Source of the DNA: Auanema rhodensis
Lineage: Eukaryota > Animalia > Nematoda
NCBI GenBank assembly: GCA_964057225.1
Contig: OZ059899.1
Coordinates: forward strand, 14,508,001-14,572,000
Direction of reading: 5' to 3'
DNA length: 64,000 nucleotides
Shown: piece after piece, positions 1 to 64,000 of the stretch
Numbering within the stretch: the stretch's first letter is position 1
How the letters are laid out: each line of letters opens with the position of its first letter
The notes under the pieces: generated by a model
The model's database searches: none
The model's input: the letters and a program-made list of their open reading frames with translations, nothing else
What the model was told of the DNA's origin: nothing
Position numbers and translations under genes: made by a program

Positions 1-21
1 TTTTAACATAACAAACTTCAG

Positions 22-79
22 CAGACGTTCTCCTTCTCCGAGATATGACCGCAGACGTAGCCGCTCCCGTTCATATTAA
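22..79 (+). CDS. Terminal exon of an SR/RS-domain protein (Tra2/SRSF-like); rest of gene lies upstream of the window
   Basis: Acceptor ttcag ending at 21, then RRSPSPRYDRRRSRSRSY and TAA at 77-79. AATAAA at 159-164. The RRSPSP..RSRSRSY ending is typical of Tra2/SR splicing factors. Confidence 0.7.
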
Positions 80-220
80 TTACTTGTTTTTTTTTCTTTT
101 TGTTTCCATTACTTTGTTACCCTATTCCATGTTAATTGCTGTAGTTCTAAATGGTCTCAATAAACCGCGTGTTGCTTTATCTATTTACAATTTATACAAA
201 AAGAGGCTACAGGTCAAAGA

Positions 221-955
221 TCATGTATTCGGTAATTTCCTGTACACTTCGATGAAAATTTCTGGAACTCCTGTCTCCTGCTCTTGTTCCATCTTCAATA
301 GTTTTCTTCTGTACTTCTCCTGTCGTTGCCAAATAAGGTCTCTGAATTGGATCATTAAAAGAAATGGAAAAGATCCCTACCTTCTTAACATAGCTTTTTC
401 TTCACGTTCCAACTTTTCGTGCCGTTTTATATATAGATCAGAGCTTGTTTTTTCCTCGCAATGTTTTGTTCCACGCAGGGGGCATAGAGGTTCCATCTAA
501 AACAAATCCGAAAAAGTCAGAGAAAAATGATTATGTCATACGATCCGAAACTTCGGCACTTGTACTTCTTCATGTTTCACCACCAAATCGGGATTTTCAA
601 ACATTATCTCAAAATAAAATCGCGATTATTAATGGTTATAATTAAAAACCTTATTCGGGCAAATAGTGTGTTCCACTGATGTGTCAACGTTTTCCTTTTG
701 AGAAGGTGATTTGTTGTTACTTCGAAGAGGACGCATAATTTTATTCTGTAAAGTACAAGTAAATGTTGGGAAGAAAGTTATGAAAACAACCTCAGATTTG
801 AGTCCACACCCTTGATTAGGAGAGTTGAATGCTTCCAAAACACCTTTCGTTGTAGTTAATTTGCCTTTTTTATGCTGTCTGGTTTTTTTGTCATTTTCTT
901 TGATTATCCTATTTTCTTCTATTTTTTTAACTTTTTTTCTGCGACCTAGTGGCAT
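221..955 (-). CDS. PEHE-domain protein, MSL1/KANSL1 family (MOF/KAT8-binding), ~187 aa
   Basis: Five exons (955-791, 745-650, 607-542, 496-381, 341-221) with GT-AG introns of 45, 42, 45 and 39 nt that preserve frame. Spliced protein contains EEVQVPKFRIMEPL...EEKTSSDLYIKRHEKLEREEKAMLRRDLIWQRQEKYRRKLLK, matching the PEHE pattern (P..E..H..E), and has a basic NLS-like N-terminus (RRKKVKK). A possible extra 41-nt intron would instead give a ...FIEPLFV* end. Confidence 0.75.
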
Positions 956-1594
956 TTTACCAGTAGCAAGAAATTCTAAAATAGGAAAATAGACGAAAAA
1001 GGTAAATTTCAATTGCAATATAGATAAAATTCAAAAAGGAAATTGAGATAAGACTTGTCTTCGTAATGATTTTAAAACCTTCTAGAACAGTTTTAATGAG
1101 ATGATAGCAAGAATGAACGAATTCACATGAATTGCTTACTAAAACTTCAAAGATTCTCCTTGAAACAGAAAAATTGTGGTGTTTCAGTTTGAAAAATCAG
1201 GCGTGACAATTTGTGTCAGCACTTTTCTGACGCCATGAAAAAGCTCGACGCTGGCAAATGTGCTTCGCGACGGAAATGGCATATTACGTACTATGCTTTT
1301 GAAATGAATATATTAGTTACTTAATTATTTATAAATTTTTTACTTTGTAATTAAATTTATTTGTATGAGCATTATAACTGGGATAATATTCAACAATATA
1401 TTTGAAAATTGGAAAGCTGATAGGGTGCCTAATAGGGAATCGACAGTGTGTGAAAAACATATATAGTTGTTTAATTAATTTAAGTGTAAAACTCGTATAA
1501 AATATATAATTACTTTAATAGAAATGTTCAAGTTTAATAATTTACATGTATAATTTAAAAAAATTTTTCTTCATCAAAGACATTTGGGGGTGAT

Positions 1595-4500
1595 TTATGC
1601 TGACACTTTCTTTAAAGAACTAAGTCCACCGGCTTTTCGAATTTCTGCCATTAAACTTCCAACTAAATCCGAAGGCATAGGAGCCTGCTTTTCCACCTAA
1701 ACAATTGATTAATTTCTGTTTTTTTTAATTTTCAAATACTGGACTGGTTTTCTTAAGGATTGCTTTCTGATTGATCAAATCTCGTGAATTGATAAGTGGC
1801 GGAGCAACAGGAGGCGATGGTGGAACATTGTTATTATTAGATATGCTAGGTAGCCGCTTCGTGTTTGACGTGCTGAAATTTAAAAAATGAATTCTGGTTA
1901 TTTTCGTGACGTGACATCTTTTTTTTAAAACGTATGTTGCTCGATAAAGCGAATTTCATTTTTGTATTGTAATTGGCGTTAACCCGGTTGGTCATGAGAT
2001 TTGTCTCATGGCTACTGTTATCAATCATGTTCAATTAAGTTCTAGGTAATTTTTTTTCTTTTTGAATGTAGGTTCACCTCGGCGATGACAGTAGATTACT
2101 GGGAGGAGGAGGTGGTGGCGGTGGAACTACTGTAGTAGGGGTAGTAGTTAGAGATGGCGGTGGAGGGGGAGCTGCAGGAATGCTCGAAACCGGTGTGTTA
2201 GGTGCACTCTTTGACGTAGATGGAGACTGAAAAATAAAGTTTTAAATAAAATATTTCTCTTTTCACTGTTGCTTACCGTGTCTAAAACACGACCTAATGC
2301 GATTCCGCTTCTTTCTTTTGGAGCTCCAACAGAACGCAACACTGGGAAGTTGTTAGTTATTTCCGCTTCTAATGTCGTAGGCTTGGGAGAAATCGGGGTG
2401 TCGTAGCTCTTTCTTGATGGAAGAGTTTTAGCTTTTTCAGCTGGAATCAATTTCTTTGGCTTTCTTATTGGAGAGTTGAGTGGAGAGTTTGTAACTTGTG
2501 CTTCATTTGAAGTTATAACAGCACTCTTCAATATAACAGTCGAAACCGGCTCCTCAGTGTTGGCAGCAGGTGCGTTCAAATTTTTACGAACAAATTTGTT
2601 ATTATTCTTTTCGTTTGAGTTGATAAGATTACTATTTCCGCTGGTATTATAATGTGGTGACGATTTTGCAGTTGTTAACGTCTTAGATATTGTTGGGGAA
2701 CTTTTTGCCACTACTGATCTTCCAATCTCAATCGTCGTACCAGTGGCGTCAGTTCGAATGATATCAGATTTTTTTGTTTCTGGTTTTCTTTCCATAGAAA
2801 CGCGTTTGTCCACAGTGTTCACAGTTGTGACGACTGGTGACGTATCCTTGACGGGCGTTTTGGCAGCAACACTTGTACTGTTTGGTGTGGCATATGACGG
2901 TGTCGGGGAATCAAAGTATCGCAAACCGGTGATTGTTGGACTATCCTTGAGAGTGAAAGCTGATGGACGATTTACAACACTCGCGTTATCCGGCAAACGA
3001 GGGGTTGGAAGCTTCTGCGTCACGTGTGGCAGTTTAGGGCTGCTCATCTTGTTCGGAGGATGTCTGACTCTATCTTCAACACTAACTGAGTTAACAACGA
3101 CTTGGCTGCTCCATCGAGTCATATGAGGAATCGGTGTACTGGGAACAGGAGGAGGAATAGGTGATGTAGCTTTCGACGTAATTGTGGGTGACTTCATATT
3201 CATTGGAGAACGATGTACATGGTAAGTCGCCTTCGTAATATTTTCTTTTTTTGAAGTGGATGTGGTTATGACAGTCGAATTTGGTGGAACTCTAGGTGAA
3301 GAGGGCGAAAGCCTTGGTTTCGGGCTAGATTTGCCTTGTGCTTCCTTATAAGATCCTGTTTCTGACTTTGGTGAGACAGGCGAAGGAGAAGGTAATGACG
3401 ACATTGAAATGCGTTTAAGCTCCTGCTCTTTTCGCATGAGATCTCTAGCATCCTAAACGTATAATTTGAAATCTAGACTTGAATTTATGTCTCTTACCTC
3501 AGCAATACGATCTATAGCTTTCTGTTTCTCATCGCTTGACTTTCGTTGCGGCTTTGTTGTTCGGATGACGTTTGAATTAATATCAAGTGTTGATGTTTTT
3601 GATATTGGAGATCTATTCGAAAGCTTGGGTGAATTACCCTTTACAACACCTGAATCAGCGCTATCTTCAGAAGCTGCTGGTGAAATCGAAGAAGATTTTG
3701 GTGTTACAGGTCTAAGAATAAGATTTTGAAAAACACGAACAAAAACCATCGTTAACGTACCTTGAAGTTCCAGGGGAAGAAAAGGGTGAAGGTGACAACG
3801 GTTTCACCATATTAATGCTTTGTTGACCGGCTACTATCGTTAACGGTGTTCTAATTGGAGCAGGGACTCTGAAGTTTTGTCATTTTTAAAACATCAAGCA
3901 TGAAGCTGTACGTCAAACCTTGGTTGGAAGAGATCAGGTGCTAATGATGGACGTTTCTTCCTGTCAATTGTCTTTAATGACATTGTGTCATTAGTATACA
4001 GGCCACTTTCTCTAACAAGACTCATTACTTCATCATGATCTCTATAAAGCTCAACCTAAACTAATGATTTGTAAGAATAATTCTAAAAACTGGTCTTGCC
4101 TGTAGCTTTTTGACCTCTTCTGTTTCACCTGAAATTGATTTCAAGGCTTTCCATCTACTGAATTTAGCAGCTAGAGCTTCGTACTTGTTCTCAAGAATGA
4201 TTTCTTCTTTTGATCTAGAAATAGCCTTAGGCGATTCTTTTGGACCCATAGTTTGCTTTTGCTGCTTGTTAACATTATCCGATAGTCTGGGTTTAACGGG
4301 TTCCGATACAACTGATGAAATATCAGCAGCCTTTCTAGACGGTTTAGCAGGCTGTTTAGGCTGTGGTACAACGGGTGAAGATAAAGCTTGCCCTGCCGTT
4401 ACAGGTGATACTGGTGCAGCAGATGATGTAGCATGGACTGAAACTGTTGGCGGTGTTGGAGCTGAAAACAAATGAACCATATGCTATGTGCATTAGCTGT

Positions 4501-7500
4501 TTACCAGCTCGCTTTTTGGATGTTGAAACAACACTATCATTCTCGAATACGGACGGTGGCAACGGAGCTCTTTGTTTCGGACGACCATCATATCGCGTGA
4601 CGGAAATTGATTTCAACCTATAGAACAAATAATAATGATAATAAAAAAGAAAATGATGTACTTGTAATCATCGCTAAGTTGAAAATTCGATTGCCGCTCA
4701 ATGTGTGGGACATCGGAAATAGGTTCGGGCGACAGTGCTGATGATGATCTAATGGTGCCATGAGGAGAATAGTGAATAACACCAGCTTGTATCATAGCCG
4801 AAGCAGAGATGTTCGAAGAGTTAGAGCAGCTGGTAGTTGAACGATCTCTAGCCTGCAAATAGATATGATCAGCGTTTTATTAGCACAATGACATGGCATT
4901 GTTGTGATGTAGTTAAGCCATTTATATATAAAAATATAATAAAATGAAATGAAAATTGAAAAGAAAAGGAAAAGCAACAAAAAAATGAAAGAAAAGTGAA
5001 AGAGCCGATGGGTTTGATCGATTTCTACTGACCAGGAGATCGGTGACGGCTCGAAAAGCTGACAAGCTGTGTCTATCCTGTCAACGCAAATCTCCCTTTT
5101 GTGGCGGCAGCGTTGCAAAAAAAATTTTTTTCAGCTTACCACTTCTTCATCGTTCACAACGTCTTGTACGGGATTCAAGTCTGCCTCGAATTTCGTATTG
5201 TCAGAAACAATTTTTAGAGGCTCGGCTTTCATTTCTCGTTGTTTGGAAATTACTTCAGGAGCATGTTGTGACTGTTTTATCTCCGTTGGTTTCCTGCTAC
5301 TCTTCTCTCCATTCACATCAACAGCTGAAATCATTTGTGTTTATAGTTAGTTAGTATCATCACATGATCTTACCTCTTTCCTCGTATGGCTGATCAATCA
5401 AAGGAGGTGGGGGTGCTACTTTGGGCTTTTTCTTTTTTGCGTTTTGCGTTTTTGAATCTGTCGTTTTGGTTTTGCCTGATTGATTGGAAGTTGAGGATTC
5501 GATGAGCGCAGGCTCTTCCTTAGTAGGCTGATCAATCTGTTCTTCTGATACAATAGTGCTACGGTACGAAATAGGCGTAGAAGGTATAATGCTATTGATC
5601 TCAGATAAACTGAAATAAATAGAATTGAAGAATGACGTTTCTTGATTGAAATTAAAAGAATGAAGAAACAGAGGGGTAGTTCTCTGAATATATATCACAA
5701 TGAAACGGATTTCATGACACGGCTCATAACGATGGGAAAGGTTGATGACAAACTACTTCTGCCTGGGAATCTCACGTCGTTACGTTAAGTTTAACGGTAA
5801 GAACGTCAACGCAAATAGCCTCAGTTAATTTATAACATAATAATAATTAGTATAGTTAGTATAGTTAATAAGATATATGGAATTAGTAATACATATAATG
5901 ATTTTCAATGTAATGCGTTCTAACTCTATACTACTACAAGTTGACATACGATATTGAAAAGACTGTATAAGAGCTTATTCTATACTTCTCTCTTTAATCT
6001 ATACTGATGCCATATTAGTTGTAGTATATGGATAAGAAGTCAGAATATACACACCATCGTTGTGTCTGTTATCTCTTCCAAGTGCTAGATGTCTCATAAG
6101 AGTCTCAACATTTCTCAGAATGTCAGATAGATGGTCCTTTATAAGCGAGGCAACACTTTGGTATTTACCTTTAGATGAAGAGAACTGACACGGTTGTCCT
6201 GTGTGAACTCAAACATAACTCTACGTCAAATATTCGCAGATTTTAATGGTTTGTCCATATAAACAAATGCATAATCTCAGGGTTATTATAGGTTTTTCAA
6301 GTTTTATTGAACAGAATATATTTCTTTGGAATTTCAAGCTCAAGTTTTATTGACAATAATATGATTAATCAACCACATTTTTTCATGGAAATGATAAGAA
6401 GAAAAAGAATATTATGATATAATGATATGATTGAGTTTCATAATCATGCGATGACGCTCTACTTTTCACAAGCATTGTTGAAGCTTTATATTTAAGGTGC
6501 AAAACCCTAGTAAACATAACGGTTTTCAGGGGGTTCTTGGTCAAAATTTGAACGAAAATATAGAAGAATTGACACGTGAGCACGTGAAAGGACATATTTG
6601 CTGTTCGTATTGAAGAGGAAAAAATGTTTTTGTGAACAGTAAAAGAATATAAAAGAAAATGCAGAAAGAGAGAAGAGGATTTGTGAATTGTTCAGTGGAG
6701 TGAAAGAAGAACTTTCATAACGTAAAAGTGTTGGATGAGTTGACAACTAAGCAATTAACTCAGTTTTGATGTTGATGGTCGCACACTGATGTAACCTGAA
6801 GCCTACAAATAGTCGTCAACTAGCTTGCTACTTCGACTTTGTACAGTAAACACACAACAAAATCAGACAATTCAACATGATAGAATGCAAGATTGTTCTT
6901 GTAATTATCAGTAATAAGAAGAAAATTGGTTAGGTGGTGTGCATTACGATAACAGGTCGAGTATGATGTTGATTTTTACGTTGACATTGGAAATATAAAA
7001 TGAAAATAGAGGATGAGGGAGACTAATCATGATGTATACAAGGGAAAGTTGAAGAATCTGTCGAATATGCGATCTGAATCGGATTCTGAATCTCAAACAA
7101 TCGTCCTCTAACCCTCGCGTATAGGAATCATTTACATAAAGCGAAGTAGAAAACCGTTATATATTGAATATATGTATATCCATTAGTGTTAACTATATGT
7201 ATAGTGACACTTGAATCAAATTACACTGACAGATGAGAAATCGTTGATCTTTTCAAGTTTTATGAAAATGCTAAAGCTTTTATAAAAATGCCACAAAATC
7301 TATTATTATATGTTATAATTCTATTTTTGATAGCAGAAAACTGTGGGTATAGCTTAGCAATTTACATTATTCAGTCATGTGTCAGCTGTTTCGATTTTTT
7401 TTGGTTTGCCGCTCAGACCAATTTTAAACATTTTCAGCTGAGTTGAAGTCATCCAAAAAGGAAACAGGACACAATAGGAAGCTATATAAATCCGGGCGTC

Positions 7501-8187
7501 TGTATAGCTATTTGAGAAGTGACATACAGACTAGCATACAACGGTTGCGAGATTGAGGACAAATCGCTGTAGTTTGATGCTGGCGGTATGAGAAGGAAGA
7601 GAGGAAAATTCGGAGGGATAACAACGATGATGTCGCTCTCTGTTTGGATGTCAACTCATACGCGATTGAGGATATATTGAAAGCGGACAAGATGATGATG
7701 AAGAAGGAAGCTTATAAAAATAAAAAATTAAATTCTCTATATATCTCTCTCTCTTTATGTTTTCCGCTCTTTCTATATTTCAGTATGAATATATACGGAC
7801 CTGTTCTCGACCATTTTGTTGTCAGCTGTAACGGGCTGTGGAGCTTTCGACTGACTGTTCTCTGTATCTAGCTCTGCTGATGCTGGTTCCTTCGACTTCT
7901 AAAAACGGAATAAGACGGCTTGTTCCATATTTGCTTAGCAACATGTAAAAGTTTTTTTTCTTTTAGAAACTGTATGGATACATAAACAGATGAAGCTATT
8001 ACAAACAATATGCTTACAGTATGGATCAACCATCACGAAAAACATGCAGAAAGTGTTTTTGAAACTTTTCAATTCGTTATTGTTACTTTAATAGATAAGA
8101 GTACATGAAATTTGGTGAAAAAATTTAAAAATAACTTACTCCTCTTCGAAAAAGGGAAGAAAGTATTCCATTTTTCTTCTTGGCCAT
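1595..8187 (-). CDS. Large Ser/Pro-rich WH2-domain actin-binding protein with KRAP-like motifs (Cordon-bleu/COBLL1-like architecture), ~1,150-1,200 aa
   Basis: Frame-consistent exon chain from ATG 8187 (MAKKKNGILSSLFRRG, 8187-8140) through exons near 7.8, 6.8, 6.1, 5.6-5.4, 5.3-5.1, 5.07, 4.85-4.66, 4.6-4.5, 4.46-4.1, 4.05-3.5 kb, then ~3452-2277, ~2226-2078, 1872-1740 and 1696-1595. Last exon encodes VEKQAPMPSDLVGSLMAEIRKAGGLSSLKKVSA* (WH2), preceded by polyproline. Exons upstream of 5.6 kb are less certain. Confidence 0.75.
1598..1696 (-). other. C-terminal WH2 (G-actin-binding) motif
   Basis: LMAEIRKAGGLSSLKKV fits the WH2 pattern of an amphipathic helix followed by an LKKV motif. A second degenerate copy, SRDLINQKAILKKTSP, lies in the preceding exon (1740-1790). 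Confidence 0.8.
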
Positions 8188-10101
8188 ATTCTCTTGACCA
8201 AGTATTCAAGTCCTGCAAATATTTTAGTTAAATTTGTTAATTATAGGATATAATAACCATATTTAATATAAAAAGTTCAAAAAGAAAAACGTTTGAGATG
8301 TTGGAAAAATATTGAATAAAAAAGAAAATTTGATTTTAGCACGCCAGTTAGTAGGCGGTACTGAACAACTATATGGTCCCCCATAAAACGATCGTCTGGA
8401 AGAAGTGTGTTGGCCGGGTGAACCACATTTCGAAGAGTTAAACAGGAGGTAACGCTACAGAGGAAGCTCAAAAACGGTTGATAAGCTTTAACTCATAAAG
8501 GTTATGATTCTGATACATAATGAGGTGGTATGAATCGAGGTAATTGTAAAGTTAAGGAAGAGGGAACAGTTAATGTTGGCATTCAAACTATTTGATTGTT
8601 AAAAGTCTGCGGAATGTAAAAGGATGCCGACTTGAGAACATGGTGGTTATGACGATAAGAAGAATAATGAATTCGTTATGCTAGACCTGTATATGATATA
8701 TTATACTAATTAATATTATTATTATTATTATTGTATAATTGTGAAATGTTTATTATAGTTCATACGATTTAAAAAGCAAAAATAATGCATGAAAGCTGCT
8801 ACATGAATAGACAGAACTATCAGAATTGCATTTGCGTATTGCAAATCAGAGAGAAAACGCATTGTGAAGTAGAAGAAACAGAGAGAGTTTAAAGCATCAA
8901 AGTCATAAATGAAAAGTTTGAAAAGATTAAAAGTTGATGAGAATAATGTGAGTGCACAATACTAAAAATGGAAAAATGAGGTGGGAGAGGAAGAGTAGGT
9001 TCATGTGAATAAATGACTAGAACGAACGCGATAAGGAAATGCCACATCAAACGCTATCGATTATACAAAACCAGGTAAGGAAATTGATTAATTTCAAATT
9101 CAAGCTCAGACATTTGCTAGTGTTCCTAATTTCTATCGATTATGCTTTTAGTGTGGAAGTTTGTACTAAGCTTTACCATAGAATGAATTCAATATGGAGC
9201 GAAAAGACGAAAAAAACAACAAAAATGCTTCTGAACAACATGCTTCTTCATAGAGTATTGATGACTAGTGATTATACAGTTTAAGGAAAAAGAAGGGAGA
9301 GATGAACCGTTAAACTAACATATGAATATTTGAAATACATGTTTCATTAAGGAAAATGCTCAATTATTGAAAATATTGTTATAGTACTATTATTAGCGAT
9401 TATAGCAAATTGATAATAAATACGTAAGAAGGAACAATACTATGTTGATAGATAGAGCTTAGTTAGAAAGTTAGTTAGACGTATAGTAATGGCAGACATA
9501 ATATAAATAGCATAAACAGTAATCGAATGTGAGAGAGATAAAAGACAGAAAAAGTGAATGAAAAGAGAGGAGAGTGTAAAGAGGATAGTCGTCTGCTTGA
9601 ACAGAAAGGTTGGTAAGAAAGTTAGGAAGCATGATAACGTATATGAATAATAAAAAAATGTTTGTTTGATGTATGGTGGTGGTATTGCCAATACATACTA
9701 TGCGTGTGTGTGTGTGTGTGCCAATAATATAAGAAAATGTGGATTTTACTATATATATATGAATATATAGCTTCTTCTTCTTCTATATATGGTACTTTTC
9801 TTTGTATAATACTATAATATATAGTTGTAGTACTATATGAATTTTAAAATCATTAAGATTACACATCTCTATGTTCTATGTTTCAATGAAAAGTGGAAGA
9901 AAAGATGGATACGTTAGATGAATCATGTACATGCATATAGTTATGAATAAGTACAAGACTTTCATTAAGTTATTCAGAAAGTCAGTGTAAGAAATGAATG
10001 TAATTATGACGTCATATAATACTTCCGTTCTTGAATAGTAAATGCAGTTCTGACCTCTAAACCTTGAAATAGTATTACTACAGATGCATCAAATGAAATT
10101 A

Positions 10102-10144
10102 AAATTTGGGTAAAACCATAACTTAAATTTGGGTAAAACCATAA
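10102..10144. repeat. Short tandem duplication, 20-bp unit at 23-bp period
   Basis: aaatttgggtaaaaccataa at 10102 and 10125. Confidence 0.85.
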
Positions 10145-13034
10145 TGCAATGAGATCAAAATGTTGAATAAAAGTGCGTTGGGTCAATATTCTGAGTGATG
10201 AACCACGTGTAGAAAAAAATTTTAGAAATGAAAGCTTGGTATTGAGCAAAGCTAGATAACACGTTTGCTCGAAACGGAGCAAATGCTACTGCAAACGAAA
10301 GGAAGAAAAAAAGAGATTAGTGAATCATTATAGAAATCATGATCGATATGATATTATCAAGAGTGGGCATAACTGGATAGTTTAATTGAATGCAATATAA
10401 TCTGTAAAATGAAGTTACGAATTGTGTTTTTTTTATGTCGTCGAGGCATTCGGGAAGACGAATCTACATCGTCGATTGAGAAGTCATCCGGTGAACGAGG
10501 TCAGCCAGCTGACGACTTACTGTCACAGATTGGCAGGAAAACGGTAAAAAAAGGAAAGCGGAAAAGGTAAAAAGGTTGTGAAAGAGATAGCAAAGGGTCA
10601 GCGCACGTCATCTGTGAGTACTCTTCATAAGGGAGTGGAGCTGTCATCAGTATATCAAGACATAGCGAATGGCATAAAGGATAGAAAAACAAATAGTTAT
10701 GTGAGTTATTAAGAATAGTTAGGATGATCATGTTTCTTGTTAGATATTTCATGTTTCTTAACGATGAGGTCAAGACAAATGAATGCAGCTAGTGAGATAC
10801 TAATGTCTGTTATCTAGACAACGTTAAAATGAAACTGAGGACGAGTTCATAAAATGATTCTGAGAAGGATGAACAACGAGAAATCGAGAAAGAAAGAAGG
10901 ATGTGATGTAGTTGAATGGGTGGGATTTAGCTAGAACACTTTTTCTTTTTTCTCTTTTTTACTCATTTTCCTAGCCTATTGACCATACTCTTCAATAGCC
11001 ATATAACTATAAATAGTTTTAAATGGATGAATCTGTACACTCGTTTTAACTGGATAAATTCAATGAAACTATCCACTTATTAATGGCTCCGTATATAGAT
11101 AATATAAGCTAAGAGAAGGAGGACGAGAAGTAAAAAAGTCGCAGAAAAACCTGATGTGATCATGCATGCTGATGTTGATGGAATATGCGACGATTTCACA
11201 GTATAGTATAATAAGTGTGATTGATCTTTTGATGTTATATATATAATAATAAAAATAATATCTTTATATATATATATATATAGTTCCGGAACGAAAAATA
11301 AGGAAAAGAATAGATAAAAGGTAATTACTGTATTGTATCTTGTTCAACAATAAGCTTATAACACTTTTATATCCTCGATAATGAGGATTATAAGTGATGA
11401 ACTGCCACGAAATCAGTTCAATAGCATTTGAAACGAATGTCGAACTTTTTTTTCAAATAAATAAGATTTCAATTCTACTGATAAGAAATGCAACAAGAGG
11501 ATTTGTCGAAATCAGGAAAGAACACACAGGCAGCAATGCAATTTTACAATTATTTGGCAAATGCGTAGAAATTTGGAGAAAAATGAAGTATTACAAGAGC
11601 ACAAGAGGGGGAAGAGAAGAAAGAGGAGGAGCTTTTACCAGGAAGATTCATCGTTTTCATTTTTAAACAACACAAGTCTGAATTGTGGTCAAATAAGACC
11701 TAAAAAGGCTATAGAGTTGAGATGTTGATAGAATGACATAGAAGTTATTGTCATGTGGTCAGAATTGAATTTGAAAGCTTTATGGTCACCTTAGCACAGT
11801 ATGAGATCATGACAAGAGTTCACGGATCTGAATAAACTGTAAGAAGAAGAGGTCTTGAAAAAGTCATACAAGAGTTATGAGAAGGAAAGGAAAGGTTCAA
11901 TAAATGTTAACTAAATGTTCAACAAAAAAGATAAAGAAAAATGGAATACGCTGAAAGTGAGAATATATGGGAAGCAACGAGTGTTTCGAAGCTTAATAAC
12001 AGTAAAATTGGCAAAAATAAAAAATTTGTAAAAAAAAGTGTAGTGAGAGCAGATACGAATATACATATATATCAAAGAACACGGCGACAAGAAAAAGAAT
12101 TGTCGGCCGCGAATTGTCTAGTTCATGCTAGTCTACTAAGCTCCAATGAGCTGACTTGAAGATATTCTCATTCTTCTGCGATCGCATGTTCCCTTTTTCT
12201 CTTCATCGTTGTCGGAAGATGAAGAAGCCAAGTGGATGGATGTGTAAAGACTCATCTCACACAATGAAAACGAAACAATTCTTCGAAGAAGAACAGAGTG
12301 TCATCGTTGTCCAGCAGCACAGTTCAGCATGTTGAACAGAGCGAACACGTCCTCGTCAAGTCGTTTCTCTCGTATTTAGTAGTAGCACATTCATTTCGGA
12401 CCTGTTGACATAACGTGTCGGCATAGTGTCCTCTTGTCGTTCGTCTTCTAATTCATATGTATATTTCACTTTCTTTCTGAACTTTATTTCATACAGTGTA
12501 GCTTTTCAACTATAATTCTACTAAGATTGAAGTTGCATATGCAGAGTATGGAATATGCGTTTCAAATAAACAAAACTGCTATGCAATATGGGAATTTAGA
12601 ATCTTTAGTTATAAGCTTGTCTAGGTTATGAAGATAGGCTGGAAACGAACAATAAAAATTTTAAGTAACAAGGAAAAGGGAGCGTAGAGTTTACAGCAAA
12701 TTAGTTAGATCGTGCAACCAGAGGATATAAGTATAGTGGTAATAAGGAAATACTCTATGACTCAAATTGGACATACAAAGCATATCGTTATAACGGAAGG
12801 GTCACTTTTGAATAAAAAAAAAGCGTGAACTGTACATACGAGAGAGATGTAGAAAGAGAGAGAGAGGGGGAGAAGAGAGGAGATAGCGAGAGTCCGTTCT
12901 GCACATCATCAGATGTGAAAAGCAAATAATGAAATAGAAGAAAAAAATAGAATAACGAATGGATGATAGTCATCTTCTTATAGTCTTCACTCTCTATCTC
13001 TTTCTACTTCTATATATATATCTTTAACTACTTC

Positions 13035-13038
<4 letters not shown>

Positions 13039-13069
<31 letters not shown>
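13039..13069. repeat. (CT)n microsatellite
   Basis: Perfect dinucleotide run. Confidence 0.95.
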
Positions 13070-13072
<3 letters not shown>

Positions 13073-15029
13073 CTCTTTTGAAAGTACATCATTTTAAGAA
13101 AAAGAGAAAAAAAAGAAGAAAAAACTATTCACATACAGTGAAATCAAATATAAATGCCTATTATAACTATAACTATAAAAACATATTGAACAAACTGTAT
13201 ATACTGAACGCGTGCTAGAAATTCTTTAAAATTAGATTCAAAAGATAAAGTTTCGATAATGTCTTCAAGGCGTTTTACTCTGCCTCTATATTTGCTCAAA
13301 CCAAATGATAAGTTTGATAAAAACTGCAAGTTGTGACTGTTAATGATTTAAAGATTAAATCATATAAGATACATTAAATGAATGTAATCAGTCGTTTCAG
13401 CTTCAGCAACTGCCCAGCTTTGTTCGGTTGATTATCAGAAAATGAAACAATTTATGTGAGAGCAAAGTCAGAATACCTTGAGAAAATGAATAAAAAATTG
13501 CTGACAGGTTAAAAGATAAAAATACAAAGACTAGGGTAATGTCCGACTATTAGTAAACGTTCAAGGGTTCACAACAAAATGCTTAAATGGGACACGGCGA
13601 CCATGACCAAACAGTTGTGAGGAAACCCCAAGCGAGAAGACTAGCGACGTATCTAGCAGGCTGTACATCGTTGACAACACACTTCCGTAGGCTATCGTTT
13701 CTCCTCTGTCATTTGGTGTTTTTAGTCGCTTGTATATCTGTAGCCGAACTATCCTCATGAAAGAGGGTCAGAATGTGACATGCAGCGATTAGAAAGTTAT
13801 TTTTGAATGAAAAAAATCGGAAGACGAGAGAAAGAAAAGATTGCTGGAAGTATATGGCGGTACGGCTGAAATGAGAATACGGGCATGACTGATTATAAGT
13901 AGAAGAGGCGATTTGAACTGGCTTTTTCAGACTGTTTGGGAGAGGGGATAGAACACGATATATACAAGGAAGTAGCTTTGAATTTCGAACTTTGATAAAT
14001 ATGACCGGTAACTAGCAAAGTAGAAAATAGAGATATGAGAAGAAATAGAGAGAAAGAAGAGAAAAGAACAAGAATGAGGAGGTGAACAAGCAGTTTTAAG
14101 GACAAGGACGAGATGAGACAAAATGGAAGCGCTTAAGATAGATGAATGAGGTGTCTCGAAGTGTGTTGAAACGAGATCTGGCTGCTTATGTCGTTATCCG
14201 TCTCATCCTCAATCTTTTTTCATCTTCTGCTCCTTATTCATTGTTTTTTTGCCTCATCTTCATAGTTCAGTCTTCTTTTCGACTTCTCCACATCCTAAAG
14301 TCTTCTCTTCTGTTCCTGATCATTAACAATTCATTGATTGACATGAAAAGCAGATTACAGAAGAATTTGATAATCAATCTCCAGCTATTCCGTTGTTATA
14401 ACATTGTCACTAATATGTTAAATAAAGAGAGAAATAAAATAAATATAATTATAATAATCAACTGAGTAAGGTAATACATATAAATAGTATAGTATATATA
14501 TACATATATACTATATATATAATTAATTATATATATATAATACCACCTACATTTAAAAAATAATAACGTTTATAGCTGTAGTTGGTATTCAGTACTTATT
14601 ACTATTAAATATCCAATAAAAATGATAAAGATAACGTGTCTACATTTTTTAATATTTGAACTTGATTGTTATACACTTATAAACTTATATACAGAAAAGT
14701 TTTCAATTTAATAAAGGTAGTAAAATATAAATCAATACTTTTAATAATATTAATTATTATTTTAATCACTTTTAAAAGACAAATGAATGAATGAGAGAGA
14801 AAGAGTTAAAGAAGAGGAGAGCAATGGCTTCGTTTTGCTCCCTTAATCTAAACATGAAACGATAAGAGATAATTTATAAAATAGTAGAAAGAGCAGACTG
14901 AATGCATGCAGCAGTAAGAAGATAAGGCAAACCTACAGCGAATAGTGTACATGGAAGAGAAGTGGAAAAATAGAAAAAAAGGAATACTGGATGATGAAAA
15001 GTGATGTAGACAAGGTAGAGGAATAAAAT

Positions 15030-15031
<2 letters not shown>

Positions 15032-15060
<29 letters not shown>
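15032..15060. repeat. (GA)n microsatellite
   Basis: Perfect dinucleotide run. Confidence 0.95.
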
Positions 15061-15063
<3 letters not shown>

Positions 15064-15637
15064 TGCATTAGAGATAGATAGAAAAGGAAAAGGAACCTAA
15101 GCTATGAAAAGCTGAATACAAACAAATCCAATAAGACAAGCTTCAAGCAATGAGCTAGCCTGTCATGCTATATGAAGTCAAGATTCGAGAAAGACAGGAA
15201 GAAAAAAACTATGTACACTAATCCTATACTCACTCATGATATGATTTGAGCAAATTCAAGGAATAAATAAACAATATAATAAACAAAATAAGTTTAAGTC
15301 ATAAATTAAAATATAAATATTATATTATATATTATATAATTTTATAATGATATTATAATATTACAACAAAAAAAAAGCTACACTTTTATGTTCGTCCAAA
15401 AGCAAATGTGAAAGTATGTTCTATCACTCAAATCCAAATACTTTTAAATGGAAATATGAAACATCGTTATGAATCATATAATAAGCTTATTACTTAATCA
15501 TATTATTAATAGAAAATTCAATAATTTTACTTAATCATTATAGTTTAAGAATTTTGTTTTAACAAAAAAATTGAACTAACCTGCATTTCCTGTTATTCAA
15601 CCGGTCAACGCTTCCACTTTTGCCAAAAATGTGTATT

Positions 15638-15672
15638 CTCGTGCATGGTACGTCATTCACGTGATTACGTGA
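15638..15672. promoter_or_regulatory. ACGT/E-box cluster upstream of mua-3 and the WH2 gene
   Basis: ctcgtg, tacgtca, tcacgtga and tacgtga within 35 nt in otherwise very AT-rich DNA. Confidence 0.4.
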
Positions 15673-17558
15673 TAATATGCTAATTGGAAGAAATCAATAA
15701 TCAACAAAAAATTTAGCTGAATTCTATGAAAATAATGAAAAGTTATAAGTTAAAATAAAATATTTTATAATTCAAAATTAATAATAATATTTATACATAA
15801 AAAATACATAAAAATACAGTTATTCTCATTAATATTATATAATTAACTATATGTATAAATATTTTGATATTAAAAAAAAACAAAATATGGAAGATGTTTT
15901 CTATGCTTTCTATATTATTATCAATCTATAAACTATAAACTAATATTAATTATAATAATTATAAGAAGATATTATATTTTGTTTTTATCAGAAATATTTG
16001 TAGTTTGTATGCGTTCATGTAGCTCCCTTTCTTTATTTCTATATTCATTTCTATGAACCGTTCGTTGAGTTATTACAGATTACTGATCTGAAATATTGAT
16101 TTGTTTAGTTTATTTAAATTTATTTTTATAATTTATAACTATATTATATTCTTATATATATAATTTTAATTATGAATTAAACCTTGTATATGATGTGAAA
16201 GTTATAAGTGTTTACTGGTTAGATTGATTTTTATTTGATTGTATAAGAACAATGAAAAGGAAATATTTTATTCTATTCTTTTAAATTTTGAATTTCCTTT
16301 AAAATACTTTTGATGAATAATAGTAATATTTGAAGATGAAATATGTAAAAAGGGGAGAGTAGTGCGTTATATCGTCATCTAGTGTCAGGTCAAGTACTTT
16401 GTCTTCCATAATTTATTAAATATGAATTGACCGACATTCAAAATTTTACTTTTCACAAACATGAAAATGCTTTTCCGTTTTTTTTTCCAAAAAAAAAGAA
16501 AATGTTGAGAACGGAAACTGTCGTCAACCTTGTAGGAAGGTAATACAAAAAGAAAATGAACGTTTAATTCCTTTTGAATAAAAGCTAATTATCATTATGT
16601 TCCAAAGTTTTTCTTTCTAAAGGAAAAGAAAAATGTGATGTTCTTCTTTCTTTCGGTCATGTTGTAAGTGTCTTTTGTATTCAAAAATATGTTTTTTTTT
16701 CTAGAAATTCTCTTGTATATTTCGACGAATATTTAGTAATAACGTTTTATAATTTGTTTGATTTCTATTCATTTATTCCAACTTTTTTTTGTGTATCCAA
16801 TTATAGTATAATAGATAGATAAAGATCTTGAGTCTATACATACACATACATCTACCTATCTACTAATGTCTACATTCAGTGACTAGCTGAGGTCGAATTC
16901 ATAAGGCCAGCTGACCTTAGGTGACAAAACTAACCTACAGATGAGTTGAATTCCATCGTTTGATGGGTTTCTGGCAATCAAAATAGACTGAACTGACGGA
17001 ATGAAGTTAGAAGTTCAGAATGAAAATCAAGCAGTTAACTTCAATTTTCTAAGATAGTTTAAAAGGTTTTTGACGATGGTGCATGGGCATTGGGGGGGTC
17101 AAGCAATGTACGCAATGTATGAGAATTCTTTCGAGTCTATTGATTCTGCTCACTGTTTCTTTGATTAATGATTGTTCCGAAGGAGTTAAGTAGTTGGATT
17201 TGACCTGTAGACTATGTTATCAAAGGAAATGTTGCCAGAAAGACTATGATGTAGCGAATATCTAGGAAGTAGACTTCTTGAGATGATTATGAACATCTTC
17301 ATAGAATGCATGAGATGGAGATATAGAGTCTGTATCTCCTGTTCACTTGTACTGTCTCTTCTACTTGATCTTACTCTTTATTTCTATTTTTCTTCCTTTT
17401 ACATCTTCATTCATAGTACAATAGAAGAATAGAAACAGATAAAAGACCCTAAGAGGTTAGAGGCCAATAGAGAGCTGTATCCAATATATTGTACATAGTA
17501 GGTAACAAGTAAGAGAGAGATATCTGTAAGAATGTTTCAAAGATCTCAGACTCGAATA

Positions 17559-17613
17559 ATGATGATGTCGATGATGATGACGATGATGATGACGATGATG
17601 ACGATGATGATGA
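17559..17613. repeat. Interrupted (GAT)n trinucleotide repeat
   Basis: gatgatgtcgatgatgatgacgatgatgatgacga... Confidence 0.9.
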
Positions 17614-18015
17614 GGAAAAAGAAAGTAACCAAGTAGTAATATATAGACGAAGACTATACCATAGGCAATCGAGAGAAAGATTGACATGACGTACGAGTGT
17701 GCATGAAGAAGAGAGAGGGCCTCATAGAGAAAGAGAAAGAAAAAAGGATATAGACGTGTGCAAGAGGGGAGGAGGAAGACCTTCTGTATGCGCGCTGGCA
17801 GTTAGATCGAAGACCACGCCTCCAAGCCGCATCTCATCTAGCCATTACTATACTCCTGTAACCTGCAGTAGTATACAGATATCTATAAGATATATCTCAA
17901 TCACACAACTCAACTCATCTTGCGATTGATTGATTAATTCATTTTCTATACTATCACAAGCCTAACTATATAATCCTAGCTATATTATGCTATATACATG
18001 ACTGTAAAATAGCCA

Positions 18016-18532
18016 ATGATTCCATTTAAAGATGCATCGCCAAATCGGCGAAAGTTGTCCACAATTCATTCTTGCTGGCAATTAACCAACATTATCTATA
18101 TTCATCTAGTATTTTTACTATTATTTTCATTAATTGCATCATCTTCTGCCGCAAATTGTACGAAATCACAGTTTGAATGTAGAGCAGGTAATCAGTGTAT
18201 TGCCATTCAAAAATGGCAAGATGGCATTGATGACTGTTGGGATTCATCTGATGAAGGTAAGACTTGTTCAAACAATATCTCAACTAATTATAACGTTTTA
18301 ACTATAATATTCTACATGATTATATGTTGTTTGAAGTATAATGTCATCTATTTTTATTTTAAAATATTTTTGTCTTTTGAACAGTTATCTATAAACTAGC
18401 TGTAATAGTTAGGTGAACTGGCCAGTTACTAACCGGTCATTCATTTAATTCTAGATTCTATTTATCCATTATTGATATTATTTTCTATGAAATATTTCAA
18501 TTTTAATATTTATATTTTAATTCGTTAATTTG

Positions 18533-18592
<60 letters not shown>

Positions 18593-20844
18593 TCTCTCTT
18601 ACTATTTTTCTCTCTCTCTTCCTGTACCTCTTTCATTTGCTTTATCACATATCCCTCATTCTCTCTGTTCGTGTTGAAAATCTTCTACATAATTCTCCTT
18701 GTGCTGAAGTTTTTCTTTTTGCGGCTTACCTTCAACTCAAAGATGTTTTGTTCAGTTTTTCTTTCTAACAATTATGGAAAAAAAGCGTCGAAATCTCTGT
18801 ACTATAATCCTTTCGCATGCTGCCAGTTTGCGGGATAGAATATGATCTTAGACATGCCGCATAGTTAGTCGTAGCCTGGCTAGTATCTCTGCTCATAGTT
18901 AGTAGGTGACCATCATCTCTCATCGGTATGGGCCGTCGGTTATGTAGAATAAGAAGATGATTTTTCTTCCTTCCTAGACCAATTACTTTGCCTTTTTCAA
19001 TGTTCTTTTAACTGGCATGCAGTCCTTACTCGACACAGACGGTACCTTATTCTCTTGAAGTCGGCAAGGACACTAATTATACTTTTGGGTTTTTCTATAT
19101 GCTGTGTCTTGATCGGGCACCATGTACAGACTGGTAAAGAAAGAAATATGAAAGGTAATAAGGGTCATCATACACATCTTACTCAAGTTTCATCACGTCC
19201 ATCTAGCAATATATTGTCTCAAAAGCATTAATCAATGGATTTACCTTCTAACATGGATTACTAGCTCAAGTTTGAAATTGAAAACCTGCAATTAAGATCA
19301 ATTTGGCTAATTTGTACATTGCTTTTCTTTGTTTCCGTTCCATCTTGCCTATGAATTTGCCTATTAAGAATGGCCATCTTCAACAAAAACTTCACCTCCA
19401 CATACGACTGTTTCGCTGAAAAAAATTTATTGGATGCCATTTTAATTATAGTTAAACTTTAACTAATACTATGCTATTTTATATGAAAATTACCTATATG
19501 TCCTTCTTTCTTTTCTTTAATATTCAATACAGAATTCAATTGTTTAATGCTTTATTCCATTTTTGAAGTTAATAAACTTAAACATGTTCATATTTAACTT
19601 CTTGTCCTTGGTTCTTGTAGTCTTTCCTTAGAAGTAGCACATATTCATTGGCCATATTTGGATACATAGAACTATAATGATTCTCATAGAAATACTAATA
19701 GATGCTGGTCATGTAACCCCACTGTGAGCCTTTGTATTGTATTAAGATAGTTAAGGTTAGCATAGTTCAAGCTAATTCTTCGTATCTATTCCATAGCAAT
19801 GAATTGATGACCTTCCGAATGAATTGAGCAAGACATTCGAAGAGAATATCTTTTGATATGTCACAACTCTCAGTTGTCGGTATTCATATCTGACAGATTG
19901 AATTATGAAAATATATGATTTTCTTATTGAAAAAGAAGGTGAACTTACTACCTACTGTGATACCATAATGTTGTTTTCAAACTCAAACTTAAGATATTCT
20001 TCTTCTCTCATCTCTTAATACTTTTATGAAACTCAGTATTCTTTGTATAATTCTCTGGATATGACTTGTCACTTGATGTTGACGTCAAAATTCTTTTTTT
20101 TTTCTGTAAAATTGCTTATATTTTGGTTTTTTATGGTCTAAATGGCGGAAGAAGCTTTCTCTCTCTCTCTCCTTGTTTTTCTCTCTCTCTGTCTCTCTCT
20201 CTCGCTCTCCTTTTCTCGCTCGCTCTGTTCTTTTGTTTCGTTAACGTTTCTTTTCCTTGCAATGCTTAATGCATCAACCATACATGTGGCAACATGCTAC
20301 CTTAGATGCAGACACACAACATATACAGGAAAATACTAGTCTCATCTTCATTTCCTTGTCCTCCTGTAGAATCGAAAAGAAGAAGAAGAAGAAGAGGAAA
20401 AAAATAAATTGTTGTTCATATGTGTATGTATAGATATAGATGGTTTCCTGTATGCAAACATCATCTCAACCATCTATAATGCTTTGATTTGAAAACAAGT
20501 AAAAACAGATTTGACCTTCAAACATTTTCAAAATGAAAACAACATTTTGATACATTTGAAAGAAATTAACATAATATACTATATCATATAGTTATATTAG
20601 GTTGTTGTTATTCTGATCATAGTTACTCTAACATGAAATTGTTTTTCATTTTTAAAGAAGTTTTTATCTATTTTCAAGGAGATTTTTAAAAATATTTTAA
20701 TGGGCTTAACACGAATAGTGTAGAGATTAACCTTCATTTCATTTAATGCGTCTTCAGATCAACCTCACTCGAAGTTGATCTGTAATGCTATCTGAAGTGA
20801 CGTTGCATGGCTTCTGAATTAATCTTGGGAGTAGTCGACAATCA

Positions 20845-20891
<47 letters not shown>

Positions 20892-22029
20892 GAATTCTTT
20901 CTTTCAAACAATTTGTAATAGGCTTTGTTGAAATACGGTGATTATCTAATCAAAATTTCTGAAAGTTAGAGACAAGCCTTGTATATAACTAGTTGGATTT
21001 TAAACTATCTATATGACAACTTAATTATTATATATGTATATTGAAGTGTTTAATAGTAAATATATATATATATATATATAATATGTATGAAGAAATATAA
21101 TTAATATATTTCTGATTGAAATTCATTCAATTGCCCAATGATATTCAGTAAGAATCTCTGGCAAGCTTACTCTTACTTTCTCCAACTTTCATTCAGCCTA
21201 AATCATTCCTTATTCTATTCAATTTCATATCTTATTTGACTTAATGACAGTAGTAAAGGTATATACCAGCCTTGTGGTTAGCCATCAAGCATGAAAATGT
21301 CTTTATAAGCCTTCAAACTTTTTCCAAGTGGTTATACATATAGAATTAAATAAAAGTACAGATACTTGGTTATATAATTATTCGACAAATTTCGAGTAGC
21401 AATTAGAAAGGGAAAAGCTGTCTTAAGCTTAACTCTAAGTGAGCTTTATCTAGTTTTTAAGAGTTTTAATAATACAAACAATCTAGAAAAGTATTTTTTG
21501 TCTGTTTTTGAAATGAATCACCTTGTCATATGTATTACCGAGGGGGGGGGGTGAGATACCTGCATATTCGATCACACAATTCTCTCTTTCTATTAAATCT
21601 GAAAGAGAAAGTAATGGAAAAATGTCTCAAATGGTTGTCTTCTATATTATAGTATATGTAGTATAGATTTTGACTTTTTTTTTCATCTATTCCAAGAAAA
21701 CTGTTGTATAATTCTAATGTAATGTGACCAATTTTGTGGGAAAATGTTACTTGAATAAGAAAGAAGGGGTAAAGGATAAAAGTTCTCGATGATGTTCATT
21801 TACTGACTGAAAAAACGATGATTTAGTAGTAGGTTGTATAGAATACGAGAGAGATAGAGGCTAATACAACTAATTCTCTGAACTAGTAGCCAATGTCTCC
21901 ATCTCGATTGTCCTCTTTCATTAATCGAAAAATCCGTTTTATAACTCTTTGTAGACTGTCGGTATCGTCAGAATTTTATTTAAGCCAATGAAGAAATTGG
22001 GTATTAGATTGAAGACACAAGGTAATATT

Positions 22030-22100
<71 letters not shown>

Positions 22101-25100
22101 ACAGGAAGACTAGACGATGAAGATGAGAAAAAAATAGGATTTTTGAAGTTATTACCAAGGTTAATGTTTGGATGCTATCAAAACAACTTGTGACGACGGA
22201 AGCTTTTTCTGAGCTCACACGCATTCCGATCGCTTACATCGCTTTTTTTCGATGATATATCGTTTGCTATCAAGCTAACCGGTACCATTCGTATAGACAT
22301 CATCTGAAGCAATTGAATGTGAGAAGGCATGTCTCTCTTGACATTGAACATATTGAACATGACGAACATGAAGGTTTTTCCAATAAACTTAAGTTGAATT
22401 AGAAATCCTTAAGTTTCATGCGAAATAACGCATTGAGAAAATGCTTGTAATGCTTGTATCGGTCAAGGGATGTGCATCAACATATCTTTTGAATAATCTC
22501 AGTTATCTATTCACGTTTAAAGTAATCATCAAGTGTGCACATTGACTAATGAGCATCCAAAATGAAGACAATTTTCGTGTGTAGTTTTATCCTAAACGGA
22601 AAATGATTGGATATGTCAGGTTACCACATTACATACCATTGTATTTCAACAAAGAATTAAATGAAATGGCAGATGAAGTGTTCTAAACATAGGGGGATGA
22701 GAGATCGAAGTAACATAAGACGATTGTTGTATAAACAGCATTCACCATTGTTCTTTCTATATCAATGTCTGGCAGCCTTTTCTTCGAAATACCTGCAACG
22801 CAAACATCATTTTAACAGCAGGCACGCTATCTACTCTATATGAGTAATTTCCTTATGAGAGAAGATGGCTAAAATTCCTTTGTATCTGATGCTTTTCATT
22901 CAAGCTGCTTGCAAATCTTCTTGGCAAAACATTACATGGCTGCACAGTACCAGCATCTGGCTGAGATGTGACTCAGATAAGTTTAATCAAACATCTGAAA
23001 ATGTTTGAGATATGATAAGAATTAGGTTGGAAATGGAAAATCAATAGAAACAATTCTAGAATTTCAAAACATTTTTCCCTCAAAAAATGTTGAATAACAA
23101 GCCGAATAAGACTGGAATACTCATAACATGCTAACTGTCTCCTCAGTTACAGTTACATGTATTTGAACTTGTTAAGCTAACTTTCACTTTGTAATTTCAA
23201 CTTTCTCTGTTTTCCCATGAAAAACATTGTGTCTGCTGTACTTTCGGTCCGTTTCTATCCAGATGACTGAACCGGCCATCTGGTTCCGTTCAGTTGACGT
23301 ACATTATCATAACTAGTTAACTGACCGCAATTGAGTCATTCACTGAATATCCAGTAATATCCATGTATAACATTGATAATTATATAATATTTTATATAAA
23401 TATTTATAAAATTAATAGAATAAAGACAAAGAATAACCGATAGATCAAATCATATTGACTCTTTGAAATCTTGTTTACAAACTAATATAAGCATGAGTAT
23501 GAGACTTCCCGCAGTGTTATAGTAATAATAATATAAATTATATTAATTAGCATAATAAGTTATGCTTTTTAATACTATTTAAGGATTTATATGTTCATTT
23601 TTCATTCATTTATATGATGATATATAGTAAATATGTCAATGTGACATCACTTTTCATGGTCTGCTCAATTCAAATTTCTAACATGAACCTAGGCTGTAAT
23701 TGTCTTCTCCGTTCCAACTTGCCCTTTTTGATTGAAATTACGACGCAAACACTTACTATAATTAGCTATGTTGACAAAAAATAAACAATTTTGGTCAAAT
23801 TCTATGAATAACTATGTCAAATAGTTATTAACAAGTTTCTAGTTTTAAAAACTTTTTCTATACATGCTAGATGATGAGGGAAACTTTTTACTTTTTAAGA
23901 TTGTTTACCATGGCAATATGATTGTAAATTTGGTGCTCCACGTTGTGTACCTCGAAAAGCTGTTAATGATGGCAAGATTGATTGTTTTTCAGCATTAGAT
24001 GAAGGTTTAAAAATTAAAATTTTATTATATCATTTAATTATACAATGATATAGGTTGTCCATCTCATTACTTTGTATGTCGTGATCGATCAGCTTGCATA
24101 GAGCCTTCTCGATTTCAAGATGGTACTGTGGATTGTAAGGATAGAAGTGATGAACGTATGTTATATCTTAACTATATTCTTCAAATACTCATACCTAATG
24201 CTTGTTTTAGCATGTTTACAAGGCTATTTTCCATGTAGTGACGGTTCAGGATGTATATCTAGCTCAAAATTTCAAGATGGTCATCCAGACTGTCCCGATT
24301 CCAGTGATGAAGGTTTGTCATATTATATAGTATAGATAGATGTAGATGTCTATGTATATATACATATACATATAATAATAAAATATATTTATAGAATGTA
24401 CAGTATCTCAATTAACTTGTAAATGTGGAAGAGTTCGATGTATTAATAGTCAACATATTGGAGATGGTACATGGGATTGCGAAGATGGAAGTGATGAACT
24501 GATTAATTCTGAAAATGAAACTGATAGTATGTTCATTTTTATAATTATATATAGTTATATATGAATATTTCTATTTATATTAACTTAAAAATAACTTAAT
24601 TATCATCACGTGAGTATGACATGCCGATAGGCTAATTCAAAAGATGTTATGCTAATTTGACGTGAATTTGACGTGAAGCATCATTTTTATGAATTTGTCA
24701 TATTTAATGAAATTACATCATATGATTGGGTTGCGTTCTACAAATTCATCAATCCCATTAACTATATCGTAAGTAGAATTATCTAGTAATTTATATTATT
24801 TATAGTATCAGAAGTTTGTTCGAATGGAGAATTAAAACGAAATGGTGGAAATTCTTTATTAATTGGACAACTACAGATTTGTGCAGAACCAAATGAATGT
24901 TTAGAAGAAATTGGACAAATATGCATTGTATAAAGAATATATTATTTTTTATAAAAGTTAACTATATGTGTTTAGATGGTTGGTGGTACAACACGATGTG
25001 TATGCAAAATGGGTACTGTAAGACCATTGGGATCATCAAAATGTATTCCAATTGAATTAATGGATAAATATATTGAAAATCCACTTAATAACTGTACTGA

Positions 25101-28100
25101 AGCTAAATTATTATTAAAAAAACAATTTGATAATCGTAAGTATTTAACTATATGATATATAGCATAATCAATATATATATATTTATTTAATTTTCAGCAT
25201 CAATAGCTGATATTGAAAGAAGTATTACTTCAGAAATACGACGAGCTCCAACAAAGCATTATCATGTATATAATACATAATTTTATATTATTCTATTAAT
25301 TATTATAATTATAGGCTTCATCTCATACACATGATTCAGCATCTACACTGTATTTTGATGTTGGAAACATTTCCGTTCCATACATGTTCAGTGAAGATGA
25401 TGCTGGAGCAGCAAAAAAAGAAGATGAATGTGATCCAATACATAAAAATAGCTGTTCAAGTAAATATTATTATATTATACTAATTATATACATACATATA
25501 TATATTTTTTTAATTTTAAATTACCAACATTATAGAAAAGCACATGGCCTGTCTCATTAATCCCGATGGTGTATTTCGTTGCGGATGTGAGGGTGGAAGT
25601 AGCCTTGTTAACGGTGACTGCATAGGTAAGGAATAATGATTATTCTAGTTAAAACAAGTTCTATAACTATATGCATATTTTAAGAATTAATCAATGAATG
25701 TATTCATCCTAATCTCAATGATTGTAATAGCTCAGCTATATGTATGGATAGTCCTTTATCATATGAATGCTTATGCTTAGAAGGATATCTTGATGTCTCA
25801 GATGATCCATTAACGAAGCCAGGAAGGAAATGCATAAAATGTATAATTAATATAACTATATATATTTAATTATTATAATAATATTATTATTTTAGTGATA
25901 AATGAATGTGCTACTGCTAGTCTCAATGATTGCCATCATAATGCCAAATGTATTGACCGTCCTGCTGGATATACTTGTAGATGTAACTCTGACTTTGTTG
26001 ATGTATCACCTCTAGGTGTTAGCCATCCTGGAAGAAAATGTATCGAACGTAAGACATCAGTTTATACAATTCAATAAACATTCAAATATTATTTTAAGGT
26101 GTAAATGAATGTAAAGAAGGTACTCATGATTGTGATCCATCAGCTATCTGCTATGATGAAGCTGTTGGCTATCGATGTCGTTGTCCTTTTGGATATCTTG
26201 ACAGCTCTCCTGATCGTGAAAAGCGAGGTCGTGCTTGTGTTCAAAGTAAGGATTCATCTTTTAATTAGAATAAAAACGTTATAGTTATGCTATTAGTTAA
26301 ACCTATTAGTATTCCTTTACACGTTGGGGGATTCTTCTTTTTTCTTGATTTTGCGCAGAAGAATTTGTTATGGAATGGGGGTATAGGATAGGATAGGATT
26401 GTTGTTAGAGAGGTAGAAGTATGTTCTAGAGAAAGAGAGAGAGAGAGAGAGAGTAGTTCTATAAATATTTTCTTTTGAAGTTTTTTTTTAAATGAGTTAA
26501 AGTTATATTTAATATATTTGTTTAACATAGTATAATTGTCTTTTAAGATATCTTTATCCATTTTTTTTATCGTTTCAATGTATATTGGATGATAAAGAGA
26601 AGAGGTTGATTACTTTCATTTCTTTAGTCCCCCGTTCGTTCTAATGTCCTGTGTGCCGCTTAATGATCATAGTTCAGATTTGAACACAAAAAATGGAAGT
26701 TAGAAGAGATAGAGAGTCGGGTAGAAGCGAGGGGGGGGGGGGGGGAGTGGTGCTGAAGATGTTGGCTGTGGGCTATCAACAAAATGAATTGCAGAGGAGA
26801 TATTAGTACAAGAAGATGTGATTCATGTAGCAGTCTCAACATGATTATCTCATTACGCAGTCTTTCAAGTTAACCGATTTTCCTATTATGAAATGAGTTT
26901 TATAGCTTTGATATCATGTTCGAGAACAGGAGTAACAACATACCATATATAGACATCTCGAGAGATTTCTCGCTTCTCTTGTTGAATCAAATCTGGATTA
27001 CGAACTGATAGTGCATGATTACATGACAGGTTCATGTGTTTTTCTGTCTGTTAAGCTTATACAAAGTGTCTCTCCTTCTATATAGATATATTTCCTTTTG
27101 TATATATAAAAGAGATTCACCGAAATGCCTTTTTTTTTGATAGCCGTTGGGTGGGGACTGATGACTGTGTTCGGTCATCGATTTCACGCGGGTCAGTAAC
27201 AACGCCCGTGCCTGTCCCGGAGACTGATTAATCATGAAGCCCCCACAGATGATGATCATCGTCAAGAGTAGAGATGTCATGAATGCAAAAAGTTGGTTAG
27301 ACAGAAGATAGATGGGGAAAATGACAAAAAAAGCTATGTAGAGAGAGAGGGGGAGAGAGAGAGATAGGGGATAGTTAAGATTAAGGATGAAAATGGCTGA
27401 AACTAGTGGATACATTCAATCAGCTGGCTTTCGAAATTAACATGAAACATATGAATAGTTAAGATAATTATACCTTTATTTTAGTGTCGGTTGATTGTCA
27501 GAATTGTAATTCGGAAACATCTCAATGTATTATAACAAATACTGGCAATGTTGCTTGTATCTGCAAAGATGACTATATAGATTTGAATCCAATGAAGTCG
27601 GGTGTTAATTGTACCAAGAAGACGGGTTAGTTATATTTGTTTATAACTTATAACATAAATATATAAATATAGTATATACTATTACATACTATATTATTTT
27701 TGTCAAAAAAAAGCTACAAAACTTCAATGTTGTCTTACAGTTTGTAGTTTTTGACCAATTTTTTGTCATCTATTTCTATTTCTCTCTATCTTTTTACCTC
27801 ACCCTTTTTCTCTCTATTTCTATTTCTCTTGTCAAACAAACATTCGATACAAACTTTACTTGGTATCATTCCTCATTATTCCTAACATGGCTGTATTTCC
27901 TTTTGACAATTCGGTTCATTTGACAATCCCCTTGCTTGAATACAATCAGCCGGTTCTCTTATGGGCTTTCGAAATAGCCGAACGAGGACGTTACTGTAAC
28001 TGTTATCTAAGTTCCGTTTTAACAAAGTTCTAACCTTTAATAGATATACGTATGTATATTTAAGAAAATGATATTACAGATAGATTAACTATAACTAGTT

Positions 28101-31100
28101 AACTATAATGAATATTTTATGAAAAAATGATTGAATTTTCTTTAATTTTCATGAAATTCCATTATTCTCAAGCGCGTTGTCGTTTTTTGCAGTTTTTTTC
28201 CTATTTCAAGCTCAATTCAGCAACTTAACCTTTTTTTCTGTAAAATGTTAATTCAATCCATTTGATACATTAGCCTATGATTTCGTAACTCATCAGTAAT
28301 GTACAGAGGCAAGCCTATTCTTCAGTTCAAAGAAAGAAGATTGCATACTGAAGACTGAAGCCACGCCTTCTTTCGCTTTCAGTAGTCAGCGCCCAGAAAA
28401 GGGGGGTGGGCTGTGACAGCACAAGACAGTGTCTCTAGTGGCTAGTGCCGTATATTCTAATTTCAAACTTATTTTTTTCTACATTAACTATTTGTTTTTG
28501 AAATAGAGAAATTGAAGAAACTAGAAAATAATATAATAACTAATATTATAATTCGTCTGACTATTTTACCTGACAATGTATTGTCACCTGTTAACAGGCT
28601 ATTGCCTGTTAATTGGCCTCAGTTTTACCTTGGGTAAGCATTTAATTATTTTTATTATTCAGAATTAAACGAGCATCGCTCTTGTTTTCATGGTGAGCTT
28701 TTATAGCTTGAGTTTATCTAATTTAGTTTTTTTTTCTGTTATTGTTTTTTGGTGATCAGTGAGCATCATAACCAGATGCTTTTGAGATGCTTTGCTGATA
28801 TTAGTTACTGCTTTCATAAAGATTTATTTCATTTTACTCACAGCTATTTGAAATATAATAAAATCAATTTTAATTATATGGAATAGTTTGCTTTCATTAT
28901 ATTTTTATTATTTTAGGGTCAAATCCCTGTCAAGATTATTCGCTGCATGACTGCGATGCTGTTGCTGAATGTGTTTCGGAGCAGCCTGGATATTTTCAGT
29001 GCCATTGTCCTAAAGGATATCTAGATATTTCTAATGATAAACGATTCCCTGGTAGAAAATGTATCAAAGGTTTGTTAAGTTTTTCTATTTCGAATATTCA
29101 TGTATGTCTGTCAGTCACATTTTTTTCTGAAAAAAAAAGGTATAAGATAGCTATGAAAGATTCTGAGAGGAGAGTAGAAGAATATTCTATAAATCATATG
29201 GAAACGTATGATAATAGCGATGAAACGTCATCTATATAACTTATATTTCCTAAATAAGCTTCTCATCATGTCTATCAAACTCTATGTCATGGAAGATTAT
29301 CATTCGAGTTTTGTGATTTTCGGGTCGATGATTAGTGACCCAAGCTTCGTGTTTGTTCCGTCCTTTTCTTGTTAGGAGATAACTCTCGTCAAATCAACAT
29401 TTCTCTCTTTCTTTCTCTTTACGCCCCTCTAATGTCCTAAAAAGGCGCGTACATGTCCGGCCAGTTTTTTTTCCGTTTGATATGAGGTCAAGGTATCCCC
29501 CCCCCACCAATAGACGCATCTACATATCAATCTATCAGTTGGTTAAGAAATTGGCTCTTAAGAATTGTCTGTTACTGATGAAGATGACTAATTCATTTCT
29601 GATTCAAAATGAATAGGAAAATGGATAGTACTGATGATGATGATGATGAGATAGGGGTATTTGGAAGAGAGTTCTGTAGCAAAGGTGTAAAGGGGGGGGA
29701 GGTGAAAAGGGGTTGATTGAAGTGAAGTCGGATGAAATCAGTACTTTGATTTCGATAACGATTACCGTAAAATAGGTTTTTATGAAATAAAACTGGGAAT
29801 GACGTCTATATCAATATCTATATAACTTATAGATTAATAGATTATATTCCAATCAATTCAGCTTCTTATATTTCAATCAATATTTCTAACTTATATTGAA
29901 ATTGCTTGGAAATCGTTTTTTTCCTTTCATTGGTCAATTTCTTTTCGCTTCCCCTCACCAGTTTGAAAATTCACTTATTAAGTAGAGGATAAACTAGAGA
30001 CCTTTGGAAATGAATAATGGCTAGACGAAGACATAGAAGAGTTGACTTTCTAGTCGTTATGTATCGAGACCGGTCGACATCCAGCCTGACCCTCTTAGCA
30101 TTCATCTGAATCAAAGCCTTGTCGCGTCATTCTGAGTAAGCTACATCTCATATGATCAACCTAGTGTAATAAGTTGCTATGTAAGCATTACCTCTTTAAC
30201 TACCTAAGAAATTATTGAAAATGATACTGAGTGTTTGGGTGAATAAGCCTGTTTCAAGTTCTAGATGCAAGATACACGATGCATGTAATTGAATGACGTC
30301 ACAAAGTTATATTAAATATATATATTCATGGACATCTTATCAGTTAAATGTGCTTGTAGAAATATTTAATTTGATTAAGTTTTAATCTATACAAGTTCTA
30401 ATTTGTCATCAATTCGACAAGAAATATATTTTATGGAACAACATCATCTATACCGTTCAAGTATTACCTCATACATTGAATAAATAGTATATGTATATAC
30501 CATGCTATGATCTATAATGGAAAAGTTTTTCACGTGTTTTCAAGTATTCTCTTAAAGGGTCGTACGCTTATGATGTAGTAATCCAGCGAAAAGTTAAAGA
30601 GACTAACTCTTGTACATCATTTTTTGCTTTAGATGAATTGAATGAATAATTCTTTTCAATTATTATTTTATATATAGTTCTATATAGATATATAGATTTC
30701 TAGAAATGATGTTGTAGAAGTTAAACAAGTTCACTTCTGGGTCAAGAAGCCTGTAGCATAGGTTGTACTATCCTTTTGACAGCGTGGCCTTGAGGGCATT
30801 GGTCTGTGATTTACTCTAGCTAACCACAGACGCGTCCTTGCCAAAGTTTTCTTAATGGAACGTTTACTTCTAAATACAATGTATATTGGAATAAGAGAAA
30901 AAAAAAGTTTTTTTTTGGTTCTTAGATCATAATAGAATTCTACGAAGCAGAACTGTAATGTTCTGAAATATTTGTTGATCATGTAATTGAATATGAATGA
31001 AAATCTCATTTTTTTATAACATGTTACATGTATAGTATATGTGTTCATGTGTGTGTTCATCGTAGTTAAGCCTGTGGTAGGCCTTGAACAATGTGCGGCG

Positions 31101-34100
31101 TGTTGTTTCATTTTGGTAGACTGTGCTTTCTCATTCAGACATCAGAAAGTTCGAATCATATTAAGCCAGTTCAGGAAAGCCCTTCATTCCTCTCTAACTC
31201 TCTCAATCATTTCATTTTTTTAATTAGAACATTGAGAAGAGTTTTAATGGAATAGACATCAAACCTCTTTAGTTTTGTGCGTAAGATGAATGTTTCAACA
31301 GTTAGGTAAATGAAAGTGATTTAAAGATTGAACTTAATGTGATTGTTCTTTAATGTGTATACAGTACAAGAATGAGATAGAGTTGCTCTCTTACTAATCG
31401 AAAGAGATTCAATCATTCTCTCTATTTCATTTCAATCGATTGTTCAAGTATGATCAATCAAACATTTTGTTTCCAGAAATTTTTAAATCTAATTGGGATG
31501 CATATATTTGGGACGAAGATCGTTTCCGAATTCAAAATAAGATTGGAACGGAGGGAGGTGAAAGTAGTCTTATGTTGCATGCGATCTTGACAAGATCTTG
31601 AACTTCTCTCCATCTTGATTAGGTTACATACGAATTCTGTGCTCATAAGGCTAAACTACCTCGCACGCCACCAATATTTCCGATAAAGGAATTATATAAG
31701 AAGAGAAAAGGTTTAATCGACGAATTGAATGAAAATTTCAATGGAAAGTGGTATATATGAGGGAAAGGAGGAAATTAGAGAAAATAGAGGGGGGGGGGAG
31801 TAGGTAACTGAAATAGATCACACCAGAGTAATTAGTACGACGAGGTTAAGATGAGTTAGAATAACCTCATGTCACGGGTATGAAGTGACTTTTTCTAATC
31901 TGAGTACATTGAATCTTATAATACACACATTCATACATATACTATATGCATAATATATAATTAAATAGAATAAATCAATAAAGGAGTTTTCATCTTTTAA
32001 GAAAATTTGAAAGTTTCATCTTTAATTATCTGTATTTTAGTTGTAAATGAATGTGCATTGGGTACACATACTTGCGATCCTAATGCTGCTTGTGTTGATA
32101 CTCAAGAAGGATATACATGCAAGTAAGTTATATATATATTATTATATTTATAAATTAATAGATTATTCGATGTTATAAACTATATGCTTTAGGTGTAATT
32201 CGGGTTGGCTGGATGCCAGTCATGATCCACTTCATGGTCCTGGACGTATCTGCAAGAGAGGTTTGTACATCTTTCGGATTTTATAAAACTATCTCGTATG
32301 GCGTTTGATCGTCTTCTAATTGCTCCAAAACGCTAGAGATTCATGTCCTAATCGGCATGGCTAATCTTCAGCTATTCATCAGAATCATTGTTCTCTCTGT
32401 TATATATTTTTCAAAGAATTTTTTATTATTTGTAATCAACAAACGTTTTGATTGTTTCTTTGAAAGATGCCCCACGACTTTTTGAAAATCATTGAAGGGA
32501 AACTGACAGAGAGGGAAAACATAAGTTCATTCTGTATTTTGAGTGAAAGAAAGTAGAATAGAAGAAGTAGGAGAGGAGAGGGGGGGTGTAATGAACAAAC
32601 AACATAGTTCCGCAACCGAACTGGACATCGAGTTTATGACATTCGTGATATATGAATAGTAATTAGTCTATTTATAGGGTTAAGGAAGGTACTTTAACTA
32701 AAAAAATGAAAAATAAATAAATATTTATTATATTATTCTAAATATAATAATATTATTATAGCTAATATGTGCAAAAATGTTGATTGTTCTCAAGATGCTG
32801 AATGTCGTGAGACTCCAATAGGTATAATGTTTTAATAAAAAAAGTAATCTTGTATGGATGCTTTAGGTCCTGTATGCCAATGTGTTAGTGGATATGTAGA
32901 TGTTTCACGTCAGCATGGACGTCCTGCTGGTCGAATCTGTCGTGCTGTTGTGAATGAATGTGCTCAGGGCAAGCATGATTGCTCTCGACATGCTTCATGT
33001 ATCGATACAGCTGACAGCTATACTTGTCGCTGTCATGATAACTACCGAGATGAAAGCCCTGATGCTGGACGTAATCCTGGACGAGTTTGTGTTCGAGGTA
33101 AGCTGGTCTTGCATCTTGATTGTGTTGTTTATCGTACTTTTCACTTGATAGAATTTATTTTAATGAAATTGACAGTTTCATTTTTCATTCACTTTTAGCT
33201 GTTGTTCCTGACCCCCCGGAGTGTGATGTGTCAGATCCAATGAGTTGCGATCAGAGTAAGAGCGAGGTTAGCATATAAACTTTTATTTTATTTGAAAAAT
33301 GAAAAACTTTTATTTCAATAAAGGGGAATAACATTGAATCTTTAGGTTTGCTTATTCACAAACAACACATACAAATGCCGATGTGCACATGGATATTCAC
33401 GTCTTCCAGATGGCAGGTATTATCACCTTATCATCAGTAACATATGTTTATGCTAATGTTGTTTTCCTTTAGATGTTTGGCTATCGATGAATGCAAATCA
33501 AAAACAATGAATACATGTGGCGAAAATGCTGATTGTCTTGACTTGGCTGAAGGATATACTTGCCAATGTCGAGCTGGTTATGCTGATATTTCTCCAAGTA
33601 ATCAACCAGGAAGAATTTGCAAAGCTCGTATCAATGAATGTTCTCAGCGGTAACTATTTAACTATTACATATATCTTATAATTTGCTAAATATAGTTCAA
33701 AGTATGGAGTTGACTGCCATGAAAATGCTATTTGCATTGATACTGAAGACTCGTACAGCTGTCAATGTCGACCAGGTTTTGCTGATATCTCTGCTTCCTA
33801 TAACAGATTACCAGGTATTATCTCAATTCACCGAATGTCATCATATGCATACGTGATTTAGGAAGAAAATGTATTGAAGCCATCAATGAATGTGCTAACT
33901 CTCAGCTTAATGATTGTTCCAAGAATGCTTTCTGTGAGGATGCTAAGGAAGGTTACATCTGTACCTGCAGAACTGGCTATTTGGATACATCTCCAAATGC
34001 TACTCATTACCCTGGACGTGTCTGTACTAAACCAGTTGAAAGACTTGATCATGAATTAACTAATTCACTTCAAATCGATAGTTGCGATCCAAAAGTATGT

Positions 34101-37100
34101 TTCAATGCTATACTGTTAATCATTAATCCATTCATCTACAGCATCCACAATGTGATGTCAATGAAGTATGTACCGACAGGGGGCAGCGTGGACAATACAC
34201 ATGTCAATGTGCAGATAATGCTTTCAGATACACTGATGGCAAGTGTAAACGTGAGTATTTTCCCTAAAATTGTCTGTTTTTCAATGTTTCTGTTCCAGTT
34301 TACTCTGCTTGCTCTCGCAGAAATGACTGTGACAGTAATGCTGTTTGCTTGAACGTTTTCAACAGTTATAAGTGCCAATGTAGACCTGGCTTCATCGATA
34401 TTTCGGATGATCCAGAGCTGAAACCTGGACGCAGATGTAAAGAACGTATGTTAACTCAATGATCTTCATATATACATTCTATTTAACTTCATGTTTTAGT
34501 TGTAAATGAATGTGCTACTGCTGACAATGAATGTTCACCATTCGCTCGTTGTATTGATGCTACCAATGGCTATGCTTGTCAATGCTTAGACGGTTATGTT
34601 GATGTATCATCCAATCATGGAATGCGACCTGGACGTAAATGTGCTAGCAGTAAGTCTTTTGACATTTTACGATTAGTAACACATCACTGAATATACATGA
34701 CTTGTAACATGCCCTTGTAGTTGGTTAGAAGTATGACAAAACTTTCTATTGAATTGAACAACTTTGCAAGCTTAGTACATCACTTTCATTGAATGTTCAA
34801 TGTTTTTTTTATGTTCTCACTTTTACAATGAAACATGGATGTATGATGGTGAAGCATCGTCTGATCCACCGAAATCCAACCGGAAAGTCATTGGTCCATT
34901 ACTTGATGTGCCGACATTTGTTATACAAAATTGCGTGTATAAACTAGTACAGCCATTAAAAGGATGGGTGGGACGACAAGGAAGGGGGCAGGAAATGAAG
35001 AAAGTATCGAAATTTCCGAATTTCTTTCATTTTACAATACGTCATGCCATTATTATCCCTTTAAGAATCAAATTTAATAGTTGTTATTAAGCGAAATTGC
35101 CTTTCTTAGCTGTCTGAGATGATAGCCATTGTTCGTATCCGATGTTCATATAACTATAGTAACGTCAGTAGAAGGGGGGGTAGAAGGGGAAGAGATAGAA
35201 GGGAAATTTTAATGTTACCTGTCTTCATATTTGAATTTTAGTGAGCAATGAATGTGCTGTGGATACACTCAACACATGTGATGAGAATGCCGACTGCATT
35301 GATTTACCTGATGGATATGCTTGTCAATGTTATGCTGGATTTGTGGATGTGTCATCGTCAGCTAACTTGCCTCCTGGAAGAGTCTGCACGGTTCATACCA
35401 CTTGTCCAAAACAAAAAACTGATTTGGTCTTCCTCATTGATGGATCTGGCTCAATCGGATCTTATGTATTCAAGCATGAAGTTTTACGTTTCGTCAGCGA
35501 ATTTGCCGAACTTTTCGAAATTGGACCTGATCAAACTCGTGTTGGTCTTATTCAATATTCTGATCAAATTCGTCATGAGTTCGATCTTGGCCAATATCCA
35601 GATAAGGTAATTTGATTTTAATAGAAAACTTTTCATATTCTTATTATTCAGACATCCGTGTTGAGAGCTATTGCTGAGACTCAATACTTGACTGGTTTGA
35701 CCAGAACCGGAGCTGCCATCCAGCATATGGTGCAGGAAGGATTCAGTGAGCGTCGTGGTGCGCGTCCACAATCGGATGATATTGCTCGGTAAATATAAAA
35801 GGTTTTCTCAACCTTTCATGGAAATATTTAATTGTAGTGTTGCTATCATTCTTACTGATGGAAGATCTCAAGATAATGTTTCTGGCCCTGCTGAAGCTGC
35901 CAGAAAGCTTCACATCAATACATTCGCCATTGGAGTAACTGATCATGTTCTTGCTAGCGAACTTGAAACTATTGCTGGATCGCCAAATCGTTGGTTCTAT
36001 GTCGATAAGTTCAAGGTTTGAGATTTTTTGATCAGATTTCTGTTTATCTATACTTATTCCAGGATCTTGACACCAGACTTCGCTCTATGATTCAAAAAGC
36101 TGCTTGTCCATCACCAATTCGAATGGAAAGTCATCCAACTGGAACTTGCAATCCCCGCACTCAGACAGGATGTGACCGTACTCTTAACGAACTATGTGTC
36201 GAAGAAGGCAGAAGGTATTATCGTAGATACATAGATGAAACATCGTTAATACCACCCTGCTTAGAACTCATTGTGTCTGCCCTGATGGATTCCAACGACA
36301 TCCCATCACACGTGTATGCGGAGGATCACATTGTAATCCCCAACTTACAACATCTTGCATCTCTCCTGAAGAATGCCAGATTACTCCATACAATAACTAT
36401 CGTTGTGCCTGTCCAGAAGGATATTCGCGCGATTACAGAAGCGGATTCTGTGGTATATTCTAATACATGATCGATGATGTCTAATTCAACTCATTACAGT
36501 ATCTGTCAAAGAAGTTCATATTGCTCCACAACATGATGGTGATTGCCATAACGGTGGTATTCGTTGTACCCAAAATGAGCAATGTGTACGTGATATGTGA
36601 GTATAGAAAGAAAGAATTTGTCATTCATGTTGCTCTCAAATTTCAGAAGTGGACGATGGGCTTGCGAATGCCAGACAGGATTCGAGCGTAACCGTCAGAA
36701 TGGACAATGCAGCTATCCAGGCTCATGCATTCCTAGCCAGCCTTACTCCTGTGACTTACGCAAACGTGAGAAGTGTCTGCCTCACCACGGCTTCTACACT
36801 TGTCAATGTGACCGTAATGAGAAACGTCATCCAATCACTGGCATATGCTGTAAGCTTGTATATTCCCTATTCCGTAGTGAAATTTTTATTTTACAGTGAA
36901 GAATGAATGTCTTTCCGGAGAGAATGATTGCGATCGCAATGCCATCTGTACTGACACTGATGATGGTTACCTCTGCTCATGTCGTAGTGGATTCTTCGAC
37001 CAATCACCTGATTCTATCCATAAGCCCGGACGTGTATGTATTGCTGAACAGAATGAATGTATGGATGGAACCAACAAGTATGTCTATCATCAACAAGATT

Positions 37101-40100
37101 CATATTATCCTTGAATTTCAGGTGCTCTCCAAATGCTATCTGTACAGACACACAGAACGGTTACGTCTGTCGTTGTAAATCTGGATATGTTGATTATTCA
37201 CCAAATCCACAAAATTTCCCTGGAATGGTCTGTCAAGAGCTTATTAACGAATGTGCTTCTCCACGTCTCAACACTTGCCACAGAAATGCTTTGTGTATTG
37301 ATACCGTTGAAGCTTACACATGCGTTTGCCAATCTGGGTACACAGATATGGACGAATTCCGTAATCCTGGAAGAAATTGCAAGAAAATCAAGACAAACGA
37401 TCGTTGCACAATTGGAAACAATGATTGTGATCGAAATGCTCGTTGTATTCAAATAGGTAACATTGCCTCTGGCATCTAAGAAACATTTTCAATGCTCTAT
37501 TTCTAGGTGATGATGATTATTCATGCGCTTGTCCTCCTGGATTCAAAGACAAATCACCAAATCTTGCTATGCCTGGAAGAGTCTGCATTCCAGTTATTCC
37601 GGAATGTGATAATCCATCATTGAACGATTGTGATTCTCCTGATAGAGCCATCTGTACTGATACTGACGATGGTTACATGTGTAGATGTCGTCAAGGATTC
37701 CTTGATATCTCACCAAATCCTAGTGCTAAGCCTGGCAGACTTTGCAAGCAATGTATGTGACATTCCATCAACATCTTATTCAAAAATTAATATTGTTTAG
37801 TGCAAAACGAATGTGCTCTTGGAATTCACGACTGTTCTCGTGATGGAGGAATTTGTGAAGATACACCAGATTCTTACAATTGTAGATGTGCTATGAGCTA
37901 TTTAGATGTTTCTCCTGATCGTCAGAACAGACCTGGTCGTAAGTGCAAGCAACGTAAGTTTTTTGTTTAGCGGTTCCTCCAACTTATGCTATGCTTATAC
38001 AGTAATTGATGAATGTGCTACTGGTCAAAATGACTGTTCTCGAGATGCCATCTGTACAGATACTGAAGATAGCTATACATGTTCTTGTCCTCGTGATTAC
38101 ATTGACTCATCACCTGATCCAATGAGACGTCCAGGAAGACGCTGCTTGCAACGTATGTTCCTCTTTTTGAAATTCAAAAAATTAATTTTTCATATGTTAG
38201 GTATTAACGAATGTACTTCAAACATGCATGATTGTTCTCCTAATGCTGATTGCTTTGATACTCCTGAATCCTATAAGTGCAGGTATACTACCCAAACTGA
38301 ACTGGGTATGCTATATGAAATCATTAATTCTTAGATGTCGTGATGACTTTGTTGATGAGTCACCTGATCCAATTCGTCGTGCGGGTAGAATCTGTCGTCC
38401 AGCTCTTGTAGATGAGTGCCGTCTTCGTCGTCATGATTGCCATCAAGATGCTGATTGTCAAGATTTGCCTCAAGGATATACATGCCAATGTCGTGCAAAC
38501 TTCCTTGATGAGTCGCCAAACAGAGTTTCTCATCCTGGACGTATGTGCGTACCACGACCAACTCCACCACCACCTGAGTGTCGTATTGACGGACCAAATC
38601 AATGTAAAACTCATCTGAATGAGGTAAAACCGTTATTCTACAACCAATTACAATGTATTGTTCTAGGTATGTCGTCTGATCGACGGCGAACCTAAGTGTA
38701 CCTGTCCATTCAATTATCAACGTGATGGAAGCCGAGTCTGTTCAGGTTTGATGTTATTCACATGAATAATCACTAACTATATGTTATAGTTATTAACGAA
38801 TGCGATTTCCCACATCTCAATGATTGCCACACATCAGCTGAATGTGTTGATCAACTTCAAGGATATACCTGTAGATGTAAAGATGGCTTCAAGGATATGG
38901 GTAGTGGTCAACAACCTGGACGAATGTGCAAACCACGTATGTCTTTCATATCGTCTGATCTTAAACTTCGTTGTGTACTATTTCAGTTGTCAATGAATGT
39001 CAATATCCTCATCTGAATGATTGTCATCAACATGCTCAATGTATTGATCTGGAAGAAGGATATGAATGCAAGTGTCATCAAGGCTTTATGGATATATCTC
39101 GTGGAAGACCCGGAAGAATCTGTAAGCAGTTGATGGATGAATGCTCCCAACCCACCTTGAATAGCTGTGATCGTAATGCTCGGTTCGTTGAGCATCATTT
39201 TCCATTGAAAATTTAAATATCTCCTTTTTAGCTGTATTGATGAAGAGGAAGGATATAGATGTGAATGCAAAACAGGCTACATCGACATCTCACCATCATC
39301 CGATTTGTCTGGAAGATCCTGTCGTCAATGTAAAGCTTATTTTTGCTTATTTTTAATATATTTTGGTATATTTTCAGTGATTAATGAATGTTCTAATCCT
39401 CGTTTGAACGATTGTGACCGAAATGCTCAATGTCGCGATACAACTGATTCTTACGAATGTCAATGCCCATCAAACTCTAAGGATATCAGTCCAAATCCAT
39501 CTTTCCCTGGACGTGTTTGTTTAATCTGTAAGCTTATAAGTTTAGTTCACTAGCTTTTACTCTATGATTTCAGTTGAAAATGAATGTGAGACCGGAAAGA
39601 ATGATTGTGATCCTAATGCTCTGTGTCATGACAACGAGCAATCCTACAGTTGCGAATGTCCAGCTGGCTCTCTTGACCGTTCTCCAGATCGCATGCGTAG
39701 ACCTGGAAGAGTTTGCGTCAAATTGGTATGTGATCTTTCGTCTATGTTTTTCATCTAACTTTCTATCTTGCTTTTAGGTCGATGAGTGTAAGACAGGTCG
39801 TCATACCTGCAGCGCTCAAGCTGATTGCCGTGATCTCGAAGAAGGATATACATGTGAATGTAAGGATGGCTACATCGACAGATCTCCTAACATGGCCACT
39901 CAACCTGGACGTGTATGCGGAGTTCCTGAAGTTTGTCCACAGGATCACCAATGCAGTTCAGCAGCTATTTGTGAACCATTGGGAGGAAACAACTATCGTT
40001 GCTCTTGCATACAAGGATACGTTGATCGATCCCCCGGAAACGAGAAGGGACGTGTCTGTGTTCGAAGTAAGGCTATCATATATCTTGATATCCTAATCAT

Positions 40101-43100
40101 CTATCTATTGTAGATAATGCTTGCCGTGATCCACAGCTCAATACTTGTAGCAGAAATGCTATATGTTACGATGAAACACAAGGATACAGATGCGAATGTT
40201 CTAGAGGATTTATAGATCGTTCTCCCGATCCAAGAAACAAGGGACGCGTTTGTGAACCACCACCACCACCAACTCCTCCACCAAGTACAATATCAAAAAC
40301 TCATAAATATTTTCTTATTTCTCTCTGTTATAGGACATCCATGCCAAGATCCTGATCGTAATGATTGTCATTCAGCTGCCATGTGTCGCTCCACTGGTGC
40401 TCAAACATATTCATGTGAATGCCTACCAGGATATGCTGATAAGTCACCTGATACCAGAAGCAAACCTGGACGCTTATGTGAACTCACTCAACCAGTTTGT
40501 CTGGATCCTTCGTAAGATATAGATAGAATAAGAATGAATTCATAGATTTATTTTAGCCAAAATGACTGTCACGCAGCTGCTATATGCTTAGAAACTCACA
40601 CTTCTGAGAAATATACATGTAAATGCCGTGATGGATACATGGATCAATCTCCAGATCAAAGTCGTCACCCCGGAAGAATCTGTGTTGAAATGGTTAATGA
40701 GTGCTTAGTTCGTTCTCTGAATGACTGTCATCATCTTGCCCTCTGTGAAGATCGTCCAAAGGGATACAACTGCCGTTGCCCAATGAATACAATTGATCGT
40801 TCTCCAGATCCTAGCAAACCAGGAAGACTATGTAAGTAGAATTATCCTATTAGTGGTTAAAATATATCTAATTCTAGGTGTTCAAAACGTCAATGAATGT
40901 GCTAATCCTTCTCTCAATAGCTGCTCCAGATTTGCTGATTGTACTGACCGAGAAAATGGCTACGAGTGCCGTTGCCGTTCTGGTTATCACGATGACAATC
41001 CATCTCATCCTGGTACTCAATGTACATTTGTTATCAATGAATGTGAATCTCCAAATCTGAATGATTGCGATTCTCATGCTCAATGTATCGACTTGCCCGG
41101 AGGATACGATTGTCGATGCCGTTCTCCATATCGTGATGAAGGACCACCAGGCCATCCAGGAAGAATGTGCCGTTTGAATGAATGTCTCAGCGCCAATCTT
41201 AACACTTGTGATAAGAATGCTGACTGTATGGATGTTGATGATGGTTACATCTGTAGTTGTAAGACTGGATTCTATGACCAAAGTCCTAATCCACGTGAAC
41301 CTGGACGTATCTGTATCGAGTTCCAGGTTTGTAGCTTAATGAATCCCGTTGTAACTCATTACTCTCTGTTTAGGTTGAACAGCAAGAAGAACGCGTTCTT
41401 ATTCAACGACCACACAATACCCCACCTCCACCACAGCACGATGGACTTCAATGTGGACGTGAATACTGTAACATAATGAGAGGAGAAGTTTGCATTAGTG
41501 GATTCTATTGTGGATGTCGTCCTGGAGAAAGTCGATCATCAAGCACTGGAAGGTAGATTGATTAACGAGCATAGAGCTTCTTATCACTGATTTCATTACA
41601 GATGCCAACCTGTTGAAGAAACATCTCTTCAAATTCGTGTTGTTTCAAGAGATAGTAAACCACTCTTGTACTCAAGTGAATTTGGATCTCAATCTAGTCC
41701 ACCTTATGTAGAAGTTGTCGACAAATTCCAAAAGGATATGGCAAGAACATTCGGAAGCACATCGTATGCTCCACGATATGTATCTACAAAGGTTAAGTAC
41801 ATCACTCATCCAAAGACAGTTAACAGGTATGAAATGAGATTCTTGTGTGGAAATTATAATGATTGGAATGCTTTCAGTTCATGGCCTGATGGTCTTCTGT
41901 TCAAGTATGATGTTCAAACTACCAAATCCATTAACAAGGCTCCAGTTGATGAATGCGAATTATGGAAAGAGATGATGTCTTCTCTCCACAGAACTAACTA
42001 TGCTATCGGTTAGTTTGTCTTTTTTCTTCATTGTTTATAACTTTGTTACATTTGTACAGGCGGTGGATCCTTACGAGTAGCTGATGACAATGGTCATTTG
42101 AATCCATGCAAAGAACCAGAGCCAGTTGGAGAATGTGGCGGATTAAGCTGCAAAGAAAGTCTTGGCGAGGTAAGCTTCATTCAAATATGACGTGTTCAAG
42201 AAATGCTTTCATCTATTATAGATCTGCATAGCTGGATCTGTTTGTGGTTGTCCAACAGGAATGAAGAGAGCGTCTGCTAATGACGTCTGTCGCGCTGTTG
42301 AATCGTGGAACGTACCACTATGGGTTATGAGAAAGGAAAAGACTAATCTAGTATACAATGATACATTCAGTAATCCATTAGATTCAACTTATAAGGTTGG
42401 TATACATTCTTGTTTATGGCATTACTAAACTTAAAACATATTCTAGAGTTATGCTCAAGATTTTGAAAAGGGTATCGGTGGATGTTATCCTCATACTACT
42501 TTGAAAAATGCTTTCGTTTCTGCTGAAGTTAACGAGATCACTAACCCATCACAGTCTAACGCCAGCTGGACAAGCGGTCTTTTATTCAATACAACAGTCC
42601 ATTTCCGTAAAGGAGCTGTCAGAATACCATCTGATACCTATTATCAGCTCGTTCGTTACGTAGTTGATAAGAATGACTATGAAGTTGGAGACAGTGGACT
42701 GTATTTGAATGAATATCAGCCTGACCCATATAAGGCATGCTTCAAGGTTTGTGTATTATCACTTCAGTCTTTGATATTAATTGATATTCTTTAGAATGAT
42801 TGTCATTCACATGCTAGATGCGTGGATACTGGACCGAAATCATATAGGTGCGAATGTGGACCTGGCTTCCGCGATTTGAATCCTAACGATCCTGGAAAGA
42901 AGTGTCTTCCTACTAACGGCTTCAACGAATGTGAGAGAAAGGAAGACAACGAATGCTCAGAGAATGCTAGATGCATTGATCTTGATCATTTATACAAATG
43001 CGAATGTCTTCCTTCGTACTCTGATGCTTCACCTGTTGGCTCTGTTCCCGGTTCTCTCTGTACTCTTGACTACTGTAGTGACGTCGATTTCTGTCCAACC

Positions 43101-44976
43101 AATACTACATGTAAGAATATGGAACAACAAGCTGAATGTTCTTGCGATGCTGGATTTACTGATATCAGGTATGCTGTAGATCGACTAGAATATACATATA
43201 TAATTAAATTCGTGATTATAGAAAGAGTGAGAAACGTACCATGCTTGGATTAACAGATGATACTCTCTGTCTTCATGTACGAGATGTTGACGAATGTGCA
43301 CTTGGATTAACTAACTGCTCAGGTTTGTTTTTCTTTATACATCTTAGTTTCATCATGAATATTTAGGTGTTGCTCAATGTATTGATAGAACTATTGGATA
43401 CACATGTAAATGTCCTGATGGTTATATTGATGGTAATCCTGATGAGCCTGGAAGAGTTTGCGGAGCTTTACTCTGCGATCTTTGTAATAGTCACGGTGAC
43501 TGTGTGCATAATGCTGAAACTAAAAATATCACATGCGTCTGTACAGATGGATGGACTGGAGAATTCTGTCAAGTAAGCATTTCAGTTTAACTTATTCAGC
43601 ATGAAATTGTAATTTAGGTTGCTCCATCAAATGCTTCTCTCATTTTACTTATCCTTTTGGCTCTTCTTTTCTTGTTATTAGCCTTATGCTGTCTTTTGTA
43701 TCTCTGCACTAAGTGTCATTGCTTCAAAGGACGACGGGGTGCAGGAGCCTTCGGATACAGGTATATAACACAACGCTCATGCAATTTATTCAATGTTGTA
43801 CTTCAGACGTGGTGGAGCATGGCCTTGGTCAACCTTAGAAGGATCATCTTCTTCCGAAAGCGGAGCTGAGTTCTCAGGAATGAGTGCAGGACATGAGTAC
43901 TATCCAGATATCGGAATTCCACGCGCTAAGCTGAAGGTTCAGTAGTTTTTTGCATTCATGTGTAAACAACAATATTTCAGGGTGAAGCCAACAGTTTCAG
44001 TAACGTACAGCAAAATATGGATGTTGCTCGCTTGAATTCATATTTGGATGAAGGTAATACATTAGAATTTATGTTATTTGTTAGTATTGAATGTGTCATC
44101 TTGTGTCCACTTCCCCTGTCATCATCTATGTTGTTCATCACAACTCAACTCCTAACCTTTAGGAGTAGCAAACATGGCCAAATATTCTGATATTTCCAAA
44201 AAGAAAGGAAATATGAATTCTGAACACTTTTCTGAGTGTATAGAAGAAGAATCTTATTCAAATGTACGCAATGAATCAAATGAAAGAAATTCATCAGAAT
44301 TAATTGTTGACATTGTGGATGCCGGAGGTTTGATAGCATTCCCGTACTTATTGGGGTAGCTATGATAACACATAGATATTACCGCTTTTAACTAAATCTA
44401 GCCTAGACTCTCTGCTACTCTCTATTGCTATTGCTCCTTCTTTAACATGTTTTCAATTTTATTTTAACTCCTATTCTTTCAGCTGTACGAATTCCTCGCG
44501 CCCATCTTGGATCAGGCGGAGTAGCTAATGATTCATTTGATAATATGTCAACTTCAAGTGGATACACCATTGAAGAAGAAGTTGAACGAAAGGTTATCAC
44601 CGATGTAACAACCAAGGAAATCAAGACTGTTACAACAACTGATGCATCTGGCAATACAGTGACTACTACATCTGAATGCACTGTACATCCTTCGGAGCGC
44701 ACTGTTTCGGTTAGTGCTAATCTTCGAGAATCTCTTCTTTTCAAGCCTTTCTTACTATAAACTATGCATCTTTTTCAGAATAAGGGAGCTTCTTCATTCG
44801 CTGAGAGTGGAGCATATGCTTATGGTTCTGAAGAGAAAGAACGAAGTGAAAGCATAGCAGAATATTCGGTAAAATAAAATTATGTAGAATATGAAGCATA
44901 ATCAACTTGATTTCAGGAAGAAGAGGAAGAGATCGTCACTAGTCGTGTTACATCATCGACGACCAAAACCCATTAA
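18016..44976 (+). CDS. mua-3: Transmembrane cell-matrix adhesion receptor MUA-3 (hemidesmosome / fibrous organelle)
   Basis: Signal peptide and LDL-A in exon 1 (18016-18256); four more LDL-A exons at 23.9-24.5 kb; dozens of Ca-EGF repeats (NEC...C...D.S...PGR.C); vWA domain KTDLVFLIDGSGSIGSYVF...; two SEA modules; TM helix; cytoplasmic tail ending ...SSTTKTH* (TAA 44974-44976). LDL-A repeats and the vWA sequence favour mua-3 over the paralog mup-4. Confidence 0.93.
18535..18585. repeat. (TC)n microsatellite, mua-3 intron 1
   Basis: Perfect dinucleotide run. Confidence 0.95.
20851..20888. repeat. (CT)n microsatellite
   Basis: Perfect dinucleotide run. Confidence 0.95.
22035..22097. repeat. 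(AG)n microsatellite
   Basis: About 31 perfect units. Confidence 0.95.
23900..24527 (+). other. mua-3: mua-3 LDL-receptor class A repeats 2-5, one module per phase-1 exon
   Basis: Exons encode CLPWQYDC...DCFSALDE, CPSHYFVC...DCKDRSDE, CLQGYFPC...DCPDSSDE and CTVSQLTC...DCEDGSDE. Confidence 0.9.
28576..28633 (+). CDS. mua-3: Putative internal alternative first exon of mua-3 encoding a signal peptide
   Basis: ATG 28576, MYCHLLTGYCLLIGLSFTL+G, strong donor G|gtaagc. Phase 1 matches the exon at 28917, giving ...SFTLG-SNPCQDYSLHDC. Confidence 0.65.
35415..36105 (+). other. mua-3: mua-3 von Willebrand A domain (MIDAS DGSGS), split by three short introns
   Basis: DLVFLIDGSGS ... TRTGAAIQHM ... 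AIILTDGRSQD ... FAIGV. Confidence 0.92.
41602..42746 (+). other. mua-3: mua-3 tandem SEA modules
   Basis: Two Cys-poor ~120-aa units (LQIRVVSRDSKPLLYSSEFGS...; VPLWVMRKEKTNLVYNDTFSNP...) between EGF blocks, at the position expected for MUA-3/MUP-4. Confidence 0.8.
43639..43707 (+). other. mua-3: mua-3 transmembrane helix
   Basis: LILLILLALLFLLLALCCLLYLC followed by TKCHCFKGRR (positive-inside). Confidence 0.9.
44163..44327 (+). CDS. mua-3: Candidate cassette exon (55 aa) in the MUA-3 cytoplasmic tail
   Basis: ctaacctttag acceptor, 165 nt open in frame, phase 1-1, donor GAG|gtttga. Flanking introns are ~110 and ~155 nt versus ~50 nt for neighbours. Confidence 0.6.
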
Positions 44977-45603
44977 TGTTTTACGTGTTGACTGTGTTGT
45001 TCTCAAATTTAATATTGCTCACGCCATATAGGATGATTTGTTTTTGTCTTTATAAGATTATTTAGAAATTTGTTTACTAAGTTGTACCCTTCATATCATG
45101 TATATTTTTATAAGATTCGGTGATTCAAACTTGTGTGTTATAAACAATAATATAAATTATAAATTAAGCAATAATACTTAGATTCTAATAAATGTTTATA
45201 TAAAAAACAATGATTTACTGATAATAATTTATTCGAAAAAGGGAGAAATTTCTTTTTCTTCTGGAAAAAAAACTGGCAATAACATGGCAAAGCATATGAA
45301 CAGGCTCGTCCGCGAAATCGCAATCACTTGAATGTCTAATTCTGAATCAAAGATCTAGCGACTTCATGTAACACTTCTCCAGCTAGTTCTAATCTTTTAG
45401 AAAACAATAAAGATGTTTTTATCTCCACGTAGTCATATTCTACGTACACATTTTGAATCAATCATACAATTGCGTACGGCGTTGCAAAATTTTTTAAATT
45501 CCTTCACTTTACTTAGACCTCTCTACTTAACACCTACAATATCCAATTACTCAGGGAATAAAACTTTCTTTAATAGCATTAGATTATATGTAAAGAACCT
45601 ATT

Positions 45604-47781
45604 ATGATTCTATTACTTATTTATTCTGTATTACTAACTGCTTCAGCGTTTGAAGTTGATGATCCATGCTCTGCAAAACTTCGAAGTAAGTTCTGAACTT
45701 CGGGAAATCCTTTTTTTCATGTAATTATAGTTCTTGGTGAATCTCCTATTCATATCGCTGCTAAACCCGAATCAAGCTTGGAAATTTTCGTGCATGAAGG
45801 GGGATTATATAGCCCAGTCAGAGCCTTCTGCGATGTGTTCCTAGTAACTAACCTGACTGATCCTGATAGCTATAACTTGTATCAAGTAAGGTTATTTATT
45901 GAACTTTCCGCTATTGAAATTGTACATTTCCAGGGACCCAATTGTTCTGCTGTTGTAGAAGAATATCAGCATGACAATAGGCTTTTTGGCTATCTGAAGA
46001 GTGTAAGCTCTTGGCGAAACCACCATCTCCAACCCTTCAACAGTACCGTCGTGGGAGTGGATACATCTCTACCGTACACAATTTCAGTTAAAACATGGAG
46101 TAAGATTTGCGTGTAAACATTGTAAATACTAAATGCATTCATTCAGAAATCAATTACATTCGTTTGGGAGTTTTCGTTGGAGGAATCTTACTGTTCTTAT
46201 TCTCGTCCAGTCTCGTAAGGAATACACTTTTCTATTATTCAAGTGGTTGTGGCTTTGGTGTACTTGCTTCTCTACTATTAGTTGCATTTATCGTATGGCG
46301 TGTAGCACCTAAGGTAATTTCAAAGGAACTTATAAGTAAGATCTTCTTGTGTTCTGCAGAAAACGATAGGAATCCCGATTATTCTCGGAGGTTGGTCAGT
46401 ATCCTTGTATATGCTTCACTTTGCTTGGAATAATTTATCATCCGTTTTATTACAATATCAAAAGTTTGTGGCTGCTTACTTTGTATGTTGTGTTGTAGTA
46501 TAAGTATTATGTATTAATTTTTTTCGTATTCTAGATTACTGTTCTCTTAGTTTCATTTGCTGTTTGCTATAAGAAGGGTCCACCTACAGATGCCCGATCT
46601 CATGATATTGCTCAATGGACATTGCAATTAATTGCTCTTATTGCTATATACTTTTCAACTCAGGCAACTAAATATTCCTTGTAAAGTATGGTAATCAATG
46701 ATGTCTTCAGGTTCCCGAAGTTTCGTTAGCAGTAATGGCTGTATTAGTTTTCCATCAACTTACTAAGTCATGGTTGTGGTCTACATGTTTCAAAATCTCA
46801 AACATATTGGCATATATATGGTATAGATTTTCATTTTTGAAATCAAGTATATAAGCATTTTGAAGGAGAAAGTTGTTCCCAGTTCATCCACGTTTACTTA
46901 GCATTGAAGAATATGAAAATCAGAAGAAGGAGACAACTGAGAAAGAATTAAGCAAGTTGAGAAGCTATTGTAGAAGCCGCGATGTTGATGCTTGGAAACT
47001 TACAAATTCTGTTAAGAATCCCAAAAAGTATTTGTTTAATTGGTTTTCGTGCTGTCATTGTTTTCTATAGATTGGCAAGATTTATTGATGGAGCTGAAGA
47101 TCACATTTCTGACGAAGAGCATTTGATTCATGAACGCGAAGGAGATCTACTTGAACGGTTATTATCACTCAACTATGCAATATGAATCTTTAATTCTTAG
47201 AAATTCGGAAGAGTTTCTGACTGAAGAACCTACTACAGAAGAATGGGAGGAAGAAATCATCTACCGACGAACACCGAAAACTAAGAAAGGCGGCCTAGCC
47301 ACGTATGTATTTCAGAAATAATTTTTTTTTAATTTTCAACTAACAGAAAAAGTCTTTCTTATCCAAGTTTTGTTCCAGATCTACTTCTATTCGGTTATCT
47401 CGAGGAGTTTCTGCTCGATTGTTAGCGGAGAGACTAGCTGCATCAGCCGGCCAAACTAAGCCCAGCTCTCGCTTGGCTAGTAAGCCTCATCGTCATTCAA
47501 TCGCTTCCAGTGCAACTGGGTAAGCATTAAACTTGAATGAAAACATCTGTGTTATTTATTTTCAGCTTACCTCCACGTCCAGAATCGAAGACGTCCACCA
47601 ATTCTCAAAAACGAAAAATTAAAACCAGGTTCTAAGCTTTAGTAATTGTGTGTTCCATCTTTTTATGCCTCATTTTTACAGCAAGCAGAAGTCTGAATAC
47701 TTTAGTTCTGATTCCGAACGTGATTATGGATCGGGAAGTAATCGCGATATTTCTGAATTCAGTGACGAAGGAAGGATGTGA
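45604..47781 (+). CDS. nemp-1: Nuclear envelope integral membrane protein NEMP1/TMEM194 homolog
   Basis: Signal peptide MILLLILFCITNCFSA; multi-TM core with FYYSSGCGFGVLASLLLVAFIVWRVAPKK and CYKKGPP; post-TM RLLSIEEYENQKKETTEKELSKLRSYCRS..AWKL..VKNPKKLARFIDG, all characteristic NEMP motifs. Stop TGA at 47779-47781. Confidence 0.88.
46664..46710 (+). other. Non-canonical GC-AG intron (47 nt) in nemp-1
   Basis: CAG|gcaact...cttcag|GTT is the only junction I found that keeps YFSTQ-VPEVSL in frame. Nearby GT donors cause frameshifts or a stop. Confidence 0.7.
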
Positions 47782-48001
47782 GCATTTAGTCTTTCAAACA
47801 ATTCCATATGCCATTTATTTATTTTTTTTCTTCGCTCCGGAATTATTTATTGCCTTCACCGAAATATGATTTAGAGGATATACCGATCTCTCATTGCCTT
47901 ATTATAATTCTAACCATTATTTGTTTATATATTTCAGTTGTGACTTTTGAATAGCCGGTTATATTGCTAAGTTTTATGAATGTTTTAGTTTTTTTCTAGA
48001 G

Positions 48002-48120
48002 AATAAAGGGTATCTGCTGTAATTTTTATTTTTTTTTAATTCGAATTGTTTGTAAATTTCAATCTATCCATATTTAATTTTCAATGATAATTGGTAATTA
48101 AAAGTTCATCTCTGTTACAG
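48002..48120 (+). promoter_or_regulatory. Operon-type intercistronic region: poly(A) signal, U-rich element and trans-splice acceptor directly before the mat-3 ATG
   Basis: AATAAA at 48002-48007, T-rich tract ~48023-48040, tgttacag|ATG at 48120/48121. About 100 nt from likely cleavage site to acceptor. Confidence 0.6.
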
Positions 48121-50736
48121 ATGGAGGATGCTTTGATGTCATCCGTTTCCAAGGATGCTCGGCAGGATTATTGTCCCGAAGAGATCATGAATGAACTCCA
48201 ATGGTTGTACAATGAAGCCGAAGCGAGAATGATGACGGACACAGTAAAATGGTAAATTTACCTTCTTTCTGCTAATGGGTTTACACATCTTCTGCTTTGA
48301 GGGTAAATGAAATAATCTTGCACCTACCTGAAAATTGGCTTGTAGATTACGAAAAGAATAATGTTGATACAAAGACAGTTCGTTGCTTTTATTTTGATTC
48401 AGAGGTTGTTGATGATGTGTTTCCAGAATCAGCCATCAAACCTATTTTCTCGAGCAAGCAGAGTGTTCCGGATGGGAAAATCTATGTTAGAAACAAGAGA
48501 TTTTGTTCGAGCAGCCTTCTATCTTAAACAAATTGAAAATGAAAATTGTGTTTGTAAATTTATGTATTATTGGAGCAGATATTTGGTAAGTTTCTTTCAA
48601 GTTTTTCTTTAAAAACTGAATATTGTCAGGGTTGTGTACGTGAACAATCAGAAAATGATGCTGAATCCTTTGACAAACGAGTGTCAATAACAAATCCTGA
48701 ACCGCCTATTACAGCTAAAGAACTTCTGAATGTGAGTATTTAAATTGAAAACATTGTAAATTCAAGTGATTCTTACAGGATATGTTGAATGATAAAAAAG
48801 AAAATGGACATCTACACGATTCTTTCTTCAATTACTTGTAATATCAACTTACAACCGATATCCTGATGTTTTTTTATGTTTAGATTAGCCAGAGTTCAAA
48901 TACTTATGGGAATGTATGATGCTGGATACGATTCCCTTAAGAGTGTTGTAAAGGAGGAGCCAAGATTATGGCCAGCTTGGGAAGAGATGGTCAACGTTAT
49001 ACCCAAGTATGAAGTAAGGACTCTTACTTTTCTTTGTTTATTCATTATTTTGCTTTCAGTTCACAAATGTTTCTGATCTATGTTTCTCAAATAATTCCAT
49101 TCCGTGGATTTTTACTTGGTTCACAGCTTTATATTGCAAGCGGTTCCAGCTGTTTAGGTTCGTGTTATTATATTCGTCTTGTATTTATTGTCTTAAAATT
49201 CAGAGAAGGAATTGCTAGAGCTGAAGCGTTAGTCAAAGTATTTGGTGATTTACCTCAACTTCTCTCATTAATTGGTGCTTGCTATAATCATGCTTTGGGT
49301 ACTTAATTGGTTTCATTGTTTTTGAAAAAAAAAACATTTCAGATCATACCGAATCTGTCAAATATTTCAAACGTCTTAACGAACTTGATCCATACAGACT
49401 TGAAAATATGCATTTATATTCAGATTCTCTATTTTGCAAGGTAATGAATCTTTCTTTTTTGGATAATATTTCCATTATTCTAGGGAGAGAGAGTTGCTCT
49501 TACTGCTTTATCTCATACTTTCTTTAAAACTCACAAATTCACTTGGGAAGCTTGTTGTGTTGTTGGTAGGATTCTTTTTTCTTCATTTTTTTCTCTATTG
49601 TATTATATTTACAGGTAACTTCTATAATATGAGACAAGAACATGAACAAGCTATTCGATTCTTCCAACGTGCTTCTCGACTGAATCCTACTGTAGCCAGT
49701 ATTTGGGTTCTTATTGGACACGAATTCCTAGAATTGAAGAATAATGCTGCAGCATGCTTAGCCTATAGACGAGCTACAGGTATGAAGTATTTCTCTCTTA
49801 CTTCTGAATACGCTCTGGTATTCATGTTTTAGAAGTTGACCCAGTAGATTTCCGTGGCTGGTATTCATTAGGTCAGATGTATGATATTTTGAAGATGTCT
49901 ACCTACGCTTTATACTACTATCAACAAGCTCACAAGTGCAGGTTTTGCATTTTGCGGTTCAAAAATCGTCTTATGTGCTTTGGTTTAGTCCTCATGATTC
50001 GAGAATTTTGGTTGCACTTGGCGTTGCTTATACCCACATCGGTAGGATGAAAGATGCTCAGAAATGTTTTGCTACCGCCTTCGAATATGGAGATGTTGAG
50101 GGAAATGCTTTATGGCATCTGGCTAAGTATTTCTTTTTTGTTCCCAAATTCTCATTATCTTTTTCAATTAAGACTATTCGAAAAAGAGGGTCAATTGCCT
50201 AAAGCTGCTAGAGTTTATGAAGAATATCTGTCAACTTATGATGGCACACGAATGGAAGTTAGTGCTTTGATTTTGAAAATTTTCATCTTTGACGCTGGCA
50301 CGAAAGCAATTTCAATTAACGTTTTAAGGAATACGATGAGAATGCTACACACATTATACGTTTCTTAGCTAAATACTATTGCAATACCGGTGATCTCAGT
50401 AAAGCTACTGATTATGCCCAACGTTGTCTACAACATGAAGCGGTTAGAAAATCTCATATTTATCTCGAAAGATGTTTTTTCTCAGACATGTGAGGAAGGA
50501 AGAGCTGTTCTCCGCGATGTTAACCAAAAAAATAGCGCAATTCTCATGGACGTTGAAGCAACACCTGCTCGTGGCGATCTGGCCGTACCCAATACTCCTC
50601 TCGCGTAAGCTTTTCAGAATTCTATTTATTATTTTTCAAATTCTCTCCGAAAATACAGTATTCCATAATTTTCAGTAATAACTTGTCGGATACAGATATG
50701 GCAGTCTCTGATGGAGAAGACGTATCCTTTGATTGA
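48121..50736 (+). CDS. mat-3: Anaphase-promoting complex subunit CDC23/APC8 (TPR protein)
   Basis: N-terminal ELQWL...KWVNE and GKSMLETRDFVRAAFYL; TPRs DPYRLENMHLYSDSL, WEACCVVGNFYNMRQEHEQAIRFFQRASRLNP, WVLIGHEFLELKNNAAA, DFRGWYSLGQMYDILKM, PHDSRILVALG. Stop at 50734-50736, AATAAA at 50812-50817. Confidence 0.92.
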
Positions 50737-51207
50737 TCTCATACACTTTATATTTCCTTCTTCCCTGTTATATGCCTGATCTACTAGTTGTCATTGGAAA
50801 CGATTTAAAATAATAAATTTACTTGTATATACTCGTTTATTTTGGAAGGATCTTCACACAAAGGAAAGGTAGAGAGCAAACGAGAGACAGATTGGCGGAA
50901 CACAGCATTTCATCGGGTTCTCTTTGCCTTTTCGTTGGCTTTTGCCTGTCCCAGTCTCCCGCAGCGATAATGAACGTATAGAAAAGAGATAAGTTGTGAT
51001 GAGAATGCAGTTTCCTGCGAAATGCCAATCAGTGCGCTTTTCGTCTGTTTGTAGGCTCACACCTGAGCTTGGAGGACGACAAGCAATTCGCGGCTCTCTG
51101 TGTTATATGCTACTGTAGCAGCATTCAGCTCATCGACGTTGTTGTCTTCGTTGTGTGGTGAAGCTTTATCGCGGCGGCATCCCTGACGAGATTGGTTGTG
51201 TGGATCG

Positions 51208-51340
51208 ATGGCTAGCGAACAGCGTTACAAGAGTCGGGCTCTTTATCCGAATATATCTGATATGCTGTTCGGTGGTCATCAACCACCACCACCCCCACCG
51301 CCACCACTGGTCTCGAATTGGGAGATGGACTCATCTACAG
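51208..51340 (+). CDS. Probable first coding exon of an unidentified + strand gene (polyproline N-terminus)
   Basis: tttgtag acceptor ending at 51054, in-frame stops upstream, ATG 51208 MASEQRYKSRALYPNISDMLFGGHQPPPPPPPPLVSNWEMDSST, donor CAG|gttggt. Locally GC-rich. Confidence 0.5.
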
Positions 51341-53613
51341 GTTGGTTCTAATTTATTCGATTTTTACATTGAAGAACCTGTTTGATCAGCTCGATTTCCA
51401 AATTATCACTGTTGTCATTTGTGCTCGAGTTGATATTTCGAAATTAGCATATTACGTTATTCTAAAAAAAGTATTTGATTGCACGTGAATTACACGTGGT
51501 GCTTAGAATTTATCTTAGTTGTTAGCAGACGCGATGAAACGGTTGTTTATTAACCTTCTCTTTCTATTACTCTCTCTCTCTCTCTTGTTTATATTCTTAC
51601 TATCTATAGAAAAGCTTTTGTTCCAAGATCTGAGATCCAACGAGCAGTTATATCTTGTGAATGCTCATAATATACTTATTAAACAGCTATTTGTGCTATT
51701 CTTTTTGCATAATATAACTGAAATATGTAATCAGATTTCTTCGGCGTGCATTGTTTCGATTGCTTACTCGTCTGTGCAACACAGACAGACCACCATTATA
51801 ACTGACTGGGAATAATATGGAAAAAAAAAGAAACTGAAATTACATGAGTACCAGATTGAGAGTATGAACAGTTATTATTGCCTTAACATGTATCCGATTT
51901 GCTTCATCTTCTTCTCCTTCTTCGTCAGCTTCGTCTTTATTTCTTTTTTTTTTGTCGCCACACAAAAATGTGTGATTAGCTAGCAGCACAACATTTTTTG
52001 CAATTTGTTTCTCAGTTTTTCACAAAAATTTGCCTTCTTTTCCTCTTCACTATCTATTTTTTTGAAATCGTATGGTAATTTCGATTACTTTAGCACATAT
52101 AATTTCGTTTGAATTTTTATATTTTGCTCTATATATGGCATAACGTCCGTTTTTAGCCAGAATAATACTAATAGCACCCGGAAGAAAATCTGTGGAATGA
52201 GAGGCGTTTAAAACAAAGCTGCTGAAAAGTTTCAGCGGCATTAGTAGTCAGCCGTTTGAGGTTCTTTTGTGTTTTGCAATGTCATAACGTGAAATTTTAT
52301 GAACAAGTTAAACATATATACATCTGGTGTTTATTGGAAATTTCTGACTAATGTTCTGGATCTACGTACATAAATCAAAGTAGAGCAGCATTATTGAGAG
52401 ATTGAGCATCCTTGAAATAGCTTTGTTACTTAATACCCTGAGTTGGCGGTATGGTCCATTCATGAACTTCTTCAGTAATCAACATCTTTAATCTGCTGCC
52501 AGAGTTCTAGCTTACACACCGATCTTCACTGTCCTCTAAATCTTGATTTTTTTATTTTCATGCCTGAAGCAAATTAGTATTTTTGCTGTTCTGGCGATAT
52601 ACTAATTTGTTTTAAGGCACTAAAAAGAGATTATGGGTTACCAAAGTCTTATGATTCATCTATTTGCCAGATGTTTAAGACATGTCCCTTCATCCGGTTG
52701 TTAAAAAATGCAAATTGTTGTATCTCAATGTGTCTGTAGTATCGAAACTGCTGTGCTTGAACAGGCAGCTCATTCTAAGCTGTTTCGATTCAATCTTTTT
52801 TCCGATACGATGCCGCACTCCTCCAATCGTAAGTTTTAAACTTTTCTTGATGCATCATCCTGTGCTTCATAACCTTTATTGTCCTTCTTCCTGTTCGTGT
52901 TCGTTGCACACATTCCAACTCTGATCAGTAAAAGTGCTGTTAGCGTTAAGGAAGCTTCATAGTTTAGTCCAAAGGTTAAATGAGAAAATGATGAAGTTTG
53001 ATGCGGGAAAGCTTATTTACGACGGAATAGAAACTTGTTGTGAGCTTGGCACGGAATTTAGTTTGTGCCATGGTCAATCATTTTCATTTCAAAAGGATAA
53101 AAAAAGAAAATATTACTGAATTAGTAGGATTTTGAAGCCTTATTTTGTGATTTTCACCCAACTTTTACATGCCATTACCAATGCATATTACACAATTTCA
53201 ATATATATATATATATATATATATATGGTCAATTTAGTGAACTATACACGATGATTCACGATAGGATACGCTGAACAGCTTTCGTGCATAAGCAACGCTT
53301 TCACGAAACATTGGAATGTTATTCCAATAATTGTTGATCATTCCATTTAGTAAAGTATTTGACAAACTATAACTCAATTATCTAAATATGGTCATTAAAG
53401 AAGAAAAAAGAAGTATTTAGATTATAGTCAACCAATGATTAACAGCTGGAGTCCAACACACAAAAAAGCGCTTGTACGCAGATTCATATGCGTATGAGCA
53501 AATTGAACTCTTATAGATATGCATGTCTGCTTATATCTATCATGTCCTTTTTATCATTTTTTATAATTATGTATTGGTATTTACTTGTAGTTTATACGAA
53601 TAGTAATGTTAAT

Positions 53614-53652
53614 AACGTGAAATCCGCGTGAAATGAACGTGAAGTTCACGTG
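53614..53652. promoter_or_regulatory. Cluster of four CGTG / E-box-like motifs at exact 11-bp period
   Basis: CGTG at 53616, 53627, 53638 and 53649 (aacgtgaaatc cgcgtgaaatg aacgtgaagtt cacgtg). Confidence 0.45.
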
Positions 53653-55473
53653 TAGTGTCCAGTTTCATTTATTGTCTGCTGAAGTGCTGAATAGAACGGT
53701 TGTACACATCACTTTTCTTCTTCTGTTTTTACATTCCGTTCAGTTGGCGTTTTTTATTTCCTTTTTTACAGAAAAAAAAGAGAAATAAGTAATGAAACTT
53801 GAGAAAGAGAGTGACGGGGAGATACAGAGAGAGAGGGAAAGAGGGAATGAGCAATGTGTTTAATGTGTTTCAATTAAGAAGTTTCGTCTTCCTTCATCAT
53901 GCTAATATCAATTCTGCAGAGCAGAAAGTCATGATGATGCTCATCATCTTCTACTTCTCTTTTCCTTATGGCTAAGAAATAAAATATGATCTCATAGTTA
54001 ACTAACTAACTAACTATAGTATGGAAATGCGAAATAGACATACTTTGATCTTGATTCAACGTATCGGGTACTAGTCGTTCAAGCTCTATACATTCATGTT
54101 TTGGAATTCAAACTGAAATGTGCTACTATCCCATATACATACTCAAGATACACACGCTTGTAAATGCCTAAACACAACTAATGGCAACCAAAACACGAAT
54201 TCAGACAACAAAACCATTAAGACGATTTCAATCTCTATGTGATCTACTTTTTTCTTTGCTGATATTCTCGAATCATTTGACAAGCAAAGGAGGAAAGATA
54301 GAAGATCAAGCACATTTGGAAGAATATTTCGGCTTGTTCGATCAGAAAGCAACAGAAGCAAACAAATAAGCAAAAAAAACGGAAAATGAACAGAAGAGTG
54401 TCTATTGTTCTTATAATAAGTTAGAACTTAACGCATTTTTCAATTGAAGTTTCCTAAACTTCTAATATATTGTTTCCTTTCTTCCTTTCTTATTCTCTCT
54501 CTCTCTCCCCCTTCCTCTCTCATTCCCTCCCATAACTTCTTAATCCAATAGCCCCCTGTCTGTCTTTTGCTCTATTCATGAAATGTCCAAATTGCAGAAA
54601 CTTCTACTATCTTTTATTGTTCATAATTCTACAAAATATATGATTGAATATTCTTTATTCTAACCTTATTTAACAGACAAATTTCAATATTTGTTCCAAT
54701 CAGAATACATAAGTATATATCTAATTTACTTCCTTTCCTCGACTTTTTTTTATTAATTCCTCACACATACTCCTAAAAACTAAGAAGTTTTTCAACTTTA
54801 GCATGTACTAACTGTTGTTTCTTATGAAAATTGAAAGAAAACACCTATTTCAATAACACATACACACGTGCAAGTCAATATGGCTTGTCCTTTCTAATAC
54901 ATCACACACGGCTTCTCTGACAACAATATTCAGTCAGTGGAAAAGGGCCAATGAATTTGTGAATTGACTACTTGAGACTTTTCTGTTTCAAACCCCCCCC
55001 CCCCTCTCTTTTTCTTGCCCAAATGTTTGAAATCTTTGGTTTTATTAGAAAACTATTCATTTTTATCAGTTTGTTGGCTGAAACTTCATAAAAGTTGAGC
55101 ATTTCATGAGCATGTCTGGCCTTTCTTTTCAGCAGGTAGTGTTCATCTTTGATTCTCCAGCACGCCTGCTTCCAGCTTTAACCAGCTTGAACCAAATTAG
55201 AAATTTCCGGACTTAATCTGCAAAGTTCAAAAACGTTTATTTAAGAATAGATTGTAAAAGGTAGCAACAGCTTCAGTTATAATGATTACTGAACATTGAC
55301 AAATCAGAGGGAAATATCGCGCATTGGTGAAAATAAATAAACTTGTACATAGTGGATACGTAAAACGGCTAGTTAGTCAAGTTGAATCTTTACTCTTTTA
55401 AGTGATTTTTCCTCTTTATTCCGTCCTTTTCATCGACTTTATTTCCTTTTTTCCTCTGTACTATACTCTGCAG

Positions 55474-55578
55474 CATCTGCAGACGGCATTTGTCTTCACC
55501 GACAAGATTCGTCTGCTCCAAATGAACATGACGAAGATTGCAGAACGATTTTCGAGCATGAACCATCTGAACTATTTG
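55474..55578 (+). CDS. Candidate internal phase-1 exon of the same unidentified gene
   Basis: ctctgcag acceptor, 105 nt open (ASADGICLHRQDSSAPNEHDEDCRTIFEHEPSELF), donor G|gtttcc. Confidence 0.3.
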
Positions 55579-55991
55579 GTTTCCGCTCTCCCTAATTAAC
55601 ATCCTTTCACATTTGAACTCAGATCGTTATTCATATTTCTCTATAAACTACTACAAACTGCTGCTGGTATATACTGTCTCATTACTTCCGAATCTCCTTT
55701 CTACCACCTATCAGCAGTATCAGTTACATCATCATCAGAATAAGCAACAACATCCCTTTCTTGACCAAAACCTTTAGCTGAAGATTTTTTTCAAAAAGAA
55801 ACAACCAAGTGAAACAATGACAAACAACATAAATCGTTGGATCTTACCAGCTTTACGAGATTCATTCCATCACGAGTTACTCAATCTTCCGCCAGCCTAT
55901 GAAGTTTCTTTAATATTTTTCATTAAAGGTTTGTTTCTGACATATATGCTTTCGAAACATTTTGATACATTTCAATTTGTCTTTTGGTTTA

Positions 55992-56032
<41 letters not shown>

Positions 56033-56808
56033 CTCTTTCTTTCTTTAAATCTTATGGTATCTTCTTTTCTCTCTCTAGATTTTAGAGTAGAACTCATAAT
56101 AAGAAATATCAAATGAGAAATTGAGTTTATGTACACGCTTTGAGCAGACACACACACACACACATACACATACAGACGATATCTCCGTTGCCTATTTGAT
56201 TTAAATTTTATCTTTCACAATCTACCTTCATCTACACGATATTCATAACGTTCTCTTCAATCAGATTTCAAGTATCTTGTCTGATGATATCCTGTAAGCA
56301 TCTTCACCATCATCAACTAATGTTTTTATATATTTCACTCATTTTACAAACTATACAACTATAATCGTTAACTATACTATTACTTTTTCTTATATTATTA
56401 TATACTATATGTTATAAATATGTATATATCCTATATCTATAAGGAACATTTATATTTATTTCTGAATAAAAAGATATACAAAGGAAAAGACTTACATTAT
56501 GTTGATCAGTGATCATCTATTTTTCATTCTTTTCATCGAATTATACAATTAGATAACGATGACATCATATGGCAATTTTCGTCCTTCCGGCTAACTCGGA
56601 ATCTCATCCAACATTGGTATCTATCTATAGCTCTATGATTGATAAGCTAACCATGCTGCTCAAGCTTGAAATAGCTTGAAGCCATCCCACTGATGTCGAT
56701 ATCAAACATATATCTGAAATACTAAAGTATACTTCATCTCAGTAATACTTAAATACAACCGAATCTCAGCGATTAAATGCATAAAAATGAAATTTGATAT
56801 GCAAATCT

Positions 56809-56870
56809 TCACGTGAGGAAATATGCGGCAATGATCACGTGAAAAAGTACGTGACAATGAGATCACGTGA
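56809..56870. promoter_or_regulatory. Cluster of three TCACGTGA plus one TACGTGA
   Basis: CGTG at 56812, 56838, 56850 and 56866. TCACGTGA is the canonical bHLH-ZIP (TFEB/HLH-30-type) site. Confidence 0.45.
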
Positions 56871-58842
56871 ACTGTAGAACTGTGAGCAATTTGTTAATTA
56901 CTTTCACAGCATATTCTTATATTTTCATTTTTTTCGTTTTTCTTTTCGGAAAGTAAGCAATTACATATAAGAGTATTGTCTGGCATTTCGTCAATTGCCC
57001 ATAAAAAGGATAAAAAACGCAAAATATCGAGAAAAAGGTCACGGATTTCATTGGAAACTTTTTTTTACCGCCAAAATATAGACTTTTTTTGTTTTATTCA
57101 CGTACTCACGTACTTCCTACATCTATATATTAGCAAGCTTTTTACTTAATTAACTTCAATATCTTATTTCTCTGTCTGTATCTCTCTGTATTTCCCTCTA
57201 TTTCTCTCTATTTCTCCGTTAAAAGTCTACTACATAAACGTGGTGGGGGTGTTGAAGTTGTAAAACAACTTCCAGCTTTTCAACTAACGAACATGCAATC
57301 TCGAACCACTCTCTAAACTTGAACATTTTTCTTATCTACCTATTCTTTGAACTGTGAAGGTATTTGCCTCATATTTGCGAGAGAACGGCGAAGAACGATG
57401 ACGTATTACCTGAATACTGACAACTTTTCATCCTATTATCCACATCTATCAGGTACTTAACTATTCTTATATACATATATATCCTATCAGTCTTCTTGAA
57501 ATCGTATGCTCTTTGTCTATGAAGCTTCAAATCAAACGCCTAATTCTGCAACTTGTATTTCGATTCTTTTTTCTTCGCCCAATGTCAAATCATCCGTCAT
57601 AATGACGAGTTCATTTGGGTCATTTCGAGCATTATCCTTGTTTACTAAACAACTGCCATTTGAGTTTTAAGTTATACAAGACATGAAGTAAAAAGTTTGT
57701 CTAAGTTTCTATTATCTGTCACTTTCAAATCTATTCTCCACATCTCTCTCTCTCTCTTTCTTTTAGCCTGTGATGTCACATAAGTTAGTCCCTTGAGACA
57801 TTAAAACTACAACTATGACTAAGAATAAATCTATTTATAATTGAAAAAGATATTTAACAGAAAATTCTGTTCAAAATCACAAGTCTTTAAGTCTGCCAAT
57901 GTTGTATTTGAATCATTTTGCTCTTATTAAAAACTTGACCAACTTCAAGTGTGCTGATGCTGTATGTCATAAAGAACAGCTGAGATATTTGAATTAAATG
58001 GGTAAAACTTTGATAAATCTGTATTTCTTTGGTAGAAAAATATAAAATTACATTTGTTATATAGCTAATTGCTCTGTAGTTTAGCTACAATGCTATAACT
58101 TATTCTGCTCTTTTACATGCAAACAGCCTCATTCGGCTCTCTTTTTGCTTCAGTATTCTTTTTTTTTGCATGTTTGTTACTCGGGAATAACAGTTCAAAT
58201 CGAATTAAAACCATTTGAAATAATTGAAATTATTGGATTTGTCTTTGGAAAAGCGTATGTGTATGTATGTATAGATATGCATATGAATGATGCAAATGTT
58301 TTTGAGAATTATATTTAGTGATAACAACAAAAACGTCTTCGCTTAACGAAAAAATATTGAAAAACCTTGTTTTAGCTGTGTGCAGAACGATAATTTCTTG
58401 CAAATGAAGTTTTTTGTTGAAGACAAACGCGGAAGAAGAAAATAGAGAGAGAGGGGGAGAGTAGAGAGAGAGAAGGAGAGAGATAAAAGAGATGGAGAGA
58501 AGAAGAAAGAGAGGCGAAGAGAGAGAGAGAGATACAGAGAGAGAGAGATGCAGAGAGAGAGGAAAGAGAGAAAGTTTAAACATATTAAATATTATTTATT
58601 ATGATTTTATTAAGGAAATGAGTTGATGGTATTCTTAGGAAAAATGTTAAAATAGTGATTAAATGGAGAGAGAATAGGAAATGCACTGAGAAAATGAACA
58701 AGAGAAAGATAGAGAGAATAATGAACAGAGAGGGAGGAACGACTGATGGAAAGAGGATGATACGGCAAAAGGGGAAGGAAGAACAGAGTCACATGGATGT
58801 GGAAGAGATCGCAAGCAAAATCTGTCTCCACCCACCCTCGCG

Positions 58843-59058
58843 CTACAAGCTCATCGTTGTTGCTGTGTGCCATTTGGAATCCTTATTGAGCTTCAAGTCC
58901 ATCAGCTGGTCTTCATCTTTTCCCCTTTTCATTCGCTCTGCGTTGTGGTATTGCTTTGAAGGAGTCGAAGAAAGCGACAGCCAGATCAGACGTGGAAATA
59001 GGATCAAGCTCTTTGCCAACTTAGACAACTTGAAGCTGACTTTCGTCTTACCCATCAT
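58843..59058 (-). CDS. Small ORF (71 aa), possible microprotein or terminal exon
   Basis: ggttacag acceptor 12 nt before ATG; MMGKTKVSFKLSKLAKSLILFPRLIWLSLSS...WHTATTMSL*. Higher GC than flanks, followed by a CT-rich (minus sense) 3'UTR-like tract. Confidence 0.4.
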   Translation of the reverse strand: MMGKTKVSFKLSKLAKSLILFPRLIWLSLSSTPSKQYHNAERMKRGKDEDQLMDLKLNKDSKWHTATTMSL

Positions 59059-60158
59059 CAATATATTTATCTGTAACCATTGTATTTACTTTTTGAATTA
59101 AAGCTATAAGCTGCGCACTTGCCAGCTTTCACGCATATTCAAGATGATGATCAGTAAGTTTTTAAAATTTTTCCACCAATATATCAATCAGTTGATCAAA
59201 GTGAAAGCAAAATGAAATATTAGGTTGTCAATGCTTCATTCTTCTACATACTCTTGAACTTGATTGAGCTTCATACATGTATGCATGATTAGTGAGTTTA
59301 GGAACATGTGATGAAGATGATGATGACGATGATGATGAAGATGATGTTACTCTTAGTGAATACTTGACAAAGGCTTTACTTCAATTGTTCATGCAAGAAT
59401 GACTCAAATTTATAAGAAAACATATTTTTTTGTTTGAAAAATCGTATTTGCATCTAAAAATTCAAACTTGCAACTTTGAACTTACTCATCTATTCCTACA
59501 CACATAAACTTGCACCACTCATATACTCATCCAAACAGATACATTCAATTTTAATTGTTGTTTCTCTGCAATAAGAGATCATACTCCTTCTATTTTTCAT
59601 ATTATCAGTAATTAGCTCCAAGAATAATTAGCATAACTGATGATTACACGTACTCTGTACACGTGGCGTCATCACGTGAAATCCATCATATAATATAGAA
59701 ACTGAATGCATAAAACGGTTGCTAATGCTTATAAGTTTAGTCTTCCTCTAATCCAGGGTCTAGGTCGTTACCCATATTTATCTATTCTACTTTGTTTTCT
59801 CATATCTCCTCTTTCATCTTCTTTTCAAAAAAAAAGCTTAAGAAACATTGGAAATTTACAATTTTACTTCAATATTTGGTTTCAACTATTTGCAGTCTTT
59901 TTGGCAGATTTTCAAAATTATATTTATATGTGAATCTATATATTATATGATAATAATAGTTTATATATACTATCAGTTCATCATACTCTTTTCAAACTTA
60001 TCAAAAAAGTTTGACAAGTTCGTTTCTTCATCATTGTTTATACAATTTATAAACATCTTATCCTTCAATCCGAACTTTCAACTTTGAAAAACTGTCATCT
60101 AAAATGGACGACAGAGTATATCCGTTTGTCTTCTTTCCTACACCCATTTTCTTGTTTC

Positions 60159-60197
60159 TCTCTCTCTCTCTAGTTCTCTCTCTCTCTCTCTCTCTCT
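60159..60197. repeat. Interrupted (CT)n microsatellite
   Basis: Dinucleotide run. Confidence 0.9.
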
Positions 60198-63100
60198 TTC
60201 TGTTATATACATATATCAGATAGCTAACTCCGTTCAAAGCATATTGGGCGCACTTTGTTTTCTTTTTTAGTCAAAGAATTATTTAAAGAAACGAAATATA
60301 GTTTGATAAACAAGCGATGTCTTCATCATTGTAATCAACAAAAAATAAATTGAATTGACATATATGTATATACTATACTAACTATATAAACTATTTTATA
60401 TTTTATAATATTATAATGTTCAATATTGAAATATATAAATAGGAAGAAATGAAAGAAGTTGATGTTCTAAGTCTTTCTCTGCCTCTCTTTCTCTCACCCT
60501 CTCTCTTCTTCTAATACATGGCTCTTGCACTCATCATATCAATTTTTACTAGAAGACTACGGTAGCAATATTATTATGTTTATTACATGTAATATTCATT
60601 TTTCGTCCTTTCGATTTGCTTTTAAAATTAGAAAAAAGCCATAAATATGTGAATATATACAAATGAAATTATGTTTATTTCTTAAAATATATATATATAT
60701 ATTCCAAATTACTTCTAACAATACTGTAATGTTGTTGATCTACGAAGGATGAATGATGAGAATATGTTGTTCAAGTTGTCGTCGTCAAAACCAATTACTC
60801 CATTAGAGAGTTCGATATGTAGCTTCTGTGTATATGATGTCTTAGAGTAAAAAAGAAAAATTTTAGTGACAGAGATATGTTGGTCAGGCAGGACGTTTAT
60901 CTTTTTCAGCTTTTTCTTCTAATTTGTCATGAAAAATGATAAAAAGAAGTACATGCATACAAGGATAAAAAGAGGGAGAGAAAGAGAGAGAGAGAGAGGG
61001 AAGGAGATAGAGAGAGAAGAAGAGAGGGAGAGTGAGAGAATGGTAGAATAGCACATAAATGTACATAGTATGTGTATTTGAAAGAAAAGGAAGTTCAGAA
61101 GAGTGTAGCCGGAAGAAAATACAAGAACTTCCAATTCACTTGAACTTGATCACCATTTTTCCATCAGAATACAGTGTATGTTGATAAGTGAAATGAAATT
61201 TCTCGCAAAAAAAAAAATTCTTTTCCTTCTGATCACAGTTCGCCTGTTCTTATTTCCATCAATGTGATTGTTTTCGGTTGAACTGCCAAAGGACATCATC
61301 ACTACCACACATACTTACTTAGCCAAACAGATGAGACAGAGACATTCACATTGATTTGAAAAAGAACTGGCTTATTTATATCGTATAGTTAATAAGTAAT
61401 TAAGAACACATAAGAGAAGTTGTCGAAACGACCTATGAAAACTACTTCTTGCTGATAACTCAACACTGTAAACGCATCTCTCTCAATCTCTCTCAATCTC
61501 TCTCTCCCTCTCTCTCTAATCTTTCTCTCCCTCTCTCCCTCTCTCTATGTATCTACAGTTTTTGAGTTCTAAAAGTTCATCAAAATTGCAAATGTGATCT
61601 CTCGGAAGCCTGACCTAGAGTTCGAATATTATGTTATAATATCTATAAATAAAAAATATACTATATCATATAGTTAAGAGTAATAATAATCATATTTTAT
61701 GTTTTTTTACTGTTTTTTCTATTTCTCCCATGATATTACATTCATTTCTTGAACTCACACATGAGTCAAAAGAGTAATAGAGATTAAGCCAGAGAGAGAG
61801 TGAGAGAGAGTAAGTGTGAGAGTTCAAAAAAGACAAAGAAAGCTGACCCAAGATGCTTTAATACTTGTACTTTCCTTCAACAATCTGATTCCTCTCCCTT
61901 TATGTCATTGTCCTTCGGTTTGGTCATGAATTAAACGTTTAAACGATCCATTCAATACTCAAAGATAGGATTTAAGTTGTTTCTTTCTTACTCAACTATG
62001 TATCTGAAGCATAAGTTATATTTTATGTTTTAATGTTTGAAACACGCACATCCATGTTCATGAATATGAGCAGCATTGTTTAACAAAACAGTCTTCAAAC
62101 TTCATAATATGATGGTAGTAACACCAGTAATAAGTGTCAGTTTCCCTATAACAGTAGTCGTCGTCGTCCTCTTCTTCTTCTTCTTCTTCATTTTTTCTTC
62201 CATTAGCCTTAAAAGTCAGAAATCAAAGGTGTCATTGCCAGAAAGAAAAAAATATATAATTTATACTGTATAGTTAGAGATAGAGAAGAGAAGGGCATCT
62301 TCTTTTTTTTTTTGTAAAAATCAAGTTATCAACATATTTTTTAAAAAAATTTTATTTGAAAAAAACCCGAAAGAAATTCAGCCAGTTATGATTAAAAGCA
62401 TAATCGAACTACATCAAAGCTTTTGATTCAAATTGAGTCCAGTCTAATACATCTTCGGACCAAAATGATGTTCAGCCTTAAGTTGCACCCTTGTACATCT
62501 GTATAGATTGAACTATGTGCGAAATTTATGATTTTTGATGTAAACAACATCATAATAGGACTAAAAAGTGGCCGGAAGGACGACTGCACTAGGTGAACAG
62601 GCTGCTAACGGTCGTGAAAACCTGCTTACTTAGACAATATAGCTTACTTTCCCATAGTTATAGGATCTACTTCATTGTTTTTTATATTTCTTGCACGTTT
62701 ATCATCTTCATTTTCATTTTTTATCATTCCAAATGAAGGATTTCTATTCTTTCTTTGTATCTTTCTTCTCAAGCTTTAGCAGCATGCTTGAAGATGACAA
62801 TGCTGACCTTACAACCTTTTCGTGAGCAGCATTATTTTTAATCAGATTTCACCGTTCTTTGTTCTCTTATATCTTAAAATATGTTTCATTTACTGCTTCA
62901 TCAAAAATAATTTAAGCTTTAATCTATATGATATAATTAGGTTTTCTGATATATTTAGACGTTATGCTGAATAATCTATGATACTAGCTCTTGCTACGTC
63001 ACGCAATTTCAATCTCTCTAACCATTCAAGACCACTGTTGTGTCGAATTATTGGAGGAAGATTAACCAATTCAGTATTTGCTTCATCAGAATCTTAACTT

Positions 63101-63661
63101 GTTGAAGCAAACGGTCTTTGAACAATATTTTCCTTTCACACTAATTCAAAACAGAAATAGAGAAAACGAAAGTGAAGATATGTACCAACCTACCTTCTCA
63201 AATTCCAAATTTAACTCATTGTTTTCAAAATATTTTGAACTTTAAACTGTAAAAACGATTCGAATTGAGCACTTAAGCGTTCACCTGCTAAGCATTTTAG
63301 GACGAGCTTTGCAACTTTCGTGTACAACAAATCCAAATCTCCAAAAGTAAATTCAATGATGAGCAAGAGAACGACGAGAAATAGACGAATATGCTGGAAG
63401 AAGTAGAGTTGAAAAGATGAAATATATGAAAAAATTGGAGAAAAGCTTTACGTTGTTCTGAGTCAATCTAGACGATTTCTTAGCATTTTTCTCTTTAGGG
63501 CAGGGCTTGGAAAAAATAGAAAAAAAGTGGTAGCAAAGGATAAAATATGAATAAGTATTCTATGCCTAATGCCATTTTAAGACAAAAAAATTTGTTCTTT
63601 TCGCCTTCTAATACCCCCACATAAGTTTCTAGCTGAACCTGGTATTCCCCTATTTCCCTGC

Positions 63662-63662
<1 letters not shown>

Positions 63663-63698
<36 letters not shown>

Positions 63699-63727
63699 CC
63701 CCCCCCTCTCTCTCCTTCTCTCTCTCA
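63663..63727. repeat. (CT)n / C-run low-complexity tract
   Basis: Dinucleotide run with an embedded C-run. Confidence 0.9.
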
Positions 63728-64000
63728 TTTATACTTTATAATATTTGAAATTTAATAAATGGTATTGCTGAACCATAATTTCTTCGTACTTCTGCACAAA
63801 AATGTTTTAATATAGCAATACTTAAATTCAAAATCCTTACTTTGGCTTTTGTTTTCTGTTCTTTGTCATCTTCCACCCTCACCTTCCCCACCCTTGCAAC
63901 CCTCTCTCTCTATTCATCATTCTCTATCTTTCTCTGTCAGCTCAAAGAACCATCTTTCTCTCAATCACGTTCTCTCTCGCTATCTCTCTCTCCCTCTCTT

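What the first reader, a model, noticed from the sequence alone, without database searches (positions are those of the whole stretch)
1595..8187. Nematode protein with Cordon-bleu/COBLL1-like design: KRAP-like motifs, polyproline and terminal WH2
Seen in sequence: after splicing, the protein has three basic-Ala-Pro-x-Pro-Pro motifs. These are KKKKPKVAPPPP (~5403-5438), RPKQRAPLPP (4554-4583) and KKRAAPTPP, the last formed only across the 4462-4504 intron and so invisible in the ORF track. It also has an N-terminal basic/aromatic motif (KKNGILSSLFRRGKSK), a long Ser/Pro/Thr disordered middle, polyproline tracts and a terminal WH2 (LMAEIRKAGGLSSLKKV) with a degenerate second copy. Established: vertebrate Cobl/COBLL1 combine KrRAPpPP motifs that bind the syndapin SH3 domain with C-terminal WH2 domains, and are generally described as absent from C. 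elegans. Inference: this may be an unrecognised nematode Cobl-like homolog or a convergent syndapin-actin linker or nucleator. I could not find the Cobl ubiquitin-like domain.
Basis: partly seen in the sequence, partly recalled or inferred. Interest (0 to 1): 0.78.

Follow-up and report, generated by a model that had tools for sequence, protein, structure and literature searches.

The report
Nematode disordered protein with Cobl-type WH2
This is a real 14-exon nematode gene for a mostly disordered, proline-rich protein whose last 20 residues look like the actin-binding WH2 motif of vertebrate Cordon-bleu, but it lacks the domain that defines that family, so it is a candidate actin-assembly scaffold whose relation to Cordon-bleu is open.

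Summary
No RNA evidence could be obtained.

The model is collinear end to end (55% identity) with an unnamed 1031-aa protein of Auanema sp. JU1783. That gene has the same intron positions and the same RRM-gene neighbour.

AlphaFold2 predicts residues 1-470 of the Auanema ortholog as disordered except one confident helical hairpin. Pfam finds no Cobl ubiquitin-like domain and only a sub-threshold WH2 (16.2 bits against a cut-off of 23.1).

The terminal WH2 is specifically Cobl-like. Against all PDB sequences only Cordon-bleu WH2 chains match (E 0.003-0.04), ungapped, sharing LMxxI[RH]xxGGxxxL[KR]KV. Language-model look-alikes of the C-terminus are also COBL clusters, but the N-terminal half gives none.

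KRAP-like motifs 2 and 3 are conserved in Auanema. They are absent from the partial Heterorhabditis bacteriophora ortholog, and such motifs also occur in unrelated syndapin ligands.

Verdict: an uncharacterised nematode WH2/polyproline scaffold that probably works like Cobl-like. Family membership is not shown, because the defining domain was tested and not met. No orthologs were found beyond these two species, but the searches were limited. The scan's index holds no earlier Cobl or cordon-bleu note.

The parts
1595..8187 (-). Whole gene, start codon to stop. The 14 coding exons are 8187-8140, 7898-7801, 5609-5374, 5324-5140, 4852-4662, 4617-4505, 4461-4100, 4055-3919, 3868-3761, 3711-3498, 3452-2277, 2226-2078, 1872-1740 and 1696-1595. 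The product is 1083 aa.
   Evidence: In-frame assembly with GT-AG introns and one GC-AG. Collinear with Auanema P0001 at 55% identity. Same exon boundaries in the Auanema locus L001. A TTTGCAG acceptor-like site lies 27 nt upstream of the ATG.
7890..8178 (-). N-terminal basic/aromatic motif KKNGILSSLFRRGKSK (aa 4-19), split by intron 1 (8139-7899).
   Evidence: Conserved in Auanema as KKNGIFSIFRRSKSK. Its helical hydrophobic moment is not above shuffles (P=0.27), so a membrane- or calmodulin-binding role is inference only.
5402..5437 (-). KRAP-like motif 1, KKKKPKVAPPPP (aa 107-118).
   Evidence: Only loosely conserved in Auanema (NKKFNPAPAPP). The region is missing from the Heterorhabditis model.
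4545..4834 (-). Most conserved island (aa 196-277, ~90% identical to Auanema), split by intron 4661-4618. It contains VIHYSPHGTIR, IERQSN and LKSISVTRYDGRPKQRAPLPP.
   Evidence: Sliding identity. Three-species alignments A2 and A7. AlphaFold2 predicts it disordered (pLDDT <60). No Pfam or PDB match.
4554..4583 (-). KRAP-like motif 2, RPKQRAPLPP (aa 265-274). It fits the Cobl-like consensus Kr+APxpP and also the RPK(x)6P half of the capping-protein-interaction motif.
   Evidence: Consensus sequences come from PMC8282341 and PMC5491179. Identical in Auanema. Heterorhabditis has RSKQETIIQP instead.
4448..4517 (-). KRAP-like motif 3, KKRAAPTPP (aa 287-295), formed across intron 4504-4462.
   Evidence: Auanema has KKRLAPPPP, split by an intron at the same position and phase. 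Absent from the Heterorhabditis model.
3996..4213 (-). Conserved helical hairpin (aa ~374-431), split by the GC-AG intron 4099-4056.
   Evidence: AlphaFold2 on the ortholog gives two helices, P0001 348-374 and 378-401, with pLDDT >90. Conserved in all three species. Foldseek gives only generic hairpins, including dimerising ones.
3621..3780 (-). Ser-rich conserved island SSPGTSRPVTPKSSSISPAASEDSADSGVVKGNSPKL (aa 487-523), split by intron 3760-3712.
   Evidence: 80-90% identical to Auanema. No family match. A phospho-regulatory role is inferred.
2280..2378 (-). Conserved island TTLEAEITNNFPVLRSVGAPKERSGIALGRVLD (aa 923-955). This is a possible third, very degenerate WH2-like element.
   Evidence: Three-species alignment A4. 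Heterorhabditis has FSTLKKV where the window has FPVLRSV. No WH2 hit in Pfam or the PDB.
2098..2178 (-). Polyproline tracts PPPPP and PPPPPPPP (aa 973-999).
   Evidence: Conserved in Auanema and Heterorhabditis.
1746..1802 (-). Upstream degenerate WH2-like motif PPLINSRDLINQKAILKKT (aa 1030-1048).
   Evidence: Strongly conserved in Auanema. No WH2 hit in Pfam or the PDB. Its identity as a WH2 rests on the pattern only.
1604..1666 (-). Terminal Cobl-type WH2, LVGSLMAEIRKAGGLSSLKKV (aa 1061-1081). The stop codon is at 1597-1595.
   Evidence: Pfam WH2 PF02205, E=0.0083, 16.2 bits, below the 23.1 cut-off; 19 residues span 16 profile positions. The PDB-wide search hits only Cordon-bleu.

Best explanation
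The gene encodes an intrinsically disordered actin-assembly scaffold found so far only in rhabditid nematodes. The known carriers are the window's Auanema-like species, Auanema sp. JU1783 and Heterorhabditis bacteriophora.

Shown:
- A conserved 1083-aa protein whose only confidently folded element is a central helical hairpin.
- C-terminal polyproline tracts followed by two conserved LKK[TV] motifs.
- The last of these motifs aligns without gaps to the WH2 domains of vertebrate Cordon-bleu.

Inferred mechanism:
- The terminal WH2, perhaps helped by the degenerate upstream copies, binds G-actin.
- The polyproline tracts recruit profilin-actin or SH3/EVH1 proteins.
- The conserved basic-APxPP motifs dock SH3 proteins such as syndapin (SDPN-1), and the basic N-terminus targets the protein to membrane.
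- The helical hairpin may dimerise the protein and so multiply its WH2 valency.

It would then promote local actin filament formation at membranes, in the manner of vertebrate Cobl-like. Whether it descends from the Cobl family after losing the ubiquitin-like domain, or is convergent, is unresolved.
For: - Gene model and orthology.
- Disorder plus one hairpin.
- WH2: Pfam gives a weak hit with a 3-residue insertion relative to the profile.
- PDB-wide phmmer and hmmsearch at E<=10 return Cordon-bleu WH2 chains 4jhd, 6jh8, 6jcu, 6jh9 and 6jbk (E 0.0029-0.85). The only other row is an unrelated HMA domain (E 0.97). No other WH2 protein appears.
- The shared pattern is LMxxI[RH]xxGGxxxL[KR]KV, plus a QxPxPxD flank.
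- Atlas top hits for the full length and for the C-terminus are COBL clusters.
- KRAP-like motif 2 fits the published syndapin-ligand consensus. Motifs 2 and 3 are conserved in Auanema, including a shared intron through motif 3.
Against: - No biochemical or expression data exist, and read laying gave nothing.
- The WH2 scores are below Pfam's cut-off, and the PDB E-values are marginal for a roughly 20-residue motif.
- The second and third WH2-like motifs have no statistical support.
- The KRAP motifs are missing from the Heterorhabditis model.
- Atlas scores below 0.9 are leads only.
- Dimerisation of the hairpin is a guess.
Confidence: 0.6

Rival explanations
1. True but highly diverged nematode member of the Cobl/Cobl-like family. 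It would have lost the ubiquitin-like Cobl domain while keeping the layout of N-terminal regulatory site, KRAP motifs, long linker and C-terminal WH2.
For: - The terminal WH2 matches only Cobl WH2s in the PDB, without gaps and with the same long linker and GG.
- Atlas top hits are COBL and Cobl-like clusters.
- KRAP2 fits Kr+APxpP exactly.
- The order of elements parallels that described for Cobl-like in PMC8282341: N-terminal CaM site, KRAP1, then KRAP2 and 3, with the WH2 at the C-terminus.
- The family is otherwise unaccounted for in Nematoda.
Against: - There is no Cobl domain by Pfam or AlphaFold2.
- The N-terminal half gives no Cobl signal.
- No Cobl protein was recovered by any sequence search.
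- KRAP motifs are short linear motifs shared by unrelated proteins, and they are not conserved in Heterorhabditis.
- The similarity is confined to about 30 residues.
Confidence: 0.3
2. Capping-protein regulator of the CPI-motif class (CARMIL-, CD2AP- or CRACD-like). The conserved VTRYDGRPKQRAPLPP stretch would bind capping protein rather than an SH3 domain.
For: - RPK(x)6P matches the C-terminal half of the consensus LxHxTxxRPK(x)6P.
- Heterorhabditis loses the PxxP but keeps R-S-K and the proline at +7.
- Atlas look-alikes of the N-terminal half include DUF4592 and CARMIL_C clusters at 0.76-0.80. I recall DUF4592 as the CRACD family.
Against: - The L-x-H-x-T half of the motif is absent in register.
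- No CARMIL, CD2AP or CKIP-1 chain was hit in the PDB at E<=10.
- Pfam gives no DUF4592, CARMIL_C or RCSD hit.
- The Atlas scores are at chance level.
Confidence: 0.07
3. A disordered protein unrelated to actin, whose LKKV and proline motifs are fortuitous.
For: - No domain reaches a curated threshold.
- WH2 is short and easily mimicked.
- No functional data exist.
Against: - The terminal motif is among the best-conserved parts of a fast-evolving protein.
- It sits after polyproline tracts, as in many WH2 proteins.
- It selects Cobl WH2s specifically out of 177,635 PDB sequences.
Confidence: 0.08

Closest known systems
Vertebrate Cobl-like (COBLL1) and Cobl (Cordon-bleu)
   Same: - A C-terminal WH2 with the same unusually long helix-to-LKKV spacing and the GG pair, aligning to Cobl WH2s without gaps.
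- Basic-APxPP 'KRAP' motifs in the N-terminal third.
- A long disordered middle and proline-rich stretches.
- An N-terminal basic segment.
   Different: - No ubiquitin-like Cobl domain (PF09469), by Pfam and by AlphaFold2.
- A central helical hairpin that I do not know from Cobl proteins.
- Two extra degenerate LKK-type motifs.
- No detectable sequence similarity outside the WH2.
- KRAP motifs not conserved in Heterorhabditis.
Drosophila SALS (sarcomere length short)
   Same: A mostly unstructured protein with a proline-rich domain and tandem WH2 motifs, as described in PMC9140763.
   Different: The SALS WH2s are described as central rather than C-terminal.
CPI-motif proteins (CARMIL, CD2AP, CKIP-1, CRACD)
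   Same: A disordered context and an RPK(x)6P core inside the most conserved island.
   Different: It lacks the LxHxT half of the motif. There is no Pfam or PDB sequence match.
WIP/verprolin and WASP/WAVE
   Same: Polyproline combined with WH2 motifs.
   Different: No WH1/EVH1, CRIB or acidic Arp2/3-binding tail: the protein ends three residues after LKKV. Those WH2s were not matched in the PDB search.

Membership tests
Cobl/Cobl-like family (as defined in PMC3849942: Cobl domain plus C-terminal WH2) | [quoted passage not shown] | tested here: not met
   No PF09469 hit at E<=10 in any window exon, P0001 or P0002. AlphaFold2 on P0001 1-200 and 170-470 shows no beta-grasp fold, only disorder and one helical hairpin.
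Cobl/Cobl-like family | C-terminal WH2 domain of Cobl type | tested here: met
   Only Cordon-bleu WH2 chains match in the whole PDB (4jhd_C at E=0.0029; single Cobl peptides at E~0.035), in ungapped alignments. The support is marginal in absolute terms, since Pfam WH2 scores 16.2 bits against a 23.1 cut-off.
Cobl/Cobl-like family | KRAP motifs (Kr+APxpP / KrRAPpPP) that bind the syndapin SH3 domain | tested here: inconclusive
   KQRAPLPP fits exactly, while KKRAAPTPP and KVAPPPP fit loosely. Motifs 2 and 3 are conserved in Auanema and absent from the Heterorhabditis model. The motif also occurs in unrelated proteins. Binding was not tested.
Cobl/Cobl-like family | Detectable sequence similarity to family members outside the WH2 | tested here: not met
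   No Cobl protein appeared (exon 11, exhaustive HMMER; full-length ortholog) or (ortholog residues 179-520, E<=1). The Atlas search with the N-terminal half gave no Cobl cluster. The word-index searches are limited by length window and low-complexity words, and no profile-profile test against Cobl alignments could be run.
WH2 motif (Pfam PF02205) | Amphipathic helix followed by LKKV/LKKT, scoring above the Pfam gathering threshold | tested here: inconclusive
   Terminal motif: E=0.0083, 16.2 bits in the window and 12.4 bits in Auanema. Both are below 23.1. The upstream LKKT and LRSV motifs gave no hit.
CPI-motif capping-protein regulators | Consensus LxHxTxxRPK(x)6P | tested here: not met
   Only RPK(x)6P is present. 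Positions -7, -5 and -3 are S, T and Y instead of L, H and T (sequence, consensus). No CPI protein was hit in the PDB.
WASP/WAVE/WIP | WH1/EVH1, CRIB or SHD domain, or a C-terminal central-acidic Arp2/3-binding region | tested here: not met
   No such Pfam domains. The protein ends with LKKVSA and has no acidic tail.

The most novel reading that the evidence does not exclude
This is the 'missing' nematode descendant of the bilaterian ur-Cobl-like gene. On this reading the lineage discarded the ubiquitin-like Cobl domain but kept the KRAP/syndapin-docking region and the Cobl-type C-terminal WH2. Nematoda would then not have lost the family as published, and the Cobl domain would be dispensable for the ancestral function.
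Probability: 0.3. Interest if true: 0.65.

Novelty: new variant of a known kind. Interest (0 to 1): 0.45.

Why it matters
Cordon-bleu family proteins are reported as lost in nematodes (PMC3849942). Worms nevertheless build syndapin-dependent, actin-rich membrane structures.

A conserved nematode protein pairing syndapin-type SH3 ligands with a WH2 that looks specifically like Cobl's would matter in either of two ways. It could revise the family's phylogenetic distribution. It could instead be a clean case of convergent assembly of the same short-motif toolkit.

In both cases it gives a genetically tractable candidate for a WH2-based actin-assembly factor in rhabditid worms. It also allows a test of whether the ubiquitin-like Cobl domain is needed for that function.

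The practical caveat is that only two orthologs were found and no C. elegans counterpart was identified here.

Tried and rejected
1. RNA support. The look-up of sequencing runs found four runs holding 69% of the sampled words, but read laying placed no contigs. There is therefore no transcript evidence, and both caps are used.

2. Word-index protein search with exon 11 found nothing, as expected from its length window.

3. The exhaustive HMMER search with exon 11 found only the Auanema ortholog. Exon 11 is the least conserved part, so this says little about distant relatives.

4. The full-length ortholog search found only itself. The region search (179-520) added only Heterorhabditis P0002. 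Low-complexity words filled the 8000-candidate limit, so the absence of a C. elegans or strongylid ortholog is not established.

5. P0002 is not on record for DNA retrieval. Its lack of KRAP motifs and of the last exon could not be checked against the genome. Its UniRef name 'PH domain-containing protein' is not reproduced by Pfam.

6. Metagenome scans with the conserved island found nothing.

7. PDB sequence searches with the KRAP2 island, the LRSV island, the upstream LKKT motif and the 152-aa C-terminus gave only chance hits.

8. Foldseek with the hairpin model returned generic helical hairpins.

9. The CPI-motif idea fits only half the consensus.

10. The amphipathic-helix test of the N-terminal motif was not above shuffles.

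11. Rfam and repeat scans of the gene and its 2.2-kb intron found nothing relevant.

12. My recollection that COBLL1 carries a GFFSFFQRSKKK-like motif resembling the N-terminus could not be tested. No tool gave me a full-length Cobl-like sequence, so I do not use it as evidence.
Full report
**Observation**

Reading the minus strand of 1400-8400, I assembled 14 exons whose boundaries all carry canonical acceptors. The donors are GT, with one GC at 4100|gcaaga. The result is a 3252-nt ORF of 1083 aa with no internal stop.

- The protein is 15% Ser, 12% Pro and 8% Thr.
- In whole-protein shuffles the basic-A(A)PxPP motifs are far above expectation: 6 overlapping matches at 3 sites against a mean of 0.05. 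So are the two LKK[TVA] motifs, at 2 against 0.13.

**Is the gene real?**

RNA evidence failed. Four runs held 69% of the sampled words, but no contig could be laid.

Comparative evidence is good.

- An exhaustive HMMER search with the largest exon found one protein, P0001, 1031 aa. It is an unnamed product of Auanema sp. JU1783.
- P0001 is collinear with my model from Met1 to the last residue at 55% identity.
- In the Auanema locus L001 the exon boundaries coincide with mine.
- The intron that splits KRAP motif 3 is at the same position and phase. The intron after ...K(K/R)LQ is also at the same position, with a GT donor in Auanema. This supports the GC-AG intron here.
- An RRM gene lies just downstream in Auanema.
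- A TTTGCAG acceptor-like site lies 27 nt upstream of the ATG.
- Other notes of this scan call the genome Auanema-like, which agrees with this result.

**Conservation pattern**

Identity to Auanema is very uneven. The conserved parts are:

- the first 20 residues;
- aa 196-278, about 90% identical and including RPKQRAPLPP;
- KKRxAPxPP;
- aa 376-465;
- aa 481-540;
- aa 925-975;
- the C-terminal 60 residues with both LKK motifs.

A region-restricted search added a partial model from Heterorhabditis bacteriophora (P0002, E=2.7e-15).

- It keeps VIHYSPxGTxR, IERxSN, LKSIxVTRYDGRxKQ, the helical region, the LRSV island (there FSTLKKV) and the polyproline.
- After ...DGRSKQ it reads ETIIQP rather than RAPLPP, and it has no KRAP motif 3.
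- Its model stops before the terminal exon.
- I could not fetch its DNA to check any of this.

**Structure and domains**

- Pfam at E<=10 finds nothing in any exon or ortholog except a sub-threshold WH2 on the last exon. That hit has E=0.0083 and 16.2 bits against a 23.1 cut-off. It places 19 residues on 16 profile positions, which implies a 3-residue insertion.
- AlphaFold2 on ortholog residues 170-470 gives one confident helical hairpin (348-374 and 378-401, pLDDT >90) in otherwise disordered chain.
- Ortholog residues 1-200 are fully disordered.
- There is therefore no ubiquitin-like Cobl domain. The highly conserved island around KRAP2 is a cluster of linear motifs, not a fold.
- Foldseek with the hairpin returns only generic hairpins.

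**The WH2**

This is the most informative result.

- The last exon searched against all 177,635 distinct PDB sequences at E<=10 hits only 4jhd_C, Protein cordon-bleu. All three of its WH2s align.
- A two-species profile sharpens this. 4jhd_C scores E=0.0029. Three Cobl WH2 peptides (6jh8, 6jcu, 6jh9) score about 0.035 and 6jbk scores 0.85.
- No WASP, WAVE, WIP, MIM, Spire, thymosin or leiomodin chain appears. From my own knowledge the PDB holds actin complexes of these, so their absence is meaningful.
- The alignments are ungapped over LMxxI[RH]xxGGxxxL[KR]KV. The nematode motif therefore shares with Cobl the three extra residues between the helix and LKKV, and the GG pair. A QxPxPxD flank is also shared.
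- The Atlas language-model search agrees. The top clusters for the full-length ortholog and for its residues 880-1031 are chordate COBL or Cobl-like (0.78-0.82). By the tool's own calibration these scores are leads only.
- The upstream LKKT motif and the LRSV island have no support beyond their pattern and conservation.

**Against family membership**

- The N-terminal half gives no Cobl cluster in the Atlas. It returns arthropod hypotheticals, DUF4592 and CARMIL_C at chance-level scores.
- No sequence search returned a Cobl protein.
- The published definition of the family rests on the Cobl domain plus a WH2, and the same paper states that the family is absent from Nematoda (PMC3849942).
- The KRAP consensus is Kr+APxpP for Cobl-like and KrRAPpPP for Cobl. 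It is shared by the syndapin-binding sites of dynamin I, Shank2 and GlyR-beta (PMC8282341). It is therefore a convergently evolving ligand motif and weak evidence of descent.

**A rival reading of the conserved island**

RPKQRAPLPP also fits RPK(x)6P, the second half of the capping-protein-interaction consensus LxHxTxxRPK(x)6P (PMC5491179). Heterorhabditis keeps R-S-K and the proline at +7 while losing the PxxP. However, the LxHxT half is missing in register, and no CPI protein is matched in the PDB or Pfam. I keep this as a minor rival.

**Mechanism**

Shown:

- a conserved, largely disordered protein;
- one helical hairpin;
- polyproline tracts;
- a terminal Cobl-type WH2.

Inferred:

- G-actin binding by the WH2;
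- recruitment of profilin or SH3 proteins by the proline tracts;
- docking of SH3 proteins such as SDPN-1 by the basic-APxPP motifs;
- possible dimerisation by the hairpin.

Together these would give local promotion of actin assembly at membranes, as described for Cobl-like.

**Novelty and score**

This is an unannotated nematode protein family without any Pfam domain. Its architecture is a variant of a known kind, the WH2/proline-rich actin scaffolds, and Cobl-like is the closest.

The claim that it is the lost nematode Cobl homolog is possible, at about 0.3, but unproven.

My searches for further orthologs, including two metagenome scans, found none. The protein searches were constrained, so the family's taxonomic range, and in particular a C. 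elegans counterpart, remains open.

Interest is moderate, 0.45.

Noticed in passing
window 4056-4099 (minus strand): This is a GC-AG intron (cag|gcaaga...tttag). Auanema sp. JU1783 has a GT-AG intron at the identical position (L001 ~14024-14067).
   Followed up: partly
window 15598-15662, 51483-51545, 53637-53702, 56756-56814, 59661-59721: The bipartite element ACGTG-(40-60 nt)-CGGTTG occurs 7 times in the window against 0.14 expected from shuffles. Other notes of this scan read it as an Inr+DPE-type promoter module. None lies at the start of the gene studied here.
   Followed up: partly
window 7480-7565 (plus strand, inside the 2.2-kb intron 2): A TATATAAA box is followed about 50 nt later by CAACGGTTG, with a loose direct repeat 113 nt downstream (7539-7564 and 7652-7677). 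This could be an intronic promoter on the strand opposite to the gene. Rfam finds nothing there.
   Followed up: no
P0002 (Heterorhabditis bacteriophora, UniRef): The ortholog is named 'PH domain-containing protein' by its source, but Pfam finds no PH domain. The model looks truncated at both ends: it starts inside the conserved island and ends by reading past the LKLKPAS exon boundary.
   Followed up: partly
L001 17609-18941 and before the window's start: Synteny is kept. An RRM-domain gene (rsp-8-like) lies next to the 3' end of the gene in both Auanema sp. JU1783 and this genome.
   Followed up: partly
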